Assembly (NCBI GenBank): GCA_027036135.1
Contig: JALVSY010000007.1
Coordinates: 580,880 to 644,879, forward strand
Direction: 5' to 3'
Length of the DNA stretch: 64,000 nt
Source of the DNA: Pyrodictiaceae archaeon
GTDB taxonomy: Archaea > Thermoproteota > Thermoprotei_A > Sulfolobales > Pyrodictiaceae
Positions 1 through 64,000 of this stretch are shown piece by piece. The first letter of the stretch is position 1. Every line of letters begins with the position of its first letter. The notes under the pieces were generated by a model, which saw nothing but the letters and a program-made list of their open reading frames with translations, ran no database searches and was not told the DNA's origin. The translations under genes and the position numbers were made by a program.

Positions 1-227
1 TTGCTCAGCCTGTCATATATCCACGCGGCGACGTCGCTGTCGCTAACCTCTCTCAGAGGCTTACCGCCTATATAGGAGAGGAAATCAGTTATGGCTGCAC
101 GGTAAGCCTTAATCGTCTTAGGGCTAGCGCCCCCAGCTGCTAGCGCGGCTAGGAATGCCTCAAGGATCTCACTGTTGCTCCTCTTCAGGATATCCCGTGG
201 AGGCGGTGGTAGCTCGAAGCGAACCAA
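1..227 (-). CDS. xerA: Tyrosine recombinase XerA-like, N-terminal (SAM-like) part; continues off the left edge
   Basis: Not in the ORF track. Manual translation from TTG 227: MVRFELPPPPRDILKRSNSEILEAFLAALAAGGASPKTIKAYRAAITDFLSYIGGKPLREVSDSDVAAWIYDRLS. The 'S.KTIKAY...I.DF' pattern is typical of the Xer/integrase core-binding domain. Confidence 0.75.
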   Translation of the reverse strand, partial: MVRFELPPPPRDILKRSNSEILEAFLAALAAGGASPKTIKAYRAAITDFLSYIGGKPLREVSDSDVAAWIYDRLS

Positions 228-318
228 TGCACCTACTCCCAAGAATTATAATAAGATAGCGGGGTAGGCAAGAGGCCTGGGACGCCTAATATACCAGGGT
301 AATACTCTTCCCATAGAC

Positions 319-654
319 CTAGGCTAGACGGATGAGCCTAGATCTTCTCCGGTACCGCTCGAACTCCCCGTAGCCCACCACGTGTATATCGAAGGGGTAG
401 TGTGCTAGCCCTATCTTCTCAAGCTCCTCCCATACCTTGGCGAGTACCTGGATCCGCTTCTCTGGCGCGATGCTCTCCTCGGGGAACACGACTAGGATGT
501 CTATGTCGCTTAGCACTGTTAAGCGGTTCTCAGCAGCTCCCCCGAATAGGTAGACCTGGGCACTGGGGTAGAGTCTCCTGAGTATTTCTACGAGCTTGTT
601 AACGGCTTGTCTCCACTCGCTGAGGAGCTGGAGCCTTGTCCTAGAATTCTCCCC
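319..654 (-). CDS. Minimal nucleotidyltransferase (MNT antitoxin); start uncertain
   Basis: VYLFGG...SDIDILVV motif (usually FGS). The first ~40 aa of track ORF 319..771 are an alternative frame of the HEPN gene. Confidence 0.75.
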   Translation of the reverse strand, partial: GENSRTRLQLLSEWRQAVNKLVEILRRLYPSAQVYLFGGAAENRLTVLSDIDILVVFPEESIAPEKRIQVLAKVWEELEKIGLAHYPFDIHVVGYGEFERYRRRSRLIRLA

Positions 655-1056
655 AGTAGTTCCTCTAGGGCTTTGAGAACTCGGTGAGCGGTGTCTAGGA
701 CTAGGCTTGCCCCCTTCTCGTTGTACTCTATGGACCCGTATGCCGCGCGTATATGTGCTTCGCTCAGCCATGTTAATGCTGTCCTGTTGCGCCTAACGAA
801 CTCTGCTAGCCGCTCAGCCTCCTCGCGGAGGCCTTGCTCGATGAGAGGATACTAGGAGGCCGAGTAATCCGGGTATATCGTGTCCATGTACCTCCTCGCC
901 AAGGATGCGGTAAAGCACGGAGCTTGTTGCCAGCTGGGCAGCGTACTCGGCCTCGCGTGCACAGGTATCATAGTCTCTCTCGGCGCAGGCCTCCTCGGCC
1001 CAGCGCAGAGCGTTCTGAGCACGTCTCCACAGCAGTGCTGCGTATTCCCCGCTCAT
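588..1056 (-). pseudogene. HEPN-domain protein, frameshifted near 845
   Basis: N-half has AEYAAQLA..GHDI. The helical C-half (LIEQGLREEAERLAEFVRRNRTALTWLSEAHIRAAYGSIEYNEK...) continues in another frame. Directly upstream of MNT. Confidence 0.7.
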
Positions 1057-1088
1057 AGCAGAGCACCTCCCCCTAGTAGCAGGGATGA

Positions 1089-1823
1089 CTAGCCCTGAGC
1101 TTGCTCGACGAGTAGCTCCTCTGCCTTCCTCTCTTCTTGCTTCTTCTCCTTCTTGGAGCGCTCCGCTAGCTTCATCACTATTCCTATGAAGCGTAGAGGG
1201 TCTATCGAGACTACGCCGAGTGTCTCCGCGAACCTCCTCGCTCCCTCATCGTTGCTCACGAGTATTGCTTGGAGCTCCACGGCTAGGAGAACAGCGTCCA
1301 AGTCCTCGACGCTATCCAGTACCCCGTGCCTTGTGGCTTGGCGGTAGCGCTCGCGAAGCCCCCTTATCAGAGTGCCTAGCTTCTCGTTCCTCTCCTCCCT
1401 GCTCATAGTCTCCCGGGGATACATGCCCCCCATCTCGAAGGCGCGGCGGACATGCTCCTCCGCCACCCTTAGGCCCTTGGTTAGCCTCGTCCTCATCTCC
1501 TCAACGTAGTCCCTTATCACGCTAGCAGGTATCCTTATCTCGTGCCTCGCAGGCGGCTTAATCGTTATCCACGTAGCTAGCTCCTCGAAGGAGCGGAGAC
1601 TAACACCGTTGGAGAGGAGGAAGCGACGAGCCTCCTCATAGACACTAGGCGGCATATATACCTCGAGGCCGTAGCCGAGACGAGCCTCGGCCACTAGCTC
1701 TGCTAGCCTCCTAATAGCTTCGTCGATGTCACGGGCCCCGAGCACCCCCCTTATACGGGGATCGGTGAGAGCACTAGTATCGAGCACATAGACCCTCAAC
1801 ACTCTCTGTAAGCGCTTCTCCAC
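1089..1823 (-). CDS. HARP / RNA-free RNase P (PIN-like 'RNA ligase partner' family)
   Basis: VLDTS, GLRVAEE, LRERYRQATRHGVLDSVEDLDAVLLA, SNDEG motifs match the Aquifex aq_880-type pattern. SD GGAGGTGA lies 6 nt before the GTG. Confidence 0.9.
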   Translation of the reverse strand: MEKRLQRVLRVYVLDTSALTDPRIRGVLGARDIDEAIRRLAELVAEARLGYGLEVYMPPSVYEEARRFLLSNGVSLRSFEELATWITIKPPARHEIRIPASVIRDYVEEMRTRLTKGLRVAEEHVRRAFEMGGMYPRETMSREERNEKLGTLIRGLRERYRQATRHGVLDSVEDLDAVLLAVELQAILVSNDEGARRFAETLGVVSIDPLRFIGIVMKLAERSKKEKKQEERKAEELLVEQAQG

Positions 1824-2101
1824 CGTGCATCACCTCCCTCTTAGCAATGCTTCCCCGGGCCCAAGGGGTGCCTCGGGGCCCCCTTGCCCCGCCTCGTGGA
1901 GGGATGCCCTCTCCGTGCACAGAGCCATTTGCGCTGAATAGCTCTACCTAGTTATTTCTCCGAGGATGCGCGGAGAGTCTCCATAGTAATTGTTCTAGCC
2001 TTCTCGCTGAAAATAATATTTTCCTAGACGAGGCGCCACATATACGAGGCACTAGCCAGGCTTTATCGTGAGTGGCTCCTGGTCTCGGCGGGGGGTAGTC
2101 T

Positions 2102-2740
2102 TTGTTGAGTAGCGCTGATGAAGTAAGGGTTCCTGGGCTTGAGCCGGGGCTGGTCTCGGCGGCGGTCACTGTCTGGGGCTTGTTGTTCTTTGTCTCGCTG
2201 TTCAGCCTGGGTCTCTTCCTCAGTGATCCTGGCTCCTGGCTTGGCTTCGCTGCGAGGTATTGGTTTGCTGCGGCTGTGCTTTCAGGGGCTAGCACTTTCG
2301 CCGTGGGGCGCTTGCTCGCCGACTACTACTCCGAGGCCCTGCTAGTAGCGGAGGAGTATGCGCCAGGGCTCCAGCCTAGCTGCAAGGAGCCACGCGTATA
2401 CGACGCGGCCGCTGATGTCGCGCAGGCTGTGGCTGGGCTAGAGCAGCTCTCCTCGCTATGGCCGCTTGCAGCTGCTAGCTTTGGGCTTCTAGGCCTCTAT
2501 AGCGGTGTCCTCCTCTACTACCTTGTGCGCCTAGCTACTAGGGGGCTAAGGGGCCTCGGCTACAGCGTCTCCGACGAGGCCCCGGCCACGAGGAGCATCG
2601 CTGCCCTCGCTGTAGCAACCCTTGGTGTAGGACTATTAGTTGGAGCTTACTACGTCTCACGCATCCTCAGCGACACTGTTACGAGTGTTAGGAGCCTCGT
2701 CGAGGAGGCTGAGACTACTTGGATACCAAGTGTAGATTAG
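2102..2740 (+). CDS. Membrane protein, unknown function
   Basis: 212-aa ORF with about 4 hydrophobic segments. Confidence 0.6.
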   Translation: MLSSADEVRVPGLEPGLVSAAVTVWGLLFFVSLFSLGLFLSDPGSWLGFAARYWFAAAVLSGASTFAVGRLLADYYSEALLVAEEYAPGLQPSCKEPRVYDAAADVAQAVAGLEQLSSLWPLAAASFGLLGLYSGVLLYYLVRLATRGLRGLGYSVSDEAPATRSIAALAVATLGVGLLVGAYYVSRILSDTVTSVRSLVEEAETTWIPSVD

Positions 2741-2937
2741 TCATAGCAATGGTTGTACTCGGCTACATTGCTTACGTTGTTGCGTTGTTCTCTCCAAGGC
2801 TCGGAGACTATGTCGCGAAGGCCTCCTTAGCGGTACTAGTCGGTATCCTAGCCTACCTATACGCAAGGTACAGGGCAGCACAGTGTAGCAGGGTAAGGGG
2901 CGGGGGAGAGGAGATAACGCGTACACCGGTGGGCTAA
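2719..2937 (+). CDS. Small 2-TM membrane protein
   Basis: Two hydrophobic helices; overlaps the upstream gene in an operon-like way. Confidence 0.55.
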   Translation: MDTKCRLVIAMVVLGYIAYVVALFSPRLGDYVAKASLAVLVGILAYLYARYRAAQCSRVRGGGEEITRTPVG

Positions 2938-4106
2938 TCTATCGGGGTCAGTCCCGTCTCTAGTATCTTCCTGACCTCTATCCACGTATCCTTGGGCTTC
3001 TTTATCCTCGCCCTTAGGTAGCCGTTTTCCTCCCAGGTCTTCTCCACTATGAGGTCTATGCCGAGGCTCGCCATGTAGTCCAGGAACTCGTTCAGTTCAT
3101 CAGCGTTGGCGAACTCTAGCTCAAACTCCTCCGCAACCATCTCGCCCCTCGCGATCTGCTTAACGGTCTCTATAGCTGGCCTTAGTATCGCTGAGCCGAG
3201 CTCCAGGGCTAGGCTATCAAGCTTGGGGCCCTCCAAGCCCTCCTCATAGGCCCGGAATATCTCGCGGAGTATCCTTGAGAAGAGGAAGCTCCTCCCCTCC
3301 TCCATGAAGAACCTCATGCCTATCCGCAAATCCCCTATATTGGTGGCAGGCGTCGTGTACTTCAATGGATTCACCCTGTACTCCGGGTCCTTGAGCACCA
3401 CTCCCTCTCTCCCCTCTCGGTGAAGCTTAGCGATGATGCCGCGTATCTCGTCAACATTATCCTTATCCACTATGCCTAGGACGGGTACATGTGGCACACC
3501 GTGCTTCTCCGTAACCTCGTCTCTCCGCCTCGGAGGCAGGGGCTTGCCTTCACGGAACACGTCGAACACGAAGTAACCGAACCTGGGCGCCTCGGGGTAG
3601 AAGTACCTCGTATACGGATTCTCTAGCCCAATAACCTCTCCTGCTAAGTAGTGCTCCTCTGGCCCAAGCTCCCTCAGCGCCTCTCTTAGCTTGGGGCCTA
3701 GGAGCCTATTCAGCCTAGCAGTAGTATAGGGGCATATGAGGCCCCCACGAGTAATAGCCACTACCCGGTCATCTATGAGGGCGACTCTCACGTTGTACCC
3801 ATTAAGCTTCTCCTCAACAACAACCCTGTCTATGAAGTGCCTCGGCACAGCTACGCGGAGCAATACAGCCCTCTGTATAGGCGGGTAGCCATGGATAACC
3901 CTGCTCCAGTCACGCCCAAAGATAACCACGGTTCCCTCAGGGTAGCCAGCAAGCTCTCTACGCAGAGAAGCATAGAGCAAGCCACGGTAGCCCCGGATCC
4001 GGATAACCCTACTCCTAACAAGCCCCTCAACGCGCTCCCGGTCAAGGCCAAGACTATCAGCAATAACATCCAGCATCCAGGGCTCCGGGCCAAACTGCTC
4101 AGCCAA
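2934..4106 (-). CDS. ATP-dependent RNA ligase, Pab1020/Rnl3 family
   Basis: Motif I EKLNGYN, TRGG.ICPYTT, GEV.G.ENPY, EGREGVVLK; located near HARP. Confidence 0.92.
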   Translation of the reverse strand: MAEQFGPEPWMLDVIADSLGLDRERVEGLVRSRVIRIRGYRGLLYASLRRELAGYPEGTVVIFGRDWSRVIHGYPPIQRAVLLRVAVPRHFIDRVVVEEKLNGYNVRVALIDDRVVAITRGGLICPYTTARLNRLLGPKLREALRELGPEEHYLAGEVIGLENPYTRYFYPEAPRFGYFVFDVFREGKPLPPRRRDEVTEKHGVPHVPVLGIVDKDNVDEIRGIIAKLHREGREGVVLKDPEYRVNPLKYTTPATNIGDLRIGMRFFMEEGRSFLFSRILREIFRAYEEGLEGPKLDSLALELGSAILRPAIETVKQIARGEMVAEEFELEFANADELNEFLDYMASLGIDLIVEKTWEENGYLRARIKKPKDTWIEVRKILETGLTPID

Positions 4107-4257
4107 CCTTCCAGCACCCAGAATAAAGCAATACTATGAAAGCCATTATACAAAGATGACCCCTATTTTTACATTAGCTCTTGTGCATTCCGCTAATGCC
4201 GGTGCCGATGAGAGAACGTGATTTTATACATTCACGTAATACAATGACGTATTCTAG

Positions 4258-4533
4258 GTGCTGGCTAGGATGGCTAGAGTAGTGCCACTACGCCTCAGCA
4301 AGGAAGTCCTTGAAACTATAGATATGTTGATAGAGCTTGGAGTCTTTAGTTCACGAAGCGAGGCACTAAGAGAACTCATTGAGGCAGGACTAGATAGTTA
4401 CAAGAGCATCGCTAGAATAGCTAAAGCAGTAGAAAAGCTATTCGAGCTGGAGAAAGAAAAGGGAGATATCCCCATAAAGCTGAATGGTGCCCTAAAACAA
4501 CTCCTTGAGGGAGGGGAGGCCTATAGGCCTTGA
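4258..4533 (+). CDS. Ribbon-helix-helix (CopG-like) antitoxin
   Basis: VVPLRL...IDMLIELGVFSSRSEALRELI RHH pattern; directly upstream of a PIN gene. Confidence 0.8.
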   Translation: MLARMARVVPLRLSKEVLETIDMLIELGVFSSRSEALRELIEAGLDSYKSIARIAKAVEKLFELEKEKGDIPIKLNGALKQLLEGGEAYRP

Positions 4534-5002
4534 GCTATGTTGATACTAGTGTCATAGTTGCAGCGCTTGACCAGCTAGATTCAAGTCGTCAACAAGCTCG
4601 CGCTCTCCTCGAGAAAGGTGAGTACAAGGTCGTATCGGAACCAGTTATCGCTGAGCTAGCAAGCGTGTTGTCAAGGAGACACGGGATGGTATCGGATATG
4701 GCTAAGGAGCTAGGCTTGTTGCCTGGAGAAGCCGTAATAGCGCTGCTGATTTATGTGCTTAGAAGGTTTAGTTTAAGATACAAAAGTATAGAGGAATATG
4801 CAAGGTTTCCCTCTATAGGTAGAATGCATAGAGCGGTACTAACTGCTGCAACACTAGCGCCAGTCTTGGGCTCAGGACACTAGACATGTTACACGTCGCA
4901 TATACGAAAACCCTAAAGGAGGATGGAGAGCCATTATCAAGGATAATTACTGCTGATAGAGGCTTTGAAAAAGCACGAGATAATCTGCTAAACTTGGCCT
5001 AG
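4530..5002 (+). pseudogene. VapC/PIN toxin, frameshifted near 4865
   Basis: N-terminus YVDTSV. The C-terminal LRTLDMLHVAY...IITADRGF lies in a shifted frame ending at TAG 5002. Confidence 0.8.
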
Positions 5003-5015
5003 AACTAGTCGTGAT

Positions 5016-5327
5016 TTAGAGAATTGTCTTGTATCTTTTCCTCCCCAGTCTCCCCACTAATGCTTCGTACTCTTTTCTGCGAAGCACCGTGACTATCTCG
5101 GCGTAGCTTACCCGGTTAGCCACCACTACCGCTACGTCGTTACTTCCTAGGACTAGGTAGACATCGTTGCCCCTATCGTAGAGTATTTGTAGGGGCTCGC
5201 GGAGAGCCTCCTCAACCTCAGCATGGCTTATACCTCTCTCCCTCATCCTCTCCTCGGCGTGCCTTGTATAGACTAGTCTCCGCCACGTATACCCAAGCCA
5301 CCCGGGCTCCAAGGAGAAACCTACCAC
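5016..5327 (-). CDS. DUF4258-like (RelE/BrnT-fold) protein
   Basis: YTRHAEERMRERGIS..EVEEAL ... IVTV motif. Confidence 0.75.
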   Translation of the reverse strand: MVGFSLEPGWLGYTWRRLVYTRHAEERMRERGISHAEVEEALREPLQILYDRGNDVYLVLGSNDVAVVVANRVSYAEIVTVLRRKEYEALVGRLGRKRYKTIL

Positions 5328-5791
5328 CCAAGTGGGGACACGAATATAGCTATGAGGGCGAGGAGGGACAAGACCTCAATAACCATGTTTGCTAACCGGT
5401 TATTGGAGCGTAGCTTCGCCAACCTATAGTACTTTTTGCTAAACGGGTAAAGAAGAGCCACACCCCGCACAGTCAATGCGTCGAGAAACAAGTGGCCGAG
5501 GAAACCAGCAACAAAGCTAGCTCCTACGAGCACTCCGAGGCCCTGAGAGTAAAGGGAAGCAACATAGTAGGCCAAGAGCCCCAGCAATACACAGGCAAAG
5601 AGGTTATGGAGAGCAGCCCTATGCCTATAGCCGAGGTCGAGGTCGGGAAAGACACCCGCAACAATAGCCACTACAAGGCCAACATAGACACTGCTCACAG
5701 TGCCGGCCAAGAGCTTAGCCACTAGCACCCCAAGCATAGCAGAGAAAGCAACATGAGCCCTACGCTGCACGCCCCGGACCCCTGTCTCCAA
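5321..5791 (-). CDS. YdjM-like metal-dependent membrane hydrolase
   Basis: H....S, FPDLD, HRAALHNL, GHLFLDALTVRGVALLYPF. Confidence 0.85.
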   Translation of the reverse strand: METGVRGVQRRAHVAFSAMLGVLVAKLLAGTVSSVYVGLVVAIVAGVFPDLDLGYRHRAALHNLFACVLLGLLAYYVASLYSQGLGVLVGASFVAGFLGHLFLDALTVRGVALLYPFSKKYYRLAKLRSNNRLANMVIEVLSLLALIAIFVSPLGW

Positions 5792-5842
5792 GAGTATAGT
5801 GCTGGACTAGCCAGGGAGCACTACTAGAGCGGTGCATCAGTC

Positions 5843-6328
5843 CTATCTAGTCCTTGTTATTCTAGCTTTTACCTCTTGGACTAGTTTCTCTATTCTCTTT
5901 AGAGCATCTCTTACATCCTCTTCGCTGCATCAGCCCTCGTAGAAGCATGTATGCATGCCATTAGCGCTCATCCATGCATCATGCACCCATTCTCCTAGCT
6001 CGTGCTTAACCTTGTTCTTGTACATCCATAGCTCGCTATGACTCGTTAGCCTTTTGCCGTCTCTCCAAGAAGCATATGCTTTGACGGCTAGCGCTGCTGT
6101 GCCCCACAGCTTCTCAGCAGCTTGGCGGACATCGCCTTTTTCAAGCTCTTGCTCGGCTTGCGTCAGCAGCTCCTCGGCTGCCTCAATGTATTCCCTTGCT
6201 CTCTCCGGTGGATCCGGGCTGCCAAGAACTGCTTCTATCACTAGCTCTTCTGGTGATGCTCCCTGCTTCTCGGCTTCTTGTCGAAGTCTCTCAGCTATTC
6301 GTCGAGGGGGTACAATAGTCACTGGCAT
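5843..6328 (-). pseudogene. PaREP1-family protein with in-frame TGA at 5930-5932
   Basis: GDVRQAAEKLWG, SH.ELW, MHTCFYEG*. The frame stays open after the stop (CSEEDVRDALKRIEKLVQEVKARITRTR) to TAG 5843. Confidence 0.75.
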
Positions 6329-6496
6329 GGGCTTGTCCTCCTCGTGGAGAGTCAGGCTCTTATCCTGGGTACTGTGTTCTCCGCGGGGAACCGTATAAGG
6401 TGTGTGAACGCCTATGCAAGGAACCTGGCAGAGATACTTGAGCTTATCTCTATGGAGTCCTCTATACAAGTAATGAGGAAAGGGGTGGCGTCTTGT

Positions 6497-7252
6497 ATGA
6501 GTGTCGCGGGCTACGTCCTTGTCACTGGGTCTAGTAGGGGGATTGGTAGGGCTATTGCTCTACGGTTTGCCTCCGAGGGCTACGCGGTAGCCATTACTTA
6601 TCATGGTAGACGTGACTTGGCGGAGAAGGTGGCTGAGGAGGCTCGTAGGCGTGGAGCGCCCGACGTACTAGTACTGGGTCTCGATGTCGCGAGCCCGGAG
6701 AGCGTTGAGGAGGCTAGGAAGAGGGTCGAGGAGAAGTGGCCCTATCTCAACGTCCTCGTGAACAATGCTGGCATACTTCATGTAGGCTCGACGGAGGAGA
6801 CGAGCCTCGAGCAATGGGAACAAGTAATAAGGGTTAACCTAACCGGTGTATTCCTTGTGACCAAGACCTTTCTACCCCTCTTGAAGAAGGCGCCATGGGC
6901 TAGCATAGTCAACCTCGCCAGCATTGCTGGGCAGACAGGAAACATAGTAGCCTCAACAGCCTACGCCGCCTCAAAGGCTGGTGTAATAGGGTTCACGCGC
7001 CGACTAGCAGTAGAGCTAGCACCCCTAGGCATAAGAGTAAACGCGGTAGCACCGAGCTTCGTTGAGACGGACATGGTGAGAGACTTCATCGATACACCGG
7101 AGAAGAGGAGGAAGATAGAGGAGCTACACCCGCTCCGAATGATAATACAGCCAGAAGACGTAGCAGAGACCGTGTTCTTCCTAGCAACGCCGAGGTCACG
7201 GGCAATAACAGGCCAAGTGATAGGAATCAATGCCGGCAGACTAACCTGCTAA
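6497..7252 (+). CDS. Classical SDR (FabG-like oxidoreductase)
   Basis: TGSSRGIG, NNAG, YAASK; probable start ATG 6497. Confidence 0.92.
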   Translation: MSVAGYVLVTGSSRGIGRAIALRFASEGYAVAITYHGRRDLAEKVAEEARRRGAPDVLVLGLDVASPESVEEARKRVEEKWPYLNVLVNNAGILHVGSTEETSLEQWEQVIRVNLTGVFLVTKTFLPLLKKAPWASIVNLASIAGQTGNIVASTAYAASKAGVIGFTRRLAVELAPLGIRVNAVAPSFVETDMVRDFIDTPEKRRKIEELHPLRMIIQPEDVAETVFFLATPRSRAITGQVIGINAGRLTC

Positions 7253-7273
7253 GCTGCTAAGGGAACATAAGAG

Positions 7274-7351
7274 GCTGTATCGGTAAACCCCGCCACACCT
7301 CACAGCCCTAGGGGCTCGGTCCCCGTAGGCCCTGGTGGCTCCTCACCCAGC
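7274..7351 (-). ncRNA. Candidate box C/D guide sRNA
   Basis: C GUGAGGA, D' CCGA, hairpin GCCC-CUA-GGGC, C' GUGAGGU, D CCGA, terminal stem GCUG/CAGC; GC-rich and intergenic. Confidence 0.6.
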
Positions 7352-7399
7352 TACTGTTTTTAGAAAGCATAGAGGGTGGAAGAAGTCTCCCCTCATGGA

Positions 7400-8017
7400 T
7401 TATTTCCTTGCTACTTCGTAGAGGAAGTACTCGTGTATTCTTGTATCGCTTGTTAGCTCTGGGTGAAACGTGGTTGCTAGCATGTTGCCCTGCCTAGCCA
7501 TTATTATTGCCTCGTCTAGCCTGGCCAGGGGCTCTGCTTCTCCCCATGTCTTGGTTATTGCTGGTGCTCGTATGAAGACCGCCCTGAAAGGCCCCTTGCC
7601 CACTGCTGGGATCTCTACGTCTATCTCAAAGCTCTCGCGCTGCCGGCCATAGTAGTTGCGCACAACCTCTATGTTCATTAGGCCTAGGAGTGGCTGCTTA
7701 GTCTCACCGACGCGTCTATCCCTAACACTCTTGGCTAGGAGTATTGCGCCGGCACAGACACCCATTACTGGGAGGCCATCCTCTATAGCTTCTCGTAGCT
7801 CTCCTAGTAGCCCTGTGTGCTCTGCTACAACACCTATCGTTGTACTCTCGCCGCCAGGTATTATGATAGCGTCTAGGCCTCTGAGCTGACTAGGCCTCTT
7901 AACAAACACAACGTCTATACTTGTCTCCCTCTTATCAACTACTTGCTTAAGCATATAGGCGTGTTCGTAGACCCCTCCCTGGAGAGCAAGTATACCGACG
8001 CGCACTGAGTTACTCAC
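7400..8017 (-). CDS. pdxT: PLP synthase glutaminase subunit
   Basis: [32 protein letters not shown]. Confidence 0.96.
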
Positions 8018-9074
8018 CCCGGACTTGTAGTAGTTCCTCGGGCTTGAGCCTCTTGATATCTATCCCCATCATGCTCTTCTGCTCACTAATCATAGCCTGT
8101 GCCTCCGCAACGGTCTCCGGGTCATCCCACATACTGGTAGCGAGCACTATTGCCCTAGCCCTCTCCGCGGGATCCTTGCTCTTGAATATCCCCGACCCGA
8201 CAAAGACACCATCGGCTCCGAGCCACATCATTAGAGCGGCGTCAGCTGGTGTAGCAATACCTCCCGCAGCGAAGTTTACCACGGGGAGCCTACCAAGCCT
8301 TGCTGTTAGCTCTACCAGCTGGTACGGGACACCGTACTCGCGGGCCTTTCTCACCCTCTCCTCTGGGGTCATTGAGCGGAGGCTCCATATCTCCTGCATT
8401 ATTGCCTTCATGTGCCTAACAGCCTCAGCCACATTCCCGGTGCCAGCCTCTCCCTTAGTCCTTATCATTGCAGCGCCTTCGGTTATCCTGCGCAGCGCCT
8501 CTCCGAGGCTACGAGCCCCATTGACGAAGGGGATGCGGAATAGCCACTTATTGATATGGTGCTTCTCGTCGACTGGTGTCAAGACCTCGCTCTCATCAAT
8601 CATATCAACTCCAATAGTTTGGAGGATCAATGCCTCGTAGTAGTGCCCGATCCTCACCTTAGCCATAACAGGTATCGTGACAGTATCCATGACTGCCTGT
8701 ATAACCTTCACGTCAGCCATCCTAGCAACTCCACCCTGGACACGGACATCATAGGGAAGCTTGTCGAGAACCATAACCGAGGCAGCCCCAGCATCCTCGG
8801 CGATACTGGCTTGCTCGGTGTTCGTAACGTCCATGCACACCCCGCCCTTCTGGAACACTGGGAACCCGTATTTTACGCGGAGAGTACCCCTCTCTGGGAT
8901 AGTGATTCTCTCTGGTAGCTTCTCGGGGCCGTAGAGAAACCAGTCACCCTCCTCCCTGAGCCTATCAGCAGCCTCTGCTAAGCGGTAGAAGAAGTCGACA
9001 ATGTTGCTAAACCCGACCTCGTAGAGACGAACACTACTGGACAAATAGCTATAAGAAGGTACACCTCCAGTCAA
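8010..9074 (-). CDS. pdxS: PLP synthase lyase subunit with N-terminal extension
   Basis: [43 protein letters not shown]. Confidence 0.97.
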
Positions 9075-9186
9075 GTGGCCTCGCCAATAAATTGGTAATC
9101 TAGCAAGTTAGAACCAAATTATAAATTACGCGGCTCTTTACAGAGGAGCTATCTCGATCACGAGATAGCGTTGATAGCAGGCACAG

Positions 9187-10362
9187 CTACTTGCGGAGAC
9201 CAATAGGAGTGGCATAATGTACATGTATATGAAGTTTTATTGGCTTAGCGACGAGTACTGAATGGTGTAAACACCTAAGTGGATCAATGGTGACGCTTAA
9301 CGGATAGTACGTGCATGCCCCTGCTCCGGGCCCGCCATAACATAGTTCGAGCAATAAGTATATAGTGGAGTTAGTGGGGCTTGTTTTTGAAGTCTCGAGC
9401 ATCACGTAACCGCTGGTATATCCCGGCGGAGGCGGGCCAAGGATAACCCAGTTAGTTGACACATTCTGCACTATACCATCGAGCACGACGAGTTTTCCCG
9501 ACGAGGCACCTGTAGCATTAAATAGCTCTAGCGAGGCATTTAGCCCACTCTGACTACTCATCTGAGAGAACACCAAGCGCCCCCAGGCAGTAGCATTGGT
9601 AGTATTTATGCCTATTACCGCGCCAGAGAATGTATAAGTGCTAGTATTTACGTAGAGATAGACACTATCAATACTTAACTGAATATAGGCTGAGAGAGAT
9701 ATTGGAAGCCATGACGAGAGATTATAACTCGTAGCATTGATTCCTACAAGGGCGTAATAGGTTCTACCTGGTACAATAGAGCCTGTCAAGTTCACTGCTA
9801 TATCGGTATAAGTTGGGTTCAAGTTTGTACTATTCACGGCGCCGTAGAAAATACCGGTCTCGGGATCGTAGAGCCCTAGGTACCAAGTATAATTCGCCAC
9901 AAATAAGGAAAAAGCCTTCATCCTAGCCTCAATGATAATGCTCTGTGCGGTTGTTGGTATAGTGACGCTTTGCACTATGAAAGCAGCGTCGCTGGTACCA
10001 TTAAGTGGGATATAGCCCTCGATTTGAACAACTCTTCCACTAGCGTCAATATCGCTGCTAGACCAGTTGCATGAGAGATAATTACCCGGTATACATAGCC
10101 AGTAGTCAGGGCTTGAGTAGAAGTCGGGGTTCTGGAGAAGCTGAAGCCTATTAGATGTAATCACGGTTACATTTGCGCTAGTCTCGTTGGAGCCAAGGAC
10201 AACAGTAACATTAGGTGTAGTGGGTGCTAGTAAGATGTGACTTGGCGCTATCGGTATCAAGTCCAGAGCTATGGGATAATGCAGTATGGTGTGAGCTATC
10301 GCAACAAGCTCGATAACTACAAGCCCTAGCAATACTATCGCTAATTCCCAGCGCTGCATCAA
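9187..10362 (-). CDS. Secreted/surface beta-rich glycoprotein
   Basis: N-terminal hydrophobic signal; Ser/Thr/Asn-rich with more than 15 N-x-S/T sequons; DNA more AT-rich than its neighbours. Confidence 0.7.
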   Translation of the reverse strand: MMQRWELAIVLLGLVVIELVAIAHTILHYPIALDLIPIAPSHILLAPTTPNVTVVLGSNETSANVTVITSNRLQLLQNPDFYSSPDYWLCIPGNYLSCNWSSSDIDASGRVVQIEGYIPLNGTSDAAFIVQSVTIPTTAQSIIIEARMKAFSLFVANYTWYLGLYDPETGIFYGAVNSTNLNPTYTDIAVNLTGSIVPGRTYYALVGINATSYNLSSWLPISLSAYIQLSIDSVYLYVNTSTYTFSGAVIGINTTNATAWGRLVFSQMSSQSGLNASLELFNATGASSGKLVVLDGIVQNVSTNWVILGPPPPGYTSGYVMLETSKTSPTNSTIYLLLELCYGGPGAGACTYYPLSVTIDPLRCLHHSVLVAKPIKLHIHVHYATPIGLRK

Positions 10363-10555
10363 GACAGCCCTCTCTTACCTAAAAACTCACTAAGAGATTT
10401 ACTCTAGGCATCAACGTATATTTCTTTAGGGGAATGAATCTCTTTCAGAGTTCATTATGAGAGAAGACCCTCTCACATTCACCGAAGGCACTAAGGGACA
10501 CATGTGTCTCCATAAAAAGAACAGTATGTTAGAGACAAAACATCCTTGTTCGTAG

Positions 10556-11599
10556 CTATGTCTGTCTCTTTATCATTTCTGGCGTTGCTATTAGTGTTAG
10601 TGTGTCTCTTATCTCTCTCATTGAGCGTATGTGCTCTGTTACTATCCTTGCTAGCTCGTCAACGGTCTCGGCCTCTATCCTTGCTACTAGGTCGTATATT
10701 CCTGGCACTGATAGTATCTCGGTGACGTTCTCCACCTTTATGAGTCTCTCCGCTACTTCTTTCTCCCTTCCCGGCTCAACGTTCATGAGTACTAGTGCTA
10801 CTGCTCGTGGCTCGGTCTTCTCGAGTGCTTCTAGCGCTGTGAAGGCTAGGTCGGTTACCGTTACTACCTTGGCCGCTCTTGTCTCGGGATCCACGGCTAT
10901 TAGTCTCATTACCTCGTTTTCCTCCATTAGCTCCACCGCTGCTCTCGCATCAAAGCTTATGGGTACTCGTAGTGCTGCCTTCCTAGCATAGCTGCCTACC
11001 TTAGCATTGAGCGGGTCTTCTTCCCGTGTTAGGGCTTCTAGGAAGTCCCATTCGCGTAGCACCTTGAGCTCTTCGCCTTCGCGTATGAAGACCTCTGTTA
11101 CGCCGTTAGCCTCCATGGCCTTGGCGGCTGCTAGTAGCGTTGCATCGCTTGGCAGTATCACTGGGTTCCTCGCCCTAGCCTCTATCATTGATACCCCGAA
11201 CGGTATCTGCTTCCATAGCTTGAACGCGATGTGCCTCGGCTCCACTACGCCCTGTATCTTGTTGCGGTAATCAACTACTGGTAGGAAGCGTACGCTCTCC
11301 TTCTTCATTGCACGGAGTGCTTCCTCCACAGTGTCATCGATCCTTATTACTACGGGGTCTGTGACCGCGTACTCTGCCAGCGTTGTCTTATCAAGGTTTA
11401 CTCCCTCGGCTATAGCCTTTACTAGTCTACGGAAGCTTAGTACTAGTGCTGGTCTTCTCTCAGCATCAGTTGTTACTACTCCGAGTAGCTTGTTTGCTAG
11501 CATCACCTCTGCTGCTTTCCGTAGCGTCTGGTCAGCAGCCATGAGTGGGAGGTGCTTAGCCTCCATCACGTCTTTTACGAGGAGCGCCACTGGTCTCAC
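10556..11599 (-). CDS. Tandem CBS-domain protein with C-terminal Lrp/AsnC (RAM) ligand-binding domain
   Basis: CBS repeats (DDTVEEALRAMKKESVRFLPVVD); C-terminal ALVLMNVEPGREKEV...GIYDLVARIEA...DTLTLI. Confidence 0.8.
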   Translation of the reverse strand: MRPVALLVKDVMEAKHLPLMAADQTLRKAAEVMLANKLLGVVTTDAERRPALVLSFRRLVKAIAEGVNLDKTTLAEYAVTDPVVIRIDDTVEEALRAMKKESVRFLPVVDYRNKIQGVVEPRHIAFKLWKQIPFGVSMIEARARNPVILPSDATLLAAAKAMEANGVTEVFIREGEELKVLREWDFLEALTREEDPLNAKVGSYARKAALRVPISFDARAAVELMEENEVMRLIAVDPETRAAKVVTVTDLAFTALEALEKTEPRAVALVLMNVEPGREKEVAERLIKVENVTEILSVPGIYDLVARIEAETVDELARIVTEHIRSMREIRDTLTLIATPEMIKRQT

Positions 11600-11721
11600 C
11601 CGTGTAGAACTAGTTTAGAGAAACTTAGTATAGGGAGCTGCTTCTACAAAAACCTTGCCCACTTCACTTCCTCGAGGAAAACAATAATGATAAATAAATC
11701 CTTGATTAATATAGTAGCCGC

Positions 11722-12699
11722 TTGGTAGCGATAGAACACCAAACAACCCTTTACCGGGAAAGGCTAAGGCCTCCTGGAGGGAGACGGGGCACGACAGGAA
11801 CAATCCTCCTAAGCGTGTGGGGTAAGGGAGGAGTAGGTAAATCAACAATAGCGGCTGCACTGGCCTCGCTAGTAAGGCAGAGCTATCAAAGAGTAGTATT
11901 AGTCTCAACGGATCCTACTCCCTCAGCTCGGCAACTCCTATGCAAAGACAACGAGTGCGGAGGCATAGAGGTCAGGGAACTATGCGAGAACGAGGTCAAG
12001 CGACTCTGGGTCAAGCGATTCGGGGACGAGGTCTACGAAGTAATATCCTCCTTTCTCCCAGTCGAGCGCTGGATAATAGACTACGTGGCCGGTGCCCCGG
12101 GGATAAGCGACCAATTCATGCTCTACTACATCTACGAGCTAGCCAGGAGCAACAACTACGACGCCATAGTATGGGATACCGTGGCGGCAGGCGCTAGCCT
12201 CCGCCTACTACGCCTAGAGAAAGAGTTCTACACCCACATGGGTGACGCTGCACGCCTCTATCTCCGGGTCCGCTCAGCCCTCGAGAAGCTAAGGAGAGGG
12301 AAGAGAGACCCCCTGGAACTAATAAACTCGTGGAGAGAGCTAGCAGAGAACATACTCTCCATGCTCTCATCGAGTTCTCATAGAGCTGTTATTGTCTCCG
12401 AGCCCTCAAGGCTCTCGCTAGCAGTCACCAAGAGCATCCTGGGAGAGCTGAGACTACACGGCATAGAGCCAAGGTTACTGGTAGCGAACAAGCTTGTTGA
12501 GGAGAACCCTTGCCCAGGCTGCAGCCTCGTAGAAGACGTGGTGCGCGAGACACAAGAGCATCTATTGGGCATCGAGGAGCTAGGTCTGAGCGCTGTACAC
12601 GTCCCCTATGTGCCGGGCGAGCCTAGGGAAAGAGTCGAGAAAGTAGCGAGGATATTAGAGAAAGAAGGCGTTCTCAGGAGGCTTGGGCTACTTCCCTAG
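11722..12699 (+). CDS. Single-domain ArsA/GET3-family ATPase
   Basis: [23 protein letters not shown] and CPGC motifs. Confidence 0.85.
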
Positions 12700-15075
12700 C
12701 TTCTCTAGTAGCTTCTCGAGCCTCTCTAGCCTCTTAAGCATGACCTTCCTCTCTATGCTTGCTACGAGCCTCCTAGTCGCTATCACGGCGTCCGGGTTCA
12801 CGCTAATGCTATCGATGCCCGCCTCAACGAGGAACTCCACTATCTCCGGGTAGACGCTGGGCGCCTGCCCACATATCGAGACTGTCCTGCCGTGGCGGTG
12901 AGCACCCTCTATTAGCATCTTTATTGCCCGTAGCACTGCTGGGTCGCGTTCATCGAAGTACCCCATCTCCGCTAATAGCTGGGAGTCGCGATCAACTCCT
13001 AGGACTAGCTGGGTTAGGTCATTGCTGCCTATGCTGAAGCCGTCCACTAGCTTTGAGAACTCGTCCACGAGCAATACCACGCTGGGAACCTCGGCCATTA
13101 TCCATACCTTGAAGTCCTTGCCCCTACCTAGATCCTCCTCGTTCATAATGCCTAGGACCTTCTCTACCTCCCAGGTGGTTCTCACGAAGGGCAGCATTAC
13201 CCAGACGTTCTTCAGCCCCATCTCCTCCCTTACTTTCTTGATTGCTCTTACTTCTAGGCGGAAAGCCTTCTCATACATCGGGTGAATGTAGCGCGATACT
13301 CCCCTCCAGCCCAGCATTGGGTTACGCTCTTCTGGCTCATACTTCTCTCCTCCCCTGAGGCCTCGGTACTCGTTTGTCTTGAAGTCGCTGAACCTCACTA
13401 CAACTGGTCTCGGATAGATAGCGCTCGCTACTTTCGCTATGCCCTCTGCTAGCTTGTTTACAAAGAAGTCTGGCTTACCCTCGGCTATGAGGTAGAGTGG
13501 GTGATAGCCTATCCAGTCGCTTAGTATGAACTCTATCCTCATTAAGCCTATGCCGTCGAACGGGAGGTCGACGTACTTGTCTATGGCCTCGGGCTGGCCA
13601 AGGTTCATGTATATCTTGGTAGCTGTTACTGGGTATAGCTCCCTCATAGCCTCTGGCGCTATTGCCCCGGTGGTAGCTTCTTCCTTCTTCTTTACTATCT
13701 CCACTTTGCCTTCGTAGACAACACCCCTACTACCATCAACGGTTACCAGCATGCCGTTCCTTATCGTTGTCGTAGCGTCCCCTGTCCCAACAACAGCTGG
13801 TATCCCTAGCTCGCGTGAGACTATGGCAGCGTGGCTAGTCATACCGCCCTCATCGGTCACTATCGCGGCAGCCTTCTTCATCAATGGCACCCAGTCCGGG
13901 TCAGTCATGCGCGTGACGAGTACGTCTCCTTCGCGGAACTCCTCTGCCTCAGGGCTATGCGGGTCAAGGATTACCCTTGCAACACCGGTCGCTACACCGG
14001 GGCTCGCTGGGAGACCAGTGACGAGTATCTTTAGGCCCTCTGTTGGCTTCTCCTCCTCCTTGACCTTCTCTGGCTTCCTCCTACTCCACACCGTCTCGTA
14101 CCTAGCTTGGACTATGAAGATGTTGTTCGGCGCTGGTATGTCTTTGTCTATCGCCCACTCTATGTCCATTGGGTGGTTGTAGTGGTTCTCTATCATTACC
14201 CCGTACTTTGCCAGCTCCTTTGCCTCCTCATCACTTAAGCTAGGCTCTAGGGCCTTCTCCTTGGGCAACTCGACCACTATGTTCTGGCCGGACTCCGGGT
14301 CATAGGTTATCATTATGTGCTTCGGGTTGATCCTCTTCTCGATAATCTCTAGGGTCTTCTTATCAACTATGAACTCGTCGGGCGTCACCTTGCCCCCTGC
14401 GACGGCCTCGCCTAGGCCCCATGCCGACTCTATGACTACTACGCTCCTATCGCCGGTTGCGGGATGTAGGGTGAACATTACTCCCGCTGAGCGCGCATTA
14501 ACCATTTTCTGGACAACAACGGCCATGTAGGCCCTGAAGTGATCTATGCCCATCTGTGTCCTATAGAATATTGCTCTTGGGGTGAATACGCTAGCCCAGC
14601 AAGCCTTTACACGCTCGACAACGCTATCCTCGCCCCTAACGTTTAGATAAGTGTCTTGTTGCCCAGCGAAGCTTGCCTCTGGGAGATCTTCTGAGACTGC
14701 ACTGCTACGCACAGCCACGAGCGGATCCTTAACACCTATCTTCTTCGATAACTCTCGGTAAGCTCTCCGAATAGCATCCTCTATGTCCACTGGCATCGGC
14801 GTGTCCATTATTAGGCGCCGGATCTCGTTACTAACCCTCTCGAGCTCGGCTGTGTTATTCACGTTGAGGGCTTTGAGGAGCTTTTCTATCTTAGCCCTTA
14901 GCCCGCTACTCTCTATGAACCTCTTATACGCCTCGGAGGTAACGACGAAGCCTGGTGGAACTGGTACACCTGCTGACACTAGCTCGCCTAGGTTTGCTCC
15001 CTTGCCTCCTGCAAGGGCCGTATCCTTGGCTCTTAGCTCTTCTATCCATATAATTAGGGGAGGATTATTCGACAA
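12688..15075 (-). CDS. ppsA: Phosphoenolpyruvate synthase
   Basis: [50 protein letters not shown]. Confidence 0.97.
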
Positions 15076-15309
15076 AGATAACCCGCGCTAAGCCACTCTG
15101 CCTTGTCTGGATAAAAGTGTTTATACGGCAATAGTCGATTAGGAGGTTCTACGACTATTCGGCGATAAGCTTCTTGATAGCAACTAGTCAGTGGTAACCA
15201 AAACATTTAGCTAGCAAAACAAGAGGAAAGCGACGACCTTAAAGCAGGAGCTAATCTCTACCTAACAACAGCAGCCCAGCCAGAAACCAATAACTAGCTA
15301 AGAAAAGGG

Positions 15310-16647
15310 TTGATAGTCTTGACCAGTTTTGAGCCTTATCACGCCTTCGTGGACGAGTCCTTTAAACCAAGCCCCGAGGAGCACATCATAGTTACTTATC
15401 GCGCAATCCCTGCTCCCGGCTTCACAGCCAAGGACGTGGCCGGGGCCATAGCTGCTGAGAGCAGTGTCGGTACCTGGACAACACTATATGAGTGGTATTC
15501 GCGGGAGAGAGTTGAGAGGCTCAAGGGCAGGGCTTACGAGATAAGAGATCTCGGCGACGGTAGCTACTTGATAAGGGTAGCCTATCCCGTCGAGTTATTT
15601 GAGGAGGGAAACATACCTGGGTTCATAGCATCGGTGGCGGGCAACGTCTATGGCATGAAGAGGATCAAGAAGCTAAGAGTAGAGGATATCTACCTGCCCA
15701 AGAACTTCCTAGAGCGTTTCAAAGGCCCCTTCCGAGGGCTTCCCGGCGTCCGCGAGATTTTCCGCGTATATGACCGCCCAATAGTCGGTACAGTCCCCAA
15801 GCCCAAGGTGGGGTACTCACCCGAGGAGGCGGAGAAGATAGCATACGAGATACTCGTGGGTGGAATGGATTACATAAAGGACGACGAGAACCTAACAAGC
15901 CCCAGCTATTGCCGCTTCGAGGCCAGGGCAAGGGCCATCATGAGGGCTATAGACCGTGCCGAGAAGGAGACCGGGGAGCGCAAAGCCTGGTTCGCTAACA
16001 TTACTAGCGATGTACGCGAGATGGAGAAGAGGCTCAAACTAGTAGCAGACTACGGCAACCCATACGTAATGGTTGACGTCGTCATAGCTGGGTGGAGTAC
16101 CCTCAGCTACATAAGAGACCTAGCAGAGGAACACGGCCTAGCAATACACGGGCACCGGGCATTCCACGCAGCCTTCACAAGGGACCCGTACCACGGCATG
16201 TCTATGTTCGTACTAGCCAAGTTGATGAGGATAATAGGCATAGACCAGCTCCACATAGGGGTACCAGGCGTGGGCAAAATGGAGGCCAAGACAATAGAGG
16301 TACTAAGCAATGCAGCCGTACTGAGAGAGAAGGAGTTCAAGCCCCTAGAGGGAGACAATATCCGCCTACCACAGAGCTTCCATCACATAAAGCCCGGGGT
16401 CCCCGTCTCCTCTGGAGGCCTCCATCCAGGAAACCTACCCGAGGTAATCAAGGCCCTCGGAGTAGACCTAGTCATACAGGTAGGGGGAGGAGTACTAGGC
16501 CACCCAGACGGGCCACGAGCAGGAGCAGCAGCAGTAAGACAATCAATAGAGGCAACACTCAAGGGAATAAGCCTAGAAGAATACGCAGAAACCCACAAGG
16601 AGCTCAAACGAGCACTAGAGAAATGGGGCAGAGCGAAACCAGCCTAG
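15310..16647 (+). CDS. rbcL: RuBisCO large chain, archaeal form III
   Basis: AESSVGTWT, KPKVG, DYIKDDENL, HGHRAFH, SSGGLHP, GGGVLGHPDG. Start may be TTG 15319. Confidence 0.95.
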   Translation: MIVLTSFEPYHAFVDESFKPSPEEHIIVTYRAIPAPGFTAKDVAGAIAAESSVGTWTTLYEWYSRERVERLKGRAYEIRDLGDGSYLIRVAYPVELFEEGNIPGFIASVAGNVYGMKRIKKLRVEDIYLPKNFLERFKGPFRGLPGVREIFRVYDRPIVGTVPKPKVGYSPEEAEKIAYEILVGGMDYIKDDENLTSPSYCRFEARARAIMRAIDRAEKETGERKAWFANITSDVREMEKRLKLVADYGNPYVMVDVVIAGWSTLSYIRDLAEEHGLAIHGHRAFHAAFTRDPYHGMSMFVLAKLMRIIGIDQLHIGVPGVGKMEAKTIEVLSNAAVLREKEFKPLEGDNIRLPQSFHHIKPGVPVSSGGLHPGNLPEVIKALGVDLVIQVGGGVLGHPDGPRAGAAAVRQSIEATLKGISLEEYAETHKELKRALEKWGRAKPA

Positions 16648-16814
16648 GCCTAGCTTTTTATCTTGGCTTATTCCTATGTAGTTGCCAAGGCCGGTCTCTC
16701 CATCGTGTAGCACTCGTAGTCTAGTTAGTAACAACGCTAATAACTGGATTAGGATAACCGTCATTATTAGGTGAAGCCCGCTAGAATACATGGATATTCA
16801 TGTTTGGTTTTTAG

Positions 16815-17048
16815 GTGATGCGTGTGAGGAGCAAAGTTGCAGCAATTAATGTACCGCTACCTAAAGAAGTCGTAGAACTTGCACGTTCTAGAGGGCTTAG
16901 TCCAGAGGAATTAGCCGAAGCTGCAAGAAGGCTCCTAATCCTCGAAATAGTTGCTATGGAGTCTAAGCTAGCTATGGAGGATGCGCTCGAGATAAGTGAA
17001 AAGGTGACAACAAGAGCTTGGCAAAGGTTACGAAAGGAGAAGAAATAG
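16815..17048 (+). CDS. Putative antitoxin
   Basis: 77-aa helical ORF overlapping the start of a PIN stub. Confidence 0.6.
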   Translation: MMRVRSKVAAINVPLPKEVVELARSRGLSPEELAEAARRLLILEIVAMESKLAMEDALEISEKVTTRAWQRLRKEKK

Positions 17049-17086
17049 CAATAGTACTTGACGCAAACGTTGTAATAGCTTGCTCA
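17018..17086 (+). pseudogene. VapC N-terminal stub
   Basis: MAKVTKGEEIAIVLDANVVIAC, after which similarity ends. Confidence 0.55.
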
Positions 17087-17160
17087 GTGCTCAGCCCCTC
17101 TTCACACCCCTCCTCTTATCGTTGCTCGGGAGGGGTCCGTGGGGTTCGTCTTCTCAGCAC
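17084..17160 (-). ncRNA. Candidate box C/D-like / K-turn sRNA
   Basis: Degenerate C GUGCUGA, D' CGGA, 7-bp hairpin CCCCUCC/GGAGGGG, C' GUGAAGA, D CUGA, with guide spacers of 14 and 11 nt. Confidence 0.45.
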
Positions 17161-17221
17161 ACAGTTATCCCCGAGTCCTTGGAGGCTAGTCTAGGTTTTA
17201 GGGAAGAGCTTTCGCCTAATT

Positions 17222-17503
17222 ATGCTACCGGGTATGGTGTTGCCTAGTTCCCGGCCCAACACTAATATCAGGGAAAGCAGTGCGGAATTAACCGATTTGC
17301 TCGAGGAAATAGTCAGACTCGGTCTTGCTAACAGCCGCGACCAAGCTATTAGTCTTGTACTTGAGGCAGGGCTTGAGAAAGCTAGGGAAATGGTTAGGAG
17401 AAGGAGGAAGGCTAGGAACATCCTTCGCGAGTTCCTAGAGACGGGTCTCCCCTATCGCGTCTTGCCTCGTGCAGCAGATGTTGAGAGAGACCGTGAACGC
17501 TAG
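17222..17503 (+). CDS. Orphan VapB/RHH-type antitoxin
   Basis: VRLGLANSRDQAI RHH-like helix and C-terminal 'VERDRER' typical of archaeal VapB. No toxin follows; it converges on lysK. Confidence 0.6.
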   Translation: MLPGMVLPSSRPNTNIRESSAELTDLLEEIVRLGLANSRDQAISLVLEAGLEKAREMVRRRRKARNILREFLETGLPYRVLPRAADVERDRER

Positions 17504-18579
17504 TACCTAGTAAGTTGCTTAATTGTCTCGGTGTATACCTTTATTGCTAGCTTGATTTCGCTGAGGGATAGTTTCTCGTCTCTTGTGTGGGCTAGCCCGG
17601 GGTCGCCGGGGCCATAGGCTGCTATGCTCTCTGTGAGCCTCACTAGGTAGTTCATGTCGCTTGTACCGGCCTTTATCACTGGTATTGGTTTCTTCCCGGC
17701 TAGGAGTATTGCTCTTATCAGTGCTCTCGGCACTGGCTTGTTCAGAGAGACCTTTACTGGCTCAACGTACTCGCCTACGGGTCTTGCTTCGCAGCTGCTG
17801 GGTAGTAGCTCTTCTAACTCTCTTAGCGCGTCGTCTAGGTTCTTTCCCGGAGGTATCCTCGTGTCTAGTAGCATCTCGGCCCTCATAGGGACGATGTTGG
17901 AGCCGTCGCCCGCCACTAGCTGCACGGGGGTGAACGAGGTCTCGGCCACGCTCCTACCCCTGCTCCCCAGCTCTAGTACCAGCTTAGCTGCCTTCTCTAG
18001 GGCAGAGGAGCCTGGCTCCGGGGAAGCGCTGTGGCCTCCTCGTCCCCTGCATACTACCCTTATCTTAGCTGAGCCCCGGTAGCCTATTGCTACCCTTGTA
18101 CAGCCAGTTGGCTCGCCTATGACTATATGCTTGAGGCTACGCGGAGCCGTTCTTAGGAAGTATTTGGCCCCAGGGCTATCCGCTTCCTCTCCTACGAGGC
18201 CAGCAACCATTACTGGCGCCTCTGGCTCCGTTGCCGCGACTAGGGCGAGGCTTATGAGCATAGAGACCAAGGGGCCCTTGGCGTCAACGGCTCCCCTGCC
18301 ATAGACTGTGTCTCCCTCTAGCCTTGCGGGGTACCAGTCTCTCACCGTGTCGACGTGGCTGACAAGGGCTACTACTGGGCTCTGTGAGCGCGGGGCTGTG
18401 GCGTAGAAGCTCCCAGCCCTATCGACCCATGCTTCTAGTCCCAGCTCGTCAGCGGCTCGGAGCAAGTACTTTACAGCCTTGCCTTCCTTTCCTGAAGGGC
18501 TCGGTATAGAGACTAGCTCGTAGAGTACCCTGAGCCCCCGGTTAGCTAGCTCTGTTAGCGAGGCATTCTCGGAGCGCAT
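17500..18579 (-). CDS. lysK: LysW-lysine/ornithine hydrolase (M20 family)
   Basis: SHVDTV, GRGAVDAKG, GEE, GEP, GTSDMN, YGPGD..LAHT. Confidence 0.92.
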   Translation of the reverse strand: MRSENASLTELANRGLRVLYELVSIPSPSGKEGKAVKYLLRAADELGLEAWVDRAGSFYATAPRSQSPVVALVSHVDTVRDWYPARLEGDTVYGRGAVDAKGPLVSMLISLALVAATEPEAPVMVAGLVGEEADSPGAKYFLRTAPRSLKHIVIGEPTGCTRVAIGYRGSAKIRVVCRGRGGHSASPEPGSSALEKAAKLVLELGSRGRSVAETSFTPVQLVAGDGSNIVPMRAEMLLDTRIPPGKNLDDALRELEELLPSSCEARPVGEYVEPVKVSLNKPVPRALIRAILLAGKKPIPVIKAGTSDMNYLVRLTESIAAYGPGDPGLAHTRDEKLSLSEIKLAIKVYTETIKQLTRY

Positions 18580-19699
18580 TACTCGCCTCCTCCATGTCCT
18601 CCTCGGTAACCATGTAGGGTGCTAGGAACCTGACAACAGTAACCCCAGCGCGTAGAGCAAGGACACCACGAGCTTGGAGGCACTTGAGGACAGGTAATGG
18701 GTTGAACCTGGTATCAACGCCTATCATTAATCCCCTGCCCCTTACTTCCCTAACGCTGCGAACACCACTAAGCCTATCAGAGAGAAGCTCCATGAACACA
18801 CTGCCACGCTCCCCGGCTAAGCGAGGAACATCCTCCTCTAGGAGGACAGAGACAGCAGCCGAGACAGCAGCGAGCGCCAACGGGTTAGCAGCATAGGTTG
18901 AGCCATGCCTACCGCCACGGAGCACACTGGCTAGCTCGCGGCGAGTAAACACAGCCGAGACAGGGAACCCGCCACCCAGAGCCTTCCCCGCGACAACAAT
19001 GTCTGGCTTGATACCGTAGTGCTCATAGGCCCATACGCGCCCGGTACGGCCAAACCCGGCCTGCACCTCATCCACTATTAGCAGCGCATTCCTCTCCCTC
19101 GCTATGCTCTCAAGAGCCTTCAAGAAATCCTCTTTGGCGGGGATGACGCCGCCCTCGCCCTGCACGGGCTCAACGATAACAGCTGCAGCGTCCTCCGGGA
19201 ACATCTTCTCGAGCACAGCTGGCTCGGCATTAAACGGGAGAAACACAACATCCTCCAAGACGGGGAACCCGCGGCGATAACTAGGGCCCCAGGTGACGCT
19301 GAGCGCGCCGAGCGTCCGTCCGTGAAAGGAGCCCCGGAAAGTAACAATCCTCCTACGCCCAGTATAAGCCCATGCTATCTTCAGCGCTGCTTCAACGGCC
19401 TCGGCGCCACTATTAGCAAAGAGAACGGTATCAGCGCCACTAGGGGCAATAGCAGATAATTTCTCGAGAGCCTCTTCCTGGACACTGCACCCGAAAGACG
19501 GGTTACAAACTACGAGTTCGTCAAGCTGTGCCTTGAGGCGCTCAACTACGCGTGGATTATTATGGCCTAGGAAGGCGACACCGTGCTCTGTGTGGAGGTC
19601 TATGTAGCGGCGGCCACCAGTGTCCCATATGTACTGCATATGGGCCTTTGCTACCCTAAGGCCCCTAGAGCCATAGTAGCGTAGAAGCTCTAGGACCAA
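18542..19699 (-). CDS. lysJ: LysW-semialdehyde transaminase (class III)
   Basis: NSGAEAVE, FHGRT, EPVQGEGG, DEVQAGFGRTG, GKALGGG; lies in the lys operon. Confidence 0.93.
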   Translation of the reverse strand: MVLELLRYYGSRGLRVAKAHMQYIWDTGGRRYIDLHTEHGVAFLGHNNPRVVERLKAQLDELVVCNPSFGCSVQEEALEKLSAIAPSGADTVLFANSGAEAVEAALKIAWAYTGRRRIVTFRGSFHGRTLGALSVTWGPSYRRGFPVLEDVVFLPFNAEPAVLEKMFPEDAAAVIVEPVQGEGGVIPAKEDFLKALESIARERNALLIVDEVQAGFGRTGRVWAYEHYGIKPDIVVAGKALGGGFPVSAVFTRRELASVLRGGRHGSTYAANPLALAAVSAAVSVLLEEDVPRLAGERGSVFMELLSDRLSGVRSVREVRGRGLMIGVDTRFNPLPVLKCLQARGVLALRAGVTVVRFLAPYMVTEEDMEEASNALRECLANRAS

Positions 19700-19719
19700 G
19701 AGAAAGCCCTCAGCCCTGG

Positions 19720-20568
19720 TTACTTCCTAGCCTGCTCCACGACGTACCTGGCTATGAGCCCGGCCACGTCTACCCCGGTGACCCTGGCTATGTTCTTGTA
19801 CTCCGGTACAGCGTTAACCTCTAGAACAAGGTAGCCTCGCTCCGGGTCCTCGACCACGTCAACACCACCTATCTCCACTCCGAGGGCGTGGCAGGAGCGC
19901 AGCACCAGGTCCTCGAGAATCGGGTCTACCCGTGCTGGTTCTGCTCTCCCGCCCCTCGCGGTATTGGTTATCCAGTGCTCGCTGACCCGGTAAATAGCGG
20001 CTGGGACCTCGTCGCCAATACACATTGCACGGATATCCCTCCCAGGCTTATCAATATACTCTTGCACGTAGTGCACGCGATACATGCTACCAAGCATCTC
20101 GCGGTGCTCCGCAATAGCTCTCGCGGCCTCCTCGTCGCTCGCGAGCGCTGCTAAGCGCCCCCAGCTACCCATAACAGGCTTCATGACGACAGGGTAGCCT
20201 AGTTTACGAGAAGCCTCAACAACACCCTCAATGCTATAGGCTAGGAGCGTACGAGGCACCGGGATCTTGTTACGATAAAGCACAGAGAGGCTCCAAGCCT
20301 TATCCTCGGCCAACGCGAGGGCGAGGCTACTATTGATAACCCTCACGCCCCAGGACTCAACGGCAGCAGTAGAGGACATGGCGCGGTAGAAGCTAATGGA
20401 GCGCTGAAGAGCTATATCCGCCTCCGCGTACCCGCCTATCTCGAGAATACTAGAGGACACATGGATAGGCTCGACCTCTGCTAGGCCGCGGAGGCGCTCG
20501 AGAATCATCTTCTCGTCGAGGCGAAGCACATCATAGAGGAAAAACACGCGCGTCAAGACACCGGGCAC
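19720..20568 (-). CDS. lysX: Aminoadipate/glutamate-LysW ligase (ATP-grasp)
   Basis: KPVMGSWGR, QEYI.KPGRDIR, WITNTARGG, EVNAVPEYK. Confidence 0.94.
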   Translation of the reverse strand: MPGVLTRVFFLYDVLRLDEKMILERLRGLAEVEPIHVSSSILEIGGYAEADIALQRSISFYRAMSSTAAVESWGVRVINSSLALALAEDKAWSLSVLYRNKIPVPRTLLAYSIEGVVEASRKLGYPVVMKPVMGSWGRLAALASDEEAARAIAEHREMLGSMYRVHYVQEYIDKPGRDIRAMCIGDEVPAAIYRVSEHWITNTARGGRAEPARVDPILEDLVLRSCHALGVEIGGVDVVEDPERGYLVLEVNAVPEYKNIARVTGVDVAGLIARYVVEQARK

Positions 20569-20582
20569 CTCCTCCAGGGAAT

Positions 20583-20765
20583 TTACTCTCCCCAGTCCTC
20601 CTGGACTCCCTCGAATGGGCGGAGTGCTAGGTTACCATTCGAGTCCCTGTAGACCTCTAGCACTACTCCACAGTCATGCTCGATTAGCTCGCCCGGCATA
20701 GCGTCGTCCGGGACCTCTACCGGGTTACCACAGACCGGGCACTTGAGCACTGGCACCCTCTTCAC
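20583..20765 (-). CDS. lysW: Amino-group carrier protein
   Basis: CPVCG..HDCG zinc ribbon and C-terminal EDWGE. Confidence 0.96.
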   Translation of the reverse strand: MKRVPVLKCPVCGNPVEVPDDAMPGELIEHDCGVVLEVYRDSNGNLALRPFEGVQEDWGE

Positions 20766-20843
20766 ACCCCTCTACGGTACTGATTCATGTACCCAGCGGT
20801 ACTTGGGTACGGTACAGTGTTTAAGCACATTCCCTCAATAAAT

Positions 20844-20860
20844 GGTTCGGTTCCAGTACC
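20844..20860. promoter_or_regulatory. Candidate LysM operator
   Basis: GGTTC-N7-GTACC between the divergent lys operons, resembling the Sulfolobus LysM box. Related GGTAC-N8-GTACC at 20776-20793. Confidence 0.6.
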
Positions 20861-20998
20861 CTCGTCTACTAGGTGGGCCACCCCCTATTCTCCCCCACTT
20901 TGTTAAATCCGTGCACAGCGAGGGCGAATGGAATCGGAGCACCAAATACATAGTGTTGCTCCAGCTAGTGCAGCTGCCGAAGAGGTGCGCCACAAGCC

Positions 20999-22045
20999 AT
21001 GATACGTGTAGCGATACTAGGGGGCTCAGGCTATACTGGTGGAGAACTCTTACGCATCCTAGCTGCCCACCCCTATGTCGAGGTAGTCTATGTCACAAGC
21101 CGCGAGTACGCGGGAGCCCCCATATACTTCGCTCACCCCAACCTGAGAGGCTATTACCAGGGGCTCCGATTCGAGAAACTAGTTCTCGACAAGGCCCTCG
21201 AGGCAGACACAGTGTTCTCCGCGCTACCCCACGGGGTAGGATTAGAGACGACAGCTAAGCTCCTCGAGAGCGGCGTACAAGTCGTGGACCTGAGTGCTGA
21301 TTATAGGCTCAAGGACCCCGGGGCCTATCGGGAATGGTATGGCTTCGAGCACCCCTACCCCGATCTACTCGAGAAAGCCGTCTATGGTCTCCCCGAGCTA
21401 CACCGAGACGAGCTACCAGGAGCAAGGCTCATAGCGAGCCCTGGCTGCAACGCTACAGCAGCGATACTAGCCTCAGCCCCCCTCGTGAAGCACCGGCTAC
21501 TAGCAACCAATAGGATAATAGTGGACGTGAAGGCGGGGAGCAGTGAACGGGGCTCCAAGCCCAGCCGCTCATCCCATCACCCAGAGCGAGAGGGCGCTAT
21601 GCGCCCCTACTCGCCAAGCGGGCACCGCCACGCAGCCGAGGCCGAGCAAGAGCTGAGCAGGTTAGCTGACGGAGAGGTGAGGGTCTCCCTAATCCCTCAC
21701 GCTGTGTCCTCGATACGAGGCGTACTCGCCTCGGCTCACGGATGGCTAAGAGACGGGGTAACAGGCACCGATGTTGCCAGGGCATATGCGGAGACTTATC
21801 GAGGCCAGCGCTTCATACGGGTAATAGCCCTCGGCAAGCACGGCACCGTTGACCCCAAGTTCGTGCAGGGAAGCAACTACGCCGACATAGGCTACGCTGT
21901 GGAGAAGCGGGTCGCGAGAGTCACGGGATTCGCGGCCATAGATAACCTAGTCAGAGGCGCGGCGGGCCAAGCAGTCCAGGCCTTCAACATATCGAGGGGC
22001 TTGCCCGAGGACGCTGGGCTAGCCTATCCCCCACTCCACCCCTAG
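20999..22045 (+). CDS. lysY: LysW-phosphate reductase (ArgC family)
   Basis: GGSGYTGGEL, DLSADYR, YGLPEL, SPGCNAT, DNLVRGAAGQA. Confidence 0.94.
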   Translation: MIRVAILGGSGYTGGELLRILAAHPYVEVVYVTSREYAGAPIYFAHPNLRGYYQGLRFEKLVLDKALEADTVFSALPHGVGLETTAKLLESGVQVVDLSADYRLKDPGAYREWYGFEHPYPDLLEKAVYGLPELHRDELPGARLIASPGCNATAAILASAPLVKHRLLATNRIIVDVKAGSSERGSKPSRSSHHPEREGAMRPYSPSGHRHAAEAEQELSRLADGEVRVSLIPHAVSSIRGVLASAHGWLRDGVTGTDVARAYAETYRGQRFIRVIALGKHGTVDPKFVQGSNYADIGYAVEKRVARVTGFAAIDNLVRGAAGQAVQAFNISRGLPEDAGLAYPPLHP

Positions 22046-22073
22046 GCAGTACGGCGGCGAGGAGACCCGAGCC

Positions 22074-22886
22074 TTGGTCATAGTGGTAAAGGCTGGTGGC
22101 AGGCTCATAGCGAGCCCCGAGACCCGTTCAAGGATACTAAGCGATATAGCGCGGCTAGCGGATAGCGGCGAGAAAATAGTCTTCGTCCACGGAGGAGGCG
22201 ACATAGTAACAGAGTACTCCAGGAAGATGGGTATAGAGCCTAGGTTCGTTGTCTCGCCGAGCGGTATTAGGAGCAGGTACACGGGGCCAGAGGAGCTAGA
22301 AGTCTACGTAATGGTCATGGCTGGTAAGCTGAACAAAGAGATAGTCGCGGGCCTAAACCATGGAGCCAACCGCGCAATAGGCGTAACCGGGGCGGACTGC
22401 TCCATGCTCTTGGCTGAGAGGAAGAAGAGAATAATCATATTGAACGAGAAGGGTAGGAAGCAAGTCATACCCGGGGGCTACACTGGGAAGATAAAAAGCG
22501 TGAACAAAGAGTGCCTCGACAAGCTCCTAGAACAGGTAAACATAGTCGTCGTATCGCCACTAGCACTCGGCACAGAGGGCGAACTACTAAACGTAGACGG
22601 GGATCAAGCAGCAGCAAGCATCGCTACAGCACTCCAAGCAAAGACACTAGTCCTATTAACCGATGTACCCGGGGTAATCCTGGGCGACAAGGTACTAGAG
22701 AAAATACCACTAAGCCAAGCAGAGACAATAGCGAAGAAGACAGGCTACGGAATGAACCGCAAAATACTCATGGCCGCGAAAGCCATCGAGAACGGCGTAG
22801 GAGCAGCAATCATAGCACCCGGGAACACAGAGAACCCAGTAACAAGGGCGCTACGAGGAGAGACCGGGACAAGAATCGAGCCCTAA
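22074..22886 (+). CDS. lysZ: LysW-aminoadipate/glutamate kinase
   Basis: VVKAGG, VHGGG, SPSG.RSRYT, GGYTGKI, NVDGD. Confidence 0.94.
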   Translation: MVIVVKAGGRLIASPETRSRILSDIARLADSGEKIVFVHGGGDIVTEYSRKMGIEPRFVVSPSGIRSRYTGPEELEVYVMVMAGKLNKEIVAGLNHGANRAIGVTGADCSMLLAERKKRIIILNEKGRKQVIPGGYTGKIKSVNKECLDKLLEQVNIVVVSPLALGTEGELLNVDGDQAAASIATALQAKTLVLLTDVPGVILGDKVLEKIPLSQAETIAKKTGYGMNRKILMAAKAIENGVGAAIIAPGNTENPVTRALRGETGTRIEP

Positions 22887-22929
22887 CAACGATGCAGATG
22901 CAACCAGTGCAGCAACATCCTAAGCCCAT

Positions 22930-23064
22930 CTAGCCATTATCCCGATCCTCTCTCACAGAGCGTGCAGCAAATCCCTTCGGCGCCTTTATATCAATGCTCT
23001 TGAGCCTCCTAATAATTGCTTCGAGATTCTCCTCGGCACTAAGCCTGTTAGCCTTTTTCCTCAT
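22930..23064 (-). pseudogene. C-terminal remnant of a VapB-type antitoxin
   Basis: MRKKANRLSAEENLEAIIRRLKSIDIKAPKGFAARSVREDRDNG*, with the characteristic 'REDRD' end. Confidence 0.55.
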
Positions 23065-23260
23065 CTTGTATCCATCTCCAGGGAGCTTGCCTAGCCAAGA
23101 AGATAGTTGTACTGGGTCTCAATAAAGCTGCTGGACTCATTAAGCAAGCTAGCTTTACCATAGGAACTTAGAAACCCTAGCCTAATGAGTAGCGTGGATC
23201 GCTACATTATATGAACCCGGTATACTGGCTACGCGTCTCGGGACTAGAGGGCTGCGCGTC

Positions 23261-23719
23261 ATGGAGCTTGTTCTTATCGCGGGCGAGGGCAGGGATGTCG
23301 GCAAGACTCTTCTCGGCGAGCGCCTAGTCGCTGCGCTGAGGAATAGGGGGCTCCGAGTAGGCGTTGTCAAGCACGTACACCATGGTGTCGACTACCGTGT
23401 CAAGGATACTGGCCGCTACCTCGGCGCGGGAGCCGAGCGCGTAGTAGCAGTCGGGCCAAGCGAGTACATGGTGGTTGAGAAGAAGAGGCTAGGATTCTGG
23501 GAAGCAATACAACTACTAAATGGCCCCGACGCAGTCATAGTAGAAGGATTCAGGGAGCATATAGACAGCGTCATAGAGAAGGGGGGATGTACGGCCTACA
23601 TACACAGAGACGGCACCATAGACATTAACCCGGGGAACAAGGAGGTTCACAATATAGACGAAGTACTACATGTTCTCACAGAACTAGTAGCAGCTAAGAA
23701 ATGTACAATCACGGCCTAA
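23261..23719 (+). CDS. mobB: MobB-like P-loop protein
   Basis: GRDVGKT, GVVKHVHH, KDTGRY..AGA, IVEGFR. Confidence 0.8.
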   Translation: MELVLIAGEGRDVGKTLLGERLVAALRNRGLRVGVVKHVHHGVDYRVKDTGRYLGAGAERVVAVGPSEYMVVEKKRLGFWEAIQLLNGPDAVIVEGFREHIDSVIEKGGCTAYIHRDGTIDINPGNKEVHNIDEVLHVLTELVAAKKCTITA

Positions 23720-23812
23720 TTGGAGTTTAACTAGGGTGATTTATGGAGCGTTTCCTTCCACAGACCTAGCTTAGCGTTGTTCCCTTGAAGGCTTCTAGTA
23801 CTCAATTAATAA

Positions 23813-24217
23813 TTATCTAATCCACAGTCTTTTTACTTCTCTTATTTTATCGAATTCTTTATCCTCGGTCGCTATTAGCTCTATATTATTGTTGAGCATT
23901 ACAGCCACGTGGAGAGCATCAGACGGCTTAATACCGTAATCAGATATGAGCTTAGCTGCTTCTCTATATTCTTCTTCGCCAAGGCTAAGAACCAATACAT
24001 AGGGGAGTACATTAGCTTCTATGAATTTTATAGAGACGTTGTATGGTACATGGTATTTTCTTTTAGAGACAAAGATGGTCTCATCAAGCATTAATGCATC
24101 TGTGTAGAGTTCATGATTATCTATTAAGTCAAAATAGAACCTTTCGTATATAGATCTGGTTGAACTAGTTATTGTATTAAGATATATGAAGAGCGTAGCA
24201 TCTATAAATATTTTCAA
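23813..24217 (-). CDS. VapC PIN toxin, apparently intact
   Basis: IFIDAT, E, PSDALHVA, TEDKEFD; AT-rich. Confidence 0.9.
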   Translation of the reverse strand: MKIFIDATLFIYLNTITSSTRSIYERFYFDLIDNHELYTDALMLDETIFVSKRKYHVPYNVSIKFIEANVLPYVLVLSLGEEEYREAAKLISDYGIKPSDALHVAVMLNNNIELIATEDKEFDKIREVKRLWIR

Positions 24218-24525
24218 TCCTCGAACTCCTCTTCGAGATAAACCTCTGCAAGCTCACCGGGTTTTGGCTCCCTTCTACCCTGTATCTTCTTAAGTCTTTC
24301 AACATGCTCTCTCATGGACTCCTTATGCCTTTCTATATCGGGTTTAGGTGATTTTCTCACAGGCCTAAGTACTATTTCTCCGTCATTCCTTACCTCAACG
24401 ACGAGTTCGTCTCCTTCATTAAGGCCGAGCTGTTCACGTATCGCTTTTGGCAACGATATGTATCCTTCATTTCTTTCATTCTTAACTCTTAGCCTCGTCT
24501 GTCGTGTCCTCAGTCGAAGAGCCAA
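24214..24525 (-). CDS. AbrB/MazE-type antitoxin
   Basis: GYISLPKAIREQLGLNEGDELVV; 4-nt overlap with vapC. Confidence 0.88.
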   Translation of the reverse strand: MALRLRTRQTRLRVKNERNEGYISLPKAIREQLGLNEGDELVVEVRNDGEIVLRPVRKSPKPDIERHKESMREHVERLKKIQGRREPKPGELAEVYLEEEFED

Positions 24526-24839
24526 CCAAGCCCCCTCCTACTACATATAAGAGGGATACGGCAGTGTTAAGCCTAACTAGCTATGCTATATACAGCTACC
24601 TTATACTTATCAATACTTATACCATTCTCAAACACTGGATACGAGGTCAGACGATATTATAGCTTATAAACAATATCTAGGTATCCTCTCATCTTCTTTA
24701 CAAACAATTCTTTATAAAAACCTCACAAAAAGTTACTACAGTCCTAAATAATTGCGAAGGACCAATCACGAAAAGAACCCCTAGGTCTCCGTGGCAGATC
24801 GCTAATGAGCGAAATATTTCGCTACTAGCTAATAGCTCC

Positions 24840-25187
24840 CTATTCATAGCGACGCTTTCTCGCCGCTATTGCTCCTCCTATTGCTCCGCCTAGGGCTGAG
24901 AGGCATAGGCCGCAAGCACTGATTAGGAGCAGTGTCATCCCGAGCCCCCATCCGAGTATAGCACCTGGCCAGCCTAGCAGCGAAGCGCTAACGATTATCG
25001 CTATTATGCTCCACGCGACGACTGCTGCGAGCGAGGCAACGAATCCAGCCAGTGCTCCCTTGGCGGGGCCTTGGCGGGTTAGATAGCCAGCCACAAAGCC
25101 TGCCACCAAGTAACCGAACACTATGCCGAAGGGAAGCGGCGTCGAGAGAAAAGCAATAATTGCCCCAATAATAATGCCCAGCAGCAC
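24840..25187 (-). CDS. Small Gly-rich membrane protein (DUF5518-like)
   Basis: GFVAGYL..GALAGF..GGAIG pattern. Confidence 0.65.
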   Translation of the reverse strand: MLLGIIIGAIIAFLSTPLPFGIVFGYLVAGFVAGYLTRQGPAKGALAGFVASLAAVVAWSIIAIIVSASLLGWPGAILGWGLGMTLLLISACGLCLSALGGAIGGAIAARKRRYE

Positions 25188-25325
25188 GGCTTAGCCCCAC
25201 GAGCTATTAGGGGATGCGTCTACGTAATTATTCCTATTGCAGGTACTTCGTCTTTCGAAAGTCTAGGACTTGTACAAACATGGATAATAACCGGAAAAGA
25301 GTTACGAGGTACGGGCCTTGCTTCC

Positions 25326-27035
25326 CTAATCCCATCTCCTTACATAGGCGTAGAGAGCAGCAGCGATAACAGCAGCAACTAATGCGATTAGCGCGAGCCA
25401 TAGGAAGCCATTGCTGTGCTTAGAGACTGTCTTAGCAGTGCCCGTGTATCGTTGATTCTTGTTCTCTGCTTGCGTCTTGGACATTACTGAGGTGCCTAGG
25501 TTCTTGGCCTCTTTATTGCTGGCCTCGTTCTTCTCGGTGAGAGATGTTGTTGTCTTTGTAGCTAGGAGTTCTTTGCTCTTATTGAGCAACGTTGTCTCTA
25601 GGTTCTTGAGCCCGGCTATACTGGTCTCTGAGGACGGGTTCACTACTTTGTTGAATATTTGCTCGGGTAGGCTTGGTTCCTTGCTCCATGCTTGCTGTGC
25701 TCGTAGCAGTATTGGTGCTACTGTTTCCCCGTAGTAGGTGCACATGTAGTCTGTCCCGTTGAGGTCGCGTGGCCATAGATAAATCGTTACTATGGGTGAG
25801 CTGTTAGCTGAGAAGACCCTTAGGACACCTACTGGGATCCCGTTAATCACTCTCTCCTCGTACCTGACAGTCGCGTTGTCGGGTATCTTTGTCGGTGATT
25901 TCCTTACCTGGTCGCTGATCGTCTCTAGGCCGAGGTTGGGGCCCCGCACTACTAGCATGACCGCGTCGAGGCCGTTGACGCGGACTGGTGCATAGAATAC
26001 TGCGAAGTCCCTGGGCTCTCTGGGCACGAGTGCACGGAACTGTAGGGCTACGACGGCGCCGTGTGTTATGTTGGTGAGGCTGAACCTCTTTATGGCTATC
26101 ACCTTGCTCAATAGTTTCTCGAGCCTCTGTGTATCACCGTTCTTTGCCGCAGCGTAGAGGGCCTTGGCGAGGCCTGGTTCCCGTAGCGCTGTATAGTTTA
26201 TCTCAGCAACGTTATAGCTCCTATTGGTTACGAGGCGACAAGTCTCTGATAAGCCTTTCTCAACTGGCTCGAGGCTACACGTGGAGCCCAGATAGGCATA
26301 GGACGGGATAATACTGCCACGGAGTGTTGCCAGCGAGCCGCTTACGCTCTGATTCGCTTGCTTCTGTAGCTCCTCGAGTATCTTGAGAACATTGTGCACT
26401 AGGACGTAGGCGTAGGCATCGGGGCTCAGTGTAAGATTATATGGGAATAACGGGGAAGCGCCAACACGGACAAGCTTCTCACCAATCTTGAGGAATGTCT
26501 CGCCATCCTTAGTGTTTATTAGGAATACCGTTGATATGTTCATCCACGCTGGTACCAGGTTCTCGGCCTTTATCTCGCCGAGGTACTTGAGGAGGTCTAG
26601 GTCATACTCTGCGGCTAGGTTGGTTGGTCTTAGTTCTACGCTGAGCCAGGTCTCGTTAATCCTCCTCACGGAGATGCTTATATTACCATCTACGATATAG
26701 TCTAGCGTCGCAGCGACGTCCCTACCAGATACCTCTACGTAGACGAAGTAGTCATTGCCAATCCTTTCAACCCTCGTCACGTGTATACTTGGCTCCTTTG
26801 ACTCGTTGTGAACGAGGCTCAGCACTGCATAGACGCGGGCAACACTATTATTTGTGTAAACGTGTGTCAACGGCTTGATAACTGAGCCATTGAGCCAGAC
26901 CATCGTTACCAAGTAGTCTCTATGAACTGGTACACAGCTAGCAAAGCCATGGCTAGACGCGGTAGCCGTTGCAACAGATACTAACACTACACCTAGGAAC
27001 AAGGCTACAGGTAACCAGTACGCCTTCATGCCCAT
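25326..27035 (-). CDS. Secreted, C-terminally membrane-anchored surface protein
   Basis: Signal peptide, N-glycosylation sequons, Thr/Ser linker, C-terminal TM followed by RRWD. Confidence 0.75.
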   Translation of the reverse strand: MGMKAYWLPVALFLGVVLVSVATATASSHGFASCVPVHRDYLVTMVWLNGSVIKPLTHVYTNNSVARVYAVLSLVHNESKEPSIHVTRVERIGNDYFVYVEVSGRDVAATLDYIVDGNISISVRRINETWLSVELRPTNLAAEYDLDLLKYLGEIKAENLVPAWMNISTVFLINTKDGETFLKIGEKLVRVGASPLFPYNLTLSPDAYAYVLVHNVLKILEELQKQANQSVSGSLATLRGSIIPSYAYLGSTCSLEPVEKGLSETCRLVTNRSYNVAEINYTALREPGLAKALYAAAKNGDTQRLEKLLSKVIAIKRFSLTNITHGAVVALQFRALVPREPRDFAVFYAPVRVNGLDAVMLVVRGPNLGLETISDQVRKSPTKIPDNATVRYEERVINGIPVGVLRVFSANSSPIVTIYLWPRDLNGTDYMCTYYGETVAPILLRAQQAWSKEPSLPEQIFNKVVNPSSETSIAGLKNLETTLLNKSKELLATKTTTSLTEKNEASNKEAKNLGTSVMSKTQAENKNQRYTGTAKTVSKHSNGFLWLALIALVAAVIAAALYAYVRRWD

Positions 27036-27081
27036 CCCTCCTCCGAGAAAACAATCAAAGGACTTAGAGGCACGGTGTCCA

Positions 27082-27185
27082 GTGAAGAAGGAGACAAGCC
27101 CCTGTTCCTAATATACCAGGGTTTAGATGCGATGTAAAACAAGCCTTATATACCAGGGGAGACGAGGGCCCTGTTCCTTCTTCAC
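27082..27185. repeat. Imperfect inverted repeat enclosing two direct copies of CCTWATATACCAGGG
   Basis: GTGAAGAAGGAGACAAGCCC (27082-27101) versus the reverse complement of 27166-27185 (GTGAAGAAGGAACAGGGCCC); direct copies at 27107 and 27144. Confidence 0.75.
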
Positions 27186-27224
27186 GGCTAGTAAGCAGCA
27201 TATTGTCTAGGGAAGAGAAAGGGG

Positions 27225-28145
27225 CTACTGGGGCTTGTCGGGTACTACGGGGTTTATGAGGCAGCCTATGCCCTCGACGCAGACCTCCACTATGTCGCCG
27301 GGGCGTAGAAAGCGTGGCGGGTTACGGGCAAAGCCCACTCCAGGAGGCGTGCCCGTGGAGACTATGTCTCCGGGTTCTAGGAATGTGCCACGACTAGCAT
27401 AGGATACCAGGGCCTTCACGTCATGTATCATGTCGCTGGTGCTCCCCCTTTGCAACTCCTCACCGGAAATCCTCAGCGTCAATGTTAGGCCCTTCCAGGG
27501 GTTAAGCAGGGTCCTAGGAACAATGACGGGGCCTATGGGCGCGTAGGTGTCCCTGCTCTTCCCCCTCCACCACTGAGAAGCACCCGCCATGTGCTGCTCG
27601 TAGCGCGCCGAGACATCGTTGAAGCAAGTATAGCCCCAGATATTCTCCACGGCTTCCTCTAGGCTTAGGCTCCTACCAGGGAGCCCGATAACAGCGGCGA
27701 GCTCGGCCTCAGCGTCAACACGTAGCTCAGGGTCGTGGAGCACGATGGGGTCCCCGGGGCCGACAACAGCGTTAACGGTCTTGACAAAGAGATCCGGCAC
27801 CCGTGGCGGCTCCCTGCCCGTCTCGGCAGCGTGGGCGCGGTAGTTCAGCCCAACAGCAATGACCTTCGAGGGCTTCTCGACCGGTGCCAGGAACCTCACA
27901 CCACCCAATGGGAGCCCCTTGTCACTAGCACTAACCATCCTAGCAAGATGCTCCACATCCTCCGGGGGATACTCGAGCATAACCTCCCTTACATCACTAT
28001 AGCCCCAAGCCCCAAGTGGGTAAACCCTGCCACGATAAACAAGCGCAGGCTCAGCACCACCACCAGGAGCAGCTATACGGGCAAGTCCAACCAAGCCCCA
28101 AACCTCATAACCAAGCAACAACCTAAGATCCCTAAGCGATGCCAC
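27225..28145 (-). CDS. Fumarylacetoacetate hydrolase family protein
   Basis: VGLNYRAH, DAEAELA, NDVSAR, GKSRDT..PIGP, TGTPPGVG. Confidence 0.93.
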   Translation of the reverse strand: MASLRDLRLLLGYEVWGLVGLARIAAPGGGAEPALVYRGRVYPLGAWGYSDVREVMLEYPPEDVEHLARMVSASDKGLPLGGVRFLAPVEKPSKVIAVGLNYRAHAAETGREPPRVPDLFVKTVNAVVGPGDPIVLHDPELRVDAEAELAAVIGLPGRSLSLEEAVENIWGYTCFNDVSARYEQHMAGASQWWRGKSRDTYAPIGPVIVPRTLLNPWKGLTLTLRISGEELQRGSTSDMIHDVKALVSYASRGTFLEPGDIVSTGTPPGVGFARNPPRFLRPGDIVEVCVEGIGCLINPVVPDKPQ

Positions 28146-28834
28146 GCCCCATCACAGCCCTCTCACAAGCCCAAGAGCAAGAGGGGGGAATAGTAATACG
28201 TGGAAATAGCATTCGACAAAGACACAGCACCACTACCAGAGCCTTTCCGCACCCCGCCCGCTACAAGGAGAACTATAGAAGATATGTCTGGTCGACCATG
28301 CGCAGACTTTACTACAAGAATCAAGGCCCCATGGCCGGGACAAAAGCGAGACAAAAGAGACGATGACCTAGGGCAGCAAGGTACGCAGTTACTGGCTAGG
28401 CTCTTCTTCAGTGCAAGAGGCTAAAAAGGAAATACACGGTTATAGCGATGTTATATACCAAGAGGAATACGGAGAGATATCTCAGCTGCTGCCCAAGAAG
28501 CTCACGTAACGGCTTATACCTCTTGCCGAGCCTTTGGAGAAGCTGCCTCCTCATATCTAGCACTTTCTCCTTCATATCACCGCCGAGAATGCACTCAATC
28601 AATACGTTATCAATCCTCTCTCGTACTTCCATCCTCCTAACACGGAGATATAGAACTAACCAGTTATGAAATAATATAAACCGCTTACATATATCAATTA
28701 CCATTTATAGCGCCCAAGCACTATAAACTAGCTTTATTACAGAACTTTAGGAAAGCTGATTAATCAAGAGAATAACCCTGTATGCGAAGATTCCAAAAAT
28801 CTCGTTTCGCTTCACGTATCAATGCCCTAGTGTA

Positions 28835-28906
28835 TAGCCTATGTCAGGATAGGGCGCCGGCCTTCGGAGCCGGAGGTCCCGGGTTCAAATCCCGGCGGCT
28901 CCGCCA
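28835..28906 (+). pseudogene. tRNA-Arg(TCG) copy lacking the 5' acceptor strand (probable att scar)
   Basis: Anticodon arm CCGGC-CT-TCG-GA-GCCGG, T arm CCGGG-TTCAAAT-CCCGG, 3' CGGCTCC-G-CCA. The required 5' GGAGCCG is absent and the D arm appears to carry an extra T. Confidence 0.8.
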
Positions 28907-29028
28907 CATATAAACCCCTATATAAGTCTTTCCCTTCTTCCAAGGCAAGGCTGTGGCTTCTAGTTCAGATAAGAACCAGGATGGTTCTAGCTTCATCAAT
29001 GATAATCTCAGCGGATAATCTTGACTGA

Positions 29029-29481
29029 CTAGGGCGCAACTTTTAGCCAGGGAACTCTCTTAAAGTCTTCATCGAAGGTTATGACGGTGTCTATGTTATT
29101 GCGTTTACATGTCAGGGCTATGATTGCATCGCTTGGCAGGAGTTTTATTTGCCTAGCGGTCTCTATCATGTCTTGGTATTCCACGTTTTCTACTAGGACT
29201 TCTACCTCAAGGTCTTCCAGTAACTTCCTTATACCATTGGCTATGAATTTTGGGTATCCCTTGTTCGCTATTAGTTTTCTTAGGCTGTATGGTCCTTTGA
29301 GTTCTTCCGTGGCCTGGTAATATTTCCTTGTGGATATGTAGAGTAGTTCGTTTACCACTGTTAGACTGGTGTAGAACTTGTTTTCCTCGTAATCCTCTAG
29401 CAGCTTCCGGGCTTTGCGTGTGAGGTTTGTCTCGAATAATATATTGTAGAATATATTAGTGTCTATAAAGACTTTGTTCAC
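29029..29481 (-). CDS. VapC PIN toxin, apparently intact
   Basis: FIDTN, VNE, LPSDAIIA, TFDEDF. Confidence 0.92.
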   Translation of the reverse strand: MNKVFIDTNIFYNILFETNLTRKARKLLEDYEENKFYTSLTVVNELLYISTRKYYQATEELKGPYSLRKLIANKGYPKFIANGIRKLLEDLEVEVLVENVEYQDMIETARQIKLLPSDAIIALTCKRNNIDTVITFDEDFKRVPWLKVAP

Positions 29482-29678
29482 TGTGCTTGAGCCTCCTCTT
29501 CATATTCCCTGAGCTCCTCTACAGAGGCCTTACCGAATAATCCAACATATTTGTCGAGCACTTCGCTCACTCTGCGCTTGCGTATGAAGACTACTAGCTC
29601 CTCTCCCTCGTGAAGTTCCACTGGCTCCAAAGGCTTCAGCACGCCTCTTTCATATCTAACCCGTATAACCTTAGACAC
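29478..29678 (-). CDS. AF2212/DUF104-type antitoxin
   Basis: VIRVRYERGVLKPLEPVELHEGEE. Confidence 0.9.
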   Translation of the reverse strand: MSKVIRVRYERGVLKPLEPVELHEGEELVVFIRKRRVSEVLDKYVGLFGKASVEELREYEEEAQAQ

Positions 29679-29878
29679 TTCCTAGCCCCAAGCATATGCT
29701 TAGGGCATCGAGGCAATTAGCCTTTCCTGTAAGCTGAGTGCTTCCAGATTATCATCATAGGTATCATGTATGATTATCATTATTGAAACATGTTTTCAGT
29801 TCATGGTTTCTATCGGAAACGTTGTTTTTATATTACTGGCTCCACTAAATACCTCAACAGAACAATGTCATACTAGTG

Positions 29879-30250
29879 TTAAGGATCTTTGACTAATGAT
29901 TTAAGTTCTTCGATAAAGGCGTCTACCGAGGGATCGGGGAGTGGTACTACTTTATCGCGCTCGTGCTTATGATGCGGAAAGGTCTCGATATAAGGGTGAT
30001 GGGGTGCATTGTCGTATCTAAGGACGAGTTTTTCGCCGTGCAGCAGCGTGTATGAGTATTTAGCAATAAAGCCTCTAAGAATGAGCTCAGATATAAATAC
30101 CTTAAAATCGTGTTTTACTGCCCACAACCTATAGTAGCCGTCCATGCTCGTGGAACCAGGCTTATATGCTGCGGGAGTGATACTCTGGAATCCCAGGGCC
30201 CGTAGCTTGCTAGTAACATAAGTCACTCCATCGGCGAGTTTAACTCGCAT
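29879..30250 (-). CDS. DUF6516/TumE-like toxin
   Basis: YSY....LRYDNAPHHP.IETFPHHKH. The N-terminus is atypical. Confidence 0.75.
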   Translation of the reverse strand: MRVKLADGVTYVTSKLRALGFQSITPAAYKPGSTSMDGYYRLWAVKHDFKVFISELILRGFIAKYSYTLLHGEKLVLRYDNAPHHPYIETFPHHKHERDKVVPLPDPSVDAFIEELKSLVKDP

Positions 30251-30262
30251 GTTTGCGCCCTT

Positions 30263-30511
30263 TTAGACGTGTTTAAGCTTCTTCTCGAGCTCCTTCTCAA
30301 CGTTGTTTAACTCCTCTACGAGTCCATACCATATCATAAAATCTCCATGGGTCTCCGGGTCCAGAGGTTCAGGGAGTAGCCCCTTGCTCCACTTTTCATA
30401 GAAGTCTTTACTGTTAATGCCATACTTTCTCTCAAATTTCTTAATCTCCTTTATGAGCCATCTTCTCCTTAAGACAAGCTTCTCAACAGCACTTATTGTA
30501 GTAGATTCCAC
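30263..30511 (-). CDS. Cognate antitoxin (TumA-like)
   Basis: FERKYGINSKDFYEKW..G....DFMIW; directly upstream of the DUF6516 gene. Confidence 0.7.
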   Translation of the reverse strand: MESTTISAVEKLVLRRRWLIKEIKKFERKYGINSKDFYEKWSKGLLPEPLDPETHGDFMIWYGLVEELNNVEKELEKKLKHV

Positions 30512-31021
30512 TGTTGATCCCCTTGTAGTAGATGTGGCCCGTAGAATCTTAAATACATCAATTTCGTTATATTGTCTAGGACAATCCGTGACAATCTATG
30601 CAAGCCTCTAGAAAATTCACGGCATCCTATCTGAGGTGCGGCTTGTCAGTCACGGCTAGCTCTCGTCTCGGAGTAGGGATGATGTAGGAGACCCAGTTAG
30701 TATGCAGCTATTTATATCATTCTATGAGGGTGGTTCTTAGACCCGGTTCTTGCCGCCATATTTCTTTTGTGAGATTCTTGTTCTTGTGGAGCTGGTAGGT
30801 AGCTCCTCCTTCTCTACTAGGCTCGTGGCTGGCTGTTTCTATGTCCCCAACCAGGCTCTACTATCCCGAGGAACTCATCCAAGCCCAGATAGACCCATAG
30901 CCCTAATCATGCCCAAAGTACCGCAGCCCTAATCCTTGCCGTAAGCCCTTAATGCCTCTTTAGGAGCAAGCCCAGAGGCTTAATAGTTATGTAGATACGT
31001 GTATACGTAGGTAGGTATGCC

Positions 31022-31315
31022 GTGAGGAAAAGGAGGGTGACTCTGAGCATTGAGGAGGTTCTCAGGGAGGCTAAGCTAGTGGCCGGTCTCGAGGGTAGAA
31101 GTCTCAGCAGCCTTGTTGAGGAGTATCTGGAGAGCCTAGTGGCGTCGCGGTGGCTAGAAAGGCTTGCTGCCAGTATAGGTGTAGAGAGGCTAGAGCCAAC
31201 CTCCGAGGATGAAATCCCGAGTCAGCGGCCAGGGGGTTTTGACGCTGCCCAAGCTGTTAGAGAGGTTAGGAGGTCCCGTGAGGAGAGGATAACCCATGGC
31301 CTCGGCGGGCAGTGA
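31022..31315 (+). CDS. RHH antitoxin (DUF6364-like)
   Basis: KRRVTLSI.E.....AK......SLSSLVEEYL; overlaps the vapC start. Confidence 0.75.
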   Translation: MRKRRVTLSIEEVLREAKLVAGLEGRSLSSLVEEYLESLVASRWLERLAASIGVERLEPTSEDEIPSQRPGGFDAAQAVREVRRSREERITHGLGGQ

Positions 31316-31560
31316 ATGCTACTACCTGGATACCAGCGCCCTTGTGAAACGCTACGTTAAGGAGCCGGGTAGTGAGGTAGTCGACAAGATTTATGCCAAA
31401 GCCTACAGGGGGATAGCAGTTATAGCTATCTCCTACTGGAACATAGCAGAGGCGGCTGTGGTCTTCCGACAAGTATGAGAAAAGGTTGAGACTTAGTGCG
31501 AGGCGCTTGTTGGAAGCCCTCCCACATGAGTCACGCACCCTTGTAGAACTACTGGGCTGA
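31296..31560 (+). pseudogene. VapC N-terminal half, frameshifted and interrupted
   Basis: YLDTSALVKRY..EPGS; +1 shift near 31466, then DKYEKRL...ESRTLVEL. Confidence 0.75.
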
Positions 31561-31693
31561 AGCCATAGTACAGAAGCATTCTTCAGCAGTGATGATCATT
31601 TAGGATGACATCTATGGAGATAATCTAGGGACATGTGTGGAAACGAAGAGCTAATTGCCCCAATGCACCTAATGTATAAAGCGGGAGCTAGGG

Positions 31694-31891
31694 TTGTCTA
31701 AGGTTATACGTGTGAGGTACGGGAAGGGCGTGCTGAAGCCGTTGAGTAGCGTAGACCTTGAGGAGGGCAAGGAGTACAGAGTCATAGTGGGAGAGGATAT
31801 AGATGAGCTAATTAAGAAGTACAGGGGAGTTCTCGGGAAATCCTCTGTCAAGGAGTTCCGGGAGCTTGAGGAGGAGGCCCAGACTCAATGA
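31694..31891 (+). CDS. AF2212/DUF104-type antitoxin, paralog of 29478..29678
   Basis: MSKVIRVRYGKGVLKPL...EEEAQTQ. Confidence 0.9.
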   Translation: MSKVIRVRYGKGVLKPLSSVDLEEGKEYRVIVGEDIDELIKKYRGVLGKSSVKEFRELEEEAQTQ

Positions 31892-32335
31892 TATGCCTCG
31901 ACACAAACATAGTCTATCACTTCCTCTCCGAGACAGAGCTAACTAGCGTCTCAGAGAAGGTTATCAGGGAAGCAATCATAGAAGGCCTAGCTATCCCCAT
32001 GATAGTATACAACGAGCTACTCTACACTACAGGCGCGAAGATTGCCCGGATAAAGTATGGCGTTAAGGGAAAATACTCATTCCGGGAGGCGTATAGCCAA
32101 ATATGGATTCCCTAAAGAAGCCATAGAGAAGGTTAACAGTTTCATCAAGGACTTCAAAATAACCATACTAAGGGATCACCAGGACCCAGACGAACTCGTT
32201 GAGGCAATCAAGGCTTATAGACTAGCGCCAAACGATGCCCAAATAGCCTTAACCTGCAAGCATAGAGACATAGGAAAGCTAGCAACATTCGACAAGGACT
32301 TCAAGCAAGTTCCATGGCTCAACCTAATTCCGTAA
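31888..32335 (+). pseudogene. VapC, frameshifted near 32085; paralog of 29029..29481
   Basis: CLDTN/YNE in one frame and APNDAQIALTC/TFDKDF in the next; extra G in TTCCGGGAGG. Confidence 0.85.
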
Positions 32336-32360
32336 CTCTTGAGAGATTATCAACTAGGGT

Positions 32361-32530
32361 GATCTAGTATCAATATTCCTTAATCCTGATCCACGAGACC
32401 ACCGAGCCCGTGCTAAAGCATCATATATACAGTGATGATGCTCTACAAATAGCCTCAGCACGTCATACGAATTGTAAGCACTTAGTTACAGCCAATAAGA
32501 AGCTCGCTAAAGTGACGGCTGTCGAAAACC
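32361..32530 (+). pseudogene. VapC C-terminal half, decayed
   Basis: VLKHHIYSDDALQIASARHTNCKHLVTANKKLAKV; supplies the region missing from the 31296 fragment. Confidence 0.7.
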
Positions 32531-32614
32531 AGCGGTCATCACGGCGGGAGACGAAGCAATATAGGGCCGGAGTAGTCCAGTAGTTAGACATAATCATCCC
32601 TAAGTAGTCTCGTC

Positions 32615-32984
32615 GAGTAGTCACTCCGAGCCTTAGTCTCTTGGCTTGGAGGCAAGCTTCACGGTCGTCGATTAGAAGCAGGCTGGCATTAATCTCTAGA
32701 GCTAGTACCATTACCTCTGCTCTGCCCTCGTCCAGCATAAATTGGAGAATTCTCTTCAAGCGTTCATCCTTTATTCCTACTACCTTGATCCAAGAGGCTT
32801 CCCTTACCTCTCTTGAGCCTGGCCGTCCCCGTCCCTCCACTACGACCTCGCGATACACCGCAGGAGGGATTAGGAGCTCGCCGAAGAACTCTCTTAGTAG
32901 GCTGAGGCGCCCTATCTGTGAGAGGCGTATCAAGGGACTAGAGTTAGACACTACTGTCCTGCTCTTCCGCGAAGGCGATGTCAT
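32615..32984 (-). pseudogene. DUF3368-type PIN protein, 3'-truncated
   Basis: VVSNSSPLI, IPPAVYREV, LDEGRAE, LLIDD; similarity ends at LGVT. Confidence 0.75.
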
Positions 32985-33225
32985 CCTCCAGCTCCTCCCT
33001 TGTATAATGTCTCTCGATACCCCTCTTGGCTAGCTCCTCTAGGAACTCCCACTTGGATAGCCCAGCAAGGCGACGGGCCTGACCAAGACTAAGTACTCCC
33101 CGAGCATAGAGAGCTATCGCTAGCTCTATCCTGGCAACCCTCTCGAACTCCTCTTCTGGGACACGAGCACCCTCAACAATATCCCTTGGGACGCGTATCA
33201 CAACAAACTTGCTCTTTGATGACAC
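32944..33225 (-). CDS. UPF0175-family antitoxin
   Basis: ELAIALY..G.LSLGQARRLAGLSKWEF....YT.EELEDD. Confidence 0.88.
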   Translation of the reverse strand: MSSKSKFVVIRVPRDIVEGARVPEEEFERVARIELAIALYARGVLSLGQARRLAGLSKWEFLEELAKRGIERHYTREELEDDIAFAEEQDSSV

Positions 33226-33586
33226 CCGGATACCCTATTTGCTAGAACAATCATAATGAATTATAAGTCTTTAAGGAATCAGTATCTTCTAACAGCGTGC
33301 CGAAGAACGCTGCCTAGGCAAGCTGAGGACGGAATATCATCCCTTAAAAGCTCATGTATTTAGCAATGCCGCATTATACTATACCGTAAAGACGTGGAGA
33401 TACGGGGAGACTAGCGAGCTTTAGCATACTCAATAGCAGGCATTAGATAATCAGACTCATCACTATGTTTCGGTCCGTATCCTACCCTAAAGCGTCTGCT
33501 TCTAAGTCTAGGGTCTTCGGGCTGAATGGAGCTTATGGGTCTTCAAGACCCCTTACGCATTTTCTTAATACCTGGCCCTCATTATT

Positions 33587-33715
33587 CTAACGTTTACTAA
33601 TCAGTATCGCTACATGCTTGGTTGTTGCTATGCAGTATGCGTCGTCTGCTCTACAGCCAGTAAGCAAGGCTACCTCTGCCGCCTTATCGTGGACGAGTTC
33701 CTCGTCTATATACAT
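33587..33715 (-). pseudogene. PIN C-terminal remnant
   Basis: DKAAEVALLTGCRADDAYCIATTK. Confidence 0.6.
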
Positions 33716-33748
33716 TGATGTGCCTAAGCACTATTTTTAGCAGTATAT

Positions 33749-34489
33749 CTAGATTGTTAGTATTGATAAATCGTTTGGCACTATTATTCCCCGCCCTTGT
33801 GTCTTTTTTGCCTCGTTTATGCTCTGTATTGTTAGGTGTACTAGGGCTAGTAGCGCGTCCCTCCTCATATGCGTCTTGTAGCTTGTTGCCTGGGTGACTG
33901 TTTGGTGCCCTGTCCCTCTCGCTACTTCCTCCATCCCGGTGGGCATTGTGGCCTCTGTTATCATTAGATCTATCTCTCTGGCTAGTTCCTGATAGGCAGT
34001 GGTTAGCCTCGTGTCTGATGTGTAGAGGAGTCTTGCCCCGTTTTTCTCCTCTACTATGGCTCCGTAGCAGGGAATGCTGTGGCTAGATGTGGTTATCCTG
34101 AGCACTGTGTCTCCGAGTCTTAGTTCTTCGTGGAGCCTGGCGGCTATGATGCTTATTCTTGGCTGGGCGCTGCGTGGCATCAGTCGTAGTGCTATGTCTT
34201 TCGCGCTCTCTACTAGGGGCTCTGGGATCACTATGCCTGGGGGATTGGTGTTCTCTGCGGCTGCGTAGACTGTTAGCTCGAATAGCCCCGACCAGTGATC
34301 GAGGTGAAGATGGGACAGGTAGACATAGTCTATGTCGTGGACGCTGTAGCCTGCCTCGTAGAGGCGCTGGCCGCACCCTGGCCCACAGTCTAGCAAGACC
34401 CTGGTATCGCTGGTCTCGATGAGTATGCTGTTCTCTGCCCTGCCCGGAGGCGCGCCAGCACCCCCTGTGCCGAGGAACACGATGCGCAA
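33749..34489 (-). CDS. MBL-fold hydrolase (RNase Z-like family)
   Basis: FLGTGG, DCG, SHLHLDH, H, TSDT, EAT, H. Confidence 0.85.
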   Translation of the reverse strand: MRIVFLGTGGAGAPPGRAENSILIETSDTRVLLDCGPGCGQRLYEAGYSVHDIDYVYLSHLHLDHWSGLFELTVYAAAENTNPPGIVIPEPLVESAKDIALRLMPRSAQPRISIIAARLHEELRLGDTVLRITTSSHSIPCYGAIVEEKNGARLLYTSDTRLTTAYQELAREIDLMITEATMPTGMEEVARGTGHQTVTQATSYKTHMRRDALLALVHLTIQSINEAKKTQGRGIIVPNDLSILTI

Positions 34490-34545
34490 AGAAGGAGCAC
34501 CCGCTAGGAATGTTCTAAGCGTGACTTGTAGCCTCGGCTAGGTAT

Positions 34546-34896
34546 TTATTGTTGCTCTTGTAGCGTTGTTGCTTCTCTTAGCTCGTTTAGGTAGCTAATT
34601 GTCTCCTTTACCCCCTTGTCTGTCGGCTCTATTACTAGTCGTGGGCCTAGTGGTGTGAACCTGTATCGTTGCCTGATGTACCCGTGCTCTTCTAGGCGTT
34701 GGAGGTGTGACCAGAGGTTACCCGGGGTCATTTCGAGGGCTTTTTGTAGCGCGGTGAAGTCTAGGCCTCCCCTGGCTACTAGGAGCAGCATTATTGCTAG
34801 CCTAGCTGGGGCTGCGAGTACGTGGCCTCGTAGCCTTAGTAGCTTCTTTGCCTTCTCCTCTGCACTGGTCAAGAGGGACCTAGCTCCACGTGCCAA
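34546..34896 (-). CDS. Winged-helix transcriptional regulator (ArsR/HTH_34-like)
   Basis: PARLAIM..FT.LQ..L.MTPGNLWSHL..LE..GYI. Confidence 0.82.
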   Translation of the reverse strand: MARGARSLLTSAEEKAKKLLRLRGHVLAAPARLAIMLLLVARGGLDFTALQKALEMTPGNLWSHLQRLEEHGYIRQRYRFTPLGPRLVIEPTDKGVKETISYLNELREATTLQEQQ

Positions 34897-34923
34897 TATA
34901 GAGCCTTATTGCTACGGGGTGCC

Positions 34924-35553
34924 CTAGGCTAGTTTCTTGAGGGCTTGGTAGACGTAGGCGAGGGCTGTGGCTGTGTAGGCCAGCATTATGAGTACGGCTG
35001 CGTATCCCCAGCCCGCGAGGAGCGCTAGCGGCGACCCGGCTAGCAGTAGTAGTGCCGATATCATGGGCGGGTTCGCTGCCTCCTCGCCATAGCACTTCTC
35101 CATCAACGCGTTGCCCAGGTTACCGGCCCCGAGCGCGACTAGCACCGAGAAGGATGCTGCGTAGCCTCCGCCGCGGCCAGCGAGGTCTGCGAGCACCCAG
35201 GCAGCGTACATCACTAGGGGGAAGGAGGCCCACGCGACTAGTGAGAACTTGTTGCACTTCCTCCTAGTAGTTCTCTCTCCGAGCCTTGCCTCGAGCTGGG
35301 CTAGGTAGCTCCTAGCATACCTATTGGTAGCGTAGATAACGAGTATAGCTGCTATAACCCAGTAAGTGATACTGGTAACTGCTTGGCCTCCACTGCTCAG
35401 CCCCCGGTACCACGGAGTCATGGCGATGAGTAGGAAGAGGTTAATCGCTACACCGTATGATAGATAAATTATTGCGCCGTAGAGCTTGTACCCCGTGTAG
35501 AGCTTCTCTAGGAGCTTCTCGAGCGTAGCCACTAGTTCTCTTTGCCCAGCCAC
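34924..35553 (-). CDS. Multi-pass membrane protein in an operon with the wHTH regulator
   Basis: About 6 hydrophobic segments. Confidence 0.65.
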   Translation of the reverse strand: MAGQRELVATLEKLLEKLYTGYKLYGAIIYLSYGVAINLFLLIAMTPWYRGLSSGGQAVTSITYWVIAAILVIYATNRYARSYLAQLEARLGERTTRRKCNKFSLVAWASFPLVMYAAWVLADLAGRGGGYAASFSVLVALGAGNLGNALMEKCYGEEAANPPMISALLLLAGSPLALLAGWGYAAVLIMLAYTATALAYVYQALKKLA

Positions 35554-35749
35554 TGTTCCTCCACGCTCCCTGGGGTATTCTGGCGCGTTCCGGGGCTAAG
35601 CCTTGTCTAGGGGCTTTGCACGACAGAGTACTTGTGAGAGGACTAAGCCGTGCCTACTTACTAGGGTAACGTTTTTATACCATGCCAGGGAGCACTTGGT
35701 TCACAGCCGAAGAGACCCTTATGTATAGAGCTTTGTGGAGGGGGACCGC

Positions 35750-36609
35750 TTGGATTCGCATGGCTACTAGATAGCGAGACATGTCTACAATGCCTCTTTG
35801 GTAGCAGGGAGAAGCTCGGACTAGGCCACGAAAAGATACAGGAAATCCTGGCAAAGTATCGTGGCTCTCGTACCCGCGTCTTCGTTGAGACGTACCGCGT
35901 TCTACGAGTAGATGGTATGGATCCGCTGCGTAGTGCTAAGCAGAAGCTAAATAACCAAGCACTAGGCGCCCTAGAGGAACTAGCCCCTAGGATCCTGGAG
36001 GAGCAAGACTTCCTCAACGTTCTCGGGGCAGCTGCTCTAGCTAATAGCGTGGATATATGGTTGCCGGGTAGGAGCGAGACCGGGCTAGTCCTAGAGGGCA
36101 GGGTCAGGTTCGTCAATGCTGAGAGGGCTAGGAGGATACTAGGCAATGCGGGCCTCGTTGCCTATCTCTTGGATAATTCCGGGGAAGCCGTGGTAGATAT
36201 TGTGGCTGCCCTGAGGCTAGCCATGGAGGGGAAGGAGGTAGTCCTTGTCGCTCGGGGAGAACCCTACGAGCTCGACGTGACGGCTGAGGAGGCTCAGAGG
36301 CTCCTAGTAGAGGTTGCAAGGAGGCTCCGGATGAGCACCAAGAGGGTAAGGGTAGTGAGCACGGGGAGTGCTTACCCCGGGTTCGCCACGGGCCTTGTCT
36401 CCAGCAGGGTAGCATACCTATTGGTTGACGCGGATGCTGTCGTGTCAAAGGGTATTGCTAACTACGAGGCACTAGTGGAGTACTGTAGCACAGTCCCCGA
36501 GAAAACAATTGTGGCTCTGCGGGCGAAGTGCGCCCCGATAGCACGCATACTTGGAGCCGAGAGAGATGAGGCGGTTGTAGCTGCTGGGTATAGGTGCATG
36601 AGGCCATGA
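35750..36609 (+). CDS. DUF89/ARMT1-like damage-control phosphatase; 5' start anomalous
   Basis: CLQC, DP...K, ANSVD, LLDNSGEAVVD, DVT, KGIANYE, AKC. The frame is open from about 35665 but has no ATG/GTG/TTG until 35917. Confidence 0.8.
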
Positions 36610-37601
36610 AGCCCCGCATCCTGGTAACGGATAGCCTCCACCGGGTCTTCTGGGAGGCACTAGGCGGCTGCGCTGATATCGAGCAGAGAAGGGGCCTAGG
36701 CAAAGAGGAGCTAGTGAAACTAGTACCGGGCTACGATGTCCTCGTGGTGAGGAGCCGTACGAGAGTTGACCGCGACGTACTGGCTGCTGGTAGGCAGGGC
36801 AGGCTACGCCTCGTGGTACGAGCAGGCGTCGGCCTAGACAACATAGACCTGGAGGCAGCCAAGCAATACGAGATAGAGGTTGCCAACACCCCGACTGCTT
36901 CTAGCCAGAGCGTAGCAGAGCTAGCAATAGGGCTAATGATAGCAGCTGCAAGGGGCATCGCGTGGCTCAACCACCGAGCAAGACAAGGGGCTTGGAGCAA
37001 GGAGAGAGGCCTAGAGCTCTACGGCAAGACCCTGCTCGTCGTGGGGTTCGGTAGGATTGGTAGAAGGGTAGCAATGCTCGCCAAGGCCCTCGGGCTCATA
37101 GTAAAAGCATACGACGTGATAGACATAACGAGTGCTGCGAGGAACCTCGGCGTAGAGCCAGTCAAGGATCTCTGCGAGGCGCTTGGAGAAGCAGACCTTG
37201 TCTCCATACACGTGCCGCTAACCAAGCACACCTACCACCTATTCAGCGACAAGCTACTCGGCTGCCTCAAGCCAGGAGCAATACTAGTCAACACATCAAG
37301 AGGCGCAGTAGTTGACCCCGAGGCTCTCCTAAGAGCCCTCGAGACCGGCAGAGTATACGCTGCTGGGCTCGATGTCCTGGAGCACGAGCCGCCAATTACT
37401 GATGCTGAGAGGAAGCTATTGGAGCACCCCAGGGTAGTGATAACACCACACATAGGCGCCTCAACCGAGGAGGCACAGTACCGGGTAGCAGTACTAGCAG
37501 CAGCTAAGATAGCTGAGAAGCTGGGACTAGTGTGCCCAGAGACCCGCAGCATAGTAGCCAGGGTGTGCAAGGAGCTAGACTCAATGGGCCTAGGCTGCTA
37601 A
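36606..37601 (+). CDS. serA: D-3-phosphoglycerate dehydrogenase-like
   Basis: RAGVGLDNID, GFGRIG, NTSRG, DVLEHEP, TPHIGAST.EAQ. Confidence 0.85.
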   Translation: MKPRILVTDSLHRVFWEALGGCADIEQRRGLGKEELVKLVPGYDVLVVRSRTRVDRDVLAAGRQGRLRLVVRAGVGLDNIDLEAAKQYEIEVANTPTASSQSVAELAIGLMIAAARGIAWLNHRARQGAWSKERGLELYGKTLLVVGFGRIGRRVAMLAKALGLIVKAYDVIDITSAARNLGVEPVKDLCEALGEADLVSIHVPLTKHTYHLFSDKLLGCLKPGAILVNTSRGAVVDPEALLRALETGRVYAAGLDVLEHEPPITDAERKLLEHPRVVITPHIGASTEEAQYRVAVLAAAKIAEKLGLVCPETRSIVARVCKELDSMGLGC

Positions 37602-37636
37602 GAACCGAGAACAGAGACAAAGGGGATGAACAGGCC

Positions 37637-38725
37637 GTGGTCCTCCTTACTCCCGGACCAGTTGAGGTCGCTGAGAGAGTTCGCAGAGCAGCTGCACGGG
37701 AAATGATTAGTCACAGGGGCCCAGAGTTCCGAGAACTACTCGAGGAAACGACAACACTGCTAGCAAGACTAGGCGACGCAGACGAGGCTCTCCTCCTCGC
37801 TGGCTCCGGGACAACAGCCGTTGATGCGATGACGTGGAGCCTGGTGCCCCGGGGCACGCGGGTCCTAGCCCTCGTCTGGGGCGAGTTCGGTGAACGCTTC
37901 GCCCAGTCAGCGATGCTGCGAGGAGCAGATGTCGAGGCCAAGGAGTACAGATGGGGAGAAGCACCCGGCCCAGAGGAGGTAGCAGCACTGCTAGAGGAGG
38001 ACAACTACGAGTACGTCCTCCTAGTCCACAACGAGACCAGTACCGGGCTAGCCTATAGAGACGTAGAGGAGATAGCCAGGACCGCTAAGAGGCATGGAGC
38101 CAAGCTACTAGTCGACAGTGTCTCCGGGTTCCCCGTGGAGGAGCTAAGCCTAGGCAACGGAGTATACGCCGTGGCAACCGCTAGTCACAAGGCGTTAGCA
38201 GCGCCACCTGGTGTAGCAATAGTGCTGCTGAGCCACGAAGCAGTGGAGGAGCTGGAGCAGAGGGGGAAGCAGAGCAAGGACGTCCCACCAGTCCTCGACC
38301 TTGCCAGGTATCATTGGTTCCTAGAGAGTCGCCGCGAAACACCATTCACCCCACCAGTCCCAACCATCTATGCCCTAAGAGAGACTCTCCTAGCGATAAC
38401 CGAGAAAGGGGTTGAGGAGCTGAGAAGGGAGCATATGGAACGCGCCAAAGTACTCTACGAGGAGCTACCGCGCAGCGGCTACAAGCCCCTAGTTAGGAAC
38501 AAGAGCTACAGGAGCAACACGGTGACCGCCTTCAGGGTACCGGGCTGCCTAGACGCAGTAATAATCAAGAAGGAGCTAGGCCGCAGAGGCTACACTATAG
38601 CCACGGGGATGGGCGAGCTAAAGAAGAGAGTCATACGCATAGGAGTAATGGGTGACATCGGTAAAAGAGACGTGGAGAACGCGGCAACGATACTAAGCAA
38701 CCTGGCAGAGAAGTGCAAGGACTAA
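37637..38725 (+). CDS. Class V PLP aminotransferase (archaeal phosphoserine / serine-pyruvate aminotransferase)
   Basis: TPGPV, SHR, GSGT, HNETSTG, DSVS, ASHKAL..PPG, TPFTP; follows serA. Confidence 0.85.
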   Translation: MVLLTPGPVEVAERVRRAAAREMISHRGPEFRELLEETTTLLARLGDADEALLLAGSGTTAVDAMTWSLVPRGTRVLALVWGEFGERFAQSAMLRGADVEAKEYRWGEAPGPEEVAALLEEDNYEYVLLVHNETSTGLAYRDVEEIARTAKRHGAKLLVDSVSGFPVEELSLGNGVYAVATASHKALAAPPGVAIVLLSHEAVEELEQRGKQSKDVPPVLDLARYHWFLESRRETPFTPPVPTIYALRETLLAITEKGVEELRREHMERAKVLYEELPRSGYKPLVRNKSYRSNTVTAFRVPGCLDAVIIKKELGRRGYTIATGMGELKKRVIRIGVMGDIGKRDVENAATILSNLAEKCKD

Positions 38726-38741
38726 GGGGCAGGGAGGCCCC

Positions 38742-39176
38742 CTAGTACGAGCGGAGCACTATCATCGTATAGGTTCCCTGGACACCGTCTATGGAGCGTA
38801 TATAGTCAATGATGTTGTTTATGTCCTGGGATGATCGAGCCCTCGCAATAACAAGTATATCGTACTCCCCAGTAACCTCGTACACCTTCTCAACCATCTT
38901 GTTCTGCATAATCTTCCTAGAGACCTCTGGTGTCTGCACTGGTGGCCTAGTCTTCACAAGTATCAATGCCACAACTTCGCCGGGGACATCATAGTCGATA
39001 GTGAACTTCTTTATAACCCCGAGCTTCCTCAGCTTCATAATCCTCTTACGCACAGCCGACTCAGATATACCGAGCTGGGCAGCCAGCGCTGCGTACGACT
39101 CTCTAGCATTCTGGCGCAATAACTCAAGGAGCTTATAGTCCTTCTGATCAAGCTTGTCCCCTACATCCCTCGGCAC
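38742..39176 (-). CDS. lysM: Lrp-family regulator, LysM-like
   Basis: Lrp HTH plus KKFTIDY..V.ALILV...P.V.TPEVSRKI...YEVTGEYDI, closely resembling Sulfolobus LysM. Confidence 0.8.
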   Translation of the reverse strand: MPRDVGDKLDQKDYKLLELLRQNARESYAALAAQLGISESAVRKRIMKLRKLGVIKKFTIDYDVPGEVVALILVKTRPPVQTPEVSRKIMQNKMVEKVYEVTGEYDILVIARARSSQDINNIIDYIRSIDGVQGTYTMIVLRSY

Positions 39177-39299
39177 TCTTGAACCCCTAGCGTTCTACAA
39201 TAAGAACACAATATAAGCTTATATGAAGAGGTAGCTATAAGAGGACGCCTAAATAATTAAGTAGTAGCAAAAGCCCGTGCTTCTACGGGGGCTAGGTCT

Positions 39300-39905
39300 C
39301 TATCGGCCTGGTTTCTCGTAGCTTAGTGAGTGGTAGCAGGCTACGTAGTGGCCCGGTGCTACTTCTCTGAGCCCTGGTTCCCTTGTCCTGCACTCTTGTG
39401 TCGCGAAGGGGCATCTGGGGTGCAGTCTACACCCGCTTGGTATCCTTGAGGGGTCTGGTACTTCTCCCCGTAGCTCTACCTGTATTGGCGGCTTCTTCCC
39501 GGATATGCGGGGTATCGCTGTCAATAGGGCGGCTGTGTAGGGGTGCCGGGGCTGCTTCATTATCTCGTTGGCTGGGCCTAGCTCGATTATCTTGCCTAGG
39601 TACATTACTGCTACGCGGTCTGCTACGAGCTTCGCTGTCGCTAAGTCATGTGTTATGAAGAGCATTGAGCTCCCTAGCTTGTCCTTGTAGTCCTTGAGCA
39701 GCTTCAGTATACCTGCCTTGACCGATACGTCTAGGCTAGAGGTCGGCTCATCCGCGACGATGAAGTCTGGCCCGAGGAGCATCGCTCTAATAATTGCTGC
39801 TCTTTGTAGCTGGCCACCGCTTAGCTGGTGAGGGTAGCGCCTAGCAAGGTTCCTTGGCGAGCCAACGCTCTCTAATAGCTCCCGACTCTCGTCCTTGCTA
39901 CGCAA
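39300..39905 (-). pseudogene. OppF/DppF ABC ATPase, C-terminal fragment
   Basis: LSGGQLQR, ADEPTSSLD, HPYT, GCRLHPRC present; Walker A absent. Confidence 0.85.
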
Positions 39906-39912
39906 GAGCCAG

Positions 39913-40239
39913 ATAATGTTAGTCCTTCTAGGATGACATCCAGACTGCATAAACCCAGAGGACTTCCTAGTTCCTCCACAGCGGGGCCAACAAGAGGACT
40001 GGCAGCGGTTACAACAGCCCAGAGGTAGACAAACTACTAGATGAGGCAGTACAGCTAACCAATAGGCAGCAGAGAGGAAAGCTCTACGAGAAGGTACAAG
40101 AGATACTCGCAGAGGACGTACCAATAATACCGCTGCTACAGGGCAAGCTCTTCATAGCGACACAGAAGAACGTGCACGGCGTAAAAGTAGCCCAACAATG
40201 TTGCTACCGTACTACACGCTATATAAGACAACGAGCTAA
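39913..40239 (+). pseudogene. Peptide ABC substrate-binding protein (family 5), C-terminal fragment
   Basis: LG*HPDCINPEDFL / GYNSPEVDKLLDEA...RGKLYEKVQEILAEDVPIIPL, with a stop and frameshifts. Confidence 0.75.
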
Positions 40240-40267
40240 TAGCTCAGCATAAACCCCCATATCGGTA

Positions 40268-40852
40268 TCACCGTGTTTTTTGCTTGGTCAATAGCTTCTC
40301 GTATTTCTTGAGGGCCTCCTTGACGTTCTCTATGACTTCTTCTTCGCTGGGCTCGTCGCTTTCCTCGCCGCTAGTGCTCTCCACGTAGCGCCTATAGGAG
40401 TGAATATAGGTCTCCATGTAGTAGTCTACGAAGCCTCTTAGCCTCTCTAGGTGAGCCTTTGCATTCTCGTTGAGCATGCCGCACCGCTTGTACATGGTCT
40501 CGAGCTCCGCTACGGTGCTAGAGAACGTCATTGCTAATCCCCTTAGATCGTTTATTACGTCCCGTAGCCTGAGCCTACAATTGAGGTAAGCGGCCTCGAC
40601 GCGGAAGTAGTACCATCGCTTATCCCATACCTCTCTATGAGTAGAGGGATCACCGTACATGGTCTCTAGCTCGTGGTAGCGGTACCCTTTCTTCACGAGC
40701 TCGCGTAGAGCCTGCTCAAGGCTGGTCTCGCGCTTCTCCGCGTAGCGGCGTAGCTGCTCGTACTCATCGCCCAGCATTGTTTGGAGGAGGCTCTCTAGCT
40801 CTTTCCGGGACAATTGTTTCTTGCCGCGTCTACCGCCTAGGCCTCTGAACAA
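40268..40852 (-). CDS. Hypothetical helical protein
   Basis: 194-aa charged ORF with gene-like composition. Confidence 0.6.
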   Translation of the reverse strand: MFRGLGGRRGKKQLSRKELESLLQTMLGDEYEQLRRYAEKRETSLEQALRELVKKGYRYHELETMYGDPSTHREVWDKRWYYFRVEAAYLNCRLRLRDVINDLRGLAMTFSSTVAELETMYKRCGMLNENAKAHLERLRGFVDYYMETYIHSYRRYVESTSGEESDEPSEEEVIENVKEALKKYEKLLTKQKTR

Positions 40853-41015
40853 CTATGCCCCCATAGTGCTCGTTGCTTATACCTCTGCGAGGAAATACGG
40901 CTTGCCCCAGTCACCGGTCAGCCCGTATCATGCCCTGGGCGGAGGCGACGACCAGCCGCTACACCAGGGGGTACCATTTTATGTCCCAGGTGTGTTTGTA
41001 GCCCGCACCCCTCGT

Positions 41016-42215
41016 ATGGGGGCTTCTGGCGGGGCTTTGCAGCGACCACTCCTACGCAATGTGAGGGCGCTGGTACTGTTTAGCTTGTTTAGAGGCTTTA
41101 GTGTTAGTGGGTACCAGGCGCTCTTCGCGGCATATATGAAGACTGTTGGCTACGACATGGCCAGTATAGGCGGGGTAGTGACAGCCTCCTCGCTTATGGG
41201 CGCACTCATAGCCCCCGGCTTCGGCGCAGTAATAGACTGTGTCGGCGCAAGAATCATAACGACGCTCACCGGGCTACTACTCGTAGCCAGTCTAGGTCTC
41301 CTAGAGCTGTCCCCGGGTCTCCCAGTGCTAGTAGCGTCCTATACCCTGTTCATGCTCGGCTTCCTCCTAGGCCAGCCAGCGCGCTCCGCGCTAATGGCCC
41401 GCAGTGTTCCAAGAGAGTCACTAGGCTACTACATATCGCTCACAACCACTGCCTTCGCTGTCTCGAGGATAGCGGGTCCCTATCTCTCAGGTCTCATAGT
41501 GGTAAAGAGGAGCTACGTGCTAGCCTTCGCTGTTCTCACCCTAGTAGCGCTCCTAGGCACGATAGTGTTCCACGTACTGTCGGTCGAGGCTGGTAAGAGG
41601 AGGTGCACCAGCCTAGGCAGGGACATTGTAGCCGCCTATAAGAGGTCTCTCCGACCGCACCGTGCTCTGAGGAAGTTCTACCTATTCCTAGTGATTGATC
41701 GTAATTCTTGGAGCCTATGGTTCCCGCTTCTAAGCGCCCAGCTAAAGGCAGCGGGGTACCGCGAGGACATGATAGGCTTATTCTATACATCATCCTCGGT
41801 AATGATGAGTGCCACGAGCATTGCCTGGGGCAAGCTAGCTGATAAGCTGGGCTCAAAGATACTGGCGGTATCGGAGCTACTAGGCCTATTAGCGGTGGTC
41901 TTCGTAGCGGCTATGAAGCCGTGGTACTATCCCCTCCTCGGGCTAAGCTTCGCGGGCCTAAGCATAGCGGCATGGGTACCAGCATATAATCGTGCAATAG
42001 CACTGCTAGCAAGCAGGGAGAACATCGGAGAAGCCTATGCGAGTGCAAACGCTGTACGCAGCCTAGCCGGGGCCCCTACACCGATAATAGGGGGAGCCAT
42101 ATACGACTCCTTTGGAGCGAGAGCCCTCTACACGGTCTCCGGGGCACTACTCCTCTTAGCAGGTATATACGCGTACTACTTCGCGGAGAAGATAGAACAG
42201 GGAGCTAAGGAATAG
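41016..42215 (+). CDS. MFS transporter
   Basis: About 12 TM segments; GAVIDCVGAR and GKLADKLGSK motif-A variants. Probable start ATG 41016. Confidence 0.88.
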   Translation: MGASGGALQRPLLRNVRALVLFSLFRGFSVSGYQALFAAYMKTVGYDMASIGGVVTASSLMGALIAPGFGAVIDCVGARIITTLTGLLLVASLGLLELSPGLPVLVASYTLFMLGFLLGQPARSALMARSVPRESLGYYISLTTTAFAVSRIAGPYLSGLIVVKRSYVLAFAVLTLVALLGTIVFHVLSVEAGKRRCTSLGRDIVAAYKRSLRPHRALRKFYLFLVIDRNSWSLWFPLLSAQLKAAGYREDMIGLFYTSSSVMMSATSIAWGKLADKLGSKILAVSELLGLLAVVFVAAMKPWYYPLLGLSFAGLSIAAWVPAYNRAIALLASRENIGEAYASANAVRSLAGAPTPIIGGAIYDSFGARALYTVSGALLLLAGIYAYYFAEKIEQGAKE

Positions 42216-42230
42216 CACGGCCTGGTAGCG

Positions 42231-42644
42231 ATGCATAGGCTCACAAGGATGCACATAGCTCTAGTGGCTCTGGCCCCGGCCTATGCCCTGCTATGCCGCT
42301 ACATCTATACACACGTAGCGGCTACAAGCAACACGGTTTACGTTGTTCTCGTATCAGTGCTCTCTTTCCTATACCTAGTAGAAACAGTGATAGCTATTCT
42401 AAGCCTTATAGTCACGCTCGCTGCCAGGGCGTTCGCGGACCTAGTAATAGTGATAATTTATTCTCTCTACTCGCTCTCCGTGCTAAAACAAGCAACTAGC
42501 CTAAGCCTAACCGGAGCCCTCACAGCCCTAGTCTTCCTAGCCGGGTTCTCATCATCCCTCTACAGCGTGATAGATGCCGGCAAAATGCTGTTCACAGATA
42601 CGCGTAGAAGGAAGAGACAACTAGACTTCTTCGTAAGAACCTAG
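42231..42644 (+). CDS. Small membrane protein
   Basis: Four hydrophobic segments. Confidence 0.6.
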   Translation: MHRLTRMHIALVALAPAYALLCRYIYTHVAATSNTVYVVLVSVLSFLYLVETVIAILSLIVTLAARAFADLVIVIIYSLYSLSVLKQATSLSLTGALTALVFLAGFSSSLYSVIDAGKMLFTDTRRRKRQLDFFVRT

Positions 42645-42688
42645 GTCTATAAAAAGTAGGGTATATTAAATTGTGTAGAAATAGGGGC

Positions 42689-43045
42689 TTAGGCCTCCTT
42701 TAAGAGACCTTTTTCCTTTGCCTTCTCAACGACTATTCTTGCCAACTGCTCTTTCTCCATGTTATCGGCGTTGTCAACGCCTAGCTTCTTTGCTAGCGCT
42801 TTTAGAGTTTCCTCGTCAATATCGTTAGTTGGCTTAACCTTTTCTTCTTTTTTCTTTTCTTCCTCTTCTATTAGTCCCTGTGATGCTCTGCGGAACTCGA
42901 ATACTGCTTGTCCCAGGCCTCTCGCTAGCTGTGGTAGTTTTGATGGACCGAATATTAGCAGTATTATGAACAGTAGTATTATCCACTCAAACCCGTTGAG
43001 GAAGTCGAACTGCGCCTTATAGACAGGATAGTGGAGCGGGAGCAT
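42689..43045 (-). CDS. tatA: Twin-arginine translocase TatA/E
   Basis: EWIILL...LIFGPSKLPQLARGLGQAV.EFRRA. Confidence 0.93.
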   Translation of the reverse strand: MLPLHYPVYKAQFDFLNGFEWIILLFIILLIFGPSKLPQLARGLGQAVFEFRRASQGLIEEEEKKKEEKVKPTNDIDEETLKALAKKLGVDNADNMEKEQLARIVVEKAKEKGLLKEA

Positions 43046-43125
43046 TGGTTCTCATCTCTGTCTTTCTTATATTTTTGAAGATACCTGCCCCGTTTTATCA
43101 AGGTACTCGTAGAGAGAGCGCTTAA

Positions 43126-44001
43126 TTACTTTTTCGTAGAACTCTTATTATTCGCTCCCTTTTGTAGCCACGGTCTCGAATACTCAACGTGTATTACTAC
43201 ATCGCATCCTCTTTTATGTAGCTCATCCATGACCTCGTCAGCCAATATATCCGCTATATCTGGTGTTAAGCCTTTTCGAGGCTCTACAATCATGTCACCG
43301 GAGCAGTGCTGCTCATCAATCATTCTTAGCCTAATAATTGTGGGTATAAGGCCTCGTAGCTCTGCCTCGCGGGCAACCTCTTCATAGACGCGTTGGGGAG
43401 GACTTGTATCCGCGATTGCTCTTACCAAGTGTTGATGCGTCTCGATGGCCTCGTAGAACAAGTATAGGAGTATTATTATGGCGCCTACTAGGTCGAAGAC
43501 GTAGCCTTTCGTGTAGCCTAGCCAAGTGCTCGGAATAACTACGCCTGCCTCTATTAGCTCGCCAGCGGTGAAGCCGGCATAGACCCTTATGCTCTCATCA
43601 AGGTTCCTCGAGAAAGCTATGGCTACGGCATAGAATGCTGCACCCGTGATTGCTGCGTAAGCGCTTCCCTCCTCTACACGGTACCCGTGGGAGCTATAGC
43701 AGAGTGTTGCGGCGGAGAACCCGGCTATAAACATGTAAATTGAGAGAATCGCGGCTATGCCGCCATATCTGAGCCTCATGTGCCCGAAGGGGTGATCCGT
43801 GTCAGGCGGCTTCATTGACTCTGAGAGATAGTATAGTACTACGAAGAGAGATGCGAGATTAGCAATGCTGGTCAATGCGTCTACGAAGAGGGCCCGGCTA
43901 CCATAGAGTAGCGAGCCGAGTATCTTGGAGAGAGCGCCTAGCAGGGCAAAAACCGTGACGAGTAAGAGCCTTCCGCGGAGGATGTATCGTAGCCTATTCA
44001 T
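43126..44001 (-). CDS. Cation diffusion facilitator family transporter
   Basis: GS.ALFVDA, KPPDTDHPFGH, C-terminal VVIHVE; metal ligands partly divergent. Confidence 0.8.
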   Translation of the reverse strand: MNRLRYILRGRLLLVTVFALLGALSKILGSLLYGSRALFVDALTSIANLASLFVVLYYLSESMKPPDTDHPFGHMRLRYGGIAAILSIYMFIAGFSAATLCYSSHGYRVEEGSAYAAITGAAFYAVAIAFSRNLDESIRVYAGFTAGELIEAGVVIPSTWLGYTKGYVFDLVGAIIILLYLFYEAIETHQHLVRAIADTSPPQRVYEEVAREAELRGLIPTIIRLRMIDEQHCSGDMIVEPRKGLTPDIADILADEVMDELHKRGCDVVIHVEYSRPWLQKGANNKSSTKK

Positions 44002-44079
44002 GCTTCTAGCCGCTCCTCTTTGTGTCTCTAGCCGCTTAGCCTCTCCATGCGTACTCTATTATTAATCATTAATCCCGGT

Positions 44080-45702
44080 CTACTTTCTCTTCGCAACTAG
44101 TATCGCTGCTACTATTATCACTATAGCGGCTATTATCGAGCCCACTACTATGCCGCTAGCCTTCTTGGCGCCCTGCTTTGTCGTAGTTGCTCCTGTCGCC
44201 GTTGTTGCGGATGTGGATGAGGTTGTTGCACTAGTTTTCGTCCCTGTTGCCTGCGCCGTGGTTGTTGTGCTCGTTGTACTTGTTGTCTTTGTCCGCGTCG
44301 TTGTGGATAACGGGCTAGTAGTTTTGGTTATCCTTGGCATCGTGGTAGATGGTGGCGCTAGCTGTTTTATCTCGACTTTTAGTGCTGGTAGCTCGGAGAT
44401 CGTTGCCACCGTCTTGGATACCTTTACGTTGCTAGTTGCTGGTTCTATCTCAACCATGTTTGGTACTAGGTTCTCTGCTCCAGGGAGTACTGGTTCGAGT
44501 CTTTTTAGCTGGCTTCTTAGCTGGACTAGCTGGGCTGAGAGCAGAGTAAGCATCTTCTCAGCATCGGTTGACGGGTTACCGCTACTAGGCGTTATTCTCT
44601 GCCTAGGTCCCTCGTAGTAAACATCTATCACTACCTTGTCGCCACTGGTATAGATGTGTACCTCTGCCTCGGACTTTGTGGGCGGCACTGCTACTACTGG
44701 CAGGCTTGGCTGCTCCGCTCTAGTCATGGAGCTTACTAGGAGTATTTGTAATAGTTGCTGGTTCCCTGTCGCCTGCGCTATTCTCCGCATTAGTGCCGTT
44801 ACTAGCTCGTTCACTAGAGGGGCTGCCTCCTTGTAGACTTTCTCTGCCTTGGCTATATCCCCTTTGGTCTTGCTGTCATAGCTTAGCGTGAAAGCTATCT
44901 TTGTCTTTGTTGTCTCGGCTTTAAGTACCAGCTCGGTCTCGGACTTTATGCTCAGCCTTGTCTCGAGGAGCTTCTTGAGCTTAGCTGCATCCGCGGAGGG
45001 CATACCAGCCGCTACGGCGTCCTCTAGCATCTTGTCGATATCTATTACACCGCTTACAGTTATCTTTGTTTTTCTACCCTCCTCTAGCATTGCTCCAATT
45101 GACTTGATCTCTACGAAGTCAATTCCCTTTGCCGCTAGCTCCTTGTTTATCTTGTCGACGCTAGGCACCTTACTAGTAGTGGTCTCGCTAGGCTTGACCC
45201 CCTTTGCCTCAAGCTCTAGGTGGAACAGTGCCTTAGAAGAGTTCGTAGCCCTTATAGAGGCGTCATCGATCTTAATCGTTACCTCGCTTGTCTCGTTACT
45301 AAACATTATCGTGCCGCTTAGCTCTGCTACAACATTGGTGTCTTTCTGGCTGGTCTTAGCCTTTATATCCACGAATAGTTTGCTATTGCTCGTGTTCAGG
45401 CTCGGAGACTCAATTGTGCCGCTTAGCTCTGCTTTACTAGAGCTACTCGTGTTCTCGTAGCTGCTCCTATAGTCAAGGCTAATATCTATCTTTGAGTTAT
45501 TGAGGGAGCCTGGCGGTAGAGCTATAGAGGCCTTGAGAACGTATATTGGCTTAACAGAGCCGTCAGGATAGACTTTGAGCTTTAGCTCCGACTTCTCTAT
45601 GTTGAAGCTTAGCCCGGTGACTTGCTGAGCGGCCACGCTCTGAGCGATGAGCGGCAAGAGGAATAGTACCAGCACGGATAAGCCTAGGACTCTGCGCGTC
45701 AT
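44080..45702 (-). CDS. Secreted surface protein with Thr-rich linker and C-terminal TM anchor
   Basis: Signal peptide (MTRRVLGL...VAA), poly-Thr stalk, TM followed by KRK. Confidence 0.78.
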   Translation of the reverse strand: MTRRVLGLSVLVLFLLPLIAQSVAAQQVTGLSFNIEKSELKLKVYPDGSVKPIYVLKASIALPPGSLNNSKIDISLDYRSSYENTSSSSKAELSGTIESPSLNTSNSKLFVDIKAKTSQKDTNVVAELSGTIMFSNETSEVTIKIDDASIRATNSSKALFHLELEAKGVKPSETTTSKVPSVDKINKELAAKGIDFVEIKSIGAMLEEGRKTKITVSGVIDIDKMLEDAVAAGMPSADAAKLKKLLETRLSIKSETELVLKAETTKTKIAFTLSYDSKTKGDIAKAEKVYKEAAPLVNELVTALMRRIAQATGNQQLLQILLVSSMTRAEQPSLPVVAVPPTKSEAEVHIYTSGDKVVIDVYYEGPRQRITPSSGNPSTDAEKMLTLLSAQLVQLRSQLKRLEPVLPGAENLVPNMVEIEPATSNVKVSKTVATISELPALKVEIKQLAPPSTTMPRITKTTSPLSTTTRTKTTSTTSTTTTAQATGTKTSATTSSTSATTATGATTTKQGAKKASGIVVGSIIAAIVIIVAAILVAKRK

Positions 45703-45870
45703 AACCAAACCTAACCCCACTACTCTCATACAGCTAGGAATAAACAACACAGTATTATATCTATATAATGTTCTTCGGCGCAGAGCTTATCGTCTACCCT
45801 TCTTTAAGGGAGTATCGCTAGGCCCTTAGAGCCCCGGAGCCCATATACTAGCCTAGAGGGCTGGGAAGAG

Positions 45871-46137
45871 TTGCCGCGCATACCCGCCAAGAGCTATGAG
45901 TGCGAGGAACCACCCTGCCTACACGTAGTTGTTGATTATCCTCGCAAGCTCTTCGCAGTCTTTCTCGAGACTAGTGACGGCGAGGTAGTCTACGTTCCCT
46001 TTGAGAGACTTGAGAAGGCTTACAGGGAGGCCTCGGGGCTGGCTCGTCGTCACTTCCGGGAGGCAAGGGGCGAGGAGATTGATAGGCTTGCCCAGGAGTT
46101 CTTAGAAGCAGAGCCAGTAGAGGATGAGGAGTCTTGA
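45871..46137 (+). CDS. Small acidic hypothetical protein
   Basis: 88 aa; 4-nt overlap with the NUDIX gene. Confidence 0.65.
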   Translation: MPRIPAKSYECEEPPCLHVVVDYPRKLFAVFLETSDGEVVYVPFERLEKAYREASGLARRHFREARGEEIDRLAQEFLEAEPVEDEES

Positions 46138-46613
46138 AGCCACGGGGACCCGTCCTCGGTGTTGGCGCACTCGTGGTACGCGGTAGCGGGGAAAACCTAG
46201 AGATCCTCCTAGTGAGGCGCCGTTACCCGCCATTCGAGGGCATGTGGAGCATACCCGGCGGGCATGTTGAGCCCGGGGAGCCGCTGCTAGAGGCTGCTAG
46301 GAGAGAGCTAAGGGAGGAGACAGGCATCGAGGCGGAGCCAAAGGGGATAATCCATGTACATGAGCTAGTGGCGGAGGGGCATAATGGCCTCACTCACTAC
46401 GTTCTAGTAGATGTACTAATGGAGTACAATGGGGGCGAGCCACGCGCAGCAAGTGACGCGGCCGAGGCACGCTTCGTTCCTTATCAGGAGGCTCTTGGCC
46501 TAGAACTTACTCCTAGTGCTAGACAGTTCCTCGAGAACCTGCCCAGCATATTAAAGAAAAAGTGCTTACTAAAACCAATGAGGTACGAGGAGAGCCTAGG
46601 GCCTTACTCCTAG
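46134..46613 (+). CDS. NUDIX hydrolase
   Basis: PGGHVEPGE....AARRELREETG. Confidence 0.92.
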   Translation: MKPRGPVLGVGALVVRGSGENLEILLVRRRYPPFEGMWSIPGGHVEPGEPLLEAARRELREETGIEAEPKGIIHVHELVAEGHNGLTHYVLVDVLMEYNGGEPRAASDAAEARFVPYQEALGLELTPSARQFLENLPSILKKKCLLKPMRYEESLGPYS

Positions 46614-49568
46614 TGCTAGCTCGTTACCCTCTACCTTCCACTTCTTGGCGCCCTCGGGAACGGTGTCAACAAGTCTTAGTTCCCGAACCCTTACTTCTCT
46701 CTTTATGAACTCAGCGTGCTTCTCAACAGCCTCTCTCAAGTCGCCAGTAGCGTAGACTAGTAGCTTAGCCGCCACGTGGTCTACTGGGAGGTCTAGCTCC
46801 TTTCTCAACACCTGTGCTCTCCTAACTACTTCTCTTGCTAGGCCCTCTAGCAGGGTCTCCCGGTCAAGCTCCATGTCAACGAGTATCTTCATGTCGTCGG
46901 TCTCCACGACTAGTGCCTTACTAGCCCACTCGGGCTCCTTGCTTAGCACCTCCACGTTCTTTATGTTAGCGAACCTTGCTAGCACGTGGCTAGCCTCATT
47001 AATTGTTTCCACTAGCTCGTTGTTCTTGGCGATTATCGCTGCTCTCCTTAGGGGCCATCTCCTCTTAAGCCTCTTCTCGCTACGAGCTGCTAGCACCTTC
47101 TCAGCGGCCTCCAGGAACTCCTCTACAACCCTATGGGTCTTCTCGTCTAAGAGATCGCTGGGAACCACGGGCCATGGCTGGAGATGAACCGTCTCTGGCT
47201 CCTCGGGCTCGTACTTCTTCACGAATGCCTGGTAGAGGTACTCCGTTATGAACGGGGTAACCGGGGCCATCATGGCTAGGGTGTTCTTGAGCACGTAGTA
47301 GAGCGTGGCGTATGCAGCGTCCTTGCTCTTGGTCATCTCTTCTTCCCAGACCCTTGGCCTTATCAATGGTATGTAGCGGTGGCTTACCTGCTCTACCACG
47401 AAGTCAACTATTGCTTGGACTGCTTGGTGCATGTTATCGCTCTCTATAGCGTCGCTAACGGTTCTCAGGGCCTCGTGGAGCCGGTAGATTATCCACTTAT
47501 CCTCTGGTGCTAGTGCCGTGCTGCTTGGCGGCTTGGGTCTCCACTTGTCTAGCTCCATGTAGGTGTCTGCGAACTTCACGGTGTTCCATAGTATGTTGAG
47601 GTAGCCCTGGTACCTCTTCACCTCGTCTGGGTCAAAGTTGATGCTATCCCAGGGCGCGCGGCTCATAAGGAATATCCTCATTGGGTCGGCTCCGTTCTTC
47701 TCCATCCACTCGAGGGCCCATATGACGTTGCCCTTGCTCTTGCTCATCTTCTTCCCATACTTGTCGAGGACATGGCCCTGGAGCAGCACTTCTCGGTAGG
47801 GCTTCTCCCCGTACCAAATCGTGCTTGTAGTTAGCAGGGTGTAGAACCAGCCACGGGTCTGGTCAGCTGCCTCCGTTATCCACTTGTAGGGGAACAGCTT
47901 CTCCCATAAGTGTAGCCAGTTGTACTGGGCAAGGGAAGCAGTGTGCGCTACGCCGCTGTCCATCCATACATCGACTACGAATGGCTCCCTCTTCATTACT
48001 CCTCCGCACTTAGGGCACCGGAGCTCGACACGGTCTATGCCTGGGCGGTGTGGGTCGTTAGGGACCTTTGAGGGATCGGTGGCGAGTTTCTTTAGCTCCT
48101 CGAGGCTCCCTACAACTACTACGTGGCCACAGCTAGTGCACTTCCACACGGGTAGCGGGGTGCCCCAGTACCTTTCCCTGCTAATACACCAGTCCTTGGC
48201 GTTCTCTACCCAGTCTCCCATCCTCTTAGCAGCCCAGCTAGGAGCCCACCTCATCGAGTAGACGTGTTTGCTCATCTCCCTGCGTATCTCGTCGCTTATC
48301 CTTATGAACCATTGGCGGGAGGCGTAGTAGAAGAGCCTTGTGCCACAGCGCCAGCAGAACGGGTACTCGTGGCGATAAGTACCAGCATGCACCAGTAGCC
48401 CCTTGGAGCGCAGCACCTCTATTACCTTGTCGTTGGCCTTCTCGAACCAGAGGCCCTTGAACACGCCTGCCTCGTCGCTGAAGTAGCCGTCCTCGCGTAG
48501 CGGGGTATAGACCTCTACACCCGTTTTCTGTGCTAGCTCGAAGTCCTCGGGGCCGTGAGCCGGTGCTGCGTGGACTATCCCAGTACCCTCCTCCATTGTG
48601 ACCCATTCAGCCGCGTAGACTGTGTGGTAGGGCTTCTCGTCGTGTCCTTGGTGGTACGGCACCTCCTCTAGCAATGGGTGCCTGTAACGGAGCCCCTCCA
48701 GCTCCCGGCCCCTAATCTTCTCAACGACACTGTATTTCTCGAGACCGACGTCCTTGGCGAAGGCTTCTAGCCTCTTCTCAGCCACTATCCACTTCTCGCC
48801 ACCAACATCTATGACCATGTAGTCCTCGTCTGGATGGACAGCAGCCATCTCATTAGCTATTATTGTCCACGGCGTAGTAGTCCACGCCACGAGGTACGTG
48901 CCTGGCTTATCCAGCAGGGGTAGCTTGAAGTAGACGCTCGGATCATCAACCTCCTCATAGCCCTGTGCTACCTCGTGGCTGCTAAGCGCTGTGCCGCACC
49001 GAGGACAGCGAGGCACTACGCGGCGGCCTTCGTAGAGGAGTCCTCTCTCATGAGCCCGTTTTATGAAGCTCCAAACAGTCTCTATGTAGCGTGGATGCCT
49101 CGTCTGGTAAGCGTGCTCGTAGTCTAGCCAGAGCCCCAGCCTCTTACTGGCCTTCTCCCAGTGCTCTATGTAGTAGTCGACGAGCTTCTTACACTCCTCT
49201 ATGAAGCGCTCGACACCGTACTTCTCTATGTCCCTCTTGGTCTTGAACCCCAGCTTCTTCTCAACCTCGAGCTCTACGGGGAGACCCTGGGTATCCCAGC
49301 CAGCCTGGTCCCAGACACGGTAGCCCTTCATCCTAGCGTAGCGCAGCTTAACGTCCTTGAGGGTTCTCCCCCTTGCATGGCCTACGTGCATAAAGCCATT
49401 AGCTGTAGGAGGTCCCTCGAGGAAAGCGAATACGGGTTTATCCCTTCTCTCGTCCCAGGTCCTTTTCTTGACGAGCTCGTATACCTTGTTCTTTTCCCAG
49501 AACTCCAGAACCCAGTTCTCAACGTCTAGTGGCCTGTAGCTACGCCCAAGCCTTGGCCGCGCGAATAA
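46596..49568 (-). CDS. ileS: Isoleucyl-tRNA synthetase; no canonical in-frame start at the true 5' end
   Basis: EGPPTANGFMHVGH, WTTTPWT, WCISRERYWGTP, KMSKSKGN. The conserved N-terminus extends 59 codons upstream of the track ORF. Confidence 0.95.
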   Translation of the reverse strand, partial: LFARPRLGRSYRPLDVENWVLEFWEKNKVYELVKKRTWDERRDKPVFAFLEGPPTANGFMHVGHARGRTLKDVKLRYARMKGYRVWDQAGWDTQGLPVELEVEKKLGFKTKRDIEKYGVERFIEECKKLVDYYIEHWEKASKRLGLWLDYEHAYQTRHPRYIETVWSFIKRAHERGLLYEGRRVVPRCPRCGTALSSHEVAQGYEEVDDPSVYFKLPLLDKPGTYLVAWTTTPWTIIANEMAAVHPDEDYMVIDVGGEKWIVAEKRLEAFAKDVGLEKYSVVEKIRGRELEGLRYRHPLLEEVPYHQGHDEKPYHTVYAAEWVTMEEGTGIVHAAPAHGPEDFELAQKTGVEVYTPLREDGYFSDEAGVFKGLWFEKANDKVIEVLRSKGLLVHAGTYRHEYPFCWRCGTRLFYYASRQWFIRISDEIRREMSKHVYSMRWAPSWAAKRMGDWVENAKDWCISRERYWGTPLPVWKCTSCGHVVVVGSLEELKKLATDPSKVPNDPHRPGIDRVELRCPKCGGVMKREPFVVDVWMDSGVAHTASLAQYNWLHLWEKLFPYKWITEAADQTRGWFYTLLTTSTIWYGEKPYREVLLQGHVLDKYGKKMSKSKGNVIWALEWMEKNGADPMRIFLMSRAPWDSINFDPDEVKRYQGYLNILWNTVKFADTYMELDKWRPKPPSSTALAPEDKWIIYRLHEALRTVSDAIESDNMHQAVQAIVDFVVEQVSHRYIPLIRPRVWEEEMTKSKDAAYATLYYVLKNTLAMMAPVTPFITEYLYQAFVKKYEPEEPETVHLQPWPVVPSDLLDEKTHRVVEEFLEAAEKVLAARSEKRLKRRWPLRRAAIIAKNNELVETINEASHVLARFANIKNVEVLSKEPEWASKALVVETDDMKILVDMELDRETLLEGLAREVVRRAQVLRKELDLPVDHVAAKLLVYATGDLREAVEKHAEFIKREVRVRELRLVDTVPEGAKKWKVEGNELALGVRP

Positions 49569-49646
49569 TAGTCATCACCGAGGACTAGGCAAGAGCCTGG
49601 GTCTCTATTAAAGCTTTAACTATTGCAGAAGGCTGTGCAGGGAAGC

Positions 49647-50771
49647 CTAGAGCTTGGAGTGTATTACGTAGCGGAAGATATGGTAACGAGCCAGCCCACC
49701 CTCAGGGCTTGTGGGGTAAAACCTTGCTTCAACAACACCGCGTACATTGCTGACAACTAGTCTCTCTATCTCCTCGAGGACATGCTTATTCATGGATACA
49801 TCAACGAAACTCTGTACATAGAAATAGATTGGCGCTGGCTCTACAGGCTCTACTGGCGTCTCTATACGTGACGACCAGAGGTCGCCACGCCTTGCTAGAG
49901 CTAATGCCTCTCCCATTATGTGTGCACGTGACCTCCTATTAACAAATATGACCCAGGCACCCTCCAGCAACCTAATCGCTTCTCGTTCATCTTTGCAGAA
50001 CTTCTTTGAAGTGAGAAGCTTCTCCATGTGATCGCTTAGATTATTCCATGCAGGCTCTATGCCCTGCATAGAGGCCTTTAGGCCTACACTTGAGGCCTCG
50101 TAGCGACCAGTGCATATCGCATCAACATCCTCGTATAGCAAGTGCTTGTGCAATGTTCCGGAGGGATTGAATATGGTGAGCCTCTTTGCAGCAATGCTTA
50201 TCTCGCCGCTAGCAGCGCTGTTGAGTAGGGCGTCAGCGACTTTCTTGCCAATACCCATATCCTCTAGCTTATCCACGTACACTTTCCACTCATATATCTG
50301 GGAGGAGAGATGCCACTGCCTAATAAGATCCTCTAGTATCTCCTCTACCTCGTTCTTCTTCAGCTTGTTCACCTTAGCTAGTATCTTTACCGCTCTCTTT
50401 ACCTCCTTCTTATTATTGGGGTCGAACCTTACAGCTTGTAAGCACTTCTCGCATAGCGGTATAAACTTGTCGAAGATAGCTATGCCCCGTTCACGGGTAA
50501 CGACGTAGTCCCAGTACTCAGTTACATCTTTGACCTTCTTCCCACAGACCTCGCATCCACTTTTATACAGAGACTCTATATGTTTCCGCAGCTTCTCTAT
50601 CTCTTCGTTAGCGGTATTCTCATCTACTCCTGTGATACTGGCTGCAAGGAGGTAATCGAAGTACATAATATTAGCTAGCAATACGCCCCGCTCTATCAGG
50701 GGCTTGGGCACCAGTACTGGGCATAGTCTTCTCATTACTTCGCAGATACCAGCCCTCACTACTATCTTCAC
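49647..50771 (-). CDS. Hypothetical protein with degenerate HNH-like zinc module
   Basis: CEVCG...EYWDY...LCEKC; C-terminal GAWVIFV. Confidence 0.6.
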   Translation of the reverse strand: MKIVVRAGICEVMRRLCPVLVPKPLIERGVLLANIMYFDYLLAASITGVDENTANEEIEKLRKHIESLYKSGCEVCGKKVKDVTEYWDYVVTRERGIAIFDKFIPLCEKCLQAVRFDPNNKKEVKRAVKILAKVNKLKKNEVEEILEDLIRQWHLSSQIYEWKVYVDKLEDMGIGKKVADALLNSAASGEISIAAKRLTIFNPSGTLHKHLLYEDVDAICTGRYEASSVGLKASMQGIEPAWNNLSDHMEKLLTSKKFCKDEREAIRLLEGAWVIFVNRRSRAHIMGEALALARRGDLWSSRIETPVEPVEPAPIYFYVQSFVDVSMNKHVLEEIERLVVSNVRGVVEARFYPTSPEGGLARYHIFRYVIHSKL

Positions 50772-51017
50772 CTATGGCTTGGTGGAGTTGCTGTAATTCC
50801 ATCAGCGCTTCTTTCTGATCTTTTATATACTTCTATTGTTGCTTCTCTTACTCTGTCTAGGTAAGCCTTATTAGTACCCACTTCTAGTTCTGGATGAAGA
50901 ATAAGTTGATATATCTTGTGCCTCTTTAAATGCGTATAGAAAAGTATATAAGTATGGGTATTGGCTACAATAAACAGAGATATATGAAAAACAATAATAT
51001 ATATTCCTAATTGTGTT

Positions 51018-51887
51018 TCATAGTACCTCTTTTAGTAGTCTCGGTATATCGTATGGCATCTTGGCAACTGGTATACCTGCTTTGCGAAGCGCTTCTACCT
51101 TGTCCTGGTATGCCCCAGTACCCATAGATATTATCGCGCCGGCATGACCCATTCTCTTGCCCGGTGGGGCAGTCCTACCAGCAACGTAGGCTACTATTGG
51201 CTTGGTGAACCTGCCCTCGCGGTACATTGCGGCAACTCTTTCCTCCATGTCACCGCCTATCTCCCCTATCATCACGACTGCCTTGGTCTCGGGGTCTTTC
51301 TCCAGCATCTCTAGTGCCTCGACAAAGTCTAGGCCAACTATTGGGTCACCGCCAATACCTATTGCTACTGATTGTCCGATGCCCTCTCTTGTCATAGCTG
51401 CTGCTACTTCGTAGGTGAGTGTACCGCTCCTAGAGATTATTGCGACATTGCCTGGCTTGAAGGGTGATACTGGCATTATTCCTATCTTTATCCGCCCGGG
51501 CACTATTATGCCGGGGCAGTTTGGCCCTATTATCACTGTTCCCTTGGACTTGGCGTAGTTGACGAACCTCATCGTGTCGTGGACGGGTATATGCTCTGTT
51601 ATCACTACTACTAGTTTGAGCCCAGCATCTATCGCCTCATATACGGCATCTGGAGCGAACCGGGCAGGCACGAATACTATGCTGGCATCTGCTCCATGGT
51701 TCTTCACTGCCTCCTCAACGGTATCGTAGACGGGGACGCCGTGTACCTCTCTCCCGCCCTTACCAGGGGTTACGCCAGCAACTATCTTTGTGCCATAGTC
51801 TAGCATTAGCTTTGTATGGAAGCTTCCCTCCTTACCAGTTATACCTTGTACTATTACCCTTGTATCACGATCTATGAGTATAGCCAT
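51018..51887 (-). CDS. sucD: Succinyl-CoA ligase alpha subunit
   Basis: [29 protein letters not shown]. Confidence 0.96.
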
Positions 51888-51892
51888 GGGGC

Positions 51893-53038
51893 TCACCTCT
51901 CTCGTGCAAGTTGTATAGCTTTGTCCGCGGCCTCTATGGGGTCTATGAAGGCCTCGAGGCCTGCTTCTCGCAAAATCCTTCGGCCTTCTTCCTCATTGGT
52001 TCCTGTGAGCCTTACAATTATGGGCTTCTTTTGCCCCACCTCCTTTATCGCTGCCACTATTCCTCTAGCTACCTCGTCGCACCTCGTTATGCCGCCGAAG
52101 ATGTTCATGAATATTACCTTTGCCTTGGGGAACTCATAGAGTATCTTTAGTGCCTCTTTCACACGCTCAGCTGACGCTCCTCCACCTATGTCGAGGAAGT
52201 TTGCCGGCTTTCCACCACGCTCGTAGACTAGGTCCATTGTGGCCATTGTGAGGCCTGCGCCGTTCCCGATGATTCCTACATCGCCGTCTAGCTCCACGAA
52301 GGCGAAGCCTAGGCGCTGTGCCTTGGCCTCTAGCTCTGTGTACTCACCTGTCTCGGCGGGGTCGCGCTTCGCTATCTCGGGGTGACGGAACAACGCGTTG
52401 TCGTCAATGATTATCTTTGCGTCAAGGGCTACGAGCCCGTCGCTGGTGACCGCTAAGGGGTTTATCTCGACAAGGTCGCCGTCATAGTCCACGAATATCT
52501 GGTACATAGCGAGCAGTATCCTCTCGAACACCTGGAGCCTCTTGCCGCTTAGCCCTAGCTTCTTACCGAGGCCGCGGGCCATGTATCCCCGCAGGCCTAT
52601 CCATGGATCAATATAGGTCCGGTGTATCTCCTCTGGCTTCTCCTTTGCAATCTCCTCTATATCAACACCGCCCAGTCTAGAGACGAGCACGACGGGGCGA
52701 CGATGAGCACGATCCATTGTTATGGATGCGTAGAGCTCGGCCTCGTGGGGAACAGCCTCCTCAACGAGCAAGATCTTGGGCAGGAGACCCTTTATCGGCT
52801 TATTGAATAGCTCCTCGGCTATCTTAGCAGCGTCCTCAACGGTTTTCGCTATCTTTATGCCACCGGCCTTGCCCCTACCGCCTACCAGGACTTGGCTCTT
52901 AATAGCGACTGGCGGCTCTATCTCATGCCTCTTTAACAACTCCTTTATGTCAGCGTCTCGTTCGAGGACAAAGCCGCGAGGAACCGGTATGCCATACTTA
53001 GCGAATATTCGTTTAGATTCATACTCGTAGAGCTTCAA
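51893..53038 (-). CDS. sucC: Succinyl-CoA ligase beta subunit
   Basis: [40 protein letters not shown]. Confidence 0.96.
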
Positions 53039-53155
53039 GGAACAAAACCCACCTTACACGGGTTATCCATGAGCTACAAAAGGCCTTGGTAAAATAGAAA
53101 GTTTTTGCTAGAGGTAGTAAACTGGGTCTATTCGCGAGTAAAACCAATTTTGGTA

Positions 53156-53890
53156 TCACGAGGCTTGATTCTTATACGTCTGAGAAGCGTATACTTTCTC
53201 GCAGCTCTTCCATCCTAGTAGCACAAGGAGGCGTTGTACCTCCTTAACAGTGGCTTCTAGTTGCTCCATGGGCACCCTGGGTACACCAGCAGCCACTATT
53301 AGTACTCGTCTTGTAGTATCACGTATCATCGTGTAGCGGCTGTCCCGGTGCGGATAAAGGTGCATCACTACCCCACGAGAGTCAACCATTATGGGTACAC
53401 CGCTCTTTATTTTCTCCTCCCTGCCGCCTATCGGTAGGAATACCTCCTCTCCTCTAGAGAGCCTTATCTCGGCAGGAGGATGGAACGAGTCCATATCATA
53501 TATGCCGACAGGGACCATGTACTTTGCAGAGGCAATATTGCCAGCGTCCACGACGGGGTTTATACGCGGCCATCGTCCCCTCAGTGCTCTGCGTACAAGT
53601 GCTTCACTACTAGGCCTAGTCTTGGTCGGGTCAATTCCTATTCTCCAGTAGAAGTCCCTGTAGGCTCGTACAATTGGATCGTCTCGCAGTGATTCAAGGC
53701 TATATCTCTGCCTCAGGTATTGGAGTAGCTCCTCTACCTTACTGTCTAAGGCGCCTGGGTCCAGCTTGCTTACTGGCCTACCACAGGAAGCCGAGTACGC
53801 AACCATGATACCCATTTTAGCCGCGTCATCTCTTACTCGTAGAACTTTCTCTAAGCCGGTGCAAAGAGTGCTTAGACATTCCTCTCCCAA
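53156..53890 (-). CDS. Stand-alone B3/4 (PheRS-beta editing-like) protein
   Basis: AYRDFYWRIGIDPTKTRPSSEALVRR, INPVVDAGN, G.YD, RDS..T.I. Confidence 0.88.
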   Translation of the reverse strand: MGEECLSTLCTGLEKVLRVRDDAAKMGIMVAYSASCGRPVSKLDPGALDSKVEELLQYLRQRYSLESLRDDPIVRAYRDFYWRIGIDPTKTRPSSEALVRRALRGRWPRINPVVDAGNIASAKYMVPVGIYDMDSFHPPAEIRLSRGEEVFLPIGGREEKIKSGVPIMVDSRGVVMHLYPHRDSRYTMIRDTTRRVLIVAAGVPRVPMEQLEATVKEVQRLLVLLGWKSCEKVYASQTYKNQAS

Positions 53891-54054
53891 GGCAGCGGGC
53901 CCGTGGGGAAGAAGAGCATGTATGGTGGGCTAAATGCATGCTTACTACAAGGAGGAACCAGTTTAACCCTGTGAAGGCTGGGAGAGGCAGATGATTAGAG
54001 GAAATGGTAAAAAAGGTATGGGTTTAGGGGCTCCTTAGCTATATGTGTAGCCCC

Positions 54055-54246
54055 TTAGTGTATTAGTTGCCAGACGTTGCCCCATCCGCTCTGTATTCTG
54101 AATATGTCGCCATTGCCCGGTAGGCTAAATCCATAGTATCTTGGGTCTCCGTAACCGAAGGCGTAGTACTTGGGGTCGCCATAGCCTAGGGCTGCTACTA
54201 CTGCGGCTACGGCTGCTACTAGGGCTATCTTGGTCTTGGGATCCAT
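54055..54246 (-). CDS. Small secreted peptide with G-x-G-[DN] repeats
   Basis: Signal-like MDPKTKIALVAAVAAVVAAL, then GYGDPKYYAF/GYGDPRYYGF; the DNA repeats differ mostly at synonymous sites. Alternative start GTG 54282. Confidence 0.75.
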   Translation of the reverse strand: MDPKTKIALVAAVAAVVAALGYGDPKYYAFGYGDPRYYGFSLPGNGDIFRIQSGWGNVWQLIH

Positions 54247-54460
54247 TGCTAGGCGTGCGAGTATCTTCTTTAGAGTCTTCACCCCTTCTCACCCTCAGGG
54301 ATTTCTTTTCTTGTCTCTTCGGCCTCTCGGCCATGTATAGAGTAGGGCTAGGTGATTGTGTCACGTCTTTGTAGATGAAAAGGCATATATTGAGAGCGTA
54401 TGAGCCGAGGCGATGAATTAATACCTTATAGGTGCCTTGAGAAGGCTCTAGGGCGGTTAA

Positions 54461-55378
54461 ATGAACCTAGTTGCCTTAGGCATTATGGCCGGTGTTGTAT
54501 TGCTACCAGTGCTGAGAGCCCTCGGTCTGCACAGGGAGGCCTCGGTCCATGCGTCACGGATTCTCATGATACTAGCATTTGTGGTTATATTTCTTGTCGG
54601 GGTATTAGCTGGCGGTGCTATTCGGGCACCGTTTCTTGCTCTAGGTGTTATATTACTCGGCTTAGCTATGTCGATTACGAGTATCTTGGCTAGCTTGTTG
54701 GCTGCGTCTCTGTTGCTAAGGCCGCGTAAGTGGAGCGAAGAGACGAATAAGGAATCTATGGTAGAGGCGAGCCTGGGTGAGACGTTTACTCCGCTCCGGG
54801 CACTTGCAGTGATGGCTCTTGGCTGGGCTCTGGGTCTCTTCTCGCCAAGTCTCTCAAAAGGAGTGTTGGAGCAGGCTCTCTATTACCTTGTCTCTGTCCT
54901 GGTATTTGTAGCTGTGCTCTCGGTCGCGGCTGAGATAGATACAGTGATTCAGAGCACTAGGCTCTTAGGCCTAGGAGCTCTACTAGGCGCACTAACTATG
55001 CTCTCGAGTGGTCTCGCTCTCCTAGTATTCTATCCCTTAACACACATAGAGCCACGAGTACTAGTCGCCATCGGAGCTGCTTCTGGCTGGTATAGCCTAG
55101 TAGGCCCATTACTTACTAACATCAACCCCGTGTATGGCGCTATGGGGTTCCTTGCCAATCTGTTCCGAGAGTCTCTACACATAATTCTCTACCCAGTGAT
55201 TTCTGCGAAGGGATTAGCATTGCCGGGAGTGGCGATGGGCGGCGCTACCTCCATGGATACCGGGTTGCCAGTCATATCCATCTATGGTGATAAGGAATCA
55301 ATGATAGCTGGCATGGTGCAGGGAGTAGTAATAACACTAACTGCTCCCGTAGTCTTATCGATTCTGCTCCCTAGCTAA
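54461..55378 (+). CDS. LysO (DUF340) family exporter
   Basis: GWYSL.G, F.AN..RE, GGATSMDTGLP motifs. Confidence 0.82.
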   Translation: MNLVALGIMAGVVLLPVLRALGLHREASVHASRILMILAFVVIFLVGVLAGGAIRAPFLALGVILLGLAMSITSILASLLAASLLLRPRKWSEETNKESMVEASLGETFTPLRALAVMALGWALGLFSPSLSKGVLEQALYYLVSVLVFVAVLSVAAEIDTVIQSTRLLGLGALLGALTMLSSGLALLVFYPLTHIEPRVLVAIGAASGWYSLVGPLLTNINPVYGAMGFLANLFRESLHIILYPVISAKGLALPGVAMGGATSMDTGLPVISIYGDKESMIAGMVQGVVITLTAPVVLSILLPS

Positions 55379-55450
55379 ACGAGCAATGCCTTGCGCGATG
55401 CGGATAAGGGGTATCGGGGAATTAGCTAGTTTGTAGCAGGGGCTGCCGTC

Positions 55451-55726
55451 GTGGGTGTTGATCTAGTCTTCGAGCTTCAATACCTGCTCAGCGATGTACT
55501 CGGGGAGGAAATAGTTGTCGAGGGCTATAGCTATAGCGATGAAGGTGTACTCTGCGTAGAGGCGAGGATTCGCGGAGAGCATAGAAGAGCTTGTATTGAG
55601 ATAAAGCAGTGCAAGGCTGTGAAGAGCCCCGGTAAGCGCGGGAAATGCATAGTAAGATTCCTATCATCAAACGAGAAGGCGTTGGAGGAGCTGCGCTCCA
55701 AGCTTGTAGGGGGCGGCAAGGCATGA
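55451..55726 (+). CDS. Hypothetical protein with four Cys
   Basis: 91 aa; 4-nt overlap with sua5. Confidence 0.6.
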   Translation: MGVDLVFELQYLLSDVLGEEIVVEGYSYSDEGVLCVEARIRGEHRRACIEIKQCKAVKSPGKRGKCIVRFLSSNEKALEELRSKLVGGGKA

Positions 55727-56385
55727 AGCCAATCATTATACGAATAGACCCTAGTAATCCCTCGGAGAACGAGCTACTGAGAGCAGCCCAGCTTGCTAGG
55801 GATGGAGGCCTAGTGGTCTATCCCACGGACACGGTCTATGGCCTAGGCACTAACCCGTTGATGCCTAGCGCTGTTACCCGGGTCTACCGCGTAAAGGAGA
55901 GACCCATGGATAAGCCACTACCAGTACTAGTATCGAGCATAGAGGCTGCGAAACGCCTAGTCGAGATAAGCCCCGTTGCCGAGTGCTTAGCTAGGAGCCT
56001 ATGGCCGGGAGCAGTAACACTCGTACTCCCAGCGAAACCTATTGCTCCAAGGGAGCTCCATGCAGGGACAGGGAGACTTGGCGTAAGGATGCCGAACCAT
56101 CAAGTAGCGCTAAGACTCATAGAGATGAGTGGAGGAGCACTTGTCGGCACTAGCGCGAATAAGCACGGAAGAGAGAGTCCCCGCACAGCAAGGGAGGTCA
56201 TTGAGCAACTAGACGGTGAGGTAGATGTGGTAGTTGACGCAGGCCCTGCCCCTGGCGGCAGGCCATCAACGGTGGTAGAGATACGAGGTGACGAGATAAG
56301 GCTCGTTCGTGAGGGGCCCGTAGGACTTGGCGCGATAAAACGGCTACTAGTGAAGTGCAGGCAAAGGGTGAGCGCACAAGGCTAA
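55723..56385 (+). CDS. sua5: Threonylcarbamoyl-AMP synthase (short TsaC/YrdC type)
   Basis: YPTDTVYGL, K.R...KPL, WPGAVT, RMP, TSAN, PSTVV. Confidence 0.93.
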   Translation: MKPIIIRIDPSNPSENELLRAAQLARDGGLVVYPTDTVYGLGTNPLMPSAVTRVYRVKERPMDKPLPVLVSSIEAAKRLVEISPVAECLARSLWPGAVTLVLPAKPIAPRELHAGTGRLGVRMPNHQVALRLIEMSGGALVGTSANKHGRESPRTAREVIEQLDGEVDVVVDAGPAPGGRPSTVVEIRGDEIRLVREGPVGLGAIKRLLVKCRQRVSAQG

Positions 56386-56426
56386 AATACACGGAGAATC
56401 TAGGTATTGAATATGGTTGGTTCTCC

Positions 56427-57227
56427 TTGTCTAGGGAACTAGCATTAACTTATCTATCAAGCATAAAGCAAACGGTACGTGAGGCCGAGATAACCGACTA
56501 TATTATGCCGATATGGCTTCCCTACTTGGCCAGTATCCTCGCAGTAATAGGAGGCCTCATTATCTTAGTTTACGCAATTATGCTTAACACGAGTATGCAT
56601 CCGCTACATCACATCTATTATGCTGGCCTACATCAAGTTGAGGTACAGGAAACCAACATTGCGATGGGCTTGGTAGCGCTAATGTCGATAGTAGCCCTAA
56701 TAGGCACTATAATAAATCTCTACGTTATATATAAGTGGATAGCTAGGAGAAATGGCCACTTCTCCCGAGTACAGCGCTTATACTCTGGCGTCATAAGCTT
56801 CCTAGAAGCACTCGGCGTAAGCGACCCCGAGATAGCGAGTATGAAGAACATAGCAGAGGAGGCCAGGTTCCGCGAGTCCGAGAAAAGCGCTGGTCTATGG
56901 CTAATACTTTATATAGTGCTAGGCTTCATAGCCTGGGCTTACATAATGCACTTCCTAACCCGGGACTTCGTGGAGCACGAGTACCGCGAGCAACTCTTCT
57001 TCAAGAACCTAGCCGAGATAGCGAAGAGGAGGAACCTAGTCCTAGAGTTGCCTCGGAGAACAGTACCGGATAGGAACACTGTGCTCTACTTAGTACTGAC
57101 AATAATAACGCTTGGCCTCTTCGGGCTCTACTGGATATACACAGTGACGAGGGACCCCAACGAGCATTTTCTAGAACACCGCGTATTCGAGCAAAGACTA
57201 GTAAGTGTGCTTGAATCAATGCTCTAG
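56427..57227 (+). CDS. DUF4234-like membrane protein with internal repeats
   Basis: Repeated TM + 'N.HF' units; R..VLYLVLTIITLGLFGLYW. Confidence 0.7.
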   Translation: MSRELALTYLSSIKQTVREAEITDYIMPIWLPYLASILAVIGGLIILVYAIMLNTSMHPLHHIYYAGLHQVEVQETNIAMGLVALMSIVALIGTIINLYVIYKWIARRNGHFSRVQRLYSGVISFLEALGVSDPEIASMKNIAEEARFRESEKSAGLWLILYIVLGFIAWAYIMHFLTRDFVEHEYREQLFFKNLAEIAKRRNLVLELPRRTVPDRNTVLYLVLTIITLGLFGLYWIYTVTRDPNEHFLEHRVFEQRLVSVLESML

Positions 57228-57235
57228 GGAGGGGC

Positions 57236-58243
57236 CTAGACTCCTCTCAAGAGCATGTGATATACTAGCCACTGGAGCGGCGCCGGGATATACCTATTGA
57301 AGCATAGCTCGCAGTAATCGCCCCGCCCCCGGTATTTTTCCGAGACACGGTTAAGCAGCTCCTCCTCTTCCCGGGAAAGGACTAGGCCAGCAGCCCGTGC
57401 CGCATCGGCTACATGCTTCTCCCTCCTAGCGCCAACTACTGGGATAGCACCGCGAGCCACTAGCCATGCTAGCGCAACAACAGCCTTGGATACTCCATGT
57501 CTCTTAGCTATGCTCTCTAGCACCTCCTGTAGCTCTCTATCTCGGGCGGCTCGCAGGAAGACCGGGTCCAGGGCCCTAGCAGCGTTATCGGGTCTCGTCT
57601 TGCCAGCAAGCGCGCCCTTAGCTAGAGGACCCCACGCCATGAGCTTTACGCCTAGCCTAGTCGCTGTGCCTACTAGCTTGTTCTCGGGGACACGGTGAGC
57701 AAGACTATAGTGGACCTGGTCAACCAGTATCTCGTATCGATGGAGACAATGAACGGCCTCCTCGAGGAGCCTCGAGCCGAAATTGCTGACCCCAATGCCC
57801 CATGTAAGTCCCTCATCTATTAATCTCTCGAGGAGCCTCGCAACCCTACACGCACTAAATGGCCAAGGAGGAGGCCAATGATAGAGAACTATGTCCGGTC
57901 TACGGCCAAGCCTACGAGAGGAACCCTCAACTGCTCTTCGGAACCCGGTCCACGTGACACGGTACCCCGCAATCTTCGTGACTATAATCGCTTCCTCCAG
58001 CGCCCCGTGACGGCGCAGCGCCTCGCCTAGGAGACGCTCGCTCCTACCATTACCGTATATCTCCGCTGTATCGAAGAGGTTGAGACCGTTCTCGAGAGCG
58101 GCGCCGACCACGCGGACAGCGTTGTCTGGGCTGTAGCGTCCCCAGAGCCTGCCACCAGCCTGCCAAAAACCGATACCGATAACGGGTACTCGGAGACTGC
58201 ATCTATGCCCGAGGCACGTCCTCCTAGGACTCTTCTTGCCCAA
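57236..58243 (-). CDS. Aldo/keto reductase
   Basis: DTAEIYG.G.SE, TK, HWP, IGVSNF, PLAKG.L.GK. Confidence 0.92.
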   Translation of the reverse strand: MGKKSPRRTCLGHRCSLRVPVIGIGFWQAGGRLWGRYSPDNAVRVVGAALENGLNLFDTAEIYGNGRSERLLGEALRRHGALEEAIIVTKIAGYRVTWTGFRRAVEGSSRRLGRRPDIVLYHWPPPWPFSACRVARLLERLIDEGLTWGIGVSNFGSRLLEEAVHCLHRYEILVDQVHYSLAHRVPENKLVGTATRLGVKLMAWGPLAKGALAGKTRPDNAARALDPVFLRAARDRELQEVLESIAKRHGVSKAVVALAWLVARGAIPVVGARREKHVADAARAAGLVLSREEEELLNRVSEKYRGRGDYCELCFNRYIPAPLQWLVYHMLLRGV

Positions 58244-58270
58244 AACAAGGTGCCTCCACTGAGGCGTGTC

Positions 58271-58606
58271 CTAGCCTAGCTCGTGAATCTCTCTCCTAAT
58301 CTCCTCCGGCTCATAGGGCTCCGTGTCATAGCGTATATAGAACTCGTCGAACTCGCCGCGATAAGGCTCCCAGATAATAACGATCTTTTTAACCCTTGCC
58401 AGTGGCGGGCCCCGGTGAGCCCACTTTATAACCTCCCCAACTGCTTCCCTAGGGCCCTCAATAACAGCCTCAACGCTGCCATCGGGCATGTTGCGAACCC
58501 AGCCCTTTACCCCTAGGCTGTCAGCGACCTCCTTCATAGTAGCGCGGAAGAACACTCCCTGCACCCTGCCATATATGCGTAGATAAGCCCTGGCCATCTC
58601 GGTCAT
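58271..58606 (-). CDS. acyP: Acylphosphatase
   Basis: [24 protein letters not shown]. Confidence 0.95.
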
Positions 58607-58680
58607 GCTTATTCACCTCGTTTCCTCGGCCTCCCTTCTAGCCATGTAATACTCTTCTACAATATACTCGGCGGTCTTGC

Positions 58681-59466
58681 CTAAATAGGCTTCCTCCCTA
58701 GACAATTATGGGAGCACACATACTGCCTAGCCCTGGTGATCACCGAGCCATGTTTCTCAGCTACTGCCCTAACCAGGCCAAGGCCTAGCTCCACGATCCT
58801 TGAGCGACGAAAATGATTCCGAGCAAGGCCCCTAGCGGCATCAGCTCCGAGAAGCTCTATCGCGGCCTCACTCGGTGCCCGCAGCGTACCCGGCGCAGAA
58901 GCTAGGAGAGGCGGCCTAAACATGAACCCCTGACCAACTACTGCTACCGGGGTGTCTCCCCTCCTCCAATAGTGCGGCGAGTAGGCAAGCCAAGGCCATC
59001 TACGAAGAGCCTCTCCCCATCCCGTTGACCTGGTATCAAGTATCTCTTCGATAGCAATGCCTCCCACGAAGTATATGCCAGCGAGTCCCCTCTCTACCAG
59101 TTTTCGGGGCCTAGTAGCCAGGCCCGCGTAGTCCTCCTGGACAAGACCAGCAACGAATAACAAGACGTCGCCGCGCCCAAGGCTCCTTGGCAGTCTTCCG
59201 CGGGGGGCCCAGTAACCAGTATAGAAGCCCTTATCGAGCCTAGGATCATTGTGGAGAACAGGGCTATACCTAGCCATGTAGAAGGACAGTGGGCGGAGAC
59301 TACAGAGCGACAGGAGGCACCGTGGCCGAAGAAAGCATGGCACCCTCCTCATAGAGCTGGTCTCTGGTATGGGGATGAGGCTAACGCAGCCGCCTTGGTG
59401 AAGAACCGAGTACTGGCCACCATTAGAGGTGTCACTCCAGGCCCGGAGCACTAGGCTGCGTGCCAA
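58681..59466 (-). CDS. Nmad3-like (nucleotide modification-associated) protein
   Basis: R...DT..GG..S, IPIPE, HNDP, GD.LLF.AGL pattern; recalled from the family, not searched. Confidence 0.55.
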   Translation of the reverse strand: MARSLVLRAWSDTSNGGQYSVLHQGGCVSLIPIPETSSMRRVPCFLRPRCLLSLCSLRPLSFYMARYSPVLHNDPRLDKGFYTGYWAPRGRLPRSLGRGDVLLFVAGLVQEDYAGLATRPRKLVERGLAGIYFVGGIAIEEILDTRSTGWGEALRRWPWLAYSPHYWRRGDTPVAVVGQGFMFRPPLLASAPGTLRAPSEAAIELLGADAARGLARNHFRRSRIVELGLGLVRAVAEKHGSVITRARQYVCSHNCLGRKPI

Positions 59467-59620
59467 GACCCAGCTACCCTTCCAGTACTCCCTCTATATA
59501 ATCCTTCACAGAAACCACCACTATATCTGGTGAGAAGAGAGACTAGTTATTGGCAACGATTATGTCTGAAGCCATGTTTTTATCTAAGCACGTTAGTAGT
59601 TCTCTACTTGGCGTAAGGCT

Positions 59621-60772
59621 ATGCCCGAGGAACTCTACGAGAAAGAACACCTCTACCCCCCGGAAGAATACGTGAGAGTGGACGCTGATTCCCTAAAGGA
59701 GTTCGTCTCAAGCGTTTACCAGAAACTAGGCCTAAGAAAAGAATACGCCGACAGGATAGCCGATAACCTCGTCGCCGCAGACCTAATGGGTATCTCAAGT
59801 CACGGGGTTCAGAGAATAAGGAGGTATATCGGGGGCATCAGGGTAGGTTCCATAAACCTCAACCCACGCATAAGAATAGTAGCTGATGCTGGCGCAGCAG
59901 CCCTAGTTGACGGCGATAATGGCCCCGGCCAGGTAGTCGGGACCTATGCGATGAACCTAGCCATAGAGAAGGCAAAGAAGTATGGAGTGGGAGTCGTCTT
60001 CGTGAGGAGGAGCCATCACTACGGCATCGCTGGCTACTATGCCCTAATGGCTGTTGAGCACAACATGATAGGGGTCTCGATGACCAATGCTAGGCCCCTA
60101 GTAGCCTACGTGAACACACTAAGCAAGTACCTAGGCACAAACCCTATAGCAATAGCTGCTCCGAGGAGGAACCCGCCACCATTCCTCTTCGACGCCGCTA
60201 CGAGCACGGTCCCCGTAGGCAAGGTAGAGATATACGCGAAGACGGGGAAAAAGGTCCCGCACGGCTGGGCAGTAAGCCTCGAGGATGGAAGAGAGCTAAC
60301 AGGCGACGCGGCACCAATACTGGATGCGATAAAGAAGGGTAAAGCCGCCCTACTACCTCTCGGAGGACTCGGCGAGGAGACAGGCGGCCATAAGGGAACA
60401 GGGTTCGCATTAATAGTTGAGCTACTATCAGCCATAGTTAGTGGAGCCGCGTGGACGATACATGTGCGCAACACAACTGACCCCCAGCCAGCAAACGTGG
60501 GCCACTTCTTCATGGCAATAAACATAGGCGCACTAATGCCTCTAGAGGAGTTCTACGACAGGCTCGAGAAAATGATAGAGGAGATCAAGAACCTACCCAA
60601 GCACCCACAGGCAGATAGGATATGGATACCTGGAGAAAAAGCATGGCTCACAATGCAGACACGCAAGAAAATAGGCATACCACTACACCGCAACGTCTTC
60701 AATGACTTAAAGAAAGTCGCAGAGGAAGTAGGAGTACCCTTCACAGTGAAAGTGCTCAAAGAAACAGCATAA
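59621..60772 (+). CDS. Type-2 malate/L-lactate dehydrogenase (Ldh_2 family)
   Basis: ADL.GISSHG, SHHYG, GTNPIA, GGHKGTG, IPGE. Confidence 0.92.
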   Translation: MPEELYEKEHLYPPEEYVRVDADSLKEFVSSVYQKLGLRKEYADRIADNLVAADLMGISSHGVQRIRRYIGGIRVGSINLNPRIRIVADAGAAALVDGDNGPGQVVGTYAMNLAIEKAKKYGVGVVFVRRSHHYGIAGYYALMAVEHNMIGVSMTNARPLVAYVNTLSKYLGTNPIAIAAPRRNPPPFLFDAATSTVPVGKVEIYAKTGKKVPHGWAVSLEDGRELTGDAAPILDAIKKGKAALLPLGGLGEETGGHKGTGFALIVELLSAIVSGAAWTIHVRNTTDPQPANVGHFFMAINIGALMPLEEFYDRLEKMIEEIKNLPKHPQADRIWIPGEKAWLTMQTRKKIGIPLHRNVFNDLKKVAEEVGVPFTVKVLKETA

Positions 60773-60807
60773 ACTATGTATCTCGTTTTAGGCTAACCAG
60801 CTAGTTC

Positions 60808-62013
60808 CTAGTCTTTTACTATTCTACCCCGGACAATCGTCGCTGCTACATCGAGACACTTTTGCAACGAGTAGAGCATATAGGGTGTTAGCGTCGCTTT
60901 CGAGTAATAGTTGAATATTGTTCTGCTATGTGTCTCCCTTGCTACGACTATGCTTGCTCGGTATCCTGGCTCGAGGAGGCCTAGGTCGGTTACCCCTAGC
61001 AGTTTTGCGGGCCGAAGAGATACCAGTTCTAGGTAGTTCTCTATGCTTAGTGCTCCTCGGCTAACTAGGCAGTAGAGAATGCTAGGCCAGTGCTCTAGCC
61101 ATGGTACCCCGGGTGGGCATAGTAGGGGATCCCCTGTTTTCTCCCTCGGTGAGTGGGGTGCGTGGTCGCTTGCTACTAGGCTTATCTCCCTGCCCAGGAG
61201 GAGTTGGAGCATTTGCTGCTTCTCAGCCAGTCCTCTTATTGGGGGGTTTACTCGGTGCAGGCAATCGTTTCCGGGTTCTAGGAATAGGTAGGTCGGGGTA
61301 GTGTCTACGGTGAAGCCATGCCTCCTGGCAGCCCGTATCGTGCCTGGGCATGTTGCATGGGTTATGTGTATGCGTGTGCTCGGAGACAGCTCGGCTAGGT
61401 AGTCTACTGCTGCTATTTCCCAGTGGCAGTCTCGCAGTGCTCTCCTCGTGTCCTCGTTCTCAGCTACTGGTTTCTCTGCCTCTGGTAGCTCGGGGTGAAC
61501 AACTACTAGGTGGTTTGAGGAGAGTATCTTGTCCACGCTCTTTGCTCGCTCCTCGAGGTCTCGCGGATAGATCTTGAACCCGGCCACCCCTGGCACAGAG
61601 ACTAGTCTCTCAGCCTCGTCGGGGCTAGGCGGCACAGCGGCATAGACCATGTAGTCTACTAGGCTCTTTTCCCGGAGCGCTTGGAGCTTCGCCACCAGGG
61701 CTTCAATGCTGTCTAGCCGGGGCACAGTGTTCGGCATATCCGCCACGAGCACTATGCCCCCTGCAGCTGCTGCCCTTGACCCCGTGTACTCGTCCTCCTT
61801 GTAGCCCTGGCCGAGCCCGCGGAGATGGACATGGATGTCGACAAAGCCAGGTAGCACCATGTAGTCCTTGCCGCGTAGGTCTATGACCTTCTCAGCCCCT
61901 GGTGGCTCCTCACGGAACCCCTCTATGCGCTCCCCCTTGATGACGAGGCATTGCTCGCCTAGCCTGCCGCGTGGATCAACTAGCTCTGCGCAAATGACTA
62001 GTCTACTGGGCAT
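60808..62013 (-). CDS. pyrC: Dihydroorotase
   Basis: PGFVDIHVHLR, DMPNT.P, HPE, VNPP.R, SDHAPH. Confidence 0.92.
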   Translation of the reverse strand: MPSRLVICAELVDPRGRLGEQCLVIKGERIEGFREEPPGAEKVIDLRGKDYMVLPGFVDIHVHLRGLGQGYKEDEYTGSRAAAAGGIVLVADMPNTVPRLDSIEALVAKLQALREKSLVDYMVYAAVPPSPDEAERLVSVPGVAGFKIYPRDLEERAKSVDKILSSNHLVVVHPELPEAEKPVAENEDTRRALRDCHWEIAAVDYLAELSPSTRIHITHATCPGTIRAARRHGFTVDTTPTYLFLEPGNDCLHRVNPPIRGLAEKQQMLQLLLGREISLVASDHAPHSPREKTGDPLLCPPGVPWLEHWPSILYCLVSRGALSIENYLELVSLRPAKLLGVTDLGLLEPGYRASIVVARETHSRTIFNYYSKATLTPYMLYSLQKCLDVAATIVRGRIVKD

Positions 62014-62813
62014 CCCTTCTCAACCCATCTAGTGAGACTAGGCGCTGCCAGGTATGCCCCGTCCCTGCATAGGAGTAGCTCTGTGCCAGGGATGTTGCAT
62101 TTGCCGCAGAACCCCATACCGCACCTAATAATCCTCTCCGGGGCCAAGAACAGCTTATCCAGCACGCCGAGTCTCTGCGCCCACTTGTATAGAGCGCATA
62201 GCATCGGGTTAGGCCCAGCAGCATAGATGGAGGCGAAGCCGCTGACTCCTAGCCCGTCTAGCGCGTCGAGGACGGTTCCCTTCAAACCCTTGCTCCCATC
62301 CTCGGTCGCGTAGATGATTCTCGAGCCGCCAGCGTAGCTCTCTATGGGTGCTAGCTCCGCTGCGCTCCGCGCCCCATAGATGAGCAGCGTCTCTGAACCC
62401 TCCAGGGATGCTTGCCGCGCAACGGGGAGGGCGGATGCCACGCCGACACCGCCAGCAATGACGGCTATCCTCTCGCCTCGTGGCTCCGCTGGTCTACCCT
62501 GGGGGCCTATGGCTCCCGCGAACCGCGGCGGCTCCTTGACGATGCTCCGTGTTGTCTCGCCTCGCTCCTTCACGAGGAAAACCATTGTCTCCTCGTCGCT
62601 GTAGAGCGGCGATAAGGGGATGGCTTCTAGCCCGGGGACCCAGAAGAGAATGAACTGCCCAGGCCTAACCAGGGGAAATCCTTCACTCAGCACTCTGTAC
62701 TTGACCATTACTAGGCCGGGGCCGCGCCACTCCACTCTCTCTAGGCGTAGGCTAGCATAGCTATACCTCTGGGCGGCTGTGCAAAAAGCCGCTCCACTAG
62801 CGGTATTACCCAT
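61998..62813 (-). CDS. pyrK: Dihydroorotate dehydrogenase electron-transfer subunit
   Basis: PGQF, GP.G, AGGVG, CGMGFCGKC...C.DG. Confidence 0.88.
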   Translation of the reverse strand: MGNTASGAAFCTAAQRYSYASLRLERVEWRGPGLVMVKYRVLSEGFPLVRPGQFILFWVPGLEAIPLSPLYSDEETMVFLVKERGETTRSIVKEPPRFAGAIGPQGRPAEPRGERIAVIAGGVGVASALPVARQASLEGSETLLIYGARSAAELAPIESYAGGSRIIYATEDGSKGLKGTVLDALDGLGVSGFASIYAAGPNPMLCALYKWAQRLGVLDKLFLAPERIIRCGMGFCGKCNIPGTELLLCRDGAYLAAPSLTRWVEKGCPVD

Positions 62814-62819
62814 GGCGTG

Positions 62820-63296
62820 CTACCCGCCTATTAGCTGCTCCACTATATCCTCGGCTGTCAGGATAGTGCCACAGTACACACATTGTAAGCGGAGCGGATT
62901 CTTGCTGAGAACCCTGAACCTCGGCTTAATGGGCTCCCTCGGCTTCCTAGTTATGCAGGTCGGGTTGGGGCAGCGCAGAATGTTCTCAATAACGCTTGGT
63001 AACTCTACGCGCTTCTTCTCCACGACATCGTAGTCCTTCACAATGTTTATCGTCGCCGTCGGCGCTATCAGCGCTATCTTGTTCACCTCCTCTGGGCGCA
63101 GGTGGCGATTCTCTATCTTCACGATATCCTTCTTGCCGAGCTTGCGGCTCTCAACATTCATGACAACAGCTACCCTCAAGCCCTCCTCGCCGCTAATACC
63201 CAGTATCTTCAGCACGGCCAATGCGCGGCCAGCAGGTATGTGATCTATCACGGTTCCCTCGCGTATCTTCCTCACGAGAAGAGACTCAGAGCCCAG
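62820..63296 (-). CDS. pyrI: ATCase regulatory chain; probable CTG start at 63296
   Basis: GTVIDHI, KKDIVK, CPNPTC, CVYC. SD GGAGGTGA lies 6 nt before the in-frame CTG. Confidence 0.93.
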
Positions 63297-63302
63297 GACT
63301 GC

Positions 63303-64000
<698 letters not shown>

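Follow-up and report, generated by a model that had tools for sequence, protein, structure and literature searches.

The isoleucyl-tRNA synthetase gene (ileS) of a Pyrodictiaceae archaeon, located in a stretch of DNA of 64,000 nucleotides (the window), has no canonical start codon, and its 5' end is overlapped in the -1 frame by a mini-ORF with an ATG and two tandem Ile codons. This arrangement recurs in related archaea. Judged from sequence comparison, the chances are about even that ileS is expressed via a +1 frame change at the start of translation, which would measure charged tRNA-Ile and would be autoregulatory.

The ileS reading frame and its 5' region

The elements discussed below are all on the minus strand.

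46596..49571, minus strand: ileS frame, 991 codons plus stop (46596-46598), with a match to TIGR00392
49389..49391, minus strand: ATG within FMHVGH, the first in-frame canonical start, implausible as a start
49540..49575, minus strand: mini-ORF ATG ACT ATT ATT CGC...TAG in the -1 frame, 11 codons (MTIIRAAKAWA), TAG at 49542-49540
49564..49569, minus strand: box ATT ATT, two -1-frame Ile codons, proposed sensor and shift site
49566..49568, minus strand: in-frame TTA, the first conserved ileS-frame codon, 6 nt past GGTGA (49579-49575), at the expected position of a start codon
49572..49577, minus strand: tandem stops TGA TGA in the ileS frame, closing it upstream, as read from the sequence
49574..49579, minus strand: Shine-Dalgarno (SD)-like GGTGAT, with its GTG (49578-49576) in the -1 frame
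49605..49612, minus strand: TATA-like box TTTAATAG, called from the sequence, with a similar element in relatives

After TGA TGA, the ileS frame reads CTA TTA TTC GCG CGG CCA AGG and continues uninterrupted to 46596-46598. The earliest ATG, GTG or TTG in this frame is codon 61 (ATG 49391-49389), which encodes the M of FMHVGH. The first 350 residues of the open frame matched the TIGR00392 ileS profile with an E-value of 1.3e-111. Position 10 of the NCBIfam ileS profile aligned at residue 16, and because this is 45 codons ahead of the first canonical start, the open frame is more than a chance extension. Initiation at 49391 would delete a strand and the PPTANG segment ahead of HVGH, both of which are covered by the ileS profile. 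An earlier note on this DNA had described ileS as lacking a canonical start in a frame open to TGA TGA, with an out-of-frame M-T-I-I micro-ORF over its 5' end; both observations were confirmed, and the first ATG lies past essential catalytic residues.

The absent start codon itself, and nothing else, speaks for an artefact or for decay of the gene, whether as an indel from sequencing or assembly, as a pseudogene or as an enzyme truncated by starting at ATG 49391, and the probability of this is negligible. Logan contigs from four runs in three studies, two of which runs may themselves be the source of this DNA, carried zero indels over 49350-49750, with one letter differing in one X5 contig. 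The layout was identical in five closed or near-closed family genomes of one or two contigs (G004, G006, G012, G015 and G019). The genome is 99.6% complete and has a single ileS (the remaining matches are Val/LeuRS, approximately 31% identical), its 991 codons are intact, and a start at 49391 loses the profile-covered segment. An assembly error, either TTG to TTA or an indel, had been listed in the earlier note; it is refuted by the independent-run contigs, which are without indel at 49560-49580, and by the family-wide conservation. There were no RNA runs among the sequencing runs listed as containing the stretch.

From the position of the TATA-like box, the transcript is predicted to begin a few nucleotides ahead of GGTG, and since the box lies approximately 30 nt before GGTG, ileS would have no leader RNA. 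In relatives, the TATA-like element begins by eye 41-47 nt 5' of the ATTATY box in most cases, and 40 and 49 nt from it at the extremes, in both of the spacing classes described below. The order along the mRNA is GGUGAU, then the start-like GUG, AUG and near-cognate AUU, all in the -1 frame, and then AUU-AUY (Ile-Ile). As the ATG at 49575-49573 is in the -1 frame, a +1 shift is required to reach ileS from it. The only codon with one mismatch to AUG near the ileS start is AGG, 21 nt past GGTGA, and it is not conserved.

The spacing from GGTGA to the start codon in this genome peaked at 6 and 7 nt (61 and 50 cases), where an out-of-frame control gave 12 and 1 cases and ranged from 1 to 25 across spacings of 0-20 nt. 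Within the window, seven canonical starts of ORFs of at least 100 aa were led by GGTGA at a spacing of 5-8 nt. Sixteen ORFs of at least 200 codons in the genome are headed by a non-canonical codon 6 nt past an SD, and the longest three are leuS, ileS and valS. TTA accounts for 8.7% of the Leu codons of this genome, ATT and ATC together for 35% of its Ile codons, and GGTGRT-N3-6-ATTATY has three loose matches in it, including ileS.

Conservation of the box in relatives

The pattern GGTGN, 5-6 nt and A-TTA-TY was compared with 148 distinct ileS 5' ends, and an SD plus box was present in 56 of them (IleRS 64-100% identical). In all 56 ends the TTA was in the ileS frame and ATT-ATY, encoding Ile-Ile, was in the -1 frame. 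The GGTG[AGT] ahead of the box, the Leu codon TTA, the preceding A and the following T[CT]N codon were each found in 56/56, these being parts of the search pattern. The box was ATTATC in 49 ends and ATTATT in 7, which is synonymous in the -1 frame and gives Ser or Phe in the ileS frame. The alignment of related 5' ends that the earlier note had proposed therefore bore out the conservation of the out-of-frame start and of Ile-Ile, with only synonymous variation (ATC/ATT) in the second Ile codon. Among GGTGN-led ends of at least 62% identity, no variant box was found in frame save ATTGTC in L022 and L069. In this lineage TTG stands in place of TTA, and the second Ile codon is thereby lost. As UUA is replaced by UUG in this one lineage only, together with that loss, the A appears to be selected for something besides initiation. 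At equal SD spacing, GTG is found in two relatives without the box, L070 and L074.

The box-bearing ends fell into two spacing classes, 6-nt (n=28) and 5-nt (n=28). In the 6-nt class, 18/28 ends had no canonical in-frame start before a conserved Tyr; a -1-frame ATG was located within 6 codons of the box in 19/28, and a -1-frame ATG, GTG or TTG of any kind in 28/28. In the 5-nt class the GUG of the SD is in the ileS frame in 28/28 ends and a nearby -1-frame ATG, GTG or TTG was present in only 11/28, with the box equally conserved. For a frame switch to fit the conservation of the box in this class, the decoy frame would have to begin at AUU itself. On the tree, the 6-nt class has two separate origins, one comprising every Pyrodictiaceae row (SH-aLRT 98) and the other an Ignisphaera subclade (97), and the SD-to-box spacer changed by 1 nt twice. 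No spacer placed the GTG of the SD in the third frame (0/56), a count without statistical weight given only two spacer changes on the tree.

A -1-frame stop follows immediately after ATC in L066, L131 and L139. These stops, together with the in-frame TGA TGA here, confine the frame change to X-AUU-AUY. Past the box, the linker varies solely in multiples of three.

A number of other candidates for the region were rejected. A bulge-helix-bulge mRNA intron and transcriptional slippage do not suit a change that falls within approximately 9 nt, with no homopolymer and with a linker that shifts in threes. The resemblance of GGGUGGUA to a T-box was dismissed, as no leader is predicted that could house one, and an Rfam scan of 49300-49800 (E up to 10) returned only two chance-level snoRNA/miRNA matches and no T-box. 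Structured 5' RNA and attenuator hairpins were discarded because the fold of 49500-49585 was not better than that of shuffled sequences (z +1.04; 170/200 shuffles folded at least as well). A small hairpin or inverted repeat seen by eye, GAUGA-UUAUC, is missing from the Ignisphaera 6-nt class and too weak a structure for a hyperthermophile, and the reading of UGAUAA as a mimic of the tRNA-Ile anticodon loop is broken by frequent GGUGGU variants.

The box might also be an operator to which a protein, a tRNA or IleRS itself binds in trans, at the mRNA 5' end or on the DNA near the transcription start, with frame entry as a separate matter. We consider this improbable. It would accommodate the nucleotide-level conservation that persists where GTG is in frame (5-nt class, 28/28), the likeness of the ileS, valS, leuS and cysS boxes (AUU[GA][UC]), and a short inverted repeat, GAUAA..UUAUC, which can be drawn by eye in some lineages. 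However, that repeat appears by eye to be absent from the Ignisphaera 6-nt class, the half-sites differ by 1 nt in spacing between the classes, and the gene-specific differences among the boxes are exactly the cognate codons. The fold, the lack of an Rfam match and the GGUGGU variants, which would break any mimicry of the tRNA-Ile anticodon, count against an operator as well.

Entry into the ileS frame

Under the proposed frame switch, ribosomes would initiate in the -1 frame. With Ile-tRNA(GAU) plentiful, the Ile codons would be decoded and a stop would be reached 2-12 codons on, giving a useless peptide. With Ile-tRNA scarce, the A site would be empty and the weakly held P-site tRNA would step +1, from AUU to UUA. 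This UUA is at the spacing favoured by SD pairing; UCC or UUC would be read next and IleRS would be made. The net effect would be a negative feedback of the prfB kind, in which the gauge is a sense codon. The odd TTA at the start position would be explained, because with an Ile codon right after AUU the productive codon can only be UUA.

A +1 slip of this kind at the tandem Ile codons had been suggested in the earlier note. The conserved out-of-frame start with Ile-Ile and the confinement of the change to X-AUU-AUY are in its favour, but a conserved slippery P-site codon is lacking. The codon ahead of AUU is variable (ACU, UCU, CCC, ACC, UCC, AAC, GGU, AGU and others), and the step from AUU to UUA keeps 1/3 pairs with either tRNA-Ile or the initiator. 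For these two reasons ileS does not have a classical slippery site and was not filed as a member of the prfB type. It also speaks against the frame switch that an essential enzyme would hinge on an inefficient event. Furthermore, since GGTGATG is also found as an ordinary SD elsewhere in the 64-kb window, the conserved -1-frame ATG could be a partial by-product.

The second suggestion of the earlier note was initiation at TTA. In its plain form, the SD positions the 30S subunit and the UUA 6 nt downstream starts with Met-tRNAi, with no frame change and no sensing of Ile, and the -1-frame ATG and mini-ORF arise incidentally from the SD sequence. We regard this, the main rival, as rather unlikely, although it stays a live alternative because UUA, the AUU of leuS and the AUA of gltX are all at the optimal SD spacing. 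In the same genome, leuS (ATT), gltX (ATA) and valS (TCG) have non-canonical codons at equal spacing, the box-less relatives have GTG and one lineage has TTG at that position, and two 1-nt changes would come easily to an untranslated spacer. However, UUA pairs with the initiator anticodon at one position only (two of three mismatched), and we know of no natural precedent for initiation at UUA. Nor would plain initiation account for the bases that flank UUA without variation (A ahead of it, U-Y behind), the absence of the better UUG in 56/56 ends, or the cognate codon in the neighbouring frame of four synthetase genes. The exact position of TTA and the TTG of one lineage thus support this suggestion, while the two mismatches and the flanking invariance are left over. 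The frame slip and the TTA initiation probably belong together as aspects of a single mechanism.

The parallels in other synthetase genes were drawn from the same 41 genomes, which are related. In cysS, a +1-frame UUG followed by UGY (Cys) was found in 22/22 boxes, with a variable in-frame residue. In leuS, a +1-frame UUG was followed by a Leu codon in 17/17 (CTT 10, TTG 6, CTA 1), the in-frame codon is ATT, and 8/17 genuine box-bearing 5' ends had no canonical start; the regular expression for leuS gave 18 matches, 2 of them spurious, and missed L224. In valS, a -1-frame AUU was followed by GUN (Val) in 6/8, and the valS of this genus has TCG at the start position with Phe-Val in the -1 frame. 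In cysS, leuS and valS the start-like codons overlap (AUUG) and the cognate codon is in the non-productive frame. By rough post-hoc arithmetic, the chance of all four genes being cognate is approximately 2e-4.

This might indicate a general start-frame toggle governing at least four class-I synthetase genes (ileS, valS, leuS and cysS) in Pyrodictiaceae and related Desulfurococcales, which we put forward as a tentative possibility. A single SD would precede two start-like codons that overlap by one base (AUUG, or AUUA in ileS), with the initiator tRNA fitting either, and the frame would be set by the second-codon aminoacyl-tRNA that came first. Since the non-productive frame would always have a codon for the enzyme's own amino acid in second place, an abundant cognate tRNA would lead into the dead-end frame.

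Significance and comparison with known systems

Gene callers restricted to ATG, GTG and TTG must shorten such genes; ileS would lose its first 60 residues and with them part of the catalytic fold, with leuS and valS shortened likewise. No description of an archaeal synthetase gene under frameshift, leader-ORF or overlapping-start control was found in the literature. Archaea are not known to have T-boxes or classical attenuators, and hardly anything is known about how they adjust synthetase levels to tRNA charging.

The autoregulatory +1 frameshift of bacterial prfB (release factor 2) resembles ileS in its short zero-frame ORF, in a +1-frame product lacking a start codon of its own, and in a slow A-site codon that reports on the gene's own product, control by decoding speed being putative for ileS. 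In prfB an SD-like stimulator is located approximately 3 nt 5' of the +1 shift site, according to PMC5009743. In ileS, the distance from the end of GGUGRU to the first Ile codon is 3 nt in the 5-nt class and 4 nt in the 6-nt class, and this element could equally serve initiation. The gauge of prfB is a stop codon, whereas that of ileS would be a sense codon (Ile), and the ileS site would fall on either codons 2-4 or the start codon. Moreover, prfB has a slippery P-site codon, CUU_U, for which ileS has no conserved equivalent, and prfB is bacterial whereas ileS is archaeal. Only one proven cellular frameshift in archaea, a -1, is listed in a 2021 review (PMC8211752). The frame switch, if true, would be the first +1 programmed frameshift of an archaeal cellular gene.

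Hungry-codon frameshifting in starved E. coli is alike in the scarce aminoacyl-tRNA, the empty A site and the one-base shift of the P-site tRNA. There it is an error or laboratory phenomenon, whereas ileS would rely on it routinely to make an essential enzyme. For productive use of such frameshifting, 'no examples are known' in the words of the major review PMC5009743. If true, ileS would be the first natural case in which a protein is made through hungry-codon frameshifting by design.

Leader-peptide attenuation (ilv, leu, his, trp, pheST) and the translational ileS T-boxes of Actinobacteria set expression by sensing the charging of the cognate tRNA (PMC1262725). As in attenuation, the sensor in ileS would be tandem cognate codons in a tiny ORF, and ileS is a classic target. 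Unlike these systems, the ileS region has no predicted leader RNA, no alternative hairpins and no T-box; the putative sensor ORF and the beginning of the synthetase coding sequence overlap, and the output would be the frame chosen. The AUU start of infC (IF3) is a weak non-AUG codon behind an SD and is autoregulatory. The in-frame AUU of leuS and AUA of gltX in this genome, at equal spacing, are similar to it, but the near-cognate AUU of ileS lies outside the ileS frame, and the UUA within that frame has two mismatches and is not near-cognate.

Thorarchaeota have leaders ahead of the same IleRS type (55-59% identical), with an SD and a mini-ORF encoding M-D-C-Q-I-x-stop. The +1 frame is stop-free in 25/26 distinct leaders and ends on a UGA overlapping the ileS start. 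If the toggle is true, it would suggest, with these Asgard leaders, that archaea widely use frame choice at a hungry cognate codon where bacteria have attenuation and T-boxes. The SD, the tiny ORF with an Ile codon and the +1 frame leading to ileS are common to both settings. They differ in that the Thorarchaeota leader is 110-125 nt upstream and its +1 frame terminates at the start codon of ileS (coupling), whereas here the +1 frame is ileS itself.

The 5' end of ileS and its sequence accuracy

The ileS gene of the window has no canonical start at its 5' end, as the earlier note had it: the frame is shut by tandem TGA codons, and its first ATG is codon 61. Out of register with it lies a mini-ORF, whose frame is termed here the -1 frame, and entry into ileS from this mini-ORF requires a +1 shift. 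The features are as follows.

49612-49605, minus strand: TATA-like TTTAATAG
49579-49575, minus strand: GGTGA (SD-like), overlapping the mini-ORF ATG
49577-49572, minus strand: TGA TGA, upstream closure of the ileS frame
49575, minus strand: ATG of the mini-ORF ATG ACT ATT ATT CGC ... TAG (MTIIRAAKAWA*), one base off ileS
49568-49566, minus strand: TTA in the ileS frame, 6 nt past GGTGA
49391, minus strand: first ATG/GTG/TTG of the ileS frame, an ATG, the M of FMHVGH
From after TGA TGA to the stop at 46596-46598, minus strand: IleRS open frame, 991 codons

The NCBIfam ileS profile matched the first 350 residues of the open frame from residue 16 (profile position 10, E 1.3e-111), so that a start at 49391 would remove part of the IleRS catalytic fold. 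This is the single ileS in the genome, which is 99.6% complete at 2.2 Mb in 40 contigs. Structure and Rfam checks of the ileS 5' region found no RNA structure and no Rfam family.

Logan contigs from four sequencing runs in three studies covered 49350-49750; two of the runs may have given rise to the assembly, and the other two carry no such flag. No letter was inserted or missing relative to the window, and one contig of run X5 differed by a single letter, its position not listed. As the same layout also occurs in relatives, including five closed or near-closed genomes, the assembly error that had been considered earlier is rejected, and the start-less ileS is no artefact. The contigs from runs X4 and X5 break off near 49545-49576, around the box described below, and overlap there with identical sequence; strain variation nearby may be the cause.

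Conservation of the Ile-Ile box

The comparison of ileS 5' ends covered 41 related and 29 family genomes, together with 80 loci taken from species-representative genomes and 80 from metagenomes. With every set anchored at the conserved Trp in the N-terminal helix, 148 distinct 5' ends were obtained. In 56 of them GGTG[AGT] was followed after 5 or 6 nt by A-TTA-T[CT], whose TTA belongs to the ileS frame; all 56 are of this IleRS type (64-100% identical to the IleRS of the window). The alignment bore out the tandem Ile codons first noticed in the window: this box, ATT-ATY in the -1 frame, was kept in 56/56 box-bearing ends, as ATTATC in 49 and ATTATT in 7. Beyond the clade, ordinary ATG/GTG/TTG ileS starts were found in Ignicoccus and in Thor-, Bathy-, Nezha- and Nitrososphaerota relatives.

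The spacing was 6 nt in 28 ends and 5 nt in the other 28. For the 6-nt class, a canonical in-frame start was absent from the upstream in-frame stop to the conserved Tyr in 18/28 ends, present only past the box in 9/28, and ahead of it in 1/28. The GTG within GGTG was in the ileS frame throughout the 5-nt class (28/28). A quick IQ-TREE run on 61 IleRS rows resolved the 6-nt class into two clades, one of all Pyrodictiaceae rows (SH-aLRT 98) and one an Ignisphaera-related subclade (97), which loci L131 and L139 joined when metagenome rows were added with FastTree. The subclade was sister (100) to L022/L069, the sole lineage in which TTG replaces TTA (box ATTGTC). The state without a canonical start therefore survived family-level divergence, five closed or near-closed genomes included.

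In some Ignisphaera ileS genes (L063, L130, L132) a further copy, ATTATC or GTTATC, stands in frame about 12 nt past the first box. Two IleRS types coexist in Pyrodictiaceae: four genera have a different, longer type (L028-L034, with further matches in genomes G009, G016 and G020), 41-50% identical, with a DGPPY motif and open frames of 1062-1089 codons where complete. Most of these have ATG/GTG starts, and L028 is without an evident start near the N-terminus.

Frame change or initiation on UUA

The ileS frame of the window is shut through the codon preceding TTA, and in L066, L131 and L139 the -1 frame hits TGA right behind ATT ATC. The linker from the box to the conserved L-K-G-R-Y changes in length by whole codons only, with 17-20 codons from TTA to Trp. 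The ileS frame is therefore in use from the box onward. If ribosomes start in the -1 frame, they would have to switch at X-AUU-AUY.

The Leu codon of the box was TTA without exception in the 56 ends, compared with 8.7% of Leu codons in the genome; it was always preceded by A and followed by T[CT]N, all of which was part of the search pattern. The sole variation, ATC/ATT, is silent for Ile in the -1 frame and exchanges Ser and Phe in the ileS frame. Replacement of UUA by the better UUG was never seen, bar the L022/L069 lineage, where the second Ile codon is thereby destroyed. These observations point to AUU-AUY being selected as Ile codons for tRNA-Ile(GAU), a tRNA encoded in the genome. AUA, which makes up 65% of the Ile codons in the genome, was absent from the box; as first box codon it would also produce UAA in the ileS frame.

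The best-supported reading of these patterns is that ribosomes would start in the -1 frame, at AUG or GUG in Pyrodictiaceae and possibly at near-cognate AUU everywhere, and would shift by +1 at AUU-AUY when Ile-tRNA is scarce, the hungry-codon shift suggested earlier. Plain initiation on UUA, directed by the SD and also raised earlier, is the main rival. Several observations count against the frame shift. Genome-wide, in-frame ATG/GTG/TTG codons lay most often 6-7 nt past GGTGA (61 and 50 cases; out-of-frame control 12 and 1, with a control range of 1-25 over spacings 0-20), and in the window UUA lies at the optimal 6 nt, AUU at 5, while the AUG overlaps the SD. GGTGATG was also found elsewhere as an ordinary SD. 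No conserved slippery codon occurs at the proposed shift site, and the box is kept just as strictly by the 5-nt class, in which GTG is in frame and a -1-frame start of any kind is present in 11/28 only. The frame shift and UUA initiation can merge, with the initiator tRNA toggling between AUU and UUA. In both classes the TATA-like element starts, by eye, mostly 41-47 nt upstream of the box (extremes 40 and 49), so that the ileS mRNA probably begins a few nt ahead of GGUG.

Other synthetase genes and known systems

Long ORFs with a late first canonical start numbered 179 among 1135 ORFs of at least 250 codons, and the 40 longest were searched against NCBIfam. Homology upstream of the first canonical start was found only for LeuRS, IleRS, ValRS, GluRS, a FlaI-like ATPase candidate and a truncated acyl-CoA-ligase-like ORF; MetRS, ArgRS and two TyrRS/TrpRS-family genes of the same genome have ordinary ATG starts. 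GGTG[AGT] plus 6 nt plus a codon heading an ORF of at least 200 codons, with no canonical start nearby, occurred 16 times genome-wide, and the three longest of these ORFs were leuS (ATT), ileS (TTA) and valS (TCG). Loci of interest, with their positions on contigs C7 and C16 of the genome holding the window (G000), were:

L299:640-733 = G000:C7:357240-357332, minus strand: cysS box ATT GTG T; +1 frame TTG TGT (start-like codon and Cys); ATG overlaps in-frame TGA
L197:256-560 = G000:C7:401955 onward, plus strand: leuS; in-frame ATG/GTG/TTG absent until codon 87, past HLGH
L198:230-400 = G000:C7:923349 onward, plus strand: valS; canonical in-frame start absent until codon 45
L300:1060-1149 = G000:C16:178160-178248, minus strand: gltX; GluRS profile aligns 15 residues ahead of the first canonical start
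L278 = G000:C7:1098682-1099731, minus strand: acyl-CoA-ligase-like ORF; homology from profile position ~42, right at the upstream stop
L287 = G000:C7:188370-189419, minus strand: FlaI-like ATPase; profile from open-frame residue 46, first ATG/GTG/TTG at codon 89

In the 41 related genomes, cysS had [AT]TTGTG with GTG in frame in 22/29 distinct ends, and UGY (Cys) stood behind the +1-frame UUG in 22/22, while the in-frame residue past GTG varied (F, S, Q, L, Y, W). For leuS, ATTG with ATT in frame was present in 17/30 ends (three spurious pattern matches were dropped and the real L222 box was added by eye), with a Leu codon behind the +1-frame UUG in 17/17 (CTT 10, TTG 6, CTA 1). Eight of the 17 genuine leuS boxes were without a canonical in-frame start; in this check the pattern matched 18, L217 and L218 being spurious and L224 missed. 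The leuS of G000 has in-frame ATT 6 nt past GGGTGG, a +1 frame of TTA TTG CTT (Leu-Leu-Leu), and a -1-frame ATG supplied by an upstream ATGA junction. For valS, ATTG with TTG in frame was present in 8/29 ends, with Val behind the -1-frame AUU in 6/8 (exceptions GGC and GAG). In 12/29 ends valS had the variant C-TTC-GTC-C, which encodes Phe-Val in the -1 frame. In this genus TAG or TAA stands in frame shortly before the variant and a canonical start is lacking; 6/29 valS ends lack such a start. In G000, in-frame TAG (TAA in a congener) is just ahead of CCT TCG TCC, and the -1 frame reads GTG TTA GCC TTC GTC (Phe-Val).

For ileS, cysS, leuS and valS alike, the codon of the productive frame is found about 6 nt past the SD, and the second codon of the neighbouring frame specifies the enzyme's own amino acid. 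By rough post hoc arithmetic on non-independent genomes, the chance of all four being cognate is about 2e-4 with two registers per gene. This pattern would account for the 'TTA start' of ileS, because Ile codons begin with A and an Ile codon right after AUU forces UUA. In gltX an in-frame ATA lies 6 nt past AGGTGG, and no Glu codon occurs in the neighbouring frames at the start. The acyl-CoA-ligase-like ORF seems either to lack its N-terminus or to have it in a different frame.

Leaders precede ileS in other archaea. In Thorarchaeota, 26 distinct leaders (L092-L114, L172-L196) have, about 110-170 nt before ileS, an SD and then ATG GAT TGY CAA AT[TC] (M-D-C-Q-I), usually with one further codon and a stop. 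Read from the Ile codon, the +1 frame was stop-free for 36-42 codons and terminated on a TGA overlapping the ileS ATG or TTG in 25/26, and the zero frame had 1-6 stops. In about 10/26 the +1 frame includes the SD's GTG, and hence the same start ambiguity. The +1 frame of the M-Y-R-Q-I-stop (Nitrososphaerota) and M-S-R-Q-I-H-stop (Bathyarchaeia) mini-ORFs fails to reach ileS.

A full-text literature search found no published control of this kind in archaea. One archaeal cellular frameshift, a -1 shift in fucA1, is described as proven in PMC8211752, which gives the archaeal +1 shifts of magnesium chelatase and of a virus as predictions only. By the account in PMC5009743, productive hungry-codon frameshifting has no known example, and SD elements that stimulate a +1 shift are separated by 3 nt from the place where it occurs. 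The start statistics for Pyrodictium delaneyi in PMC5556600 give ATG/GTG/TTG only. Actinobacteria have translational ileS T-boxes (PMC1262725), and the pertinent passage of PMC7373986 mentions only the E. coli thrS operator. A -1-frame start followed by a +1 shift at AUU-AUY would give ileS a feedback loop of the prfB-like kind, with a sense codon as the gauge.
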